From positions 1 through 40,456 of IMG/VR virus record IMGVR_UViG_2778261534_000007: a DNA stretch of 40,456 bases. The stretch is one strand, 5' to 3'. This DNA comes from a virus. Its lineage: Duplodnaviria > Heunggongvirae > Uroviricota > Caudoviricetes. How positions within the stretch are numbered: the stretch's first letter is position 1; each line of letters starts with the position of its first letter. The notes beneath the pieces were generated by a model, which saw only the letters and a list, made by a program, of their open reading frames with translations, was not told the DNA's origin and did not search any database. Below, piece by piece: positions 1 to 40,456 of the stretch. The position numbers were made by a program, and so were the translations under genes.

Positions 1-1248
1 ATGGCACTGAATATTCCATTCAGAAATGCGTACTATCGTTTTGCATCCAGTTACTCATTTCTCTTTTTTATTTCCTGGTCGCTGTGGTGGTCGTTATACG
101 CTATTTGGCTGAAAGGACATCTAGGGTTGACAGGGACGGAATTAGGTACACTTTATTCGGTCAACCAGTTTACCAGCATTCTATTTATGATGTTCTACGG
201 CATCGTTCAGGATAAACTCGGTCTGAAGAAACCGCTCATCTGGTGTATGAGTTTCATCCTGGTCTTGACCGGACCGTTTATGATTTACGTTTATGAACCG
301 TTACTGCAAAGCAATTTTTCTGTAGGTCTAATTCTGGGGGCGCTATTTTTTGGCTTGGGGTATCTGGCGGGATGCGGTTTGCTTGATAGCTTCACCGAAA
401 AAATGGCGCGAAATTTTCATTTCGAATATGGAACAGCGCGCGCCTGGGGATCTTTTGGCTATGCTATTGGCGCGTTCTTTGCCGGCATATTTTTTAGTAT
501 CAGTCCCCATATCAACTTCTGGTTGGTCTCGCTATTTGGCGCTGTATTTATGATGATCAACATGCGTTTTAAAGATAAGGATCACCAGTGCGTAGCGGCA
601 GATGCGGGAGGGGTAAAAAAAGAGGATTTTATCGCAGTTTTCAAGGATCGAAACTTCTGGGTTTTCGTCATATTTATTGTGGGGACGTGGTCTTTCTATA
701 ACATTTTTGATCAACAACTTTTTCCTGTCTTTTATGCAGGTTTATTCGAATCACACGATGTAGGAACGCGCCTGTATGGTTATCTCAACTCATTCCAGGT
801 GGTACTCGAAGCGCTGTGCATGGCGATTATTCCTTTCTTTGTGAATCGGGTAGGGCCAAAAAATGCATTACTTATCGGAGTTGTGATTATGGCGTTGCGT
901 ATCCTTTCCTGCGCGCTGTTCGTTAACCCCTGGATTATTTCATTAGTGAAGTTGTTACATGCCATTGAGGTTCCACTTTGTGTCATATCCGTCTTCAAAT
1001 ACAGCGTGGCAAACTTTGATAAGCGCCTGTCGTCGACGATCTTTCTGATTGGTTTTCAAATTGCCAGTTCGCTTGGGATTGTGCTGCTTTCAACGCCGAC
1101 TGGGATACTCTTTGACCACGCAGGCTACCAGACAGTTTTCTTCGCAATTTCGGGTATTGTCTGCCTGATGTTGCTATTTGGCATTTTCTTCTTGAGTAAA
1201 AAACGCGAGCAAATAGTTATGGAAACGCCTGTACCTTCAGCAATATAG
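1..1248 (+). CDS. cscB: LacY-family oligosaccharide:H+ symporter (sucrose permease CscB-like), 415 aa
   Basis: Full-length ORF with ATG at base 1; 12-TM hydrophobic profile and LacY-family similarity across the length; N-terminus MALNIPFRNAYYRF matches my recollection of CscB (from memory, unverified). Codon usage is host-like, not phage-like. Confidence 0.8.
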   Translation: MALNIPFRNAYYRFASSYSFLFFISWSLWWSLYAIWLKGHLGLTGTELGTLYSVNQFTSILFMMFYGIVQDKLGLKKPLIWCMSFILVLTGPFMIYVYEPLLQSNFSVGLILGALFFGLGYLAGCGLLDSFTEKMARNFHFEYGTARAWGSFGYAIGAFFAGIFFSISPHINFWLVSLFGAVFMMINMRFKDKDHQCVAADAGGVKKEDFIAVFKDRNFWVFVIFIVGTWSFYNIFDQQLFPVFYAGLFESHDVGTRLYGYLNSFQVVLEALCMAIIPFFVNRVGPKNALLIGVVIMALRILSCALFVNPWIISLVKLLHAIEVPLCVISVFKYSVANFDKRLSSTIFLIGFQIASSLGIVLLSTPTGILFDHAGYQTVFFAISGIVCLMLLFGIFFLSKKREQIVMETPVPSAI

Positions 1249-1689
1249 ACGTAAACTTTTTCCGGTTGTTGTCGATAGCTCTATATCCCTCAACCGGAAA
1301 ATAATAATAGTAAAATGCTTAGCCCTGCTAATAATCGCCTAATCCAAACGCCTCATTCATGTTCTGGTACAGTCGCTCAAATGTACTTCAGATGCGCGGT
1401 TCGCTGATTTCCAGGACATTGTCGTCATTCAGTGACCTGTCCCGTGTATCACGGTCCTGCGAATTCATCAAGGAATGCATTGCGGAGTGAAGTATCGAGT
1501 CACGCCATATTTCGCTATCAGGATTCTGTGTGATGGTTACATCGCCCGGCCCAGGGCTGTTTAGTCATCAGCGCTTTCTGACAGTGCTGAGATTTCAACC
1601 TGTTGCAGTAAAAATGAGTAGATATAAGGCAAGTGTGCTGCCAAACCCATCTTTTACGGGGTGAAGGTAGATTTCGTTTGAAGGGTATC

Positions 1690-1704
1690 TGGTGTCCCCT
1701 GCAG
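1690..1704 (-). other. Prophage attachment-site core (attR); 15-bp copy of the 3' end of tRNA-Arg (argW)
   Basis: TGGTGTCCCCTGCAG is the reverse complement of CTGCAGGGGACACCA, the 3' acceptor end of E. coli argW as I recall it. It lies 74 bp beyond the torI stop, where the phage-host junction is expected. Confidence 0.6.
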
Positions 1705-1777
1705 ACATCTACTTGAGGCGGCAGGGGATTGATTGGAATGGTGTTTTTTAGGTGTGAGAAATATTTTACCCGCTATT

Positions 1778-1978
1778 TTACCCATTGGCGCGGCTTAAGA
1801 GCTTATTTTTGAATTCACAATGGTCACGATATAACCATCTTGCTCGCCCGTGGATAACTTTGGCTTTTGGCAGGTCGCCGGACTTAATCCGGTCGTAGAT
1901 GAAGGTTTTACCAAAGCCAGTATCGGCCATGATGAATTTCAAATCAACCAGGGAATCAGGCTGTAGTTCGTGTTGCAT
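1778..1978 (-). CDS. torI: Excisionase / recombination directionality factor, TorI-like (66 aa)
   Basis: 66-aa winged-helix Xis-like protein (FGKTFIYDRIKSGDLPKAKVIHGRARWL); position adjacent to attR as in KplE1, where torI and intS sit at opposite prophage ends. Confidence 0.7.
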   Translation of the reverse strand: MQHELQPDSLVDLKFIMADTGFGKTFIYDRIKSGDLPKAKVIHGRARWLYRDHCEFKNKLLSRANG

Positions 1979-1997
1979 GAGTGCTATCTCCGAATAG

Positions 1998-2013
1998 GGA
2001 ATCGAACCTGCAA
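1998..2013 (-). other. 16-nt tRNA-Arg T-arm-derived segment upstream of torI
   Basis: Minus-strand TTGCAGGTTCGATTCC is an exact 16-nt match to the argW T-stem/loop as I recall it; chance occurrence in 40 kb is roughly 1e-5. Confidence 0.5.
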
Positions 2014-2023
2014 ATCAGGTAAT

Positions 2024-2044
2024 AAAAAACCGCCATCAGGCGGC
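2024..2044 (-). terminator. Putative intrinsic terminator downstream of the 99-aa Cys-rich gene
   Basis: Minus-strand hairpin CCGCC-TGAT-GGCGG followed by TTTTTTATT. Confidence 0.4.
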
Positions 2045-2086
2045 TTGGTGTTCTTTCAGTTCTTCAATTCGAATATTGGTTATGTC

Positions 2087-2386
2087 TTATTCGATGCGTA
2101 CTCCTGGTATTTCGCCTTTTGAAATGGCTAAGTCATAAATTTGCGCAGCACTATACCCATCTCGCATCCATGAATCTAAGGCGCGAATAGCCTCGCTACG
2201 CTTTTTATCTTCTCTTTCATTTTTGATATCAACGAGGACATCAACGCAATTAAGGCATATGTGGATTTTGTCCTTACATTCGATCATGGCGGCTTTACCA
2301 TGATTTCCGCCACACAGTGAGCATAAATCTTCAGGGTCTGGCTGGTATTTCTGTAACGTTAAAGGGTTGAATGTTGAACAGGCCAT
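2087..2386 (-). CDS. Hypothetical Cys-rich (zinc-finger-like) phage protein, ~99 aa
   Basis: ORF with GGAG RBS 6 nt upstream of the ATG at 2386; CSLCGG...CLNC motif pairs. Confidence 0.55.
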   Translation of the reverse strand: MACSTFNPLTLQKYQPDPEDLCSLCGGNHGKAAMIECKDKIHICLNCVDVLVDIKNEREDKKRSEAIRALDSWMRDGYSAAQIYDLAISKGEIPGVRIE

Positions 2387-2442
2387 AATCATCTCCATAA
2401 AACAAAACTCGCCGTAGCGAGTTCAGATAAAAGAAATCCGCA

Positions 2443-3243
2443 TTAAGCGGCGTCGGTGAATTCAAATAAAAAACCGGCTTGCGCCGGCTCTCTCATCTTT
2501 CTGTCTACCCATGCTGATATCGATGGTGGGTGCACCTTTTCAATAGCTGCGCGAAGTACAGCTGTACGTGCCAGTTTGTCGGTAATCTCAGGAAATCGCT
2601 TCTCTGTCTTCGGTACGTTAACAGCAACATTAGTAGAATCCGCACTGGCGAACGGATACATACCAAGAACTCTCACGTCGAGCATTCGAAGACCATGAAT
2701 TTTCACTTTCAAATTACGATTGATATAAAGCTCAGTGAAAACTTCATCCATTCTCTGTTCCCACCATTTAGAGCGTATGTGCCTGTGTGGGCCGCAGCAT
2801 CCAATCGCCACCCATTCAAATTTGCCAGAAAGGCGTAAAAGACGTTCAATTGATTCGTCGGTATGCCAGACCGGAACCGCTTTTGATTTTAGCCAATCAG
2901 GAACCAACTCAATCTGCTCGTCGTTTTCTGCCTCTGTCCCTTCGATAACGTCAGGTATAAGAAACCATTCAATTCTGCTGAACCACTTCCCAACAAAGTC
3001 GTAGAATTTTGCTCGTCTCTTACTCCAGTCTACCGGAGTGCCTTTCTTTAATGCTTTCATCCAGTCGCTAAAAGCGCCGTTATCAAGGCGTATATCACAA
3101 GGGAACATGGCAATCTTTTTCATCTGCTCTGGTCTGGCAAATGAAACAAAAGCCCCACCATCACGGTAAAGGGCTTTAATCAGCATATCTGTAGGGGCAT
3201 GCTCATCCCCCCATATTGGGCTGCCGTGAAAGTGGATGGTCAT
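2443..3243 (-). CDS. Hypothetical early-left accessory protein, 266 aa
   Basis: Long ORF in the early-left operon; family not recognised by inspection. Confidence 0.6.
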   Translation of the reverse strand: MTIHFHGSPIWGDEHAPTDMLIKALYRDGGAFVSFARPEQMKKIAMFPCDIRLDNGAFSDWMKALKKGTPVDWSKRRAKFYDFVGKWFSRIEWFLIPDVIEGTEAENDEQIELVPDWLKSKAVPVWHTDESIERLLRLSGKFEWVAIGCCGPHRHIRSKWWEQRMDEVFTELYINRNLKVKIHGLRMLDVRVLGMYPFASADSTNVAVNVPKTEKRFPEITDKLARTAVLRAAIEKVHPPSISAWVDRKMREPAQAGFLFEFTDAA

Positions 3244-3285
3244 ATTATCCCCATATAAAAGAAATCCCCGCGAGTGCGAGGATTG

Positions 3286-3570
3286 TTATTCAGTGCCGAT
3301 ATTTACCTTTATCGCGAACACCTTTACCGGTTTATCGCCGAAGTGGGGATGTGTGATTGTCTTGATTTCATATCCGTCATACGGAACATCAATTCTTCGG
3401 CTGGAATCGTCGCGCTTCGGATATCCCTTTGTGATAATCAGGCGGTCATACTCCCGGAACATAATTCGCTTATTCCAGTAGTCATTACACAGGCGATACT
3501 CTTCTGTTTTCTCTCCGCGAATCATGGCATCGAAGTATTCACCTTTGACGGCAAGTTGCAGGTTAGCCAC
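3286..3570 (-). CDS. Small phage protein, ASCH/DUF3850-like (94 aa)
   Basis: N-terminal pattern LAVKGEYFDAMIRGEKTEEYR resembles the ASCH/DUF3850 signature (pattern-level inference). Confidence 0.5.
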   Translation of the reverse strand: MANLQLAVKGEYFDAMIRGEKTEEYRLCNDYWNKRIMFREYDRLIITKGYPKRDDSSRRIDVPYDGYEIKTITHPHFGDKPVKVFAIKVNIGTE

Positions 3571-4096
3571 GGTTAACCTCCTGCGGCGGTTCTGGTAGCG
3601 GCATCCAGTGAGTTATTTCATCGGCAAAGATATCTGAGTTAAGTTCCGTCCAACTATTCCAATACCCAGATTCATCCCACCATTTAACCTCGACATGCTC
3701 TCCGTCGGTCACTAACACATCAGCATACCCTTTCGGCATTCGCTCACTACAGCTTATCCAACCATCCGGAGTTACCGGAGAGTTGCCATTTACATCGAAG
3801 TTTGGCTCTGCGTCCTGAACCAGGAGGATGTAACCATTCTTGGCTGTATCAAGTTCTAACGCCTCGGTGACGGTGCCGAAATAGCGATTACCTAAATCAG
3901 CATCACAAGTGCTTACATCAATGGAAACTTCCATGCCTTCGATTAATTCTGGCAAGTTGTAAGTTTGGCTTACAGGCTCTGCTTCCAGCGATGCCAGCGC
4001 AATCCGTGCCAGTTCCATTTGTTCGCCACGAGTAAGTCCGTTATCAAGCGGATTTTTAATGAATAATTTGATACGTTCTTTGGTTATAGCGCTCAT
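3563..4096 (-). CDS. Phage protein with C-terminal DUF551-like domain (177 aa)
   Basis: C-terminal W-rich segment (VKWWDESGYWNSWTEL...HWMPLPEPP) typical of DUF551 in lambdoid early regions; 4-nt overlap with the upstream gene. Confidence 0.6.
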   Translation of the reverse strand: MSAITKERIKLFIKNPLDNGLTRGEQMELARIALASLEAEPVSQTYNLPELIEGMEVSIDVSTCDADLGNRYFGTVTEALELDTAKNGYILLVQDAEPNFDVNGNSPVTPDGWISCSERMPKGYADVLVTDGEHVEVKWWDESGYWNSWTELNSDIFADEITHWMPLPEPPQEVNRG

Positions 4097-4097
4097 A

Positions 4098-4592
4098 TCA
4101 CTCTCCTTTGGTGCGAATGCCAGTGGTACTCATTCTCCTGATTTCCCAGAGCACACGAGGAATACCACCGTTTCCGACCGGATCGCGTTTACTCCGCAGG
4201 GCGACGCTTGATTCCGCCCAGCTTTTTCTTGGAGGAAGCTCTTTCACACGAACAAAACCAGCTGCGCGAAGAGATGCTCCTGATTCATCTGCCTGGGTGT
4301 ACGTAATACAACGTTGATAACCCATAGCTTTTGCTGCCCGCCAGACAGCACCATAAAGCGCGCTGTTAGCGTTGCGTTCTCCTGTGGTACATGTGCGATT
4401 TACTTCAAGCGTTAATCCATCGTCCAAATGTCGTGCAACAGGTCGACCAGCTGTCGCCACACCTATCAATTCTCCGGCATTATTTCTCAGACCAATGCTG
4501 AATTTATGCCCCACTGGTGGTTTATTGTGTCGGTGGTGCTGTGCGATAAATTCCTGCGCCGCTTTCAGCGTTATAGGTGAAATGACCATCAC
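4098..4592 (-). CDS. Hypothetical early-left accessory protein, 164 aa
   Basis: ORF translationally coupled to neighbours; family not recognised by inspection. Confidence 0.55.
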   Translation of the reverse strand: MMVISPITLKAAQEFIAQHHRHNKPPVGHKFSIGLRNNAGELIGVATAGRPVARHLDDGLTLEVNRTCTTGERNANSALYGAVWRAAKAMGYQRCITYTQADESGASLRAAGFVRVKELPPRKSWAESSVALRSKRDPVGNGGIPRVLWEIRRMSTTGIRTKGE

Positions 4593-5194
4593 TCAGACTC
4601 CTCCTTGATGCCAGCGGCGCGCTCGGCTTCACTTTGTTCCCAAAACCACTTGTGAAGCGCCATAAGCTTTTCGTCAATCGGTGCATATTTGCGATTAAAG
4701 TAGGCCTGAGCATCTTTCTCAGATTCGTCCGGTAATTCGCCAGGGCCAAACAGTGTGTTATAAATCCATGCCAGTCCGCTCTTAGCGTCGCCAGTTGCCT
4801 GCCATTCGATAATGGCAGCCTGCATGACCAGAATGTTTTTCCCGATTAATAGGTCCAGTTCTTTGTACCGGTTGCGGATGTATGCATTCTCGCTTTGTAA
4901 TTCAGCGTTTCGCTTCTCTGCTGCTTCCAGCTCATCCAGCAGCGCCAAGACGGTAGCCGGATTGGCTGCGGCGATGAATTCAGCATTGGCCTGCTGTTCC
5001 ATTTGGAAATCTTCATCGAAACCGCTTTCAGGATGCGCTCCTTCAATTCTGCAAATGGGAATATATCCAGCAACTTCACGATGAATTAGCGCATCATCAC
5101 CATCAAATCGGCCCTCTCCATATTCGAGCGACCACACACCACACGTTGCTTTTTCTGCCTTGGCACGCAGTACCTGATAGTCAATCTTGCTCAC
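4589..5194 (-). CDS. Ead/Ea22-like coiled-coil phage protein
   Basis: Central heptad/coiled-coil segment ([30 protein letters not shown]); likely GTG start at 5194 preceded by AAGGAGG. Confidence 0.55.
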
Positions 5195-5358
5195 TGGTTG
5201 CCTCCTTTGCGCCACATCGCATTCAGATATTTGTTTTGATTCACTGATGGAAAAGAATTTCTCTTAAGCAATTCCTCTCTCGATGGCATTGGCTTTACGC
5301 GTTGGCGAATAATCATTTCTGCCGGAAGAATGCCTGGATTGTATGCAAGTCCTCTCAT
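5191..5358 (-). CDS. Small hypothetical protein (55 aa), below the ORF-track size cutoff
   Basis: ATG at 5358 preceded by AAAGAGGAA RBS; stop overlaps the start of the next gene. Confidence 0.3.
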
Positions 5359-5374
5359 GGTAAATTCCTCTTTG

Positions 5375-5689
5375 TTAATTTATTCGTATGCCTGCTCTTT
5401 CTTCATCGAGTTTTTTTAGCTTGTATCGCATAGCTCTTACTGAATAAATTGAGCGGCAGGTTGCAATTGCTATTTCTTCTGCGGAGAACTTACCGAAAAG
5501 TGATACTTCGGCTCTTGTCCAGCGTCTTCCACGAAGTCGGCTAACAATGTCAGCGCCAATCCTTGTTGCTTTCGCCATTACTGCTTTTTCAGTCCTTTCC
5601 AGTTTTTCAGCGATAACTTCAACTGGCATTGTCGCCGCCACTTCGCGCAAGAAATCGACTTCCCATTTCTCCCATGGAGTCTTTTTCAT
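5375..5689 (-). CDS. Hypothetical phage protein, 104 aa
   Basis: ORF in operon context downstream of the RecT module. Confidence 0.5.
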
Positions 5690-5700
5690 AGGCGATACCG

Positions 5701-6189
5701 TTATTTGATAAGAAGTGAAGGTTTCCCAACTTTGAGTTGAGCACCGGGGATATTTATTCCTGCTTTTAGTTGGTGTTTGATTGCCAGTTTGTCGGCTTTA
5801 ATTGTCGTTTCAAACTCAACGTATTCAGGAGGAAGGGCGCTTGAGTCGATGATTTCTACAGTTTCTGACGGTTTGCGGATTGTTACCTGGTGAATACCTG
5901 CTCTAATCTTTTTCTTGCCAACCATTTCAAGCGATGAGGCTATATATGCCATAATGCTATCAATCTTATTTTGAATTACTGCTGCTCGTTCATTCAGTGA
6001 CTTTGCCTCGTCCTTGAGGCGTTCAGCATAACCAGATTCATTTTTAATAATGGCAAGAAGTTGCTCTATTTTATCGGTAAATTCTCCTTCCATGCCTTCT
6101 ATTGTGTCAGCAATCATCTCTGGTTCTAAATCTGAATCCATCAATTTTGCGTATTCATTGGCAATTTCATATAGTTTGCTCACTGGCAA
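5701..6189 (-). CDS. Recombination-associated protein, siphovirus Gp157-like (162 aa)
   Basis: Immediately downstream of and overlapping recT; acidic helical N-terminus; Gp157-family assignment is by resemblance and synteny. Confidence 0.5.
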   Translation of the reverse strand: MPVSKLYEIANEYAKLMDSDLEPEMIADTIEGMEGEFTDKIEQLLAIIKNESGYAERLKDEAKSLNERAAVIQNKIDSIMAYIASSLEMVGKKKIRAGIHQVTIRKPSETVEIIDSSALPPEYVEFETTIKADKLAIKHQLKAGINIPGAQLKVGKPSLLIK

Positions 6190-7069
6190 CCTCCAGTTTC
6201 GCTTTGCATTCTATGTAAATGGCTTGTATGTTCTGCTGCAATTTCATTCCAGATGTCAGGCGATATGCTTCTGCAAAATATCTCTTCAAATCATCCATGT
6301 TTTCAGACTGAGCCATTTCATCACAAAGAAGTTGTGCTTTATCCGTTATTTCCTGCTGGCGTTTCCGTTCATCTTCGCGGATATCTTCCTCTGATTTGTG
6401 CGGCATAACTGGTTCCTGATGCATACCTTCATCTTCGTTAAGCAGGTGAATGGCATTATCCAGTCGCTGGGCTTTAGGCCAGTATTTGCTGGCGCGTTTA
6501 ACTATTGTTTTACGCGCCATCTCTTCCCAGAATGTCTTCCACGGTCCATTCTTTGCCTTGCTCGTTGCTTCCACAGCTTTAATTTCTGCCAGACTCATTT
6601 CTTCAGTGAGGTAGTCACCATCTGCTGTTTTAACCGTACAATAACCACCAACAATAGAGCCTCGCTCACCAAATGCGTTGTATTTGTGGGTTGGTGCTGA
6701 ATCAAGGCCGTTTGATTCATAGGTGTCGTTTGAGTACACCAGTTTGCATTGCCCCCACTTAATTGATCCTGTCGATTGCGCAAGATGAAGTAATCCCATG
6801 TAACTGATATCAAGGCAAACCATGCCGTCGCGAGGAACCAGATAAGCCAGTTTGCTGGCCGGGTTTAAGGTGATGCCGATCGCCGCAACATTGATGATGG
6901 CGTTCTGTGCGCTGGTTGGATTTGCCAGTGCCGTTTTAGCCAGGTAATCATTTTTCTGGAAATACTGAATTGCAAACTGGCTTTCCTTAGCCCATGTCAC
7001 CGTCTGTTCAGTCAATGCTCCGCAGAATAACTGCTCCTGCTGTTTAACGAATTCAACGATATTGCTCAT
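6167..7069 (-). CDS. recT: RecT-family single-strand annealing recombinase (300 aa)
   Basis: RecT-family similarity across the length (NVAAIGITLNPASKLAYLVPRDG...); located in the position of lambda bet. Confidence 0.8.
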   Translation of the reverse strand: MSNIVEFVKQQEQLFCGALTEQTVTWAKESQFAIQYFQKNDYLAKTALANPTSAQNAIINVAAIGITLNPASKLAYLVPRDGMVCLDISYMGLLHLAQSTGSIKWGQCKLVYSNDTYESNGLDSAPTHKYNAFGERGSIVGGYCTVKTADGDYLTEEMSLAEIKAVEATSKAKNGPWKTFWEEMARKTIVKRASKYWPKAQRLDNAIHLLNEDEGMHQEPVMPHKSEEDIREDERKRQQEITDKAQLLCDEMAQSENMDDLKRYFAEAYRLTSGMKLQQNIQAIYIECKAKLEVASEQTI

Positions 7070-7377
7070 GCAGCTTCTCCAAAAATGTGTCTGCGTTTAA
7101 ATATTGCGAAGGCATATTCAGCCTTAACTCTTTCGGTTATTGCATCCCAGAACCATTCAGCGGCTTTTTCCTGATAGTTACAGTCATCATCTTCCAGCCA
7201 GTCGATAGCGTCCTTAGTGTGTTCATCTGGTTTATATGAGCGAAGCATTTCGCTTATTGGGTCGCAACGTTTGCAGAGGCGATCAACTTCACTGTTAATT
7301 CGTTCGTAATCTTCATCAGTAAAACTTGCGATTATTTGCGATATTTCACGCTTATCATTCAGAGTCAGAATCATCAT
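7066..7377 (-). CDS. Hypothetical acidic phage protein upstream of recT (103 aa)
   Basis: ORF overlapping the recT start by 4 nt; acidic, Trp-rich; no family recognised. Confidence 0.5.
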   Translation of the reverse strand: MMILTLNDKREISQIIASFTDEDYERINSEVDRLCKRCDPISEMLRSYKPDEHTKDAIDWLEDDDCNYQEKAAEWFWDAITERVKAEYAFAIFKRRHIFGEAA

Positions 7378-7458
7378 CTTTCTCCTGTTCTTTGTGCTGA
7401 TTGAGCATTTTGTTCATCTGACGAATGAATTCTTCGTCTGACCAGTTATCTGTAAAAC

Positions 7459-7581
7459 TCATTTCCTGCGATACCACGGAAGGTTGATAGCTGATTTCAT
7501 CGCTTTATTTGCTTCAAGCCACATTTTTGAATCACCAATAAATCTGGCTATTACTGCTTTGTTTTGTGCCGCACGAAGCAT
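7459..7581 (-). CDS. Kil-like small protein (40 aa), below the ORF-track cutoff
   Basis: ATG 14 nt after the cIII stop; translation MLRAAQNKAVIARFIGDSKMW... resembles my recollection of lambda Kil (IATFIGDEKM). Confidence 0.4.
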   Translation of the reverse strand: MLRAAQNKAVIARFIGDSKMWLEANKAMKSAINLPWYRRK

Positions 7582-7595
7582 CTGGTGATTAATGG

Positions 7596-7730
7596 CTATT
7601 TCATTGCGCATAACGCCTCCAGTTGTTTCTTTGCTGCTCTAATTAATTGTTTAACTCGGCGTGATAATTCAGATTCGTGCGGGTAGAAAGCGGACATGAC
7701 GCCGCTACCCGCGAGCTGAAAGTGCATCAT
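7596..7730 (-). CDS. cIII: cIII-like protease inhibitor (44 aa)
   Basis: MMHFQLAGSGVMSAFYPHESELSRRVKQLIRAAKKQLEAL resembles lambdoid cIII; AAGGAG RBS before the ATG at 7730. The longer listed ORF (to 7835) runs through a terminator hairpin and is rejected. Confidence 0.7.
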   Translation of the reverse strand: MMHFQLAGSGVMSAFYPHESELSRRVKQLIRAAKKQLEALCAMK

Positions 7731-7793
7731 GGGTAACTCCTTATATTTGATTGCATAACGAAAACGCCTCGAGTGAAGCGTTATTGGTATGCA

Positions 7794-7820
7794 TATAAAA
7801 AGGCCCTCACACTGGAGGGC
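7794..7820 (-). terminator. Intrinsic terminator (tL1-like) between the 156-aa gene and cIII
   Basis: Minus-strand hairpin GCCCTC-CAGTGT-GAGGGC followed by CTTTTTAT. Confidence 0.5.
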
Positions 7821-7924
7821 AAAGAAGATTTTCAATAATCAGAACAAGTCGGCTCCTGTTTAGTTACGAGCGACATTGCTCCGTGTATTCACTCGTTGGA
7901 ATGAATACACAGTGCTTATTTGTA

Positions 7925-8395
7925 CTAATAAAATACCCAATTTTCTGTTTCTTGGTTGTGTCCAAAGTTATATTCAATATCTGGTGTTGATGTATCAATA
8001 TTCTTCATCCCATCAACAAGAGTTGATACAACAGCCAAATCTTGTTTGATTCTCATTAAATGGTATTTCTTCCGGCGCAATAAACTTTCAATGGCAAGTT
8101 TCTTCGTTGGGAATGCAAAAGATCTTTCTGCATTTTTTGCTACTTTCTTAATTGCATATCTATTTCTCTTTTGTTTCCATTCCTGTAACCACTGATTTGG
8201 TGCTGGTTTAAAATTAACAATCCAATGCGCAGGAACCAACCATGCATAATGCTCTGTCTGATGAAAAGCTATATATTGAAGTGCGAATATTTTGATTCCA
8301 TCTTCTTCAACTGTCGCCTGGAATCTCCAGAAAACAGGCATTCCATCATGTTCAGTTTCTGATTCAGGAAAAGGTACGCTCCATGATTTTGTCAT
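7925..8395 (-). CDS. Hypothetical AT-rich accessory protein (156 aa) in the N-cIII (sieB/ral) slot
   Basis: ORF with markedly lower GC than the flanking N and cIII genes; followed by a 9-bp-stem inverted repeat (7883..7910); no family recognised. Confidence 0.6.
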   Translation of the reverse strand: MTKSWSVPFPESETEHDGMPVFWRFQATVEEDGIKIFALQYIAFHQTEHYAWLVPAHWIVNFKPAPNQWLQEWKQKRNRYAIKKVAKNAERSFAFPTKKLAIESLLRRKKYHLMRIKQDLAVVSTLVDGMKNIDTSTPDIEYNFGHNQETENWVFY

Positions 8396-8403
8396 ATCTC
8401 ACC

Positions 8404-8730
8404 TCAAATAAGTGGCTTGCTGCCTAATTTCATTTTCTGGCGACCAACACAAGTCACACCCATTTCACTGCGTGGCTTGCTGTACCATGTGCGCTGATTC
8501 TTGCGCTCAATACGTTGCAGGTTGCTTTCAATCTGTTCGTGGTATTCAGCCAGCACCGTAAGGTCTATCGGATTCAGTGCGCTTTCTACTCGTGATTTCG
8601 GTTTGCGATTCAGCGAGAGAATTGGGCGGTTAACTGGTTTTGCGCTTACCCCAACCAACAGGGGATTTGCTGCTTTCCATTGAGCCTGTTTAGCTGCGCG
8701 GCGTTCGCGGCGGCGTGTTTGTGCATCCAT
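8404..8730 (-). CDS. N: Antitermination protein N (lambda-type)
   Basis: Near-identity to lambda N as recalled (MDAQTRRRERRA.KQAQWKAANPLLVGVSAKPVNRPILSLNRKPKSRVESALNPIDLTVLAEYH...). Confidence 0.9.
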   Translation of the reverse strand: MDAQTRRRERRAAKQAQWKAANPLLVGVSAKPVNRPILSLNRKPKSRVESALNPIDLTVLAEYHEQIESNLQRIERKNQRTWYSKPRSEMGVTCVGRQKMKLGSKPLI

Positions 8731-8998
8731 CTGGATTCTCCTGTCAGTTAGCTTTGGTGGTGTGGTGGCTGGTAGTCTAGCTCCAGCTTGTTGAGTCTCA
8801 TTCGGAGGGGTATAACCGGCACCCCAGCGATTTTTCCATGCGACAACGTGCGCGTTATGGCGGCCTTATCGCCCGCGGCTCCCCATCTCGTCCACGCTAT
8901 TGCTAGCGTTGGGAGCGCTTCACCGCTCAACAGTAGGTAAGCACTTGCCAGTGACTAGCTGGCTTCACCACACACCAAAGCCTTCTGCTTTGAATGCT

Positions 8999-9029
8999 GC
9001 CCTTCTTCAGGGCTTAATTTTTAAGAGCG
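8999..9029 (-). promoter_or_regulatory. nutL (boxA CGCTCTTAA + boxB GCCCTGAAGAAGGGC)
   Basis: Reverse complement reads CGCTCTTAAAAATTAAGCCCTGAAGAAGGGC, the lambda nutL sequence; boxB at 8999..9013, boxA at 9021..9029. Confidence 0.8.
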
Positions 9030-9068
9030 TCACCTTCATGGTGGTTAGTGCGTCCTGCTGATGGCTAA

Positions 9069-9097
9069 ATAGTACGATTTGTACTTTATCGAGTCAA
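9069..9097 (-). promoter_or_regulatory. PL-like early leftward promoter (-35 TTGACT, 17-bp spacer, -10 TACTAT) with flanking operator-like TTTGTA/TACAAA repeats
   Basis: Sigma70 consensus-like hexamers with 17-bp spacing upstream of nutL on the minus strand. Confidence 0.55.
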
Positions 9098-9160
9098 TAC
9101 AAAATGTTCTAAATATAATTAGTTTTTTATAACGTTTTGTATTTAATGGGTTTATAATTT

Positions 9161-9190
9161 GGAAAAAGAAAACCCGACGCTAAGGTCGGG
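9161..9190 (-). terminator. Intrinsic terminator downstream of cI
   Basis: Minus-strand hairpin CCCGAC-CTTAGC-GTCGGG followed by TTTTCTTTTTCC. Confidence 0.55.
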
Positions 9191-9222
9191 TTATTGTTGT
9201 GTGTTTTAGAGTGGTGAGGCTG

Positions 9223-9882
9223 TTAACTAAATGTCTCTTCAGGCCACTGGCTGGCGATAACTTTCCCTACTACGGAACAGCTATCATTGCATGGAATCAT
9301 TGGATATTGCGGGTTTAGTGGCTGTAGGAACACCTGACCGCTATCCCTGATCAGTTTCTTGAAGGTAAACTCGTCACCACCAAGTCTGGCTATGCAGAAA
9401 TCACCTGGCTCAACAGCCTGCTCGGGGTCAACGAGAATTAACATCCCGTCAGGAAAGCTTGGCTTCGATCCTGTTGGCGCGGTCATGGAATTACCTTCAA
9501 CTTCAAGCCAAAACGCACAATCACTGGCTTTTTTGGTTGTGCTTACCCATCTCTCCGCATCACCTTTGGTAAAGGTTCTAAGCTCAGGCGAGAACATCCC
9601 GGCCTGAACATGAGAAAAAACAGGGTACTCATATTGTTTTTTAACGGGGGCAGATGAGTATTCGCCAACAGGTGAAAATGTACCGTCGTGGTTGAATGAG
9701 ACGTTATCAATACCAAGGTATTTAAACACCACACCAATCTCGTCAAGAGATGGATGACGAGATCCGCGCAACCAGTGACCAATTCCACCCTGCGTCATAC
9801 CAAGCTCTTCAGCTAACTTCTCTTGAGTTATGCCGAGCTCTTTCATTCTGGATCTAGCCAGTTCATACCATTTCATTTTCAT
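9223..9882 (-). CDS. cI: CI-type prophage repressor (HTH N-domain plus LexA/S24-like autocleavage C-domain)
   Basis: C-terminal ~150 aa match lambda cI as recalled ([22 protein letters not shown]...[48 protein letters not shown]...); N-terminal HTH ([23 protein letters not shown]) differs from lambda. Start at 9882 or 9876; the listed ORF start (9924) is a TTG extension. Confidence 0.85.
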
Positions 9883-9938
9883 ACCCTTATTATTACGCTC
9901 TGTACTAAAACCATCCATGCACAAGATGTATTTTTTGT

Positions 9939-9967
9939 TTGCATTCTAAAAGTACATATCGTATTAT
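9939..9967 (+). promoter_or_regulatory. PR-like promoter (-35 TTGCAT, 17 bp, -10 TATTAT) within the cI-cro operator region
   Basis: Consensus-like hexamers 27 nt upstream of the cro ATG; GTAC-containing operator-like repeats nearby. Confidence 0.5.
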
Positions 9968-9993
9968 TGTTTCATGGTTACTATGGAGGGCAT

Positions 9994-10209
9994 ATGAGCA
10001 ACCTACGAAAATATCGAGAGTCACTGAATATCTCTCAAACAACACTTGCTAAGGCAGTTGGATGCACACAGGGAGCTATCGGACATTGGGAATCTGGTCG
10101 TCGCTTCCCAGACCTTAAAACATGCCGTGCTCTTGTTGAGTGCCTAAACAAGTTAGGCGCAAAAGTCAGTCTTGATGACGTGTTCCCGCCGGAACACAAA
10201 GCCGCTTAA
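9994..10209 (+). CDS. cro: Cro-like HTH repressor (71 aa)
   Basis: Small HTH protein (ISQTTLAKAVGCTQGAIGHWESG) divergent from cI; GGAGGG RBS; the listed ORF from 9823 is a TTG-initiated extension. Confidence 0.75.
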   Translation: MSNLRKYRESLNISQTTLAKAVGCTQGAIGHWESGRRFPDLKTCRALVECLNKLGAKVSLDDVFPPEHKAA

Positions 10210-10217
10210 GACATTCC

Positions 10218-10249
10218 CGCTCTTACACATCCCAGCCCTGAAAAAGGGC
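10218..10249 (+). promoter_or_regulatory. nutR (boxA CGCTCTTAC + boxB GCCCTGAAAAAGGGC)
   Basis: Matches the lambda nutR boxA/boxB consensus directly downstream of cro. Confidence 0.8.
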
Positions 10250-10325
10250 ATTACCAGAAACAAATCTCTATGGTTTTGCGTTTCTTTGCGAAGCCAACTC
10301 TATCTAATCATTAAGGAAATTATCT

Positions 10326-10607
10326 ATGGGTACTATTGCAACTAAAAGCAAGAAAGCGGCTCGCATCGAGTCAGCCTTGCTGAACAAACTGGCACTGATG
10401 GGGCAGAAGACATTCGCTCGAGCGATGGGGGTTCCTGAATATCAGGTAAGCCGATGGAAGAATGGTTTCTTCTCGCAGGTAAGCATGATGCTTGCTGTTC
10501 TGGAATACGGAATCGAAGACGATGAAATGGCTGAATTGACTAAGCGGCTTGCCGATTACCTGACAAAAGAAAAAGCCCCGAAGAACGGCGAATTCTTCGA
10601 GGCCTGA
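10326..10607 (+). CDS. cII: CII-like transcriptional activator (93 aa)
   Basis: Similarity to lambda cII as recalled (RIESALLNK.A..G......A.GV...Q.SRWK......S.LAVLE.G..DD.MA.L). Confidence 0.8.
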   Translation: MGTIATKSKKAARIESALLNKLALMGQKTFARAMGVPEYQVSRWKNGFFSQVSMMLAVLEYGIEDDEMAELTKRLADYLTKEKAPKNGEFFEA

Positions 10608-10641
10608 TGTAGAAAGACTGGATCAATCCACAGGAGTAATT

Positions 10642-11286
10642 ATGACATACGAAAATGACAAATTCCAGGTTCTGAAGAGCATGAAGGTGCCAGATGATTT
10701 TAAATCAAATGGCTTTGTTTATGTGCTTTCGAATGAGTGCATGCCGGGAATTTATAAGATTGGGATGACTAAGCATTCACCAGAAGTTAGGGCTAAAGAA
10801 ATTTCAGCCTCTACTGGCGTTCCTAAGCCATTTAAGGTGATAGCAGCCTTTCATTCAAATAATCCCGCATCAGATGAAAAACTTATTCATAAAGCCTTTG
10901 CAAAAGAGAGGCTTAGTGATAATCGAGAGTTTTTCAAGCTTGAAGATAATGATCTTTATGAATCTCTAAATGAAATAAGGGCGCTGGTTGGCCCTGAAAG
11001 AAATGGCGAGACGGCAGAATACGCAATTTACGACTCATTCATTTCTTTTCGCCATGAAAATGAGCTTGATCTTAATGAGGAGCTTATAGAGCAAGGTCTG
11101 GGTAGTGTAGTTGGTCATCTTCCTGCGGTGAAAAATTTCCTTATTCGCGCCGGAATTGATTACGCGAAGCAACTGATAAGCAAATATAACTCATCGATAG
11201 TTATTAATACAGATGGCAGTGTGGTGATGGTTAAGTCTCTTGAAGCCCAATGCTTTGATGCGGAGGTTGGAAATGAGCCTTGCTGA
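10642..11286 (+). CDS. T5orf172 / GIY-YIG-like domain protein (214 aa), inserted between cII and O
   Basis: N-terminal motif GFVYVLSNECMPGIYKIGMT (GIY...YIG-like spacing) with a downstream conserved Arg and acidic residues; AGGAG RBS; more AT-rich than its neighbours; 3' end overlaps the O start by 14 nt. Confidence 0.6.
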   Translation: MTYENDKFQVLKSMKVPDDFKSNGFVYVLSNECMPGIYKIGMTKHSPEVRAKEISASTGVPKPFKVIAAFHSNNPASDEKLIHKAFAKERLSDNREFFKLEDNDLYESLNEIRALVGPERNGETAEYAIYDSFISFRHENELDLNEELIEQGLGSVVGHLPAVKNFLIRAGIDYAKQLISKYNSSIVINTDGSVVMVKSLEAQCFDAEVGNEPC

Positions 11287-12115
11287 AGTATTTTACCTGC
11301 CGAAGAGTGAACCTGTTGAACAGGAGCGAAGAGTGGCTGATATCGATGATGGTTACACCAGATTCGCTAACGAGCTGCTGGAAGCTATCGCAAGTGCCGA
11401 TTTAACCGCTCGCCAGTTGAAAGTTATGCTGGCCTACGTCCGGAAAACATATGGATTCAATAAGAAAACAGATCGAATAGCCGATGAGCAAATTGCTCAG
11501 TTAACAGGACTGTCAAGGCAGAATGTTAACAAGGCTAAAAAAGAACTGATTTCAATGAATTGCCTGTTTATGGATGGAAATCAAATCGGTGTAAACAGTG
11601 AGGTATCTGCGTGGCAATTCAGCAAGTGTCTCCAAGTTAGCAACTTTGTCTCGAAGTTAGAGACAAAAAATGTCTCCAAATTAGAGACACTCAATGTCTC
11701 GAAGTTAGAGACACACAAAAGACATTCTTTAAAGACAAAAGAAAATATTAATAAACCCCCTATATCCCCCAAAAAAGTTTCTCAGAAGTTCGACCCGCTA
11801 GAAACAGAGTTGCCTGATTGGTTATCAGCAGAAACATGGTTGTCGTGGGTTACCTATCGCAAGGAGATAGGTAAGTCGATCAAGTCTAAGCAAAGTGTCA
11901 CTCAGGCTATCAACGTTCTAAGCAGAAGTCTGGAGAAGGGATATACACCTGAAGAAATTATAAACCAGAGCATCGCCAGTGGTTGGCAGGGGATTTTTGA
12001 GCCCAAGACTCCAAAGGGGAAACCTCAACCGAGGCCGCAGCATCGAGCTATGCAGGAAAACTTTGCCACCAAAGATTACGGACAAACTGAAATGCCTTCA
12101 TGGGCGCAGGAGTGA
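11273..12115 (+). CDS. Replication initiation protein (lambda O-like) containing the origin iterons
   Basis: GGAGG RBS before the ATG at 11273; N-terminal replication-protein-O-like region; internal iterons encode repeated VSKLET; followed by a translationally coupled helicase loader. Confidence 0.8.
   Translation: MSLAEVFYLPKSEPVEQERRVADIDDGYTRFANELLEAIASADLTARQLKVMLAYVRKTYGFNKKTDRIADEQIAQLTGLSRQNVNKAKKELISMNCLFMDGNQIGVNSEVSAWQFSKCLQVSNFVSKLETKNVSKLETLNVSKLETHKRHSLKTKENINKPPISPKKVSQKFDPLETELPDWLSAETWLSWVTYRKEIGKSIKSKQSVTQAINVLSRSLEKGYTPEEIINQSIASGWQGIFEPKTPKGKPQPRPQHRAMQENFATKDYGQTEMPSWAQE
11627..11713. repeat. Replication origin iterons: three 19-bp TGTCTC-N7-GAGACA repeats at 24-bp spacing plus a degenerate fourth, followed by an AT-rich stretch
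   Basis: Directly visible: TGTCTCGAAGTTAGAGACA (11647..11665), TGTCTCCAAATTAGAGACA (11671..11689), TGTCTCGAAGTTAGAGACA (11695..11713), degenerate copy at 11627..11645; AT-rich 11714..11780. Confidence 0.7.
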
Positions 12116-12117
12116 AC

Positions 12118-12963
12118 ATGACGCTGGATGAAAAGATCTCCCAACTGGAGAAAAAACTTGCAGAATTGAGTTCTCCGCCAATTGCTATCGAGCATACATC
12201 TGTAGAAATTGGCACTGGCATCTGTGAAAAACATGGTGAGTTTGAGCAGCGTAACCGTTACTCGACTGGGCCAATTAAGTTTGCCTCAAGACCTAGCGAA
12301 TGCCCGGAATGCATGAGAGATGAGCTTATTCGGCTACAGGCAGAGAAGATTAAAATCGACGAGGAATCACGTAAGCGCAATGTCGAGTTTCTGTTGAATA
12401 ATCTTGATATTCCTGAACGATTCAAGGGTTGCACACTACAGAACTACGAGCCAGTCAACGACGATGCAAAGAGAGTGCTCAGGGTGTGTCAGGCATACGC
12501 CAGCAAATGGCCTGAGAGGTTACAGAAAGGCGGTGGGCTGGTTATGTGTGGAAAGCCTGGTACTGGAAAGAATCATCTTGCACTGGCTATCGCCCGGCAC
12601 GCAATTACGGAACATCAAAGCTCAGCTATTTTCACAACGGCGCTGAAAATTGCCAGAGAATATAAATCAACATGGTCGAAAAACTCCACCCGCACAGAGG
12701 ATGAAGTGATCCGACAGTTCACTAAACCTGACCTGCTAATTATCGATGAGGTTGGTGTGCAGTTTGGAAGCGAGGCGGAAAAGATGATCATGTTCGAAAT
12801 CATCAACACCCGCTACGAGCGCATGAAGCCAACAATCCTGATTAGCAACCAGAGCAAAGATGAACTGTCTGCATTCATTGGTGAGCGTGTTATTGACAGG
12901 ATGAATGATGGCGGCGGGTGCACTCTTGCGTTTACATGGGATAGTTACAGGAGCAGATCGTGA
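12118..12963 (+). CDS. DnaC/IstB-like AAA+ helicase loader (replication protein)
   Basis: Walker A CGKPGTGKNHLALAIA and Walker B LLIIDEVG; GGAG RBS before the ATG at 12118; N-terminal Cys/His cluster. Confidence 0.8.
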   Translation: MTLDEKISQLEKKLAELSSPPIAIEHTSVEIGTGICEKHGEFEQRNRYSTGPIKFASRPSECPECMRDELIRLQAEKIKIDEESRKRNVEFLLNNLDIPERFKGCTLQNYEPVNDDAKRVLRVCQAYASKWPERLQKGGGLVMCGKPGTGKNHLALAIARHAITEHQSSAIFTTALKIAREYKSTWSKNSTRTEDEVIRQFTKPDLLIIDEVGVQFGSEAEKMIMFEIINTRYERMKPTILISNQSKDELSAFIGERVIDRMNDGGGCTLAFTWDSYRSRS

Positions 12964-13250
12964 CTGGAAAAGAAATCATCCTGGAATATCTGAAAACTCA
13001 TGAACAATTCTCCCCACATGAATTAGCACTGATCACCGGAATACCAAATAACAGAATCGCTCAAGCAGCAAGGCATATGGTGAAACAAGGACATTTGAGT
13101 GTTGTTGAGCGTAAGTGGAAGACGGTTATTTATGCAAAACGCAAAGTGAAGAAGGAGCCAATTAAAAGAAATCCAGATGGTACGGGGTGGGGATATGCAA
13201 ATCCAATGACGGCGTTTATTAATAGGGCGCTTATTGAGGTAAGGCAATGA
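12960..13250 (+). CDS. Ren-like protein (96 aa)
   Basis: GTG start coupled to the loader stop with AGGAG RBS; size, position after the replication genes and N-terminus MTGKE resemble lambda Ren (from memory). Confidence 0.45.
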   Translation: MTGKEIILEYLKTHEQFSPHELALITGIPNNRIAQAARHMVKQGHLSVVERKWKTVIYAKRKVKKEPIKRNPDGTGWGYANPMTAFINRALIEVRQ

Positions 13251-13275
13251 CAATCTACATCACTGAGCTAATAAC

Positions 13276-13307
13276 AGGCCTGCTGGTAATCGCAGGCCTT
13301 TTTATTT
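13276..13307 (+). terminator. Intrinsic terminator (tR2-like) between replication and nin regions
   Basis: Hairpin AGGCCTGC-TGGTAATC-GCAGGCCT followed by TTTTATTT. Confidence 0.65.
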
Positions 13308-13323
13308 GGGGGAGAGGGAAGTC

Positions 13324-13506
13324 ATGAATCTGGACGAGCAAGATGCACAAACTATTAGCTCATACATAAGGGCATCAAGACCAGATTACAAAGGTCCGGT
13401 ATTCGTAGATTTATCTCGCCTTGAAGAGATTTACATGTGGAAAGCAAGGTTACTTACGCATTTTGTTATTCGAACGATGACTAGCAACATTAAAAAACCA
13501 ATGTAA
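13324..13506 (+). CDS. Hypothetical nin-region protein (60 aa)
   Basis: ATG at 13324 after a GGGGGAGAGGGAA purine-rich RBS; the listed ORF start (13306) is TTG. Confidence 0.4.
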   Translation: MNLDEQDAQTISSYIRASRPDYKGPVFVDLSRLEEIYMWKARLLTHFVIRTMTSNIKKPM

Positions 13507-13521
13507 CTGGAAGAGGTGAAT

Positions 13522-13737
13522 ATGAGCACACTCGCAGACCTTATTCATGCCGATATGGCTGAAGATGGAGCAAGGCGTAATAGGTACTGGAAATCATCGA
13601 GACTTCCAGTTTGTGAAAGATTCAACCACAGGCCAAAACCAAAACGTAGCCGACGAGACAAAGTGTTGAAAAAACTCATGCAAATTAACATGGCTGGTTT
13701 TGTCAGATTCGTGAGTGAAACGACTAACGGGGATTGA
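13522..13737 (+). CDS. Hypothetical basic nin-region protein (71 aa)
   Basis: AAGAGG RBS 5 nt before the ATG at 13522; Arg/Lys-rich. Confidence 0.5.
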   Translation: MSTLADLIHADMAEDGARRNRYWKSSRLPVCERFNHRPKPKRSRRDKVLKKLMQINMAGFVRFVSETTNGD

Positions 13738-13738
13738 T

Positions 13739-14050
13739 ATGGACGAATCAAGAAAGCAGTTTGAGGAATACGTTGCCAAAAAATTGAGATTACCATTCGA
13801 GATGATAACCGAGGCAAGAAATGGTGATAGGTACTTTGCATTTTCAAGCATGGATATTCGTCACTCCTTAAATGAGTGGTGGGCTTTATGGCAGGCATCG
13901 CGAGCAGCTATCGAGATTGAGTGTCCTGGAAAAAGAGAGCGTGAGGCATTTTCTACCGATTTCGAGGATGGGGTCACATTTGGTTATAACGACGCAATTA
14001 GTGAATGCGAAGGACTGATTCGCGCTGCTGGAGTCAAAGTGAAGGAGTAA
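13739..14050 (+). CDS. Hypothetical nin-region protein (103 aa)
   Basis: GGGGA RBS; ATG at 13739 immediately after the upstream stop; stop adjacent to the NinB RBS. Confidence 0.5.
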   Translation: MDESRKQFEEYVAKKLRLPFEMITEARNGDRYFAFSSMDIRHSLNEWWALWQASRAAIEIECPGKREREAFSTDFEDGVTFGYNDAISECEGLIRAAGVKVKE

Positions 14051-14052
14051 CG

Positions 14053-14463
14053 ATGAAGCAAACAATCTTCCTCCGAACTAAGCAACAACAGCAAGCTGCA
14101 ATAAATGCCATCCTCGCAACACCACTCGATAAAGACAAGCCAGTCACCATCCGCATTACTGACTACAAGCGCAACCTTGACCAGAACGCAAAATTTCACG
14201 CGATGCTGGCGGATATCGCACGTCAGGTTCAATGGTGCGGCAAATGGTTAAAACCGGAACAATGGAAGGTTTTGTTGATCAGCGGTCATGCAGTGGCAAC
14301 AAAGCAGGAAGCTGATGTTTTGCCCGGGCTTGAAGGCGAATACGTCAACATTCGCGAAAGCAGCGCGCAGATGAGCGTGAAGCGCATGGCAAGCCTGATT
14401 GAGTACACGACAGCATGGGCTATTGGTCAGGGTGTCAGATTTACCGACAGGAGGTACGAATGA
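14053..14463 (+). CDS. ninB: NinB recombination protein
   Basis: Similarity to lambda NinB as recalled; GGAG RBS before the ATG at 14053. Confidence 0.8.
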
Positions 14464-14636
14464 GACGACAGCGACGAAGTTTCACCGACATCATCTGCGA
14501 AAACTGCAAATACCTTCCAACGAAACGCTCCAGAAATAAACGCAAGCCAATCCCGAAAGAATCTGACGTAAAAACCTTCAACTACACGGCTCACCTGTGG
14601 GATATCCGGTGGCTAAGACATCGTGCGAGGAAATGA
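14460..14636 (+). CDS. ninD: NinD-like small zinc-binding protein (58 aa)
   Basis: [20 protein letters not shown]... matches lambda NinD as recalled; AGGAGG RBS; start overlaps the NinB stop. Confidence 0.7.
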
Positions 14637-14638
14637 CA

Positions 14639-14986
14639 ATGGATTATTCACAGTTAAGTGATTTTGAAATTAACAAGCGAGTATTTAAAGCGATAGTAGG
14701 GGCAAAACCATTAGGTTATCCGCACAACGCAGATGGACGGTCTGTCGGCAATGAATCAAATGGTAATTATCGATGGTACGACTACTGCAATAATCCTGAA
14801 GATGCAGAGCCGATTATCGTAGAGAACAGAATTGGCATTATTCCAGCGCCAGAAAATGGATTATGGAAGGCAGCGCATAGAAAAGTTGGCAGTGATAGTA
14901 CCCCATATCATATGACTCAAGATGAAAATCCCCTCCGCGCCGCCATGATTGTCTTTCTCATGATGCAGGACGCCAATAATGCTTAG
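14639..14986 (+). CDS. Hypothetical nin-region protein (115 aa)
   Basis: ATG at 14639 with a GAGG RBS; occupies the ninE position but is larger than lambda NinE. Confidence 0.5.
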   Translation: MDYSQLSDFEINKRVFKAIVGAKPLGYPHNADGRSVGNESNGNYRWYDYCNNPEDAEPIIVENRIGIIPAPENGLWKAAHRKVGSDSTPYHMTQDENPLRAAMIVFLMMQDANNA

Positions 14987-15155
14987 CCCATTCCAATCCC
15001 TTCAATACCAGAAAGAAAGCGTTGAGCGAGCTTTAACGTGCGCTAAATGCGGTCAGAAGCTGCATGTGCTGGAAGTTCACGTGTGTGAGCACTGCTGCGC
15101 AGAACTGATGAGCGATCCGAATAGCTCAATGTACGAGGAAGAAGACGATGGCTAA
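14979..15155 (+). CDS. ninF: NinF-like protein (58 aa), below the ORF-track cutoff
   Basis: Manual translation [58 protein letters not shown] matches lambda NinF as recalled; overlaps the NinG start. Confidence 0.65.
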
Positions 15156-15759
15156 ACCAGCGCGAAGACGATGTAAAAATGATGAATGTCGGGAATGGTT
15201 TCACCCTGCATTCGCTAATCAGTGGTGGTGTTCTCCAGAGTGTGGAACCAAGATAGCACTCGAACGACGAAGCAAAGAACGCGAAAAAGCGGAAAAAGCA
15301 GCAGAGAAGAAACGACGACGAGAGGAGCAGAGACAGAAAGATAAACTGAAGATTCGAAAACTCGCCTTAAAGCCCCGCAGTTACTGGATTAAACAAGCCC
15401 AACAAACCGTAAACACCTTCATCAGAGAAAGAGACCGCGACTTACCATGTATCTCGTGCGGAACGCTCACGTCTGCTCAGTGGGATGCCGGGCATTACCG
15501 GACAACTGCTGCGGCACCTCAACTCCGATTTGATGAACGCAATATTCACAAGCAATGCGTGGTGTGCAACCAGCACAAAAGCGGAAATCTCGTTCCGTAT
15601 CGCGTCGAACTGATTAACCGCATCGGGCAGGAAGCAGTAGACGAAATCGAATCAAACCATAACCGCCATCGCTGGACTATCGAAGAGTGCAAGGCGATCA
15701 AGGCAGAGTACCAACAGAAACTCAAAGACCTGCGAAATAGCAGAAGTGAGGCCGCATGA
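15148..15759 (+). CDS. ninG: NinG / Rap recombination endonuclease
   Basis: Similarity to lambda NinG with conserved Cys clusters ([10 protein letters not shown]...CSPEC; CISCG...CVVCNQHK). Confidence 0.8.
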
Positions 15760-15962
15760 CGTTCTCAGTAAAAACCATTCCAGACATGCTCGTTGAAGCA
15801 TACGGAAACCAGACAGAAGTAGCACGCAGACTGAAATGTAGTCGCGGTACGGTCAGAAAATACGTTGATGATAAAGACGGGAAAATGCACGCCATCGTCA
15901 ACGACGTTCTTATGGTTCATCGCGGATGGAGTGAAAGAGATGCGCTATTACGAAAGAATTGA
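15756..15962 (+). CDS. ninH: NinH-like protein (68 aa)
   Basis: Size, position and sequence resemble lambda NinH. Confidence 0.7.
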
Positions 15963-16605
15963 TGGCAGCAAATACCGAAATATTTGGGTAGTTGGCGATC
16001 TGCACGGATGCTACACGAACCTGATGAAAAAACTGGAGACGATAGGATTCGACACCAAAAAAGACCTGCTTATCTCGGTTGGCGATTTGGTCGATCGCGG
16101 TACAGAGAACGTCGAATGCCTGGAATTAATCACATTCCCCTGGTTCAGAGCTGTACGTGGAAACCATGAGCAAATGATGATTGATGGCTTATCAGAGCGT
16201 GGAAACGTTAATCACTGGCTGCTTAATGGCGGTGGCTGGTTCTTTAATCTCGATTACGACAAAGAAATTCTGGCTAAAGCTCTTGCCCATAAAGCAGATG
16301 AACTTCCGTTAATCATCGAACTGGTGAGCAAAGATAAAAAATATGTTATCTGCCACGCCGATTATCCCTTTGACGAATACGAGTTTGGAAAGCCAGTTGA
16401 TCATCAGCAGGTAATCTGGAACCGCGAACGAATCAGCAACTCACAAAACGGGATCGTGAAAGAAATTAAAGGCGCGGACACGTTCATCTTTGGTCATACG
16501 CCAGCAGTGAAACCACTCAAGTTTGCCAACCAAATGTATATCGATACCGGCGCAGTGTTCTGCGGAAACCTAACATTGATTCAGGTACAGGGAGAAGGCG
16601 CATGA
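15940..16605 (+). CDS. Ser/Thr protein phosphatase (lambda PPase / NinI-type), 221 aa
   Basis: Metallophosphatase motifs GDLHG, GDLVDRG, GNHE; near-identity to the lambda phosphatase as recalled; start at MRYYERI (15940). Confidence 0.9.
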
Positions 16606-17225
16606 GACTCGAAAGCGTAGCTAAATTTCATTCGCCAAAAAGCCCGATGATGAGCGACTCACCACGGGCCACGGCTTCTGACTCTCTTTCCGGTACTGAT
16701 GTGATGGCTGCTATGGGGATGGCGCAATCACAAGCCGGATTCGGTATGGCTGCATTCTGCGGTAAGCACGAACTCAGCCAGAACGACAAACAAAAGGCTA
16801 TCAACTATCTGATGCAATTTGCACACAAGGTATCGGGGAAATACCGTGGTGTGGCAAAGCTTGAAGGAAATACTAAGGCAAAGGTACTGCAAGTGCTCGC
16901 AACATTCGCTTATGCGGATTATTGCCGTAGTGCCGCGACGCCGGGGGCAAGATGCAGAGATTGCCACGGTACAGGTCGTGCGGTTGATATAGCAAAAACA
17001 GAGCTGTGGGGGAGAGTTGTCGAGAAAGAGTGCGGAAGATGCAAAGGCGTCGGCTATTCAAGGATGCCAGCAAGCGCAGCATATCGCGCTGTGACGATGC
17101 TAATCCCAAACCTTACCCAACCCACCTGGTCACGCACTGTTAAGCCGCTGTATGACGCTCTGGTGGTGCAATGCCACAAGGAAGAGTCAATCGCAGACAA
17201 TATTTTGAATACGGTCACACGTTAG
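16602..17225 (+). CDS. Q: Late-gene antiterminator Q (lambda-type)
   Basis: Near-identity to lambda Q across 207 aa as recalled, including the zinc-finger CRDCHGTG...CGRCKGVG. Confidence 0.9.
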
Positions 17226-17267
17226 CAGCATGATTGCCACGGATGGCAACATATTAACGGCATAATA

Positions 17268-17296
17268 TTGACTTTTTGAATAAAGTTGGGTAAATT
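17268..17296 (+). promoter_or_regulatory. PR' late promoter (-35 TTGACT, 17 bp, -10 TAAATT) with adjacent qut region
   Basis: Sequence matches the lambda PR' core as recalled (TTGACTTTTTGAATAAAGTTGGGTAAATTTGAC). Confidence 0.65.
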
Positions 17297-17333
17297 TGAC
17301 CCAACGATGGATAAATGCACTCGTTAAATAAAA

Positions 17334-17360
17334 CCCTGAGTTAATAGCTCGGGGCTTTTT
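17334..17360 (+). terminator. Intrinsic terminator in the PR' leader (tR'-like; overridden by Q)
   Basis: Hairpin CCCTGAG-TTAATAG-CTCGGGG followed by CTTTTT; a second long-range stem plus TTTT lies at 17378..17456. Confidence 0.5.
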
Positions 17361-17781
17361 GCGTTACAATCACAAAGGGAAGAGCGTTAGGTGAATCGGC
17401 GATACTGCCCCACAAGCCCGTTAATCGATAGAGGTAGACTAGCGCTCTTCCTTTTGTGCTGAATTAAGCGAATGCCGGAAGCAGAACCGGATCACCAAAT
17501 GCGTACAGGCGTCATCGCCGCCCAGCAACAGCACAACCCAAACTGAGCCGTAGCCACTGGCTATCCTGAATTCATCAGTGATAGTTATGCTGCGGCCTTC
17601 TACACATGACCTTCGTGAAAGCGGGTAGCAAGAGGCTGCGCTAACAACCTCATGCCGTTTTGCCCGTGCATGTCGGTCACGAACAAATCTGATTACTAAA
17701 CACAGTAGCCTGGATTTGTTCTATCAGTAATCGACCTTATTCCTAATTAAATAGAGCAAATCCCCTTATTGGGGGTAAGAC

Positions 17782-18105
17782 ATGAAGATGCCAGAAAAAC
17801 ATGACCTGTTAGCCGCCATTCTCGCGGCAAAGGAACAAGGCATCGGGGCAATCCTTGCGTTTGCAATGGCGTACCTTCGCGGCAGATATAATGGCGGTGC
17901 GTTTACAAAAACAGTAATCGACGCAACGATGTGCGCCATTATCGCCTGGTTCATTCGTGACCTTCTCGACTTCGCAGGACTAAGTAGCAATCTCGCTTAT
18001 ATAACGAGCGTGTTCATCGGCTACATCGGTACTGACTCGATTGGTTCGCTTATCAAACGCTTCGCTGCTAAAAAAGCCGGAGTAGAAGATGGTGGAAATC
18101 AATAA
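17782..18105 (+). CDS. S: Holin S (class I, dual-start holin/antiholin)
   Basis: Near-identity to lambda S as recalled; Met-Lys-Met dual-start motif; three TM segments. Confidence 0.9.
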
Positions 18106-18565
18106 TCAACGTAAGGCGTTCCTCGATATGCTGGCGTGGTCAGAGGGAACTGATAACGGACGTCAGAAAACCAGAAATCATGGTTATGACGTCATTGTAG
18201 GCGGAGAGCTATTTACCGATTACTCCGATCACCCTCGCAAACTTGTCACGCTAAACCCAAAACTCAAATCAACAGCAGCCGGACGTTACCAGCTTCTTTC
18301 CCGTTGGTGGGACGCCTACCGTAAGCAGCTTGGCCTGAAAGACTTCTCTCCGAAAAGCCAGGACGCTGTGGCATTGCAGCAGATTAAAGAGCGTGGCGCT
18401 TTACCGATGATTGATCGCGGTGATATTCGTCAGGCTATCGACCGTTGCAGCAATATCTGGGCTTCACTGCCGGGCGCTGGTTATGGTCAGTTCGAGCATA
18501 AGGCTGACAGCCTGATTGCAAAATTCAAAGAAGCGGGCGGAACAGTCAGAGAGATTGAGGTATGA
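18089..18565 (+). CDS. R: Endolysin R (lytic transglycosylase)
   Basis: Near-identity to lambda R (158 aa) as recalled. Confidence 0.9.
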
Positions 18566-19029
18566 GCAGAGTAACCGCGATTATCTCCGCTCTGGTTATC
18601 TGCATCATCGTTTGCCTGTCATGGGCTGTTAATCATTACCGTGATAATGCCATCGCCTACAAAGAACAGCGTGATAAAAAAGTCAGTGAACTGGAGAAGG
18701 CGACCGCCACCATCGCTGACATGCAGCAGCGCCAGCGTGCTGCTGATGCACTCGATGCTAAATACACGAAGGAGTTAGCTGATGCGAAAGCTGAAAATGA
18801 TGCTCTTCGGCGCAAGCTTGATAATGGTGGCAGGGTGCTCGTCAAAGGAAAATGCCCTGTGCCATCCTCATCCGAAACCTCCGGCGCCTCCGGCATGGGC
18901 AATGATGCCACCGTCGAACTCTCTCCAGTTGCTGGACGAAACGTTCTCGGTGTCCGGGACGGAATTATCCGCGACCAAACAGCACTGAGAACGCTTCAGG
19001 AATACATCAGGACGCAATGCCTTCGATGA
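18562..19029 (+). CDS. Rz: Spanin inner-membrane subunit Rz
   Basis: N-terminal TM segment, coiled coil, position after R; similarity to lambda Rz. Confidence 0.8.
18782..18988 (+). CDS. Rz1: Spanin outer-membrane lipoprotein subunit Rz1 (embedded in the +1 frame of Rz)
   Basis: Entirely nested in Rz in a different frame; lipobox MVAGC followed by a Pro-rich segment (PKPPAPPAW), as in lambda Rz1. Confidence 0.65.
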
Positions 19030-19204
19030 TAGCGATAATTTTACTCATCATCCTTCGCATCTGGCTCTATAGACAGGGTGATGATCACTTCTGGAGTGAA
19101 TCCAGATTAAACATCTCATTGCTGATGCTTGATATTGAGCATCTGGCGCGCAGTAAGGGGCTGCGTTGATATAAGAGCCAGTTCATTACAAATACCAGGA
19201 TTTA

Positions 19205-19228
19205 GCCTCGCATTTGCGGGGCTTTTTT
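19205..19228 (+). terminator. Intrinsic terminator-like hairpin downstream of Rz
   Basis: Hairpin GCCTCGC-ATTT-GCGGGGC followed by TTTTTT. Confidence 0.45.
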
Positions 19229-19372
19229 ATATCTGAATTTCACAGCGCATCTCACGCGCATATTAACGAGAGCCTTTCAGTAAGCGAGCCTGAGAAATGC
19301 CGTTATAGGTGGCGACCTCTCTCGGGCGGCTTTTCTGTGAGACAGGCTTACTTTCTAAAAGGTAAAGACGCT

Positions 19373-19897
19373 ATGAATAGTCATTCAGTTATTCCAGCCT
19401 TCGACTTCCGAGAAATGGTGCAAGCCAAAAACGGAGAGGTCGTTACCACATCCAGAAAAATTGCCAAGTACTTCGGCAAGCGACACGGTGATGTTCTCAG
19501 GAAAATCGAGCAGGTTAAGGCTGATTGCTCGCGTGAGTTTAGCCAACGCAATTTTGCGTCGGCTGATTATATCGATGAACAGGGCAAGGTTCGCCCGATG
19601 TACAGCCTGACGAAAGATGGCTGGATCATGGTTGTAATGGGGTTCACCGGGAAAGCTGCTGCAGCAATCAAGGAGAGCTATATAGCAGCATTCAATTGGA
19701 TGGCAGAGCAACTGAGCCGCCGCATGGCAATTGGCGAAGAAATGCAGCACCGCTACGCCATCAAAGAAACACGCTCAAAGCTGAAAGGTACGATCGGCAG
19801 TCGATTAATGAACGAACGGAAGAAAGAGAAGCGCGTCCTGGCTGTCGAGCATGAATACATCTTGCAGGTGACACAGCCTGAACTGCTGATTAATTGA
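19373..19897 (+). CDS. rha: Rha-family phage regulatory protein (174 aa)
   Basis: N-terminal Rha-like signature (EVVTTSRKIAKYFGKRHGDVLRKIEQ); the listed ORF start (19214, TTG) is an unsupported extension. Confidence 0.6.
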   Translation: MNSHSVIPAFDFREMVQAKNGEVVTTSRKIAKYFGKRHGDVLRKIEQVKADCSREFSQRNFASADYIDEQGKVRPMYSLTKDGWIMVVMGFTGKAAAAIKESYIAAFNWMAEQLSRRMAIGEEMQHRYAIKETRSKLKGTIGSRLMNERKKEKRVLAVEHEYILQVTQPELLIN

Positions 19898-20196
19898 AGA
19901 TGTCATTACAAAGCCTATCTACGGGTGGGCTTGATAATGAAACCGGAATTTATTCTGGGTAACCAGTTACGGCAGTACCGCGAAACAACCCAAGCCAGTA
20001 AGTGGGGAAATAACACTGGCAGCCACTGAAAGATGAACCTCCAGCCTTAAGGCAAAAAAGATTCTTTGTGGTGGCGGACTGATGGAAAGACATCGGTTAT
20101 TGCAGAGGCCATTCAATGAGTGGTCTCGACAATGGCTTATACCCTACACGGGATAACTTAACTGATATCCCTTTTAACGGATAAACGGAGCCAACA

Positions 20197-20439
20197 ATGG
20201 CAGAGATTATTCCCATGACTGAAGAACAGAAATTCCAGTTAGAGATTTACAAACTGGTCATGAACCAGAACGCAGCCGCAGAAGAAGCATTTCAGTTCAT
20301 TGGCACTGACGAGCTGAAGCTTGAGCCATTCAAAATTCACTTCCAGTCAGGCGGCGCTAATTCAGATATCACGACCCGTACTATCGAAGCGGTGCGTAAA
20401 TCGAAGGAAGCGTTAGACCTGTTCACCACCGGAGCATAA
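20197..20439 (+). CDS. Hypothetical protein (80 aa) preceding the terminase genes
   Basis: GGAG RBS; position corresponds to the small ORF upstream of gene 3 in P22-like phages. Confidence 0.5.
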   Translation: MAEIIPMTEEQKFQLEIYKLVMNQNAAAEEAFQFIGTDELKLEPFKIHFQSGGANSDITTRTIEAVRKSKEALDLFTTGA

Positions 20440-20441
20440 AC

Positions 20442-20879
20442 ATGGCGCGCCCAACAAAGTATCAAGAGGCGTATGCCGAACAGGCACGCAAACTGTGCTT
20501 GCTGGGCTACACCGATGCAGAACTTGCTGATTTCTTTGAAGTCAGTGAGTCAACTATTAACAAGTGGAAGCTTGATTATCCGAAGTTTTCGGAGTCCATA
20601 AAAAAGGGTAAGGCCGTCGCTGATGCAGAAGTTAGTGATCGTCTTTATCAACGCGCTATGGGCTTCGTGGCTCCAGATATCGATATTCGTGTTATTGAAA
20701 ACAGAATTGTCGAAACTCCGCTTGAGAAGTATTACCCGCCTGATACAACAGCCGCCATCTTCTGGCTTAAGAACCGACAGAAGGATAAATGGCGCGATAA
20801 GCAAGAAGTTGAACACACCGGAGAGGTTAACCTGATTCAGCGCATTCAGGAGGCCAGAAAACGCGCGAGAGGTGAGTAA
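20442..20879 (+). CDS. Terminase small subunit (P22 gp3 / Sf6 gp1-like)
   Basis: Basic 145-aa protein with an HTH-like N-terminus, immediately upstream of and coupled to the large terminase. Confidence 0.7.
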   Translation: MARPTKYQEAYAEQARKLCLLGYTDAELADFFEVSESTINKWKLDYPKFSESIKKGKAVADAEVSDRLYQRAMGFVAPDIDIRVIENRIVETPLEKYYPPDTTAAIFWLKNRQKDKWRDKQEVEHTGEVNLIQRIQEARKRARGE

Positions 20880-22339
20880 TGTCGTCAGAATTCGAGGCAA
20901 TGCTTGCCGATGATATGGGGCGATTCTTTTACGATCCGCTTGGCTTCGTTATGTATGCGTTTGATTGGGGAACTGGTGAGCTTGAGGGCTTTGACGGCCC
21001 CGATGAATGGCAGAAAGAGTTTCTGACAGATTGGGGAGACGCAATCAGGACTAATAACTTCGACGGTGTTAAACCTGTTGAAGCCTATCGTTGCGCTACC
21101 AGCTCTGGTCACGGTATCGGTAAAAGTGCTCTAACTGCCTGGGTCATTCTGTACATCCTCAGCACTCGTCCTTTCTGCAAGGGCGTCGTGACAGCCAATA
21201 CCTCTGAACAGCTTCGCACCAAAACATGGGGCGAGCTGGGCAAGTGGAAGAAGCGGTGCATCACCGGTCACTGGTTTGAGTACAACAACGGCAAAGGCAA
21301 CATGAACATCTACCATGTGGATCACATGGAATCATGGCGCTGTGACGGCCAGACGTGTCGGGAAGAGAACAGCGAGTCATTTGCTGGCCTGCATGCAGCT
21401 AACTCAAGCCCGTTCTACATCTTCGATGAAGCCTCAGCGGTTCCTGACAAAATTTGGGAAGTAGCAGAGGGCGGCCTTACTGACGGCGAGCCTTTCTGGT
21501 TTGCATTTGGGAACCCGACGCGTAACACCGGTCGATTCCGAGAGTGCTTCCGCAAGTTCAAACACCGATGGCGTCGACGTCAAATTGATAGCCGCCTGGC
21601 AAAGATGACCAACAAAGAGCTCATCGAAGAGTGGCGCAAGGATTACGGTGAAGACAGCGACTTCTTTAAAGTACGTGTTCGCGGCCTATTCCCATCGACA
21701 TCAGAAGTCCAGTTCATACCTCAGGCATATGTGGATGAGGCCATGTCTCGCACGCTTGAGCCCGGGTCTTACACATTCGCATCCAAAATAATCGGCGTTG
21801 ACCCTGCTTACACAGGTAGTGATGAGGCATCAATTTACCTTCGCCAGGGTCTTCATGCGCGCTTGCTTGGCACCTACCCGAAAACAGATGACGACGTTAA
21901 GTTCGCGCAAATCGTCGCAGGATTTGAGGATGAGCATAAGGCAGATGCAGTGTTCATAGACTTCGGGTATGGCACCGGAATTCACTCAATAGGTAGGTCG
22001 TGGGGAAGGAAGTGGCAGCTGGTTAACTTTGGGGGTGAATCCAAAGACCCCGGCATGCTGAACAAGCGCGGTGAGATGTGGAACTCAATGAAGTCATGGC
22101 TCAAAGAAGGGGGAAGTATCGATGATCAGCAAACAGCTGACGAAATCGTTGCTCCTGAGTACAGGGTTAAGCTCGATGGGCGCATCGTCCTTGAGGCCAA
22201 AGAGGACATGAAGCGCCGTGGGGTTCCTTCACCAAACCGCGCTGATGCGTTAGCCCTGACGTTTGCATTCCCGGTAGTCAAAAACAAACCAACTAAGCCA
22301 TTACCGGCTCCAATTCGTCCAATTTCCAGAGGTAGATAA
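20879..22339 (+). CDS. Terminase large subunit (ATPase/nuclease)
   Basis: Walker A-like [15 protein letters not shown]; 486 aa; start overlaps the small-subunit stop and its stop overlaps the portal start. Confidence 0.85.
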
Positions 22340-24507
22340 TGGCCGACCAAGACGACAAATTGCGAACCATTCTCCTTCGGTTTGACAGGGATTGGGCAGC
22401 AAGCGATGAGGCCAGAACCGAGGCGACAAATGACCTGTATTTTAGCCGAGTGTCGCAATGGGATGACTGGCTATCAAACTACACCACCCTGCAATATCGC
22501 GGACAATTCGATGTTGTTCGCCCGGTGGTCAGGAAACTGGTCGCAGAGATGCGCCGGAACCCTATCGACGTTCTCTTCCGACCCAAAGACGGCGCTAATC
22601 CTGATGCAGCCGATGTGTTGATGGGGATGTATCGTACTGATATGCGCCATAACACGGCAAAAATTGCCGTTAACGTTGGCGTTCGTGAGCAGATAGAGTC
22701 CGGCGTTGGTGCATGGCGTCTGGTCACGCAGTACGAAGACAACGACCCAACAAGCAACAATCAGGTAATCCGACGCCTGCCAATCCATGAAGCCTGCTCA
22801 CACGTCATATGGGACGCCAACAGCAAGCAGATGGATAAGAGCGACGCTAAGCACTGCACGGTGATTAACGCCTTGTCGCGCAATGGCTGGAAAGAGTTCG
22901 CAGAGGATTACGGTATTGATCCGGACACCTTGCCATCTTTCCAGAATCCGAACGATACATGGCTGTTTCCGTGGGTATCGAATGATGTCGTCTACGTCGC
23001 TGAGTATTACGAGGTCGAAGAGAAGAAGGAGAAAGTCTTCATCTACCGCGACCCGCTGACAGGTGAGCCGGTCAGCTATTACCAGCAGGATATCAAAGAC
23101 GTCATCGACGACCTGGCTAATCGTGGATTCATTAAGGTAGCAGAGCGCAAGGTGAAGCGTCGGCGTGTGTATAAGTCGATCATCACCTGTACGCAGATAC
23201 TGAAAGACCGCGAGAAGATAGCCGGAGAGCATATTCCAATCGTTCCAGTGTATGGTGAATGGTCATTCGCTGGTGACAAGGAGTGCTACGAAGGAGTGGT
23301 AAGGCTGACGAAAGACGGTCAACGCCTTCGTAACATGATCATGTCGTTCAACGCCGATATTGTTGCTCGTTCACCGAAGAAGAAACCTACCTTCTTCCCT
23401 GAGCAAATCGAAGGCTACGAATACATGTACGGTGGAAATGATGACTATCCGTACTATCTGCAGAACAGGACCGATGAAAACGGTAACGACCTGCCGATTG
23501 GTCCAATCTCCTACATGGAAAACCCTGAAGTGCCGCAAGCCAACGCTTACATGCTTGAGGCTGCCACCAACGCAGTGAAAGAGGTGGCTAGTCTTGGCGT
23601 GGATGCGCAGGCGGCAAACTCTCAGGTCGCTTTCGATACCGTCAATCAACTGAACATGCGGGCAGACCTTGAGACATACGTGTTTCAGGATAACCTGGCT
23701 ACCGCAATGCGACGTGATGGCGAGATTTACGCCTCAATGGTCAACGATATTTATGACGTTCCTCGTCATGTAACGCTGACACTTGAAGATGGAAGCGAGA
23801 AAGACGTTCAACTCTATGCGCAAGTTGTCGATTACCAGTCCGGCAATGTGGTCACACTCAACGACATTCGCGGTCGCTATGAGTGCTATACGGACGTTGG
23901 ACCATCCTTCCAGAGCATGAAGGAACAGAACCGCGCAGAGATTCAGGAGTTGCTCACCAAGGTTCCGCAAGGTACTCCAGAGTTCCAGATGCTGATGCTG
24001 CAATACTTCACGCTCCTTGACGGTAAAGGCGTCGAGATGATGCGAGAGTACGCGAACAAGCAACTGGTGATGATGGGGCTGAAGAAACCAGAAACACCTG
24101 AAGAGATGGAGATGGTGCAACAGGCGCAACAGCAGCCGCAGCAGCCATCAGCAGAGCAAATTCAGGCGCAGGGTATCCTTTTGCAAGGTCAGGCTGAATT
24201 GCTCAAGGCAGAGAACCAACAGGCGCAGATTCAGGTTGAAGCTGCCAAGGTTGAAGCCCAAAACCAACTCAACGCCGCGAAGATTGCAGAAATCTTCAAC
24301 AATATGGACCTCGACAAGCAGGCAGAACTGCGTGAGTACCTCAAGCTCGTAGGTCAATTCCAGCAACAGCGCAGCAAAGATGCTCGTGCTAACGCTGAGC
24401 TGCTTCTTAAAGATTCAGACCATACTCATTCACAACGCATGGATTTCGCGAATCTTATGCGTCAAGTTCAAATCCCCTCCGGCGGAGTAGCCGAGACACC
24501 TCAATAA
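22339..24507 (+). CDS. Portal protein (P22 gp1-like)
   Basis: Extensive identity to the P22 portal as recalled ([73 protein letters not shown]...); 722 aa. Confidence 0.9.
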
Positions 24508-24520
24508 GAGAGAGTTAATC

Positions 24521-25432
24521 ATGAACCCAACCACCGACATTCAGGCTTCTGAAGAATTAACCCTGACCGGCAATCATGCAGCGGCATCTGCTGATGGCTT
24601 AGTTGTCGATAATGCCAACGACAACGCAGGTCAGGAAGAAGGCTTCGAGATTGTCCTGAAAGACGATGAGAAACCAAAACAAGACCAGGCAACTAATGCT
24701 GAATTTGCCCGTCGCCGCATCGAACGCAAACGCCAGCGTGAGCTTGAGCAGCAGATGGAAGCGGTTAAGCGTGGAGAGTTGCCGGAGCACCTGCGGGTGA
24801 ACCCTGAGTTACCAAAACAACCAGACCCTAACGATTATCTTTCCGAAGACGCACTGGCTAAGTACGACTATGACCAGAGCCGCGCACTGGCTGCCTTCCA
24901 GCAGGCAAACAGTGAATGGCAGATCAAGGCTATGGACGCACGAAGCCAGGCTGTCGCCGAGCAGGGTCGCAAAACTCAGGAGTTCACCCAGCAATCAGCG
25001 CAATACGTCGAGGCAGCCCGTAAGCACTACGACGCAGCGGAAAAGCTCAATATCCCTGACTATCAGGAGAAAGAGGATGCATTCATGCAACTGGTGCCGC
25101 CAGCAGTCGGTGCCGACATCATGCGCCTCTTCCCGGAGAAATCCGCTGCTATCATGTATCACCTTGGTGCTAATCCTGAGAAAACACGCCAGTTGCTGGC
25201 GATGGACGGGCAATCCGCACTGATTGAACTCACTCGACTGTCAGAACGTTTAACTCTCAAGCCTCGAGCCAAGCCTGTTTCAGAAGCCCCGTTACCTGAT
25301 GAACCCATTCAGGGACATGCTGTTGCTGCAAATATCTCTGCGATTGAAAAGCAGATGGAGGCGGCAGCAAACAAAGGGGATGTAGAGACGTACCGCAAGC
25401 TCAAGGCGCAACTGAATAAAGGAATTCGATAA
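24521..25432 (+). CDS. Scaffolding protein (P22 gp8-like)
   Basis: 303 aa, acidic and helical, between portal and coat as in P22. Confidence 0.8.
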
Positions 25433-26727
25433 TGGCATTAAATGAAGGTCAACTGGTCACGTATGCTCTGGATGAAATCATCGAAACCGTCCAGAACCTG
25501 ACGCCAATGGCGTCCAAAGTGACAAAATACACCCCTCCGGCAGAATCCATGCAGCGTTCAAGCAACACCGTGTGGATGCCTGTTGAGCAGGAAGCGCCAA
25601 CCCAGACTGGCTGGGATTTAACTGGCAACGCAACCGGGATTCTGGAACTCTCCGTGAAATGCAACATGGGCGATCCGGATAACGATTTCTTCGAGCTTCG
25701 TGCAGATGACCTGCGTGATGAGCGTTCTTACCGTCGCCGCATCCAGGCATCCGCCAAAAAACTGGCGAATAACATTGAGTCAGCAATTGCCAAACAGGCA
25801 ACTGAAATGGGCTCGCTTGTTGTTCACGATACCCGCGCAATTGGTCCATCTACTGGCCTGTCTGGCTGGGATTTTGTGTCTGATGCAGAGCGCCTGATGT
25901 TCTCCCGTGAGCTAAACCGCGATATGGGCATCAGTTACTTCCTGAACCCTGACGATTACCGCAAAGCAGGCCGCAACCTGGTAGATGGTGACATCTTCGG
26001 TCGCGTTCCTGAAGAAGCGTATCGCAACGGTACTATTCAGCGTCAGATTGCTGGCTTTGATGAAATTCTTCGCTCACCGAAACTTCCGGCAGTTACCAAG
26101 TCAACCGCTACTGGTGTAACTGTTTCTGGTGCGCAGAAGTTTAAGCCGCAGGCATACACTCTTGATACCGATGGTAACAAAGAGAACGTCGACAACCGTG
26201 TTGCAACGGTGACCGTATCCTCCACCACCGGGTTTAAGCGCGGCGACAAAATCAGCTTCACTGGTGTGAAATTCCTGTCTCAGATGGCGAAGAACGTGCT
26301 GACTGATGATGCTACTTTCTCAATCACCCGTGTGATCGATGGTACTCACATCGAAATCACGCCGAAGCCGATTGCACTGGATGACGCGTCACTGACAAAA
26401 GAAGAGAAGGCTTACGCTAACGTAAACACCTCTCTTGCTGATACCACTCCGGTAAACGTTCTGAACGTGGCAACAACCACCGCTAACGTGTTCTGGGCTG
26501 ATGACTCAATCCGCCTGCTGTCTCAGCCGATCCCGGTAACCCATGAACTGTTTGCTGGCATGAAAACGTCTTCCTTCAGCATTCCTGGTATTGGTGTTAA
26601 CGGCATCTTCGCAACGCAGGGTGATATCAACACTCTGTCTGGTAAGTGCCGTATTGCTGTGTGGTATTCAGCATGTGCTGTACGACCAGAGGCAATTGGT
26701 GTTGGTCTGCCTAACCAGACCGCGTGA
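25432..26727 (+). CDS. Major capsid (coat) protein (P22 gp5-like)
   Basis: Strong similarity to P22 coat across 431 aa as recalled (MALNEGQ.VT.A.DEIIET...[33 protein letters not shown]...). Confidence 0.9.
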
Positions 26728-26770
26728 TAACCAGAGGGAGCTTCTGCTCCCTTTTCTATTGGAGATACCA

Positions 26771-27358
26771 ATGAGCGTAATGATTTTTCAGGCTGGCGGA
26801 GATACCAAAATATGGGGACGCAAGCTGAAAACGAAAACCGTTGATCCTGATGATGTAGCTGTGCACTTAGCAAATGGCTGGTATAAGCACCCTGACGATG
26901 TTCCTGATGATCCTCTTGTTGGTGATCAAATTGGGAGTGTTGGCGGAGGTGAAACTTCCCCAGTTGATATGGGCGAAGTGTCCGACGGTTATCACACTTT
27001 TAACGAGCTTTACGCTCACCGAGTGCGCCTCTTCTCATCGCTGATGCATGCTTACGCTGAGCTTTCGTGGTGGTCTCGCAAACACAGTGACGGTGAAGAG
27101 TGGGATGGCTGGATCATTGCTGGTATCACCACTCCAGAAGGCGAAATCACTTATCACCTACCTGTTGAAGAAATCGAGTTCCTTCCTGAAGGTACTGAGC
27201 TTGAGTTCGGGAAAGAGTGGGATGGTCATGAAGCAAATGATGTTCTTGGACGACTCCTGAGTTTGCGTCCGGCTATTGCAGAGCCAGAAGAAAAACAGCG
27301 TAAAAAGCCTGGTCGAAAACCTAAGGCGGCAGCAGATGAACCTGACAACGAAGGGTGA
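26771..27358 (+). CDS. Hypothetical acidic protein between coat and gp4-like genes (195 aa)
   Basis: GGAG RBS 6 nt before the ATG at 26771; Asp/Glu-rich with a basic C-terminal tail. Confidence 0.5.
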
Positions 27359-27836
27359 TTTAGTCCTTGCGGCATTACGTAAGCTCGGTGTGGCATCAAA
27401 TGCCACGTTAACAGATGTCGAACCGCAGTCTATGGAAGACGGCGTCAACGACCTTGAAATGATGATGGCTGAATGGCTTGGCGGTGATGCGTCACCTGGT
27501 ATCAACGTTGGCTACATTTTTGCTGATGCAGATGTTTCTCCGGATCCGGGCGATGAGCACGGTTTATCAAATAACGCTATCAATGCCGTCATTTTCAACC
27601 TTGCCTGCCGCATTGCTCCAGATTATGCGCTGGAAGCGTCTGCAAAACTTATAACCACTGCCAGATACGGGAAAGAGCGACTCGTCAAACTGTCTGCAAT
27701 GGATAGGGCGAAAGCCGCTAAATGTAAGTCCGGTTATCCAAACCGTATGCCTGTTGGCAGTGGAAACCAGTTGGCGAAGTGGAACGGTTGGAATTACTTC
27801 CACCGAAAGGAACCTTGTGATAACGGGAGCGAATAA
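27336..27836 (+). CDS. Head completion / tail accessory protein (P22 gp4-like, 166 aa)
   Basis: Size and synteny match P22 gene 4; translationally coupled to the gp10-like gene. Confidence 0.6.
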
Positions 27837-29254
27837 TGCCGATTCAGCAACTTCCGCTTATGAAAGGTGTCGGCAAAGACTTTAGAAACGCCGACTATAT
27901 CGACTATCTGCCAGTGAATATGTTGGCTACACCCAAAGAAATCCTTAACAGCAGCGGATATCTTCGTTCATTCCCGGGCATTGCCAAACGTTCTGATGTG
28001 AACGGAGTATCGCGAGGCGTCGAGTACAACATGGCGCAGAGTGCTGTTTATCGCGTGTGTGGTGGCAAGCTGTACAAAGGCGAAAGCGAAGTCGGTGACG
28101 TCGCCGGAAGTGGTCGTGTATCAATGGCGCATGGTCGTACATCTCAGGCGGTAGGCGTTAATGGTCAACTGGTCGAGTATCGCTATGATGGCACGGTTAA
28201 AACCATCTCAAACTGGCCTACAGACAGTGGATTTACGCAGTATGAGTTAGGTTCGGTTCGCGACATTACGCGCTTGCGCGGGCGTTATGCGTGGTCAAAA
28301 GACGGCACTGATTCATGGTTTATCACTGACCTTGAAGACGAATCGCATCCTGACCGCTACAGTGCACAATATCGCGCAGAATCGCAGCCGGACGGCATCA
28401 TCGGTATCGGCACATGGCGAGACTTCATCGTCTGCTTTGGTTCATCGACGATTGAGTATTTTTCCCTGACTGGTGCAACCACCGTTGGTGCCGCTTTGTA
28501 TGTCGCACAGCCATCACTGATGGTGCAGAAAGGCATTGCCGGGACTTACTGCAAAACGCCGTTTGCTGACTCGTATGCGTTCATCAGCAATCCGGCAACA
28601 GGTGCGCCGTCTGTATACATCATCGGCTCCGGTCAGGTATCACCAATCGCCAGCGCGAGCATTGAGAAAATACTACGCTCCTACACTGCTGATGAACTGG
28701 CTGAAGGCGTGATGGAATCGCTGCGGTTTGATGCGCATGAGTTGCTGATTATCCATCTTCCGCGCCACGTACTCGTGTACGACGCATCTTCAAGCGCCAA
28801 TGGTCCGCAATGGTGTGTGCTGAAAACAGGCCTGTATGACGATGTGTACCGCGCTATAGACTTCATTTACGAAGGCAATAAGATAACGTGCGGCGATAAG
28901 CTGGAGTCCGTGACCGGGAAATTGCAATTCGACATCAGCAGCCAGTACGACAAGCAACAGGAACATCTGCTGTTTACTCCTCTGTTCAAAGCGGATAACG
29001 CCAGAGTTTTCGACCTTGAAGTTGAATCGTCAACTGGAGTTGCGCAGTATGCTGACCGCCTTTTTCTCTCTGCAACCACTGACGGCATCAATTACGGGCG
29101 TGAGCAGATGATTGAGCAGAATGAACCGTTCGTTTACGACAAACGCGTTTTGTGGAAGCGTGTCGGGCGAATAAGGAAAAATGTCGGCTTCAAATTGCGC
29201 GTTATCACTAAGTCACCTGTCACTCTCTCAGGCTGCCAGATAAGGATTGAGTAA
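27836..29254 (+). CDS. Tail accessory protein (P22 gp10-like, 472 aa)
   Basis: Length and synteny match P22 gene 10. Confidence 0.7.
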
Positions 29255-30207
29255 TGGCTGATTCGAATCTCAATGAGCCGGTAATCATTCAGGCTACACG
29301 ACTCGACACATCAGTCCTTCCACGCAATATCTTCTCGCAGTCATATCTGCTGTACGTTATTGCACAGGGTACTGATGTTGGTAATGTGGCTAACAAGGCC
29401 AACGAAGCAGGGAAGGGGGCTTATGATGCACAGGTGAAGAATGATGAGCAGGATGTCACCCTTGCAGACCATGAATCCAGAATTGCTGCTGCTGAAGCAA
29501 CTCTCGTCAATCATGAGCATAGAATCGCAGCAGCGGAAAGCACTCTTGCAGATCATGAAACACGGATTACGGCTGCCGAAACAGAGCTGGCTGATCACGA
29601 GACGCGAATTGCTGCCAATGAATCTGAGTTAGCAAACCATGATGCGCGAATAACTCAGAATACAACCGATATCGACGCACTTGATACCAGGCTCACAGCG
29701 GCAGAGGGAAGTATTTCGACGCTACAAAGCACAGTTGGTGATCACTCAACAAGAATATCTGCGCTTGAGTATGCCACCACGCGCAAGAAATCAGAGGTTG
29801 TTTACTCAGGAGTATCTGTAACAATTCCGACAGCGCCTACCAACCTTGTTAGCCTGCTGAAAACGCTCACGCCGTCATCAGGCACGTTGGCACCATTCTT
29901 CGACACCGTTAACAACAAGATGGTTGTGTTCAACGAGAACAAAACCCTGTTCTTCAAGCTGTCGATTGTCGGGACGTGGCCAAGCGGAACCTCAAACAGG
30001 TCAATGCAGCTAACCTTTTCCGGATCTGTTCCTGACACACTGGTAAGCAGTCGCAACTCGGCGACAACAACCGATAACATCCTGTTAGCTACGTTCTTCA
30101 GCGTGGATAAAGACGGCTTTCTTGCCACAAATGGCAGTACGTTAACCATTCAGTCAAATGGTGCGGCGTTTACTGCCACAACCATCAAGATAATCGCGGA
30201 GCAGTAA
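29254..30207 (+). CDS. Tail needle protein (P22 gp26-like) with C-terminal knob domain
   Basis: N-terminus [43 protein letters not shown]... matches P22 gp26 as recalled; heptad-repeat coiled coil ([14 protein letters not shown]); extra beta-rich C-terminal ~140 aa. Confidence 0.8.
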
Positions 30208-30662
30208 TGATTCAGTTCAAACCAACGCGAAATATCGACCTGATCGAAGCAGTCGGAAATCACCCTGACATTATTGCCGGAAGCAACAACGGTGATGGAT
30301 ACGACTACAAGCCTGAATGCCGTTACTTTGAGGTTAACGTGTACGGTCAGTTTGGCGGCATTGTTTACTATCAGGAGATTCAGCCGCTGACATTCGATTG
30401 CCACGCCATGTACCTGCCAGAGGTTCGTGGCTTCAGCAAGGAAATCGGGCTGGCGTTCTGGCGATACATTCTGACTAACACCACCGTTCAGTGCATCACA
30501 TCGTTCGCCGCACGCAAATTCCGCCACGGGCAGATTTACTGCGCAATGATTGGCCTTAAGCGTGTAGGAACCATCAAGAAATACTTCAAAGGCGTGGATG
30601 ACGTGACTTTTTACAGCGCCACACGCGAAGAACTAATCGACTTCCTGAATCACGGGAGATAG
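30207..30662 (+). CDS. Virion protein at the P22 gp14 position (151 aa)
   Basis: Synteny only (between needle and ejection proteins); sequence not recognisably gp14-like. Confidence 0.45.
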   Translation: MIQFKPTRNIDLIEAVGNHPDIIAGSNNGDGYDYKPECRYFEVNVYGQFGGIVYYQEIQPLTFDCHAMYLPEVRGFSKEIGLAFWRYILTNTTVQCITSFAARKFRHGQIYCAMIGLKRVGTIKKYFKGVDDVTFYSATREELIDFLNHGR

Positions 30663-30664
30663 CC

Positions 30665-31357
30665 ATGTTATATGCATTTAAGCTGGGCAGAAAACTGCGC
30701 GGCGAGGAACCTTATTGCCCTGAAAAGGGTGGGAAAGGTGGCAGTTCTGATAAAAGCGCAAAGTATGCCGCAGAAGCTCAGAAGCATGCAGCAGACCTGC
30801 AAAATCAGCAGTGGCAGACGATCATGAAAAACCTTGCTCCGTTCACGCCTCTTGCGGAGCAGTATGTTAACCAGTTGCAGAATCTTTCCAGTTTAGAAGG
30901 TCAGGGGAAGGCTCTTAATCAGTATTACAATTCTCAGCAGTATAAAGACCTTGCAGGTCAGGCTCGTTACCAGAGTCTTGCTGCTGCGGAGGCGACTGGC
31001 GGACTTGGGTCGACAGCCACAAGCAATCAACTGGCTACGATCGCGCCGACTCTCGGTCAGTCTTGGTTATCAAATCAGATGAGCAATTACAACAATCTGG
31101 CAAACGTTGGGCTTGGTGCGCTGCAAGGTCAGGCAAACGCCGGGCAGACGTACGCCAACAACATGAGCAGCATTGCACAGCAAAGCGCAGCTCTTGCCGC
31201 TGCTAATGCCAATAAACCATCAAGTCTTCAGACAGCAATTAGTGGCGGAACGTCTGGTGCGATTGCCGGTGCAGGTCTTGCCAGCCTTTTGGGAACATCA
31301 ACACCTTGGGGCGCTGGCATTGGTGCTGGTATCGGATTGCTTGGCTCGTTGTTTTAA
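30665..31357 (+). CDS. Ejection (internal virion) protein, P22 gp7-position
   Basis: Synteny and size (230 aa); Gln/Ala/Gly-rich low-complexity C-terminus. Confidence 0.55.
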   Translation: MLYAFKLGRKLRGEEPYCPEKGGKGGSSDKSAKYAAEAQKHAADLQNQQWQTIMKNLAPFTPLAEQYVNQLQNLSSLEGQGKALNQYYNSQQYKDLAGQARYQSLAAAEATGGLGSTATSNQLATIAPTLGQSWLSNQMSNYNNLANVGLGALQGQANAGQTYANNMSSIAQQSAALAAANANKPSSLQTAISGGTSGAIAGAGLASLLGTSTPWGAGIGAGIGLLGSLF

Positions 31358-31366
31358 GGGGTAATC

Positions 31367-32755
31367 ATGGCTACTTGGCAAGGATCAAATGGCGGATTGT
31401 TGGCTGGTATCGGCGGCGTCAACTCAAACGCTCCGAGCGTAAATGACATCGGCAATACGCTTCAGCTTATCAGGCAGAACAATGATATTGAGCGTTCAGG
31501 CGCTAACAATGTTGGGCTGACTGCTTTGCAAGGTCTTTCAGGTATTGCAGGGGTGTTTCAGCAGGAAAAGCAGGCTCAGCGGCAGAAAGAATTTCAGCAG
31601 GCATACGCTAATGCTTATGCGTCTGGTGATCGCGGTGCTTTGCGTCAGTTGGCTACTCAATATCCAGACCAGATTGAATCCGTTCGTAAAGGCATGGGAT
31701 TCATTGATGAAGAGCAGCGTAATTCTATCGGCACCTTAGCAGCTGGCGCACGCCTTGCGGCCTCGTCTCCAGAAGCAATGCAATCATGGCTGCAAAACAA
31801 CGCCAAGGAACTGGCGCGCGTAGGCGTTGACCCTAACAACGTTGCTCAGATGTATCAGCAGAATCCTTCAGGATTTGGTGAGTTTGTTGATCACCTCGGA
31901 ATGGCTGCTCTTGGTCCGATTGATTACTTCAATGTTCAGGACAAGATGGCTGGTCGTGAGATTGACAGAGGCAGACTGGCAGAGACAATCCGCAGCAATC
32001 AGGCCGGAGAGGCGCTAACAGCACGAGGTCAAAACATCACGATGCGCGGTCAGGATTTATCTGCTTCTACTGCGCGACGCGGGCAGGATTTGGCAATGCA
32101 GCGAGCGTCAACAAGAGGAACCGCTGGGAATGACGAGCGTACAGTTCAGTTATCAGATGGCAGAACTGTAACGGTAGGCGGGAAGCTTCACGGCGCTGGG
32201 GCTAATGCGTTCTACGAAGGCATCGACAACGAGGGGAATATGGTTCGCGTTCCTGCCAGTTCAATCGCAGCGCCTGCAACATCGTCTGCATCAGCACAAA
32301 ACTATGCCATGAAGAAGGATATCGACGCGATCGCAAATGCAGACGCTTCTGCTCTCGATTTCATGACAGGAATGACCGGCGGTGCAGGTAACCCGGCAAT
32401 TGGTGCTGATGTTCGCAGCCGATTAACAGGAAAAGAGCAGCGCCAGTTATATAACTCAGCACAACGTATTCAGGGAAGAATGCAGAATCAGGGCGTGGCG
32501 GCAGCAAGGGACATGGGTGCCAGTGGTATTAACACCGTTGCAGAAGCGAAGATGTATTTTCAGGGGATGCCGCAGGTTGACTATTCAAGCCCGGAGGCTA
32601 TGCAGCAGTCGATTCGTGAAATTCAGGAATACACCAACAATTACAACCAACAATATAACGTTAATGTTGGTAAATCTCAGCGGAAGCAATCTCAACCTGC
32701 ACAGGTATCACAGCCAGCAGCCAGCAGTAACTTTTCTTCACTATGGGGTGATTAA
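31367..32755 (+). CDS. Ejection protein, P22 gp20-position
   Basis: Synteny and size (462 aa). Confidence 0.55.
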
Positions 32756-34752
32756 TGGCTAAAGCATGGAAAGATGTTATCGCCTCTCCACAGTATCAGG
32801 CGTTAGCACCAGAACAAAAAGCGCAGGCTCAGGAGCAATACTTCAATGAAGTCGTGGCCCCGCAAGCCGGAGAAAATGCAGAGCAGGCTAAGCAAGCTTT
32901 CTATGCTGCCTATCCATTGCCATCTGTGCAGCCAGTGGAGACACAACAACCATTAGCACAGCAACAACCACAGCAAAGTGGATTTATGTCTGATCTTGGC
33001 GAAGCAGTAAGAGAGACTGGTCGCGGACTGGTGCAGGCTGGCGTGAACGTGGCAAACATACCTGCATCAGTTGCCGATGCTGTAACAAGTGCGGCGGCTT
33101 GGGCTGGCGGTAAACTCGGCATTGGTGATGGTACATATCAACCAGCGCCACGAGTAACAACGCAGGGATTAGAGCAGGACTTTGGCCTTCAGCAAGGCGC
33201 GCTGACTCCACAAACTACAGAGGGCAGGGTATTTGCTGAGGCATTGCCTTACCTCACTCCTTCTGGCGTTGAGAGAGCGGCGGTACAGGCACCAACACTT
33301 GCTGGTCGAATTGCTCAGGGGGCAACTCGCCTTCTCGCAGAAAACGCAGTTGGATCACTTGCTGCAAACAGTATGAAAGATGATGCGGAAGCACTTGCTA
33401 CCGATTTAGGCGTTGGTGTGCTGGCTGGCGGTGCTATTAACGCTGCCGGACGTGGGTTAGGTGCTGCTTATCGTGGCGTTCGTGGTGCTATTGCGCCAGA
33501 AGCGCAGCAGGCTATCAGATTTGCAGAGCGTGAAGGAGTTCCTCTGCACACCACAGACCTGTTACAGCCTACTTCCCGCGTCGGGAAAATGGCGCAGACG
33601 ACAGCGGAAAATATCCCCCTGGCTGGCACAAGCGGGATGAGAGCAACGCAACAGGAAGCGAGAAGCCAGTTGGTGCAGAGATTTGCTGATAAATTCGGTG
33701 AGTATGATCCAGCTGTTGTTATTGACAGCCTTAAAGCGAAAACATCAGGAATTCGTCGTGCTGCAGGGAACCGTCTTGAGCAGGTTCAGAATGCAATGGC
33801 GGGAGTCAATATCCAGCCTGCTCGAGCAATTCAGCAGATTGATACAGAAATATCTAACCTGCAGAAGCTTGGTAAGGTCGCCGATAACGAGACTATTTCA
33901 AAACTTCAGTCCTATCGTGATGAGCTTGTTCGCAATGCTGGTCCTGATGGTCCGGTAAATCTGGATTTGAAGCAATTAAGCGATCTGCGCAGCCAGTTCA
34001 GAATGGACGTGAAGGGTGAGCGACCAGTGTTACCAAACCGTTCCGATGCCGCCATTCAGCGCGTTTACAAGGCGATGACAGACGATATCAATGGTGCCAT
34101 TGGTCAGAATCTTGGCAACGATACTCTCCGTAAATATCAGCAGGCCAATGCCGTCTACGCTGACGAAGCGGCGAAACTAAAGAATACCAGGCTGAAGAAT
34201 GTTCTCATGAAAGGCGACCTGACGCCGGAAGTTGTCAACAACATGCTATTCAGCAAGAACAAATCTGAAATTAAGACGCTGTATAACTCAGTTGGTCGTG
34301 TTGGCAGGGCGCAAATGCGCAATGGCATCATTGGAAAGGCGATGGAGAAATCTGGCGGATCCCCTGACCAGTTCCTTCGACAGCTTAACATCCTGCAAAA
34401 CCAGACTGGCATCACATTTAAGGGGCAGGACGCTGCTTATCTGAAAGGATTGAAAAACTACCTGCAATCCACGCAGCAGGCTGCAAAAGCGGCAATAACA
34501 ACACCAACAGGGCAGCAAACCATCCCGTTCATTATCGGATATGGGACAGCAATGAACCCGGCGACAACTGGCGCAGCAGTAAGCTACGGACTTCTTACTC
34601 GCGCATATGAGAGCGAGCCATTCAGAAATGCAATGCTCCGAATGGCAAACACCCCACGCGGATCAACAGCCTTTGAGAAAGCAATGCAGCAGGCACAAAA
34701 GGCAATTAACGCTCTGACGCAGGGGGCTAAGTCTGATGCGTTGTCAGAATAG
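32755..34752 (+). CDS. Ejection protein, P22 gp16-position
   Basis: Synteny and size (665 aa); last gene of the rightward late operon before the convergent lipoprotein gene. Confidence 0.55.
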   Translation: MAKAWKDVIASPQYQALAPEQKAQAQEQYFNEVVAPQAGENAEQAKQAFYAAYPLPSVQPVETQQPLAQQQPQQSGFMSDLGEAVRETGRGLVQAGVNVANIPASVADAVTSAAAWAGGKLGIGDGTYQPAPRVTTQGLEQDFGLQQGALTPQTTEGRVFAEALPYLTPSGVERAAVQAPTLAGRIAQGATRLLAENAVGSLAANSMKDDAEALATDLGVGVLAGGAINAAGRGLGAAYRGVRGAIAPEAQQAIRFAEREGVPLHTTDLLQPTSRVGKMAQTTAENIPLAGTSGMRATQQEARSQLVQRFADKFGEYDPAVVIDSLKAKTSGIRRAAGNRLEQVQNAMAGVNIQPARAIQQIDTEISNLQKLGKVADNETISKLQSYRDELVRNAGPDGPVNLDLKQLSDLRSQFRMDVKGERPVLPNRSDAAIQRVYKAMTDDINGAIGQNLGNDTLRKYQQANAVYADEAAKLKNTRLKNVLMKGDLTPEVVNNMLFSKNKSEIKTLYNSVGRVGRAQMRNGIIGKAMEKSGGSPDQFLRQLNILQNQTGITFKGQDAAYLKGLKNYLQSTQQAAKAAITTPTGQQTIPFIIGYGTAMNPATTGAAVSYGLLTRAYESEPFRNAMLRMANTPRGSTAFEKAMQQAQKAINALTQGAKSDALSE

Positions 34753-34842
34753 CTTTTCAAACACCAGGAACGTGCAAAAACCAAATATGTAGAACGCGAG
34801 GTTTATCGTACAACTCTGCATAGGAGATACCTTTGCTGATTG

Positions 34843-35328
34843 TTATCTTATGTTACTGCTACTGTTGCATGTGACTGTATTTCCAAACCCTGAATTGCAG
34901 TTTGTGTAAGTGTCAACGCGTGTTGGATAGGGTTGAGTTATAACAGGCTGTCTCGCTTTTTGCTCGATCGCTTGCATTGTGTTTACAGCCTGATAATTCA
35001 ATAAAGCCTGCTGGAATGCTTGGCTTTGTGCTATTTGTTGGGCTTGTTCTTGGCTTTGTAATTGAACATAAAGATTCTGAAGCTCAAGTCTTGCCTGTGC
35101 GTCACTTATCTTGCCTTCATCGACACCTTGCCCGAGCATCTTTGCAGCAAGGACATACAGCTTAGGTGTTGGTGCTGATGCCATGCGTGAGTCGTTCTTC
35201 ACACTGGCATCAAGGCAATTAGCCATATCGCTAAGCTTTTGATAGCGTTGTTCGCAACTTGCTTGATAGTCACTTACTTTTGCGCATCCAACCAGCAGAA
35301 GCGGGATAATTAACAGTAATTTTTTCAT
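34843..35328 (-). CDS. Phage-encoded lipoprotein (161 aa) in the immI/sieA slot
   Basis: AAGGAGAG RBS; signal peptide with lipobox MKKLLLIIPLLLVGC; Gln-rich helical region; Cys-containing C-terminus; the listed ORF start (35364) is an extension. Confidence 0.7.
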   Translation of the reverse strand: MKKLLLIIPLLLVGCAKVSDYQASCEQRYQKLSDMANCLDASVKNDSRMASAPTPKLYVLAAKMLGQGVDEGKISDAQARLELQNLYVQLQSQEQAQQIAQSQAFQQALLNYQAVNTMQAIEQKARQPVITQPYPTRVDTYTNCNSGFGNTVTCNSSSNIR

Positions 35329-35398
35329 ATGGTTAACTCTCCTTAGTTTTTCACAGGATAGCATGAAGGCAATGCCATTTTAGCCGGAAACTAGATTT

Positions 35399-35698
35399 CT
35401 ATGTTTCCTTTTTATTATTGCTATACATGGTCTTAAGCGTTTCAAAAACCATTTTCTTAACCATATCAGATTGTTGTTCTGCCATACGCTCTGCATCGTC
35501 AATGTAAACGGATGCAGAGCTTTGTTTAGCCAACGATTCTTCAATCGCTGCAATTATCTCTGAGTTCAGCGATCTGTTATTCATCTTCGCACGCTGCTTA
35601 ATTTTCGCGTGGAGTTCATGCGGAAGTCTCAAGTGAAACTGCGCCTCATCGTATTTGCTGTACATCCTTGATGCCTCACCAGTTGGGTGGAATGGCAT
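35399..35698 (-). CDS. mnt: Mnt-like ribbon-helix-helix repressor
   Basis: RHH N-terminus (FHLRLPHELHAKIKQRAKMNNRSLNSEI); C-terminus DAERMAEQQSDMVKKMVFETLKTMY resembles P22 Mnt as recalled; start may be at 35665 (MYSKYD). Confidence 0.7.
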   Translation of the reverse strand: MPFHPTGEASRMYSKYDEAQFHLRLPHELHAKIKQRAKMNNRSLNSEIIAAIEESLAKQSSASVYIDDAERMAEQQSDMVKKMVFETLKTMYSNNKKET

Positions 35699-35786
35699 CG
35701 TAACCTACTGGATAAATACTCAATAGTACCATTTCGGTATGCAATCACATCATGGTTGCATCATATCATTCGTCTGGAGCAATGAA

Positions 35787-38024
35787 ATGTCAGATATCAC
35801 CGCAAATGTTGTGGTAAGCATGCCTTCGCAACTCTTCACTATGGCGCGTTCTTTTAAAGCGGTTGCCAATGGCAAAATTTATATCGGAAAAATTGACACT
35901 GACCCGGTAAATCCTGAAAACCAGATTCAGGTTTATGTAGAGAATGAAGACGGTTCTCACGTTCCTGTTTCGCAACCAATCATCATTAACGCTGCTGGAT
36001 ATCCGGTATATAACGGACAGATTGCCAAATTCGTTACCGTGCAAGGCCATTCGATGGCTGTTTATGATGCGTATGGTGCGCAGCAGTTCTATTTTCCGAA
36101 TGTTCTTAAATATGATCCTGATCAGCTTAAAGTATCTCTATCAGGGAAAGACGGTCTTAAATACATCGGGACATGCCCTGATATAGCAATGTTAAGGACA
36201 ATTGAGCCTGAGCGAGATCAGCAAAAGATTTTCGTCGACTTCCACACTACAGGCATGAAGCCTACAGTATCAGGTGATACTGGTGGTGGTCTGTTTGTGT
36301 CAGATTTCACAGATTCTACTTCTGCAGATGATAACGGCATGGTCATTGTCACTGCGGGTGGTAAACGCTGGAAACGTGATCTTCAAGGTAAGGGGTATGT
36401 AACACCACGTATGTTTGGTGCGTGGATGGATGCTCCATATATTGACTGGAATACTATTCAGGCCACAGGGTATCCTAGAGCGCCAAGCATGGGTGGCGTC
36501 GATTTAACAGGAGTAACAAATGATGGATTAGCACTTAATAAAGCTTATCTAACTAAGCTTCCTGTTTTCATAGACCAGCCCATATATATGGGTAACACTC
36601 AAATTGACATTAGCCAGTTTAGATGGGAAGGGATTAGTCTAAATCTATATGGGATTAATCCACAAAAAAGTATTGTTTATACATCAGGAAGTGGTGGTTT
36701 TGTTATGGGAAGTTGGGGGCACAATCTTAAAGTAAAGAATATGTGTTTTCGCAACGCTGACGATGAATATTCAGGTAGCCCATTGGTCATTTCTGGTCAA
36801 ACACAAACTTTTGGCGGTGGTAGTGAATATGATATTAAAAATAACATATTTCTACATTATAAATTTGCACTTCCCTTATCATGCTTTGTCAGTAATGTTA
36901 CAAACAACCAAGCATATGATTGTATCTATGGTTTCGGTTTGGCTGGCACATCTACTACATTCTCTTCCAACTGGGCAAGGCATTGTGACTACGGATATCT
37001 GTGGGGCGCGGCTATTGATAGAACAACATATGATCCGGTGAACAGTCCTTACCCATTGATGTATGTTAAGGCCACAAATATCGCGTCGGATGGATGTAAA
37101 TTACCACATAAGTTCTATCAATTTAGATCTTTAAGTATTGATGGTCTAGGTATTGAGGGTGTCACAGGAGATCATTGCTTAGATTTTACAGATATAGTTC
37201 AGCAGGATGCTACTTCGCTAATGGAGTTGTCAAATATCTCATGCAATCTTAAGGAAGACAATTCGGTAGGTGTGACGCACTTCATATCATTGCCAACTAA
37301 TGAACAGAATGGACCAACACAAGTTAGGATATTATCTGGATATGTTCGGGCATACAAAGGGATTACCATTCTTAAGAATACATCTGACGAGTCAAGCCAG
37401 TATCAATGCCGTGGGTTTGATATTTGTGATGGGTTCAAATTCATAAAGCAAACAAGCGGTAGTTCTATCGCTGATGACTACGTTAGAGGGAGTAAATATC
37501 ATTCAAGATTCTATGGTGAACATACAGGTATTGGTTATCAGACAGGCTCTAATGGCACTAAACTTTCAGCATTACATCAGGCATCAAATGCAGTATATCC
37601 ACAAGTTATTACAGAGAACGGTACAATACTCATGCCTTATGGGAGGGCTCTCGATATTCTTATAGCAACAGATGGAGAGGAATCGTATTATACTGGTGGT
37701 GTTTTTATTGCCGGTGAGATAAGTATAATTCCTATTAACCAAAATGGATTGGGAGGGGTTAACGAAAATGGAGGGGTTATTTTATTTAGCGTTTCAGCTA
37801 AAGATCAAGCAACGTTATTATCATCAAAAGTTTGGGTAAATAAAATTACAGGAGACAAGCTATTAAATAATGTAGTGGTTTCCAAGTACAACAATGGAAG
37901 CCAAACAATACTAAGGATAAACTTCGCAACAGCAACCATCTCTCAAGCCATATTGCATATTACACTAACCTCACAAGGTCGGATGCATTACTATGATAAG
38001 AGATGGAAAATTGTAACTCCGTGA
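35787..38024 (+). CDS. Tailspike protein: P22-type N-terminal head-binding domain plus divergent beta-helix receptor-binding domain
   Basis: Residues 1-~115 match the P22 gp9 N-domain as recalled ([11 protein letters not shown]...F...[35 protein letters not shown]...VLKYDPDQ); the remainder diverges and is AT-rich; GGAG RBS. Confidence 0.85.
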
Positions 38025-38031
38025 TCACCAC

Positions 38032-38051
38032 CCCCCCATGTAAAATGGGGG
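38032..38051 (+). terminator. Hairpin terminator between the convergent tailspike and acyltransferase genes
   Basis: Hairpin CCCCCA-TGTAAAA-TGGGGG followed by an AT-rich run. Confidence 0.45.
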
Positions 38052-38055
38052 ATAT

Positions 38056-39054
38056 TTATATTAAATGTTTTGTTATTTTATTCTTTGATAGTAAATAACA
38101 AATTAAAGCTGAAATTGCGAAATATATTATGGTGAGTACAGGTATCATATACCATGCATTAACAGGACTGTAGCCAAACTTTATCTCTCTGACTAATATA
38201 AAATGTATGAAATAGATACCAAAAGATAGTCCTGAAATTGTCCTTATAAAGGAAAGCACATGATCAGATACACGATCCTTAACTGAAATGCAAAACATGA
38301 ACGTGAAGATAGCACTTGCAAAAACAAATGGAGCAGTATTTTTAAAGAAAAGCTGTTCCGGCCTACCAACCTTGCTGGACCACCATATTGTAGCTAAAAC
38401 AGTAGCCACGCTAAAGAAGACAACAAGCAGGAAATAAATTATCCAACTAATAGTTGAAATTCTGTCTCTATATCTTCTTAGTATAGCGCCAACAAGAATG
38501 TATATGCCATTCTCTGAAATAAAATCCAACTTAAGCCATGTAAGGCTAAACATTGTTCTGTGAATGTACGGAACGAGTGAGTGAACGTAAAACAACATCG
38601 CTATTATCATCAGTATATAATACGATGGCAAATTCTTAAGTGGATTACTTATTATTGGTAAAAACATATACATGCAAATATATGTATACATAAACCATAA
38701 ATGGACCTCTGAATGTTGAAATAATGACGATATTTTAAGTCCGTTATAGTGATTATTATATAAAAAATAAAACAGCCACCAAAACATAAAAGGAATAAAG
38801 AGTTTTCTAACCCCTTTTGCTAAATGATTTGAAGCCTCTATCTCCTTTTTATAATAAAGGTATCCTGTTATTATAAAGAATAACCCAATACATTGTCGTG
38901 TAAATGAACTATACGTTGTTATAGTATTCCATGAGTCGCTGAATGCAAGGAAGTAAGCTCCTGACGCATGTAACATAACCACAAGAAAGATAGCTAAACT
39001 TCTTGCTATATGCACTTCATTTAACTCTATTCTATTTTGTCGAATATCAGACAT
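38056..39054 (-). CDS. Integral-membrane acyltransferase (acyltransferase-3 family; O-antigen acetylase Oac-like), 332 aa
   Basis: About 10 predicted TM helices; N-terminal motif RSLAIFLVVMLHA typical of the acyltransferase-3 family; very AT-rich; located between tailspike and integrase, where seroconversion genes sit in P22-like phages. Confidence 0.75.
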   Translation of the reverse strand: MSDIRQNRIELNEVHIARSLAIFLVVMLHASGAYFLAFSDSWNTITTYSSFTRQCIGLFFIITGYLYYKKEIEASNHLAKGVRKLFIPFMFWWLFYFLYNNHYNGLKISSLFQHSEVHLWFMYTYICMYMFLPIISNPLKNLPSYYILMIIAMLFYVHSLVPYIHRTMFSLTWLKLDFISENGIYILVGAILRRYRDRISTISWIIYFLLVVFFSVATVLATIWWSSKVGRPEQLFFKNTAPFVFASAIFTFMFCISVKDRVSDHVLSFIRTISGLSFGIYFIHFILVREIKFGYSPVNAWYMIPVLTIIYFAISALICYLLSKNKITKHLI

Positions 39055-39298
39055 TACGCACCCACCACAATTTTATTTGTATGATTTATATGCTTTTAAA
39101 TTTAAGATTATTTTGTCCTTTTTCTATCACGTAACCATGAGCGAGATGATACTTAAAAAAACAGTGCTGCGAATTTATTCTATCATCCAAGGCTCCATCG
39201 ATCGATACTTGCGGTAGTTGATGAGGAAAAGCTATGGTACACAAAGCTTTGCACTGGATTGCAAGGTTTTGTTTCTATCAGATAGTGGTTAAGCTGGA

Positions 39299-40456
39299 TC
39301 ACTCCACCTTTTCATCAATCCAGTCCGCCCACCACTGCATCATTTCTCTGCGCTTATCGAGATACTGAGCATGGTTGTAAATCCCGCGCACAGAACCGCC
39401 GTTGGCATGTGCCAGTTGCACTTCAATAGCATCAGCAGGCCATTCGTGCTCGTTCATAATCGTGCTGAATTCATGCCTGAATCCGTGACCGCTTTCCAGA
39501 CCCTCATAGCCGATTTGTTTGATCACAAGCAGTACCGCGTTCTCGCAGATTGGCTTCTTCTTATCGTTGCGACCGGCAAAAACAAACTCTGATACTGGTT
39601 TGGTGATTGAGCTTAGCGTAGTGAGAAGTTCAACCACCTGGTCTGACATAGGAACCACATGAATTTTGCGTCCCTTCATCACACTGGCGTCGATGGTGAT
39701 AATCCTGTTTTCAAAATCGACGTTCTTCCATAGCATAGAACGAAGCTCTTTTGTTCTGAGGGCTGTGTAGCGTAAAACTTTGGTCGCAATGAGCGATACG
39801 ATGCTTCCTGAAAATGTTGCCAGTGCTTTGTTAAATGCCGGGATCTGGTCTGCAGGAAGAAACGGGAAGTTTTTCTTGCGGTATCCCTTCATGGCGTCAG
39901 CAAGGTCAGGTGCCGGGTTATATTTAGCCCTACCAGTGACAATAGCGTAACGGAAAACCTCGCCGCATCTTCTGCGTGCTTTGTTGGCTCGCTCCATTGC
40001 CCCGCGATCTTCAAATCTGCGGATTACTTCCAGCAGTTGCATCGGCTCAATATCCTGAATTTCAAGGCCGCCGATGATAGGTAAAATGTCGTCATCAAAC
40101 ATTTTTGCAAGTTCAGTCGCATAGGCGGCTGACCAGACTTGCTTCTTGTGCTCGTACCATTCCTTGTAAATCGCACTAAAGGAATTGTTGTTAGACGAAG
40201 CCTTTTTCGCCTTTACCGGATCGATGCCAACCGAGATGTCTTTCCTCGCAGTCCATGCCTTATCCCTTGCCTCCTGCAAAGTCATAAGCGGATATTTTCC
40301 GACGGTCAGGATTTTCTCCTTACCGTCAATCTTGTAGCGAAGCTGCCATACCTTTTTCCCTGATACAGGAACATAAAGGTACAGGCCATTACCATCGAGA
40401 AGGCGGTATGGTTTTTCTTTCGGCTTTGCTGCCTCAATCTGCTTAACGGTGAGCAT
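39299..40456 (-). CDS. intS: Tyrosine site-specific integrase (P4/IntS family), 385 aa
   Basis: SAM-like and catalytic domains (R...HGFRHEFSTIM...Y region); start codon is the last base of the window, so the promoter and attL/argW lie outside. Confidence 0.9.
   Translation of the reverse strand: MLTVKQIEAAKPKEKPYRLLDGNGLYLYVPVSGKKVWQLRYKIDGKEKILTVGKYPLMTLQEARDKAWTARKDISVGIDPVKAKKASSNNNSFSAIYKEWYEHKKQVWSAAYATELAKMFDDDILPIIGGLEIQDIEPMQLLEVIRRFEDRGAMERANKARRRCGEVFRYAIVTGRAKYNPAPDLADAMKGYRKKNFPFLPADQIPAFNKALATFSGSIVSLIATKVLRYTALRTKELRSMLWKNVDFENRIITIDASVMKGRKIHVVPMSDQVVELLTTLSSITKPVSEFVFAGRNDKKKPICENAVLLVIKQIGYEGLESGHGFRHEFSTIMNEHEWPADAIEVQLAHANGGSVRGIYNHAQYLDKRREMMQWWADWIDEKVE

Follow-up and report, generated by a model that had tools for sequence, protein, structure and literature searches.

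T5orf172 and MUG113 are Pfam families of the GIY-YIG clan. The T5orf172 homing endonuclease genes of ICP1 and T5-like phages are small and free-standing, typically adjoin or sit within essential genes, occur sporadically and mark exchange boundaries, and in their products the nuclease domain is accompanied by shuffled CapR/DUF723/DUF4397 zinc-finger or RepA_N modules (PMC10448857). The ICP1 protein Odn (gp88) is a T5orf172 protein associated with initiator biology and a proven DNA endonuclease, in which the substitution E180A abolishes cleavage and the targeting domain is a copy of RepA_N (PMC8263062). A related nuclease domain, dependent on E414, occurs in SNIPE/PD-lambda-1 (bioRxiv 10.1101/2025.11.03.685801), a host-encoded protein built of an N-terminal transmembrane segment, DUF4041 and a C-terminal GIY-YIG nuclease. 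T4 Seg proteins and I-TevI place an N-terminal catalytic domain of the GIY-YIG fold before a C-terminal region, within about 200-245 aa, and the Seg genes are inserted between conserved genes, with diverged flanks in the carriers. Lambdoid phages, for their part, are textbook mosaic genomes, and the origin and upkeep of their sharp module boundaries are debated.

We analyzed a T5orf172 gene at one such boundary, in a stretch of viral DNA of 40,456 nt (hereafter, the window) that is a mosaic P22/lambda-like Escherichia coli phage or prophage. The 214-aa product of this gene shares its nuclease domain with the ICP1 and T5-like homing proteins, its conserved Arg and Glu with Odn, and its layout and size with the Seg proteins and I-TevI. 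The gene itself is likewise small and free-standing, sporadic, next to an essential gene, located at an exchange boundary, and accompanied by a diverged flank in its carriers. It differs from the ICP1 and T5-like homing genes in that the nuclease is N-terminal and followed by an orphan acidic C-terminal domain, and in that it occupies a single fixed slot in temperate lambdoid phages. Judging from comparative sequence data, it is probably a mobile, early-expressed T5orf172 cassette that encodes a homing-type or competitor-directed nuclease. Our literature search found no paper that describes this nuclease family or its fixed position, and none on GIY-YIG homing endonucleases in lambdoid phages.

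A T5orf172 gene between cII and O

A preliminary description of the window had reported an open reading frame (ORF) of 214 codons with a GIY-YIG-like core, wedged between cII and O, overlapping the O start by 14 nt and more AT-rich than its neighbors. We found the ORF as described: it starts with ATG, contains the quoted peptide VYVLSNECMPGIYKIGMT and overlaps O at 11273-11286, and its GC content of 0.402 is modestly below that of cII (0.489), O (0.435) and the window as a whole (0.467). The features of the locus are collected in Table 1.

Table 1. Features of the cII-O region of the window and related genes. Positions refer to the window unless a protein or another locus is named.
Feature	Position	Strand	Basis or remarks
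cI-type repressor	9223-9879	-	
cro-type gene	9994-10209		
cII transcriptional activator, upstream neighbor	10326..10607	+	Phage_CII 4e-30
oop-like antisense RNA with intrinsic terminator	10560..10632	-	overlaps cII 3' end; terminator-like site 10605..10573
Conserved lambdoid cII-O intergenic element	10608..10647	+	28-nt core ACTGGATCAATCCACAGGAGTAATTATG then ACA; AGGAG ribosome-binding site and ATG-ACA
T5orf172/MUG113 (GIY-YIG superfamily) protein gene, 214 aa	10642..11286	+	profile matches, model fold
Nuclease-fold domain	residues about 20-115 of the 214-aa protein		
Acidic, family-restricted C-terminal domain	residues 116-214 of the 214-aa protein		
Polymorphic cassette	10648..11317	+	nuclease gene from codon 3 onward and diverged O codons 1-15
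O-type initiator (Phage_rep_O)	11273..12115	+	Pfam E 3e-36, PHROG matches
DnaC/IstB-like loader	12100-12963		
orf48/HkaW/DUF2740 gene, Sf101	L003 2945-3091		
orf48/HkaW/DUF2740 gene, S107	L019 3356-3502		
orf48/HkaW/DUF2740 gene, VT2-Sakai	L100 1526-1672		
orf48/HkaW/DUF2740 gene, HK630	L101 1553-1699		

The assignment to the T5orf172/GIY-YIG group, made from the letters alone, was confirmed by profile searches. Residues 24-112 matched MUG113 (PF13455; 1.8e-16, 60.9 bits) and T5orf172 (PF10544; 2.3e-15, 57.4 bits, profile positions 1-100 of 101), with both scores surpassing the Pfam gathering cut-offs of 22.3 and 20 bits, respectively, and the predicted model of the protein displayed the GIY-YIG alpha/beta fold of the clan. 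Five residues, Y27, Y38, R50, H83 and E96 (the last within the motif REFF), were invariant across 39 homologues. From their order in the motifs, Y27, Y38, R50 and E96 are the putative catalytic Tyr/Tyr/Arg/Glu set, corresponding to Y6, Y17, R27 and E75 of I-TevI, a mapping that follows motif order with no significant alignment behind it. We counted the equivalence between E96 and the glutamate on which Odn depends as a further point for nuclease identity. The likeness to the structure-specific GIY-YIG nucleases SLX1/HIGLE is limited to the GIY-YIG core (11-13% identity), and the RING/zinc-finger domain of those proteins is absent. A placement of the protein within SNIPE/PD-lambda-1 was rejected: its nuclease domain matched the corresponding PADLOC profile (positions 355-449), whereas no DUF4041 match and no transmembrane segment were found, and 214 aa is too short for that architecture. 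In existing annotations, the E. coli copies bear the NCBI pipeline name "GIY-YIG nuclease family protein", and the copy in phage CurroJimenez_Bas106 is annotated as "hypothetical protein" only.

Two PHROG families deserve mention. The best PHROG match of the window's 10642-11283 was PHROG 8430, at profile positions 275-439 of 439, so that 274 N-terminal profile positions are extra and absent from the 214-aa protein. We considered whether this extra part equals a ParB-like gene that lies upstream of the homologue in two metagenomic phages (see below) and rejected this, since the ParB-like gene belongs to PHROG 1033. PHROG 8130 (434 positions), seen via the same segment of the window and via L008 5727-6620, has an initiator N-domain at 11-102 and T5orf172 at 181-257, and judging from this profile, some phages seem to join the DNA-binding domain of an initiator to a T5orf172 nuclease, in an architecture like that of Odn. 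One other apparent T5orf172-O fusion (P0032) was discarded as an assembly or frameshift artefact, being a 202-aa metagenome fragment with a mid-gene start and two frames joined.

The nuclease gene lies within the PR early operon. Promoter scanning yielded no more matches than in shuffled sequence and none upstream of the nuclease gene, and the earlier proposal of early expression from PR is in keeping with this arrangement, by which the nuclease would be made early. An Rfam scan of 9000-12500 returned nothing credible. The oop-like antisense RNA was recognized from two hairpins and a U-run terminator (minimum free energy -27.7 kcal/mol, z -4.3). By analogy with lambda pO, we take its promoter region to lie at about 10639-10667, where the -10 element, CATAAT with TGn before it, is complementary to ATTATGACA, the stretch that includes the nuclease start codon; this overlap may explain, if the analogy holds, the ATG-ACA start of every cargo in the slot. 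The -35 element of lambda oop, TTGAGT in O codons 7-9, is replaced in the window by TGGAAT (3/6 match), and the insertion may therefore weaken oop expression. Farther downstream, a 96-aa ORF (window 12960-13250) overlaps the end of the DnaC-like gene, and its position matches that of the Bas106 "Ren-like exclusion protein" (L001 5338-5628); it would be another conflict-related accessory gene on the replication module.

An optional cassette and its borders

The gene had been proposed to be an insertion, and comparison with close relatives bore this out. Phage N7 carries an O gene 99.2% identical to that of the window and no nuclease gene, and hence represents an empty allele, while CurroJimenez_Bas106 (PQ850599) has the same nuclease gene at 99% identity. 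Homology between the window and N7 ended at 10647, just after ATG-ACA, and resumed at 11318 (O codon 16), with 99.2% identity beyond. Among 5426 complete E. coli genomes, 19 carried the nuclease gene, and all 12 gene-free genomes of the same O allele (99% identical) broke at 11318. From the N7 homology borders and these presence/absence breaks, we define the polymorphic unit as 10648-11317. The pattern, a presence/absence polymorphism at one site between near-identical flanks, is that of a homing endonuclease gene, and the absence of the gene from N7, lambda and the 12 E. coli prophages shows that it is not a core component of the replication module. The preliminary description had named two outcomes that would speak against its reading, the lack of a profile match and nuclease fold, and conservation of the gene in all relatives; a match and the fold were found, and relatives lack the gene.

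The diverged 5' end of O (11273-11317) accompanied the nuclease gene in 19 of 19 E. coli genomes and was present in none of the 12 gene-free genomes of the same O allele. At the protein level, the O N-terminus reads MSLAEVFYLPKSEPV in the window and MTNTAKILNFGRGNFA in N7 and lambda, and the new N-terminus of O, MSLAEVFYLP, is homologous to lambda MTNTAKILNFG, though diverged from it. Within E. coli, the nuclease gene was always linked to a single O/DnaC-like module. Three tandem 24-bp repeats inside O (window 11647-11718; consensus TGTCTCGAAGTTAGAGACACACAA), which encode a repeated VSKLET peptide, presumably constitute the iterons of ori; because N7 has them too, origin specificity is the same in cassette-bearing and cassette-free phages. 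Insertion sequences were present in two E. coli prophages: in strain 503440, O is interrupted by IS2 (L011 3083-4575; empty-junction allele), and in strain TST3, the DnaC-like gene is interrupted by ISKpn26 (L012 4560-6604; cassette-bearing allele). Accordingly, some prophages with this replication module are defective.

The left border of the cassette falls within a highly conserved element. The cII-O intergenic element there reads ACTGGATCAATCCACAGGAGTAATTATGACA, the junction is identical in N7, Sf101 and Bas106, and the element is 96-100% identical in lambda (J02459 38661-38743), Stx phages and others; at least part of the junction region was present in about a third of complete E. coli genomes. 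Its AGGAG and ATG-ACA start O in lambda and N7, and start the nuclease gene in the window. A GGAGG Shine-Dalgarno sequence 8 nt 5' of the O ATG lies within the 3' end of the nuclease gene. The cassette thus takes over the O ribosome-binding site and ATG-ACA, and supplies a new Shine-Dalgarno sequence and O start in its own 3' end.

That cII normally runs straight into O, as the preliminary description put it, holds for lambda, N7 and many Stx phages, but the slot is commonly filled by something else. In P22, HK022, HK630, HK75, VT2-Sakai, ES18 and Sf101, it contains the 48-53-aa orf48/HkaW/DUF2740 gene, which has the same left junction as the nuclease cassette and a stop that overlaps the O start. 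Slot, junction, ATG-ACA and a stop that overlaps the O start are shared with the nuclease gene (in P22, HK022, HK620/HK630, VT2-Sakai and Sf101), whereas the protein is unrelated and lacks a nuclease domain. This usual occupant of the slot matches PHROG 1913, labelled "tail protein"; the label, which several RefSeq phage records show for matches to the cII-O region, is almost certainly wrong. In Salmonella phage S107, the order is orf48, a 200-aa T5orf172 homologue and the initiator. Since orf48 and T5orf172 are both found in the slot, the position is a variable boundary of a known sort, open to several different cargoes. Two metagenomic phages (L017 3174-4004 and L076 2647-3474) have a 275-276-aa ParB-like gene (PHROG 1033) between cII and the T5orf172 homologue, with a 4-nt overlap with the homologue start; it may encode a partner that binds DNA, or be a second piece of cargo at this position. 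The first of these phages also carries a NUMOD4 + HNH_3 endonuclease gene in its nin region (L017 7760-8338), so that a single lambdoid genome would encode two putative homing-type nucleases.

Family-wide position and the C-terminal domain

A family-level fact that the preliminary description had missed emerged from a scan of IMG/VR, which yielded 537 relatives, from which 80 loci were taken for analysis, 78 of them with an intact ORF. By sequence comparison, homologues were always located just 5' of an initiator gene, usually with the ribosome-binding site and start codon of lambda O. In all 78 intact loci, a same-strand ORF of 242-340 aa started within about 60 nt of the homologue stop (within about 15 nt in most), and the same arrangement held in 7 of 7 further contexts (Klebsiella, Pantoea, Enterobacter, Pectobacterium, two metagenomes and phage S107). 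Altogether, the homologue was directly 5' of the replication-initiator gene in 85 of 85 scorable loci, which span 33 protein clusters down to about 35% identity, and among the loci examined, the nuclease family never occurred elsewhere in the phage genomes. The downstream proteins formed 24 clusters in a single homology network, with "replication initiation" predominating among their PHROG matches; they comprise at least three N-terminal domain types, and their partners are lambda-P-like, DnaC-like or primase-helicase proteins. On the 5' side of the homologue, the 28-nt core (up to 4 mismatches) was found in 14 of the 33 clusters and a 14-nt SD-ATG motif in 19.

Nuclease and initiator similarities were weakly correlated (Pearson r 0.2-0.37), and the alleles seem, from these comparisons, to assort almost independently. 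The nucleases of loci L045 and L004 are 79% identical with unrelated initiator N-domains; L047 and L048 likewise combine similar nucleases with unrelated initiators (75-79% nuclease identity over the two pairs of loci); conversely, the initiators of L083 and L088 are 98% identical, with nucleases at 42% (N half) and 22% (C half). A specific partnership between nuclease C-domain and initiator N-domain was sought through covariation and rejected, the signal being weak (r 0.27) with many exceptions. What does travel with the nuclease gene, in four clusters, is the lambda-type O 5' motif, and in L004 a non-coding remnant of a lambda-type O 5' end (AATACTGCTGAGATTTTAAATTTCCCC) follows the nuclease gene and precedes a different initiator. 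The linkage to the O 5' end (19/19 in E. coli) and this remnant are compatible with co-conversion, for which such sequence patterns are not diagnostic.

Both halves of the protein are under long-term constraint. Wherever dS could be estimated, dN/dS was about 0.1-0.35 in the N half and in the C half alike, and an in-frame stop occurred in 1 of the 80 IMG/VR loci. This lone apparent pseudogene (L070, about 3420-4150) has a single mid-gene stop (…DEIDLAA*ECCLIG…) that may be a sequencing error.

The C-terminal 100 or so residues had been left unassigned in the preliminary description, and they stayed without a family here. Their core was predicted confidently (blocks at pLDDT 87-95), yet searches against Pfam and PDB sequences returned no match, and fold comparison found no known fold, with no match to a helix-turn-helix, zinc-finger, NUMOD-like or winged-helix-like structure. 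A profile of the domain searched against 1.84 billion representative proteins gave 14 matches, of which nine were 216-245-aa proteins with the domain likewise at the C-terminus and the remainder fragments or one weak match; none of the 14 joined it to another partner domain. Since only proteins of the same architecture were retrieved, the domain is restricted to this nuclease family. The family is acidic throughout, with a pI of 4.4-5.5 and a mean net charge of -6.6 in the N half and -8.1 in the C half (-9 for the C-domain of the window protein), unlike the strongly basic I-TevI. In arrangement and in its behavior within genomes, the gene is close to the Seg/I-TevI-type and ICP1 T5orf172 homing endonucleases, but for the homing endonucleases invoked in the preliminary description the family is atypical in being acidic and in lacking a DNA-binding module: none of the kind that gives free-standing homing endonucleases a long recognition site was found in the 214-aa protein. 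For the same reasons, target choice may depend on DNA structure or a partner protein and not on a long recognition sequence.

Explanations for the locus and their significance

The explanation that we favor, tentatively and at somewhat less than even confidence, is that of an optional mobile cassette encoding an active T5orf172 endonuclease, of the free-standing homing or marker-exclusion type, at the O translation-initiation region. The nuclease would be produced early in lytic growth or on induction and would cut the DNA of related phages or prophages without the cassette, with the highly conserved uninterrupted cII-O junction, or a site near it, as the likeliest target. The cassette would then profit when the break is repaired from the genome that bears it, or when the competitor loses its replication gene, and the diverged O 5' end of the carrier would protect it against self-cleavage. 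This reading draws on the conserved essential-gene site, on the contiguity of the two halves of this site in empty alleles, on the diverged carrier flank and on the transported flank remnant. Our confidence is held down by the nuclease-free orf48 at the same junction, by the acidic protein without a DNA-binding module, and by the persistence of intact genes to deep divergence. The constant association with one O/DnaC-like module in E. coli also speaks against it, as does a C-terminal domain that, unlike the shuffled modules of other T5orf172 homing endonucleases, keeps to a single architecture.

Next in weight, and in our judgment rather unlikely though deserving serious attention, is a passive accessory gene (moron) at a generic hot spot for lambdoid mosaicism, reassorted through homologous recombination at the conserved cII-O linker and kept for a benefit that has nothing to do with its own spread, for example the degradation of DNA from the host, a satellite or a competitor, or protection against a host defence. 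The left breakpoint of the orf48/DUF2740 cassette likewise follows directly on ATG-ACA, so that both position and polymorphism could result from ordinary recombination at a conserved boundary. The existence of this alternative cargo, present alongside T5orf172 in S107, also speaks for an accessory gene, as does the purifying selection on both halves, and the survival of intact genes at this position, even between homologues only about 35% identical, is as compatible with a useful accessory gene as with a purely selfish one. Characterized T5orf172 nucleases moreover include the domesticated anti-satellite Odn and the anti-phage SNIPE (PMC8263062; 10.1101/2025.11.03.685801). The nuclease domain of the window protein matches the PADLOC defence models PDC-S57 (4.5e-29; itself a candidate defence system) and PD-Lambda-1 (1.4e-11), but these matches are confined to the nuclease domain (residues 21-113), and a lysogen would gain no protection from a gene that belongs to the repressed PR operon and has no convincing promoter of its own. 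A passive accessory gene also leaves unexplained the constant diverged O 5' end and the absence of the family elsewhere among the loci examined.

A bolder variant of the homing or exclusion explanation, to which we assign a low probability, holds that the family is a distinct T5orf172 lineage specialized on the translation-start/pO/oop region of lambdoid initiators. Expressed early from PR, such a nuclease would cut the empty cII-O junctions of co-infecting phages and resident prophages, knock out the replication of rivals and drive recombination there, and it would find its target via the orphan acidic C-domain or a partner.

Less probable still is a structure-specific nuclease in phage replication, acting on forks, D-loops or the theta-to-rolling-circle transition at or near ori. 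Such a role would explain the translational coupling to the initiator, and the acidic protein, the junction shared with orf48 and the deep persistence fit a replication-associated nuclease as they fit an accessory one. We consider it very improbable that the protein is a catalytically inert T5orf172 DNA-binding or regulatory protein, or an acidic decoy or DNA mimic against host defences: the InterPro name "Orf172 DNA-binding", the family-wide pI of about 5 and early expression would suit it, but equivalents of the catalytic Tyr, Tyr, Arg and Glu that are invariant in 39 sequences are hard to explain without catalysis. Weakest of all, an Odn-like nuclease whose non-catalytic domain mimics an initiator DNA-binding domain and cuts the origin of a rival replicon can be largely set aside, for although the gene adjoins an initiator gene, PHROG 8130 suggests such fusions in phages and Odn and the coliphages Inny and Muut offer precedent (PMC8263062, PMC10448857), the C-domain is acidic, has no winged-helix-like match and resembles neither the adjacent nor other initiators (hhalign probability 0.3% against the initiator alignment and 1% against the window's O), so that its derivation as a copy of an initiator domain was rejected.

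The nuclease domain as such was already annotated, and it is the recurrent capture of the O start region that is a neat, testable lead on lambdoid mosaicism. If the gene were a passive accessory gene, the finding would be an ordinary one, a further optional gene at a position already known to vary. If the homing or exclusion explanation is true, the range of homing-type T5orf172 nucleases would reach beyond lytic phages (ICP1, T5-like) into temperate ones, and a nuclease architecture without a recognizable DNA-binding module would be added; and were the lineage indeed specialized on the initiator start region, it would amount to a nuclease-driven engine of lambdoid mosaicism. Located at the highly conserved cII-O boundary and recurring across many enterobacterial phage lineages, the gene offers a concrete candidate for a nuclease that drives exchange, or exclusion, between temperate phages and resident prophages.

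Follow-up and report, generated by a model that had tools for sequence, protein, structure and literature searches.

The DNA analysed here, hereafter the window, comprises 40,456 nucleotides and derives from a mosaic, P22-like (Lederbergvirus) prophage or phage of E. coli. In the region studied, its genes follow each other in the order gene 16 type (+), lipoprotein (-), mnt (-), tailspike (+), O-antigen acyltransferase and integrase, and the ATG of mnt is separated by 121 bp from that of the tailspike gene at 35787 (Table 1). Genes identical or nearly identical to the 665-aa ORF on the left are annotated in E. coli genomes and phages as 'P22-gp16 family phage DNA ejection protein' or 'DNA transfer protein'. 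The first-pass annotation had placed a lipoprotein and an Mnt-like repressor at the position where P22 carries sieA-mnt-arc-ant, and both the gene identities and this position hold. The two genes thereby constitute what is called an 'ant moron', a set of variable, non-morphogenetic genes between homologs of gene 16 and gene 9, and among the relatives of the window at least five different kinds of content are found in this slot. An inverted repeat between mnt and the lipoprotein gene, GGAAAC-N11-GTTTCC, was considered as a terminator and rejected, as it lacks a T-run; co-transcription of the two genes is therefore possible.

Table 1. Coordinates of the genes and sequence features in and around the slot (numbering of the window)
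Feature	Position	Strand	Details
Gene 16-type DNA-ejection protein gene	32755..34752	+	665-aa ORF; left border of the moron slot
Lipoprotein gene	34843..35328	-	161 aa, 147-aa mature protein; predicted outer-membrane lipoprotein
Candidate extended -10 promoter of the lipoprotein gene	35355..35363	-	TGcTATCCT; inferred, read from the sequence
mnt-type ribbon-helix-helix repressor gene	35399..35665	-	88 aa; start MYSK at 35665
Inverted repeat GATGCC-N18-GGCATC	35670..35699		Between mnt start and promoter region
Likely Pmnt	35697..35723	-	-35 TTGAGT (35723..35718), 15-nt spacer, -10 TACGAT (35702..35697); inferred
Predicted Mnt operator GTACCATTTCGGTAT	35726..35740		Half-sites TACC / GGTA; centre 35733
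Inverted repeat ATGCAA-N11-TTGCAT	35739..35761		DNA form ATGCAATCA-CATCA-TGGTTGCAT; perfect 6-bp arms
Promoter-like site	35765..35793	-	CTGACA-17-AATGAT, leftward from first tailspike codons; 9/12
Tailspike gene	35787..38024	+	GGAG 35776..35779; Pfam Head_binding 5.6e-67, residues 1-113; right slot border

This arrangement, one of the forms that the hypervariable ant moron slot takes in P22-like phages, is already described and common. The stretch 34700-35850 is present at a coverage of at least 80% in 105 of 5426 complete E. coli genomes and partially in 931. IMG/VR loci with a near-identical Mnt (n=80) divide into about 45 that carry mnt together with the lipoprotein gene and about 35 in which mnt stands alone between gene 16 and the tailspike gene, a form also seen in phages Sf101 and IME10. 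The prophage of strain B7A has the same lipoprotein-mnt-tailspike order, with 97.3% identity over the region, and is included in Fig. 3 of Villafane 2008 (PMC2629481). In that study, sixteen genomes were sorted into ten ant moron types, and the slot of ST64T and ST104 was found to hold only mnt plus one unknown gene (PMC2629481).

The lipoprotein gene starts at 35328, where the ATG is preceded by AAGGAG, in agreement with the 486-nt PGAP annotation in strain B7A; the 173-aa version that corresponds to the mechanical ORF (34843..35364, - strand) was rejected because of this ribosome site. Its product begins with a classic lipoprotein signal peptide, MKKLLLIIPLLLVG-C, in which MKK is followed by LLLIIPLL and the lipobox LVGC, with Cys15 and Ala at +2. 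The lipobox fits the pattern [LVI][ASTVI][GAS]C, and its Cys is invariant in 29 homologs. According to the +2 rule, a lipoprotein with Ala instead of Asp at this position is expected to be sorted by the Lol pathway to the outer membrane. Residues 78-130 consist of Gln to 30% (16/53) and are predicted to be helical, in agreement with the earlier description of a 161-aa lipoprotein with a Gln-rich helical region; the protein is predicted to form a 4-helix bundle. It matches phrog_6067, a family of unknown function, over its full length (1.7e-109). The family has five invariant Cys residues and is spread over the Enterobacterales, also in non-pathogens and insect or plant associates such as Xenorhabdus and Pectobacterium. 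Sequence searches yielded no relative in Pfam, NCBIfam, PADLOC or PDB, a match to GspK being spurious (18.9 bits against a cut-off of 130 bits), and no homology was detectable to the exclusion proteins Cor, Llp and SieA or to any defence-system model; the likeness to the Cor family phrog_1119 is limited to the signal peptide (residues 1-31, E 0.006).

With pairwise dN/dS ratios of 0.05-0.08, the lipoprotein gene is under purifying selection. It always lies between gene 16 and the tailspike gene and is convergent with gene 16, in Serratia, Yersinia and Morganella as well. Since it is found in the absence of mnt in Yersinia and Morganella, and beside a Bro-N gene in Serratia, the two leftward modules are independent of each other. 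Other, unrelated lipoprotein genes fill the same slot in Gally, a prophage of E. coli LF82, and in Buttiauxella. A candidate extended -10 promoter precedes the lipoprotein gene; the form TGnTATCCT is retained in Salmonella phage VSe13, and the distant homologs in Serratia and Morganella have -10-like boxes of their own at the same distance from the gene. The consensus promoter scan did not report the candidate at 35355..35363. The lipoprotein of Gally is 96.9% identical to that of the window, and its gene is transcribed in LB at 4.5 times the prophage background according to RNA-seq data (PMC9928086 supplement). Genes of an ant moron are expected to be expressed independently of the late operon; the transcription of the Gally orthologs while gene 16 is silent (PMC9928086 supplement) and the promoter-like boxes of the window would indirectly agree with this. 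The protein would thus appear to be an accessory envelope protein that is expressed from the prophage.

Small phage lipoproteins that act at the outer membrane are Cor of phi80, N15 and HK022, Llp of T5 and Bor of lambda, which are expressed from the prophage or in the early phase of infection. The lipoprotein of the window differs from them in size and fold, and Cor, Llp and Bor come from siphophages that use protein receptors. A function in exclusion is nevertheless plausible, as the sieA-like position suggests: like the lipoprotein gene, P22 sieA is the first gene after gene 16 and lies on the opposite strand, and it has an annotated promoter of its own, just as the Gally ortholog of the lipoprotein gene is transcribed from the prophage. 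The two products share no sequence similarity. Moreover, SieA mediates exclusion as an integral protein of the inner membrane (Leavitt et al. 2024, PMC10883804), whereas the lipoprotein, as a bundle of four helices, is predicted to reside at the outer membrane. It is conceivable, if on the whole doubtful, that phrog_6067 is the first of a new class of exclusion factors that are located in the outer membrane and are specific to P22-like podophages. If so, a lipoprotein encoded in the sieA slot would act from the periplasm and disturb either the conduit of ejection proteins or the secondary receptor.

Alternatively, the lipoprotein could serve the fitness or virulence of the host, in a lysogenic conversion similar to that by Bor, instead of excluding phages. 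The Gally ortholog is induced about 16-fold in macrophages, whereas gene 16 stays at background (PMC9928086 supplement); this increase is reached within 1 h and is also seen in culture medium. Such behaviour would suit a host factor, as would the lack of resemblance to any known exclusion or defence protein and the other lipoprotein genes that Gally and Buttiauxella carry in the slot. A host factor would not be expected, however, to be confined to one slot beside P22-like ejection-protein genes, exactly where P22 has sieA, nor to occur in non-pathogens and in associates of insects and plants, and we consider this role possible, but rather unlikely. That a selected lipoprotein is restricted to this slot and at the same time has a macrophage-induced ortholog in Gally constitutes a puzzle.

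The second leftward gene encodes a protein that can be aligned to P22 Mnt throughout. Its identification as an Mnt-like repressor is confirmed by the presence of both the ribbon-helix-helix domain (Pfam PF03869 Arc, 1.1e-14, residues 18-60 of the 99-aa ORF) and the tetramerisation helix (Pfam PF11423 Repressor_Mnt, 3.9e-12, residues 68-92 of the same ORF). A 99-aa version with its start at 35698 was rejected because a relative in Escherichia sp. has a stop directly before MYSK; furthermore, the upstream ATG is out of frame in Gally, and PGAP assigns 267 nt to the gene in B7A. As tblastn queries against the window, the P22 proteins Arc, Ant, SieA and orf59a were used together with a Serratia Bro-N protein and the small 'antirepressor' of VSe13. 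None of them had a homolog anywhere in it (best E 0.09), in line with the earlier statement that Mnt lacks an arc or ant partner. There is thus no ant or Bro-N homolog for Mnt to control in the window, where the tailspike gene directly follows the predicted operator. Rfam gave no match at all in 34600-36000, including none to the sar RNA, which the same search finds in P22 (2.5e-21). The mnt gene is nonetheless under purifying selection (pairwise dN/dS 0.11-0.27), and the low ratios of both slot genes argue against simple decay.

Judged from its register and its conservation, the Mnt operator is likely GTACCATTTCGGTAT (35726-35740) and not the inverted repeat ATGCAA-N11-TTGCAT that had been pointed out upstream of the tailspike gene. 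In P22, the annotated Mnt operator GGTCCACGGTGGACC (GGTCCAC-G-GTGGACC) is located 2 nt to the right of TCTCAA, which is the other-strand reading of the Pmnt -35 box TTGAGA. The window has ACTCAA-TA-GTACCAT-T-TCGGTAT in the exact P22 register, again with 2 nt between the CTCAA box and the palindrome. The motif (A/C)(G/A)TACC(A/G)TTTNGGTA(T/C) is retained wherever the recognition strand of Mnt reads AQFHLRL, namely in E. coli and Shigella phages (Sf101), Escherichia sp., VSe13, Buttiauxella, Serratia, Citrobacter and about 78 further viral loci. Six genera with this strand possess the motif, and its right flank differs completely between the AQFHLRL lineages. Symmetry of the half-sites is perfect over only 4 bp in the window, the Buttiauxella operator has perfect arms (GTACC/GGTAC), and a few relatives show single changes in the right half-site, e.g., from GGTA to TGTA. 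Conservation of the motif could partly reflect its linkage to mnt.

Further indication of operator function comes from Mnt proteins of other N-terminal types, with which different palindromes are found at the same spot. The strand PHFNFRM (P22, epsilon34, Pluralibacter, Pectobacterium) pairs with GGTCCAC-G-GTGGACC, PQFNLRL (Gally, ST64T) with AGACCAC-N-GTGGTCT, and PQFNFRM (Phlomobacter) with ATATCAC-G-GTGATAT. The palindrome thus covaries with the N-terminal type of Mnt, and these pairings provide four naturally occurring specificities of a classic model repressor. In the window, the operator consensus matches once against 0.01 matches expected, so that there is no second target in cis; likewise, no further copies of the operator or of the palindrome, which would be a sign of a regulon, were found beyond chance in the window.

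The likely Pmnt is homologous by position to the annotated Pmnt of P22 (TTGAGA-17-TATCAT), and its -10 box and the position of its -35 box are retained in all lineages. With its 15-nt spacer this promoter would be weak, and the consensus promoter scan did not report it. The sole consensus match in the intergenic region is the leftward CTGACA-17-AATGAT, which is absent where the tailspike leader is of the P22 type; if this promoter is used, the operator would be located downstream of the transcription start. A rightward promoter of the ant type before the tailspike gene was found neither by the scan nor at the position of the P22 ant promoter. The inverted repeat GATGCC-N18-GGCATC upstream of mnt is shared by Gally, ST64T and relatives in Buttiauxella and Serratia but is missing from P22, and its fold energies are unremarkable (z -1.2 to -1.6). 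A hairpin at this site that hides the mnt ribosome site was considered and rejected: the -10 box of Pmnt overlaps the 5' arm of the repeat, which would consequently not be part of the mnt transcript.

A persisting mnt without arc and ant could be a functionless, decaying leftover of a deleted immI. The loss of arc, ant, sar and the ant promoter would agree with this, as would an in-frame stop in the Citrobacter copy of mnt and an IS2 insertion beside the operator at one locus. The phage L genome paper, in which the orphan mnt genes of L and ST64T are already discussed, also leaves room for it by attributing to the gene 'another function or a remnant' (PMC8022706). In Gally, deletion of mnt caused no survival phenotype in the single assay that was tried, in macrophages (PMC9928086). 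However, the reading frame is intact and encodes both domains in hundreds of genomes, its dN/dS ratios are those given above, and the operator motif and the -10 box are retained across genera. Moreover, Gally mnt is strongly regulated, its RNA being raised 40-fold in macrophages (PMC9928086), and decay of the gene therefore appears improbable. Tailspike RNA increases about 8-16-fold under the same conditions, high expression of mnt coinciding with raised tailspike RNA (PMC9928086). This parallel increase and the null result of the deletion argue against Mnt as a tight gate of tailspike transcription.

Mnt might also be kept for a defence in trans, by silencing the ant promoter of incoming phages that share its operator (RTACCRTTTNGGTAY) and thereby preventing induction of the lysogen. 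The prophage Mnt of P22 does repress ant on superinfecting genomes, and purifying selection on a repressor without a partner in cis would fit such a task. Yet among about 170 related loci with an AQFHLRL Mnt, a sample of close relatives, not one has arc or ant next to, or linked to, this type of operator, and in nearly all of them the tailspike gene starts right after it. The antirepressor-like genes of VSe13, Serratia and Citrobacter are no substitute, as they lie beyond mnt and are transcribed toward it and away from the operator. We regard this explanation as decidedly improbable. Hundreds of E. coli and Salmonella prophages thus keep a selected Mnt with nothing obvious to repress, which is a puzzle in itself.

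The inverted repeat ATGCAA-N11-TTGCAT is real, and can be extended to arms of 9 nt with one T/G position and a 5-nt centre, but relatives whose Mnt has the same recognition strand either do not possess it or have a changed palindrome. Its location between mnt and the tailspike gene, its nearly perfect symmetry over 23 bp and its overlap with a -10-like TATCAT region and the leftward promoter-like site might suggest that Mnt represses the tailspike gene through it. In the intergenic region, however, a perfect inverted repeat of at least 6 bp arises in 34-46% and an 8-of-9 repeat in 13-20% of dinucleotide shuffles, so that the repeat is within the range of chance. It is missing in the same-strand relatives VSe13, Buttiauxella, Serratia and Citrobacter and in about 70 viral loci, and two loci (L091 and L163) have ATTCAAT-N9-ATTGAAT instead, in which both arms are changed while Mnt is not, as would be unexpected of an operator. 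Furthermore, it varies more than any other part of the intergenic region, does not correspond to the position of the P22 operator, and tolerates C-to-T changes in a single arm, which break the symmetry of the DNA and keep G.U pairing. A role of this repeat as the Mnt operator is thus highly improbable.

As + strand RNA, the repeat reads AUGCAAUCA-CAUCA-UGGUUGCAU and would form a 9-bp stem with one G.U pair that ends 14 nt before the GGAG of the tailspike gene. Its variants mostly keep this pairing, with U.G replaced by C-G or U-A and C-G by U.G, and one lineage shows a double compensatory change in the stem. By itself, the hairpin of the window type is weakly supported: its fold z-score is -0.8, and among close relatives the observed values are reached by 20/500 and 37/500 shuffles. 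Nearly every other lineage of P22-like tailspike leaders, however, has a hairpin that ends 15 nt before GGAG, including P22, ST64T, Gally, Yersinia, Serratia and others, and also loci without mnt. It usually has the form CCGYAGC-loop-GCUGYGG, with AGC/GCU, AUG/CAU, AAG/CUU, AGA/UCU or AUC/GAU as inner pairs. From an alignment of 18 sequences, RNAalifold predicts the leader helix unaided. Its positions are paired to 96.3% as compared with 91.9% in shuffles, a value that exceeds all 500 of them; all 500 are also surpassed in the number of cells changed on both sides and in the covariation score, in a test in which related sequences can beat shuffles without any structure. G.U pairs occur in the helix only when it is read on the + strand, and the hairpin that precedes the P22 tailspike gene has no match in Rfam.

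We therefore read the repeat as the version, in this lineage, of a conserved and unannotated stem-loop in the leader of the tailspike mRNA. That this hairpin is a functional RNA element is a tentative proposition, to which we would give rather less than even odds. It could possibly stabilise the 5' end that arises when the long late transcript is processed; alternatively, the site may act at the DNA level as a 'boundary sequence' of the kind annotated in CUS-3. The purpose of a covarying stem-loop before the tailspike ribosome site is a further puzzle of this locus.

Taken together, we interpret the locus, with a probability of roughly 0.6, as the B7A form of the ant moron slot, in which two leftward modules are combined, mnt is associated with the operator GTACCATTTCGGTAT, and the inverted repeat is the leader hairpin. 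Two independent modules would accordingly sit antisense inside the late operon. The first is the lipoprotein gene in the position of P22 sieA, which probably has its own promoter and would be expressed from the prophage; its product would be exported, lipidated and placed on the inner face of the outer membrane, and most likely acts on the envelope, either by blocking the entry of related phages or by helping the host. The second would be a working remnant of immI that consists of mnt, a weak promoter of its own and the single operator at 35726-35740, after arc, ant, sar and the strong ant promoter had been lost. As a tetramer, Mnt would most probably bind at this one position, which lies 47-61 bp before the tailspike start and immediately upstream of the mnt -35 box. 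There it would regulate its own synthesis and occupy the junction where transcription enters the tailspike gene. The orphan Mnt, its single operator and the leader hairpin may have been re-used for control of the tailspike gene instead of ant.

Compared with immI of P22, the slot of the window shares a two-domain Mnt and a promoter and operator in homologous positions (CTCAA-TA-palindrome). It differs in that arc, ant, sar and the ant promoter, all present in P22, are absent and the tailspike gene follows directly, and in that AQFHLRL replaces PHFNFRM as the recognition strand and GTACC-N5-GGTAT replaces GGTCCAC-G-GTGGACC as the operator. Closer counterparts are the orphan mnt genes of phages L and ST64T and of Gally. 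These likewise lack arc and ant, have the tailspike gene directly downstream, and share with the window a palindrome at the same spot and the leader repeat GATGCC...GGCATC, but their recognition strand is PQFNLRL and their operator AGACCAC-N-GTGGTCT; in L and ST64T a small orf replaces the lipoprotein gene, and the E. coli prophage Gally has an extra lipoprotein gene between the lipoprotein gene and mnt. Another potential parallel is the antisense RNA STnc6030 of BTP1, a non-coding transcript that confers immunity alone (Owen 2020, PMC7067206). The window has a promoter-like site that is directed leftward from the first tailspike codons, whereas its leftward strand encodes two conserved proteins.

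The B7A type of ant moron described by Villafane 2008, finally, occupies the same slot, is antisense to the late operon and has the same variability of content, and there is no material difference between it and the locus studied here. In genome annotation, the locus should be named as the ant moron slot in a prophage of the P22-like type, encoding an Mnt of 88 aa and a lipoprotein of 161 aa. In the earlier study, genes other than those of immI were given no function and variant Mnt operators were not defined (PMC2629481). What the present analysis adds to this known arrangement is a defined candidate operator together with its natural variants of specificity, a new reading of the inverted repeat as a conserved hairpin in the tailspike leader, and evidence of selection on both orphan genes.

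Nearly all of the P22-like lineages examined carry a stem-loop that ends 14–15 nt before the GGAG of the tailspike gene, and its counterpart in the window is the inverted repeat to which the first-pass annotation had drawn attention upstream of the tailspike. Across these lineages the inner pairs of the stem show compensatory changes, and G.U pairs occur on the plus strand only. Rfam contains no entry for this tailspike-leader stem-loop of P22-like phages; in CUS-3, an annotated "boundary sequence" overlaps it.

The leader of mnt holds a second inverted repeat, GATGCC-N18-GGCATC. Gally, ST64T, Buttiauxella and Serratia all conserve this repeat, with differences in its interior, but P22 lacks it. 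The 3' arm of the repeat shares bases with GAGG, the likely Shine-Dalgarno sequence of mnt.

Features at and around the junction of mnt and tailspike gene (L-numbers, related loci compared with the window)
Feature	Locus	Position	Strand	Remark
GATGCC-N18-GGCATC inverted repeat	window	35670-35699		between mnt start codon and Pmnt-like -10 box
Tailspike-leader stem-loop	L004 (P22)	6150-6205		also L219, L088, L087 and others; window counterpart 35739-35761
Leftward promoter-like site	window	35765-35793	-	-35 box within first tailspike codons
Homing-endonuclease insertion	L027, L035, L043, L058 (IMG/VR), E. coli M160133 (H26)	window ~35801		insertion point
IS2 end (TGGATTTGCCCCTATATTTCC...)	L045	window ~35741		directly behind GGTATG
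Acyl_transf_3 O-antigen acyltransferase gene	window	38056-39054	-	beyond tailspike
Integrase gene	window	39299-40456	-	start codon exactly at final base of window
Small unrelated lipoprotein genes, same moron slot	L001 (Gally); L092 (Buttiauxella)	3764-4183; 2801-3184
Variant mnt loci	L095 (Citrobacter sp.); L094 (Serratia)	2501-2734; 1072-2745

The mnt region itself varies among relatives. Codon 5 of mnt in Citrobacter sp. is an in-frame stop, and both this locus and that of Serratia encode, on the far side of mnt, one or two Bro-N/antirepressor-like proteins together with a second ribbon-helix-helix protein. In Serratia, the operator is followed on its right by the gene of a different tail protein and not of a Head_binding tailspike. 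CUS-3 (L221, 611-868 and upstream) possesses two mnt-like genes in tandem, the first of which is preceded by a direct repeat, ATGCGTACC-N13-ATGCGTACC, that replaces the palindrome.

Insertions were also observed at or near the mnt-tailspike junction. An HNH (plus AP2-like) homing-endonuclease gene lies directly behind the first five tailspike codons (ATGTCAGATATCACC) in several loci, where the tailspike gene begins anew about 600 bp further on with a leader hairpin of its own. The IS2 end inserted in L045 directly adjoins the predicted Mnt operator and puts about 1.3 kb between mnt and the tailspike gene.

Lipoprotein genes seem to accumulate in the moron slot of P22-like phages, the stretch between the gene 16-type ejection gene and the tailspike gene; the lipoboxes of the small, unrelated Gally and Buttiauxella proteins read LSGC and LAGC.

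The leftward promoter-like site is reminiscent of the start of STnc6030, the immunity-conferring antisense RNA of phage BTP1 (PMC7067206). At the right end of the window, the order of tailspike, acyltransferase and integrase genes is common to Sf6 and Sf101.

Follow-up and report, generated by a model that had tools for sequence, protein, structure and literature searches.

The right end of a P22-like prophage (genus Lederbergvirus) in argW of Escherichia coli encodes a tailspike and, convergent to it, a membrane protein of the acyltransferase-3 family (AT3), which most likely form a receptor and conversion module of the Sf6 type: the tailspike would be directed at an O-antigen of O32/O83 type and the AT3 protein would acylate the same O-antigen, both being encoded by one shared cassette. 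The distinct O-antigen receptor and the lysogenic conversion that the initial annotation had proposed for this region are thereby supported in silico. The functional inference is strengthened because the AT3 lineage was found only beside homologous tailspike bodies, because the AT3 gene is under purifying selection (dN/dS ~0.1), and because all three carriers with a readable serogroup are O32 or O83.

The window (the whole stretch of 40,456 nucleotides that was analysed) holds the full P22-like set of virion, lysis and regulatory genes, with structural genes 96% identical to those of phage IME10 and with homologues of gp7, gp20 and gp16, the P22-type ejection protein genes, upstream of the tailspike. 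The immI region is shrunk to one Mnt-like gene, and Rfam and tRNA scans found no RNA genes in the window. The right end is ordered tailspike (+), hairpin, acyltransferase (-), spacer and IntS-type integrase (-) (Table 1), and the integrase start codon coincides with the final base of the window. Comparison of this layout with the Sf6 record bears out the earlier placement of the convergent acyltransferase gene in the slot of O-antigen modification genes; beside int, this is the slot that holds oac in Sf6. The argW gene (attL) lies ~160 bp beyond the integrase end of the window, and both the source contig (L112) and strain 573 have int, tRNA-Arg and yfdC in that order. When the argW side of L112 was compared to the window by blastn-short, an exact copy of the 3' part of argW was found at the other prophage end and is probably the attR core; the attP core of Sf6 is likewise annotated as 16 bp. 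The GC content is 31.8% in the AT3 gene, 38.4% in the C-terminal half of the tailspike, 42.7% in the head-binding domain and 48.0% in int, compared to 47.6% in the rest of the window.

Table 1. Features of the tailspike-acyltransferase locus and of the prophage ends (positions within the window).
Feature	Positions	Strand	Evidence or remark
Tailspike, 745 aa	35787-38024	+	ORF with P22-type head-binding domain and beta-helix body
Head-binding (virion adaptor) domain, residues 1-114	35787-36128	+	PF09008 over residues 1-113, E 5.6e-67
Neck / N-terminal receptor-binding domain, residues ~115-217	36129-36437	+	Independently exchanged module
First beta-helix half, residues ~218-400	36438-36989	+	AlphaFold2 model, Foldseek depolymerase matches
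Second beta-helix half and C-terminal domain, residues ~401-745	36990-38024	+	Most variable part of the family
GC-rich hairpin CCCCCAT-gtaaa-ATGGGGG	38033-38051		Terminator scan: 7 pairs, 5 GC
Acyltransferase-3 (AT3), 332 aa	38056-39054	-	Convergent to tailspike; Pfam PF01757
AT3 upstream region, expected promoter site	39055-39298	-	Weak sigma-70-like sites 39173-39146 and 39099-39070
IntS-type tyrosine integrase	39299-40456	-	Pfam Phage_integrase, Phage_int_M, Arm-DNA-bind_3
Probable attR core, 16 bp	1998-2013		Exact copy of argW 3' part; other prophage end

The first ATG of the tailspike ORF is at 35739, but the start was set at 35787 because this codon is preceded by a GGAG ribosome-binding site and fits the N-termini of the P22, Sf6 and HK620 tailspikes. 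The conserved P22-type N-domain described in the initial annotation was recovered as Pfam Head_binding (Table 1), aligns with the N-domains of Sf6 gp14 and P22 gp9 in the PDB (E 1e-64 to 1e-45), and is encoded by DNA 87-97% identical to that at the 5' end of the tailspike genes in Sf101, IME10, HK620, CUS-3, Sf6 and over 1,200 E. coli genomes. The recombination junction that had been predicted to follow the N-domain was located by megablast: the matches to Sf6, HK620 and the others all end at ~36125-36132 (residue ~115), directly after the residues YDPDQ. Two further junctions were found beyond it, one at residue ~217 (~36437) in comparison to mip270_04 and the other at residue ~400 (~36990) in comparison to strain 22KM0354, and the alignments indicate that the tailspike is a four-part mosaic, more mosaic than was described initially. 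The neck (residues 118-213) matches CBA120 TSP2 (5w6p), 6w4q and WceF (6tgf) with E 1e-10 to 1e-15; its DNA is ~96% identical to the mip270_04 tailspike until ~36437, beyond which the proteins are 34-48% identical. The first half of the beta-helix has 93-100% DNA identity to prophage L002 of an O83 strain until ~36990, where identity drops to ~60%. The homologues of lytic phages are 54-60% identical over residues 218-400 and 35-44% identical over residues 401-600. Invariant acidic residues are present in the alignment of the tailspike family, and a C-terminal HYYDKRW motif is invariant across it.

The AlphaFold2 model of the tailspike is a parallel beta-helix (pLDDT 84), for which Foldseek returned beta-helix tailspikes and depolymerases (E 1e-13 to 1e-6, probability 1.0), including the Sf6 TSP, CBA120 TSP2 and WceF. 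This fold and the low GC content of the C-terminal half agree with the foreign, AT-rich beta-helix body of the initial annotation. Megablast of the body against phage records gave no match, the best match at the protein level was ~50% identical, the body was found in only 2 of 5,426 complete E. coli genomes, and a distant blastn search with body plus cassette against complete E. coli genomes returned only two to three genomes. Homologues of ~50% identity bear N-termini of Kagunavirus, Kuttervirus or T7 type; one belongs to the lytic Kagunavirus NRG857CP3, which is named after the O83:H1 strain NRG 857C. The identity of such lytic homologues to the O83-type and to the O32-type distal half differs by 2-4 percentage points. 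The body models as a putative depolymerase of an uncharacterised lineage.

The AT3 protein matches Pfam Acyl_transf_3 (PF01757) with 121.2 bits (gathering cut-off 31 bits) and E 6.5e-35 over profile positions 3-325 of 326, its sequence has about ten hydrophobic segments, and its AlphaFold2 model has ten long helices (pTM 0.80), so that the claim of an acyltransferase-3 protein with about ten transmembrane segments and ~30% GC holds in each part. It is a stand-alone protein of the AT3-only type with a single Pfam domain; the AT3-SGNH type was rejected because neither an SGNH domain nor an eleventh helix is present. An alignment of eight sequences, including relatives 25-27% identical, has an invariant R18-X10-H29, corresponding to the R/K-X10-H motif of TM1 in AT3 proteins (PMC9558356). 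The loop after TM2 reads K80-G-V-R83-K84 in the window and KGFNK, KGFHK or KGVSR in the relatives, and Oac cannot be reliably aligned there. The RXXR motif of the first cytoplasmic loop, which was defined on OacA of Sf6, cannot be clearly recognised in this variable stretch. The best fold match of the model in the PDB is human HGSNAT, no PDB sequence was matched when the AT3 alignment was used as a profile, and the protein belongs to PHROG 3333 (O-acetyltransferase). Across alleles dN/dS is 0.10-0.13, a range that points to purifying selection on the AT3 gene.

An orthologue of Sf6 oac was considered and rejected, as BLASTP aligned the AT3 protein to Sf6 Oac over just 49 residues with E 0.003. 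The best characterised phage homologue is Oac of phiV10, with 27.6% identity over 95% of the protein. Because Sf6 Oac is unalignable by BLASTP and phiV10 Oac is this distant, the substrate of the AT3 protein is not transferable by homology, and by sequence the protein is a separate lineage from the characterised Oac proteins. It is a putative O-antigen O-acyltransferase and its gene a putative lysogenic conversion gene.

The stop codons of the tailspike and AT3 genes are separated by 31 bp, in which the hairpin is a candidate terminator; the annotated terminator of Sf6 occupies the equivalent place. The hairpin is not shared by every allele: in L002 the two genes abut without a spacer. Upstream of the AT3 gene, the promoter scan found sigma-70-like sites no more commonly than in shuffled sequences, and no promoter is claimed; the corresponding spacer of Sf6 contains the annotated oac promoter. 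A Dam/OxyR signature of phase variation was not found in the 244-bp spacer upstream of AT3, which contains one GATC (39200). Predicted promoters that do not exceed chance, together with the reduced immI region, could speak for a decaying prophage in which the tailspike and AT3 are no longer expressed. Such an inactive module is highly improbable, however, given that neither ORF is disrupted in the window or in four other contigs whose AT3 is identical, that dN/dS is ~0.1 with the catalytic residues conserved, and that the P22-like virion, lysis and regulatory genes are complete.

The glycan to which a functional module would be directed is indicated by the hosts. Three complete E. coli genomes, two of them possibly related, are carriers with a readable serogroup: strain 573 (O32), mip270_04 (O32) and 22KM0354 (O83); the source contig of the window (genome GCA_002512005.1) stops short of the O-antigen cluster. 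Among 5,426 genomes, O32 occurs in 9 and O83 in 35, together 44 (0.8%). The O32 and O83 O-antigen clusters are collinear homologues whose proteins are 31-56% identical, a distance similar to that between the two cassette alleles. A structure or acetylation state of the O32 O-antigen was not found in the searchable literature, including an O-antigen review. For prophages of the genus Lederbergvirus, it is established that the receptor-binding domain is linked to the O serogroup (PMC10408124). The beta-helix of the tailspike most likely binds and cleaves an O-antigen of O32/O83 type, and for the allele in the window the receptor is probably O32.

Alternatively, the AT3 protein might modify some other surface glycan, such as enterobacterial common antigen, capsule or colanic acid, or peptidoglycan, with the tailspike either sharing that glycan or targeting an unrelated one. 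In Foldseek, most proteins close in structure to the tailspike body are capsule depolymerases, and in P22-like CUS-3 a tailspike specific for the capsule is accompanied by an O-acetyltransferase that acts on the capsule. Enzymes of the AT3-only type include WecH (enterobacterial common antigen), IcaC (PNAG) and exopolysaccharide acylases, and AT3 proteins in general also acylate enterobacterial common antigen, capsules, exopolysaccharides and peptidoglycan (PMC9558356). This alternative is nevertheless improbable: all three carriers belong to two serogroups that have related clusters and account for 0.8% of complete genomes, O32 and O83 hosts differ in their tailspike and AT3 alleles about as much as in their O-antigen clusters, and the receptor-binding domains of Lederbergvirus prophages follow O serogroup (PMC10408124). 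A capsule target, or a system like NeuO, was judged unlikely on the same grounds.

The preferred reading, in which both proteins act on one O-antigen, is consistent with the linkage of their genes. In a database of 5.8 billion proteins, AT3 proteins of at least 50% identity constitute six alleles (P0001-P0006), all of which are encoded convergent to a homologous tailspike body, in differing phage backbones and at differing integration sites. The series of AT3 alleles with their tailspike partners runs through 99, 85, 80, 69, 55 and 50% identity, and the pairwise divergences of tailspike and AT3 are correlated with r = 0.88, although correlated divergence is expected of any tightly linked pair of genes and is no proof of functional matching. 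Relative to L002, a block of ~2 kb comprising tailspike residues ~400-745 and AT3 from codon ~18 is ~60% identical, with sharp junctions at ~36990 and ~39000 and with flanks that are 96-100% identical. If both proteins fit the same glycan, then, their genes being adjacent, they would be inherited, exchanged and diversified as one cassette. It is conceivable, with somewhat less than even confidence, that the distal beta-helix half and AT3 are a single ~2-kb co-specificity cassette ("cut it, then mask it"), exchanged in one piece when recombination takes place at conserved sites within both genes, with alleles that track related O-antigens (O32 versus O83).

The same linkage might arise if AT3 were a hitch-hiking moron that modifies the O-antigen for the benefit of the host (evasion of immunity or serum, resistance to other phages) and co-diverges with the tailspike from adjacency alone, since any two neighbouring genes flanked by shared recombination hot spots will show correlated divergence. 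A host-level benefit is suggested by the IS-riddled remnant in mip270_04, in which the tailspike is split by IS3 and so destroyed while AT3 and gtrABC are intact. Against a moron of this kind, which is quite unlikely, at least three unrelated AT3 lineages fill the same slot beside related tailspike bodies in P22-like prophages, including an AT3-SGNH protein in L102 (paired with a body 69% identical to that in the window) and a 349-aa AT3 protein in L107, which argues for selection on the pairing itself; moreover, the AT3 lineage of the window was never found without a homologous tailspike, and Sf6 and phiV10 are direct precedents for self-exclusion.

The receptor and conversion module would thus operate as follows. 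The head-binding adaptor would plug into a P22-type tail, and specificity would be determined by the distal half of the beta-helix. In the lysogen, AT3 would be expressed from the prophage, presumably from a promoter of its own, would carry an acyl group, presumably the acetyl of acetyl-CoA, through the inner membrane by means of the R-X10-H site, and would attach it on the periplasmic side to the O-antigen that the tailspike recognises. The modified O-antigen would serve the tailspike poorly as a substrate, and the lysogen, now with an altered serological epitope, would be shielded against superinfection by the same phage or related ones. The analysis shows the domains, folds, motifs, selection, linkage and host serogroups, and from these we infer O-antigen as the substrate, acetyl as the group, and a block of adsorption by the modification.

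If this model is correct, the prophage alters the O32 (or related) O-antigen of its host in a manner invisible to gene-based serotyping, and changes the phage susceptibility and antigenicity of the E. coli host; the tailspike body would be an uncharacterised depolymerase for O-antigens of O32/O83 type, possibly useful for typing or for engineering of host range. The series of linked tailspike and AT3 alleles, together with two homologous O-antigen clusters, is a tractable system for acceptor choice by AT3 and for the co-evolution of recognition and masking, and, if the cassette reading is true, matched pairs of depolymerase and AT3 could be used to map the determinants of substrate recognition in stand-alone AT3 enzymes. 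What is new is that the gene lineages and the probable receptor are uncharacterised; the principle is already well established by Sf6, phiV10, P22 and BTP1, and the finding extends known biology rather than overturning it.

The closest parallel is Shigella phage Sf6, which is also P22-like and integrated at argW, and which has the same succession of tailspike (+), terminator or hairpin, convergent AT3-only gene (-), promoter spacer, int (-) and attP, with an Oac protein of 333 aa compared to 332 aa in the window and a head-binding domain with 87% DNA identity. The Sf6 tailspike, by contrast, is a 623-aa endorhamnosidase with a body that is unrelated in sequence and alike only in fold, Sf6 Oac is unalignable to the AT3 protein beyond the family motif, and the receptor of Sf6 is the rhamnose backbone of S. 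flexneri, whereas that of the window is likely an E. coli O-antigen of O32/O83 type. The Oac proteins of Sf6 and phiV10 both prevent re-infection through O-acetylation (PMC9558356), the latter as an acetyltransferase of the O157 O-antigen in a Uetakevirus that differs from the window in phage genus, tailspike and O-antigen. Salmonella P22 gtrABC and BTP1 GtrC/OafB are likewise O-antigen modification genes beside the tailspike/att region of P22-like phages, and their modifications block the phage's own tailspike (PMC9558356). OafB of BTP1 is an AT3-SGNH protein, unlike the AT3 protein of the window, and the phase-variable gtr/oafB operons have upstream paired GATC OxyR half-sites, which the spacer upstream of AT3 does not have. 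CUS-3, with an endosialidase as tailspike, is a P22-like prophage with ~92% DNA identity to the window in the head-binding domain. In this phage a glycan-specific tailspike is coupled to NeuO, which O-acetylates that glycan; NeuO, a cytoplasmic enzyme of the hexapeptide-repeat type, modifies the K1 capsule and undergoes phase variation by way of repeats, whereas the AT3 protein is a membrane protein in which no repeats were seen. Serogroup-specific receptor-binding domains of E. coli tailspikes are exchanged among Lederberg-, Kaguna-, Kutter- and other viruses (PMC10408124); that study describes no O32 or O83 subtype, names O83 only for an unrelated promiscuous protein, and mentions, in a caveat only, the modification gene that follows the receptor-binding protein. 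The tailspikes of that study, like the one in the window, combine a conserved anchor at the level of the genus with a horizontally exchanged beta-helix domain.

The window covers part of an E. coli chromosome and holds a complete P22-like prophage, the virion genes of which are ~96% identical to phage IME10 at 61% coverage. The symporter at its chromosomal end, possibly the csc sucrose permease, which is encoded near argW in some E. coli, precedes the putative attachment repeat, and past the integrase the source contig (NMHU01000014.1, assembly GCA_002512005.1) continues with argW, yfdC, mlaA, yfdF and fadL. The predicted lipoprotein matches PHROG 6067 (E 2e-109), a family of unknown function, has no match in a Pfam search, and lies where P22 carries sieA; it is a candidate for a second superinfection-exclusion or surface-modifying moron. 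The arc and ant genes are retained in two other P22-like loci, L113 (same tailspike-acyltransferase cassette) and L102 (related tailspike).

Features of the window and of locus L020 from a Pseudescherichia metagenome-assembled genome
Feature	Sequence	Position	Strand	Remarks
LacY-family sugar symporter	window	1-1248	+	Pfam E 1e-193; chromosomal left end of window
16-bp exact copy of tRNA-Arg argW 3' part	window	1998-2013		probable attR core
Mom-like match in early-left region of prophage	window	4098-4592	-	weak Mom-family Pfam match (E 3e-5; 24 bits, below the cut-off of 27)
Predicted lipoprotein	window	34843-35364	-	161-173 aa; MKKLLLIIPLLLVGC lipobox; between gp16-type ejection gene and mnt
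immI region	window	35399-35698	-	one Arc/Mnt-like repressor gene only, without arc or ant
Tailspike	window	35787-38024	+	745 aa; GGAG ribosome-binding site before start
GC-rich hairpin	window	38033-38051		between tailspike and acyltransferase
Acyltransferase-3 (AT3)	window	38056-39054	-	convergent to tailspike; 31 bp between stop codons
IntS-type integrase	window	39299-40456	-	start codon at last window base; right end of prophage
Second AT3	L020	3963-4964	+	adjoins the following gene
AT3	L020	5013-6008	+	nearest non-E. coli relative of window acyltransferase, 32% identity
Pectate-lyase-like beta-helix protein	L020	6054-7625	-	523 aa; convergent to AT3 at 5013-6008

The tailspike keeps the P22-type N-domain named in the initial annotation: residues 1-113 match Head_binding (Pfam, E 5.6e-67), and among PDB entries the N-domains of Sf6 and P22 match at E 1e-64 to 1e-45. 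The proposed recombination junction was located by megablast, in which matches to Sf101, IME10, HK620, CUS-3 and Sf6 all end at ~36125-36132 (residue ~115, past YDPDQ), as do those in 1,285 of 5,426 complete E. coli genomes; the body past this point had no megablast match among phage records. The body is divergent and AT-rich (38% GC), with best protein identities of ~50% to Kagunaviruses (EC3-1, NRG857CP3), large myoviruses (YX22, fGh-Ecl02) and TH16/TH20, and its homologues in the protein database carry N-terminal adaptors of other types (PF18668 or PF03906). AlphaFold2 folds residues 115-745 into a right-handed parallel beta-helix (pLDDT 84, pTM 0.82), which Foldseek places among solved tailspike depolymerases (E 1e-13 to 1e-6), including those of Acinetobacter phages AM24 and P1, CBA120 TSP2, K2 depolymerases, WceF and Sf6 TSP. 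Judged from the alignments, the mosaic is finer than first described: strain mip270_04 is 96% identical to window 35700-36437 up to residue ~217 and 34-48% beyond, CBA120 TSP2 and WceF match residues 118-213 with their N-terminal domains, and the DNA of strain 22KM0354 (L002) is 93-100% identical up to ~36990 (residue ~400) and ~60% after. Between the two closest alleles, those of the window and strain 573 (L001), dN is 0.005 and dS 0.097 (ratio 0.055) in residues 1-400, versus 0.015 and 0.018 (ratio 0.86) in the distal half (36990-38024); the counts are small, but the contrast is a hint that selection on the specificity region is relaxed or diversifying.

The adjacent convergent gene has the very low GC content noticed earlier (31.8%, versus 47.6% for the remainder of the window); in the O-antigen clusters of O32 and O83, the wzx-to-glycosyltransferase part has 30% GC. 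Its proposed membership in the acyltransferase-3 family was borne out by a Pfam Acyl_transf_3 match of 121 bits covering the whole profile, and the approximately ten membrane-spanning segments by about ten hydrophobic segments in the sequence and ten long helices in an AlphaFold2 model (pTM 0.80), the sole confident PDB neighbour of which is HGSNAT, an acetyl-CoA-dependent transmembrane acetyltransferase. The residues R18-X10-H29, corresponding to the R-X10-H motif in TM1 of the family (PMC9558356), are invariant in the alignment even among relatives with 25-27% identity. The tailspike, fold, acyltransferase and base-composition checks thus show every element of the initial observation to be real. 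A rival but improbable explanation is that the module is inactive; the acyltransferase has dN/dS of 0.10-0.13, indicating purifying selection.

Among 5.8 billion proteins, only six acyltransferase clusters were at least 50% identical (99, 85, 80, 69, 55 and 50%), the next match dropping to 27%, and a search of one genome per species found none above 32%. At every locus of the six alleles, the acyltransferase is convergent to a tailspike body homologous to the window's, whether in P22-like prophages at argW, in the P22-like prophage of L002 near bio/ybhB, on contig L003 with lysis genes on the opposite side, at L005 and L006, where gtrABC separates the two, or at L007 with a 515-aa tailspike devoid of a head-binding domain. 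Across pairs of alleles, identity in the tailspike body (residues 268-744) correlates with identity in the acyltransferase (r = 0.88), as would also be expected from linkage alone, and the acyltransferase could, less probably, be a mere hitch-hiking moron. Divergence from L002 forms a single block from ~36990 in the tailspike to ~39000 (acyltransferase codon ~18), flanked on both sides by sequence of 96-100% identity, the distal tailspike half being far more diverged than the first 400 residues (~98% identical). The acyltransferase N-terminus of L003, L004 and L005 is different, eight codons longer, and joins at ELNEVH, and L113 carries the same cassette and int (98.7% identical) on a different P22-like backbone. 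This evidence for exchange and diversification of the distal tailspike half together with the acyltransferase, as one block, is new.

Other P22-like prophages at argW have related tailspike bodies with other acyltransferases behind them: in L102 (7001-11103) a body of 69% identity precedes a 611-aa AT3-SGNH protein (OafA/OafB-like) instead of a stand-alone AT3, and L107, a full P22-like prophage of mip270_04, has a 349-aa AT3 in this slot beside a different tailspike. No acyltransferase accompanies the tailspike-body homologue in a lytic-type genome. By these comparisons the slot is conserved, not the gene alone, and the recurrent pairing argues for selection for a glycan acyltransferase beside a depolymerase. 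The L020 group is flanked by ordinary chromosomal genes (GGDEF, AI-2E transporter, fimbrial genes), so the AT3/beta-helix pairing also exists apparently without a phage.

Among complete E. coli genomes, only three carry the cassette family: strain 573 (window-type, 97.7% identical; O32 wzx/wzy), 22KM0354 (55%-type; O83 wzx/wzy) and mip270_04 (~70%-type; O32 wzy). With O32 wzy in nine and O83 wzy in 35 of the 5,426 genomes, three of three carriers in these groups would be improbable by chance, (44/5426)^3 or ~5e-7 if relatedness is ignored, for an association based on three genomes. Gene order is shared between the O32 and O83 clusters, whose proteins are 31-56% identical; this divergence is comparable to that between the cassette alleles (55% identity for the acyltransferase). 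Strain NRG 857C (O83:H1) has a wzy 99.9% identical to the O83 wzy; the Kagunavirus NRG857CP3, with a tailspike body 49.7% identical to the window's, is named after that strain and, to judge from the name, was isolated on it. No O32 structure was found in the searchable literature; the O83 repeat unit was reportedly described by Jann et al. in 1994 (cited in PMC7685785). A less likely alternative is that another glycan is the target. In mip270_04 the cassette relative lies in an IS-riddled island (L117, 887980-904726) in which the acyltransferase (~70% DNA identity), gtrA, gtrB and gtrC are intact and the adjoining tailspike is split by IS3; with L107 in the same O32 strain, one O-antigen could carry several layered phage-borne modifications. 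At 2325173-2326383 of NZ_CP118997.1, the label 'O83 family O-antigen polymerase' is attached to a wzy 99.8% identical to that of O32, which looks like an annotation inconsistency because the O32 and O83 Wzy proteins are just 43% identical.

Most likely, the virion tailspike would bind and cleave O32/O83-type O-antigen, the prophage-expressed AT3 would acylate the same O-antigen at the periplasmic face, and the modified glycan would resist the tailspike, so that superinfection would be excluded and the epitope altered; the substrate, the acyl group and the phenotype are inferences. Established precedents for the mechanism are Sf6 Oac, phiV10 Oac and BTP1 OafB (PMC9558356). The arrangement and its principle are already known, as is the fact that phage genera exchange the receptor-binding domains of their tailspikes and that these domains are linked to O-serogroup; new are the AT3 lineage and the tailspike body with its probable O32/O83 specificity. 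The layout of Sf6 is the same, its tailspike being followed by an annotated terminator, the 333-aa oac in convergent orientation, a promoter (also annotated), int and attP, but its Oac is alignable with the window acyltransferase only at the FF..SGY motif, and phiV10 Oac is just 27.6% identical, such that the window acyltransferase is Oac-like by position and family, yet belongs to a separate AT3 lineage.
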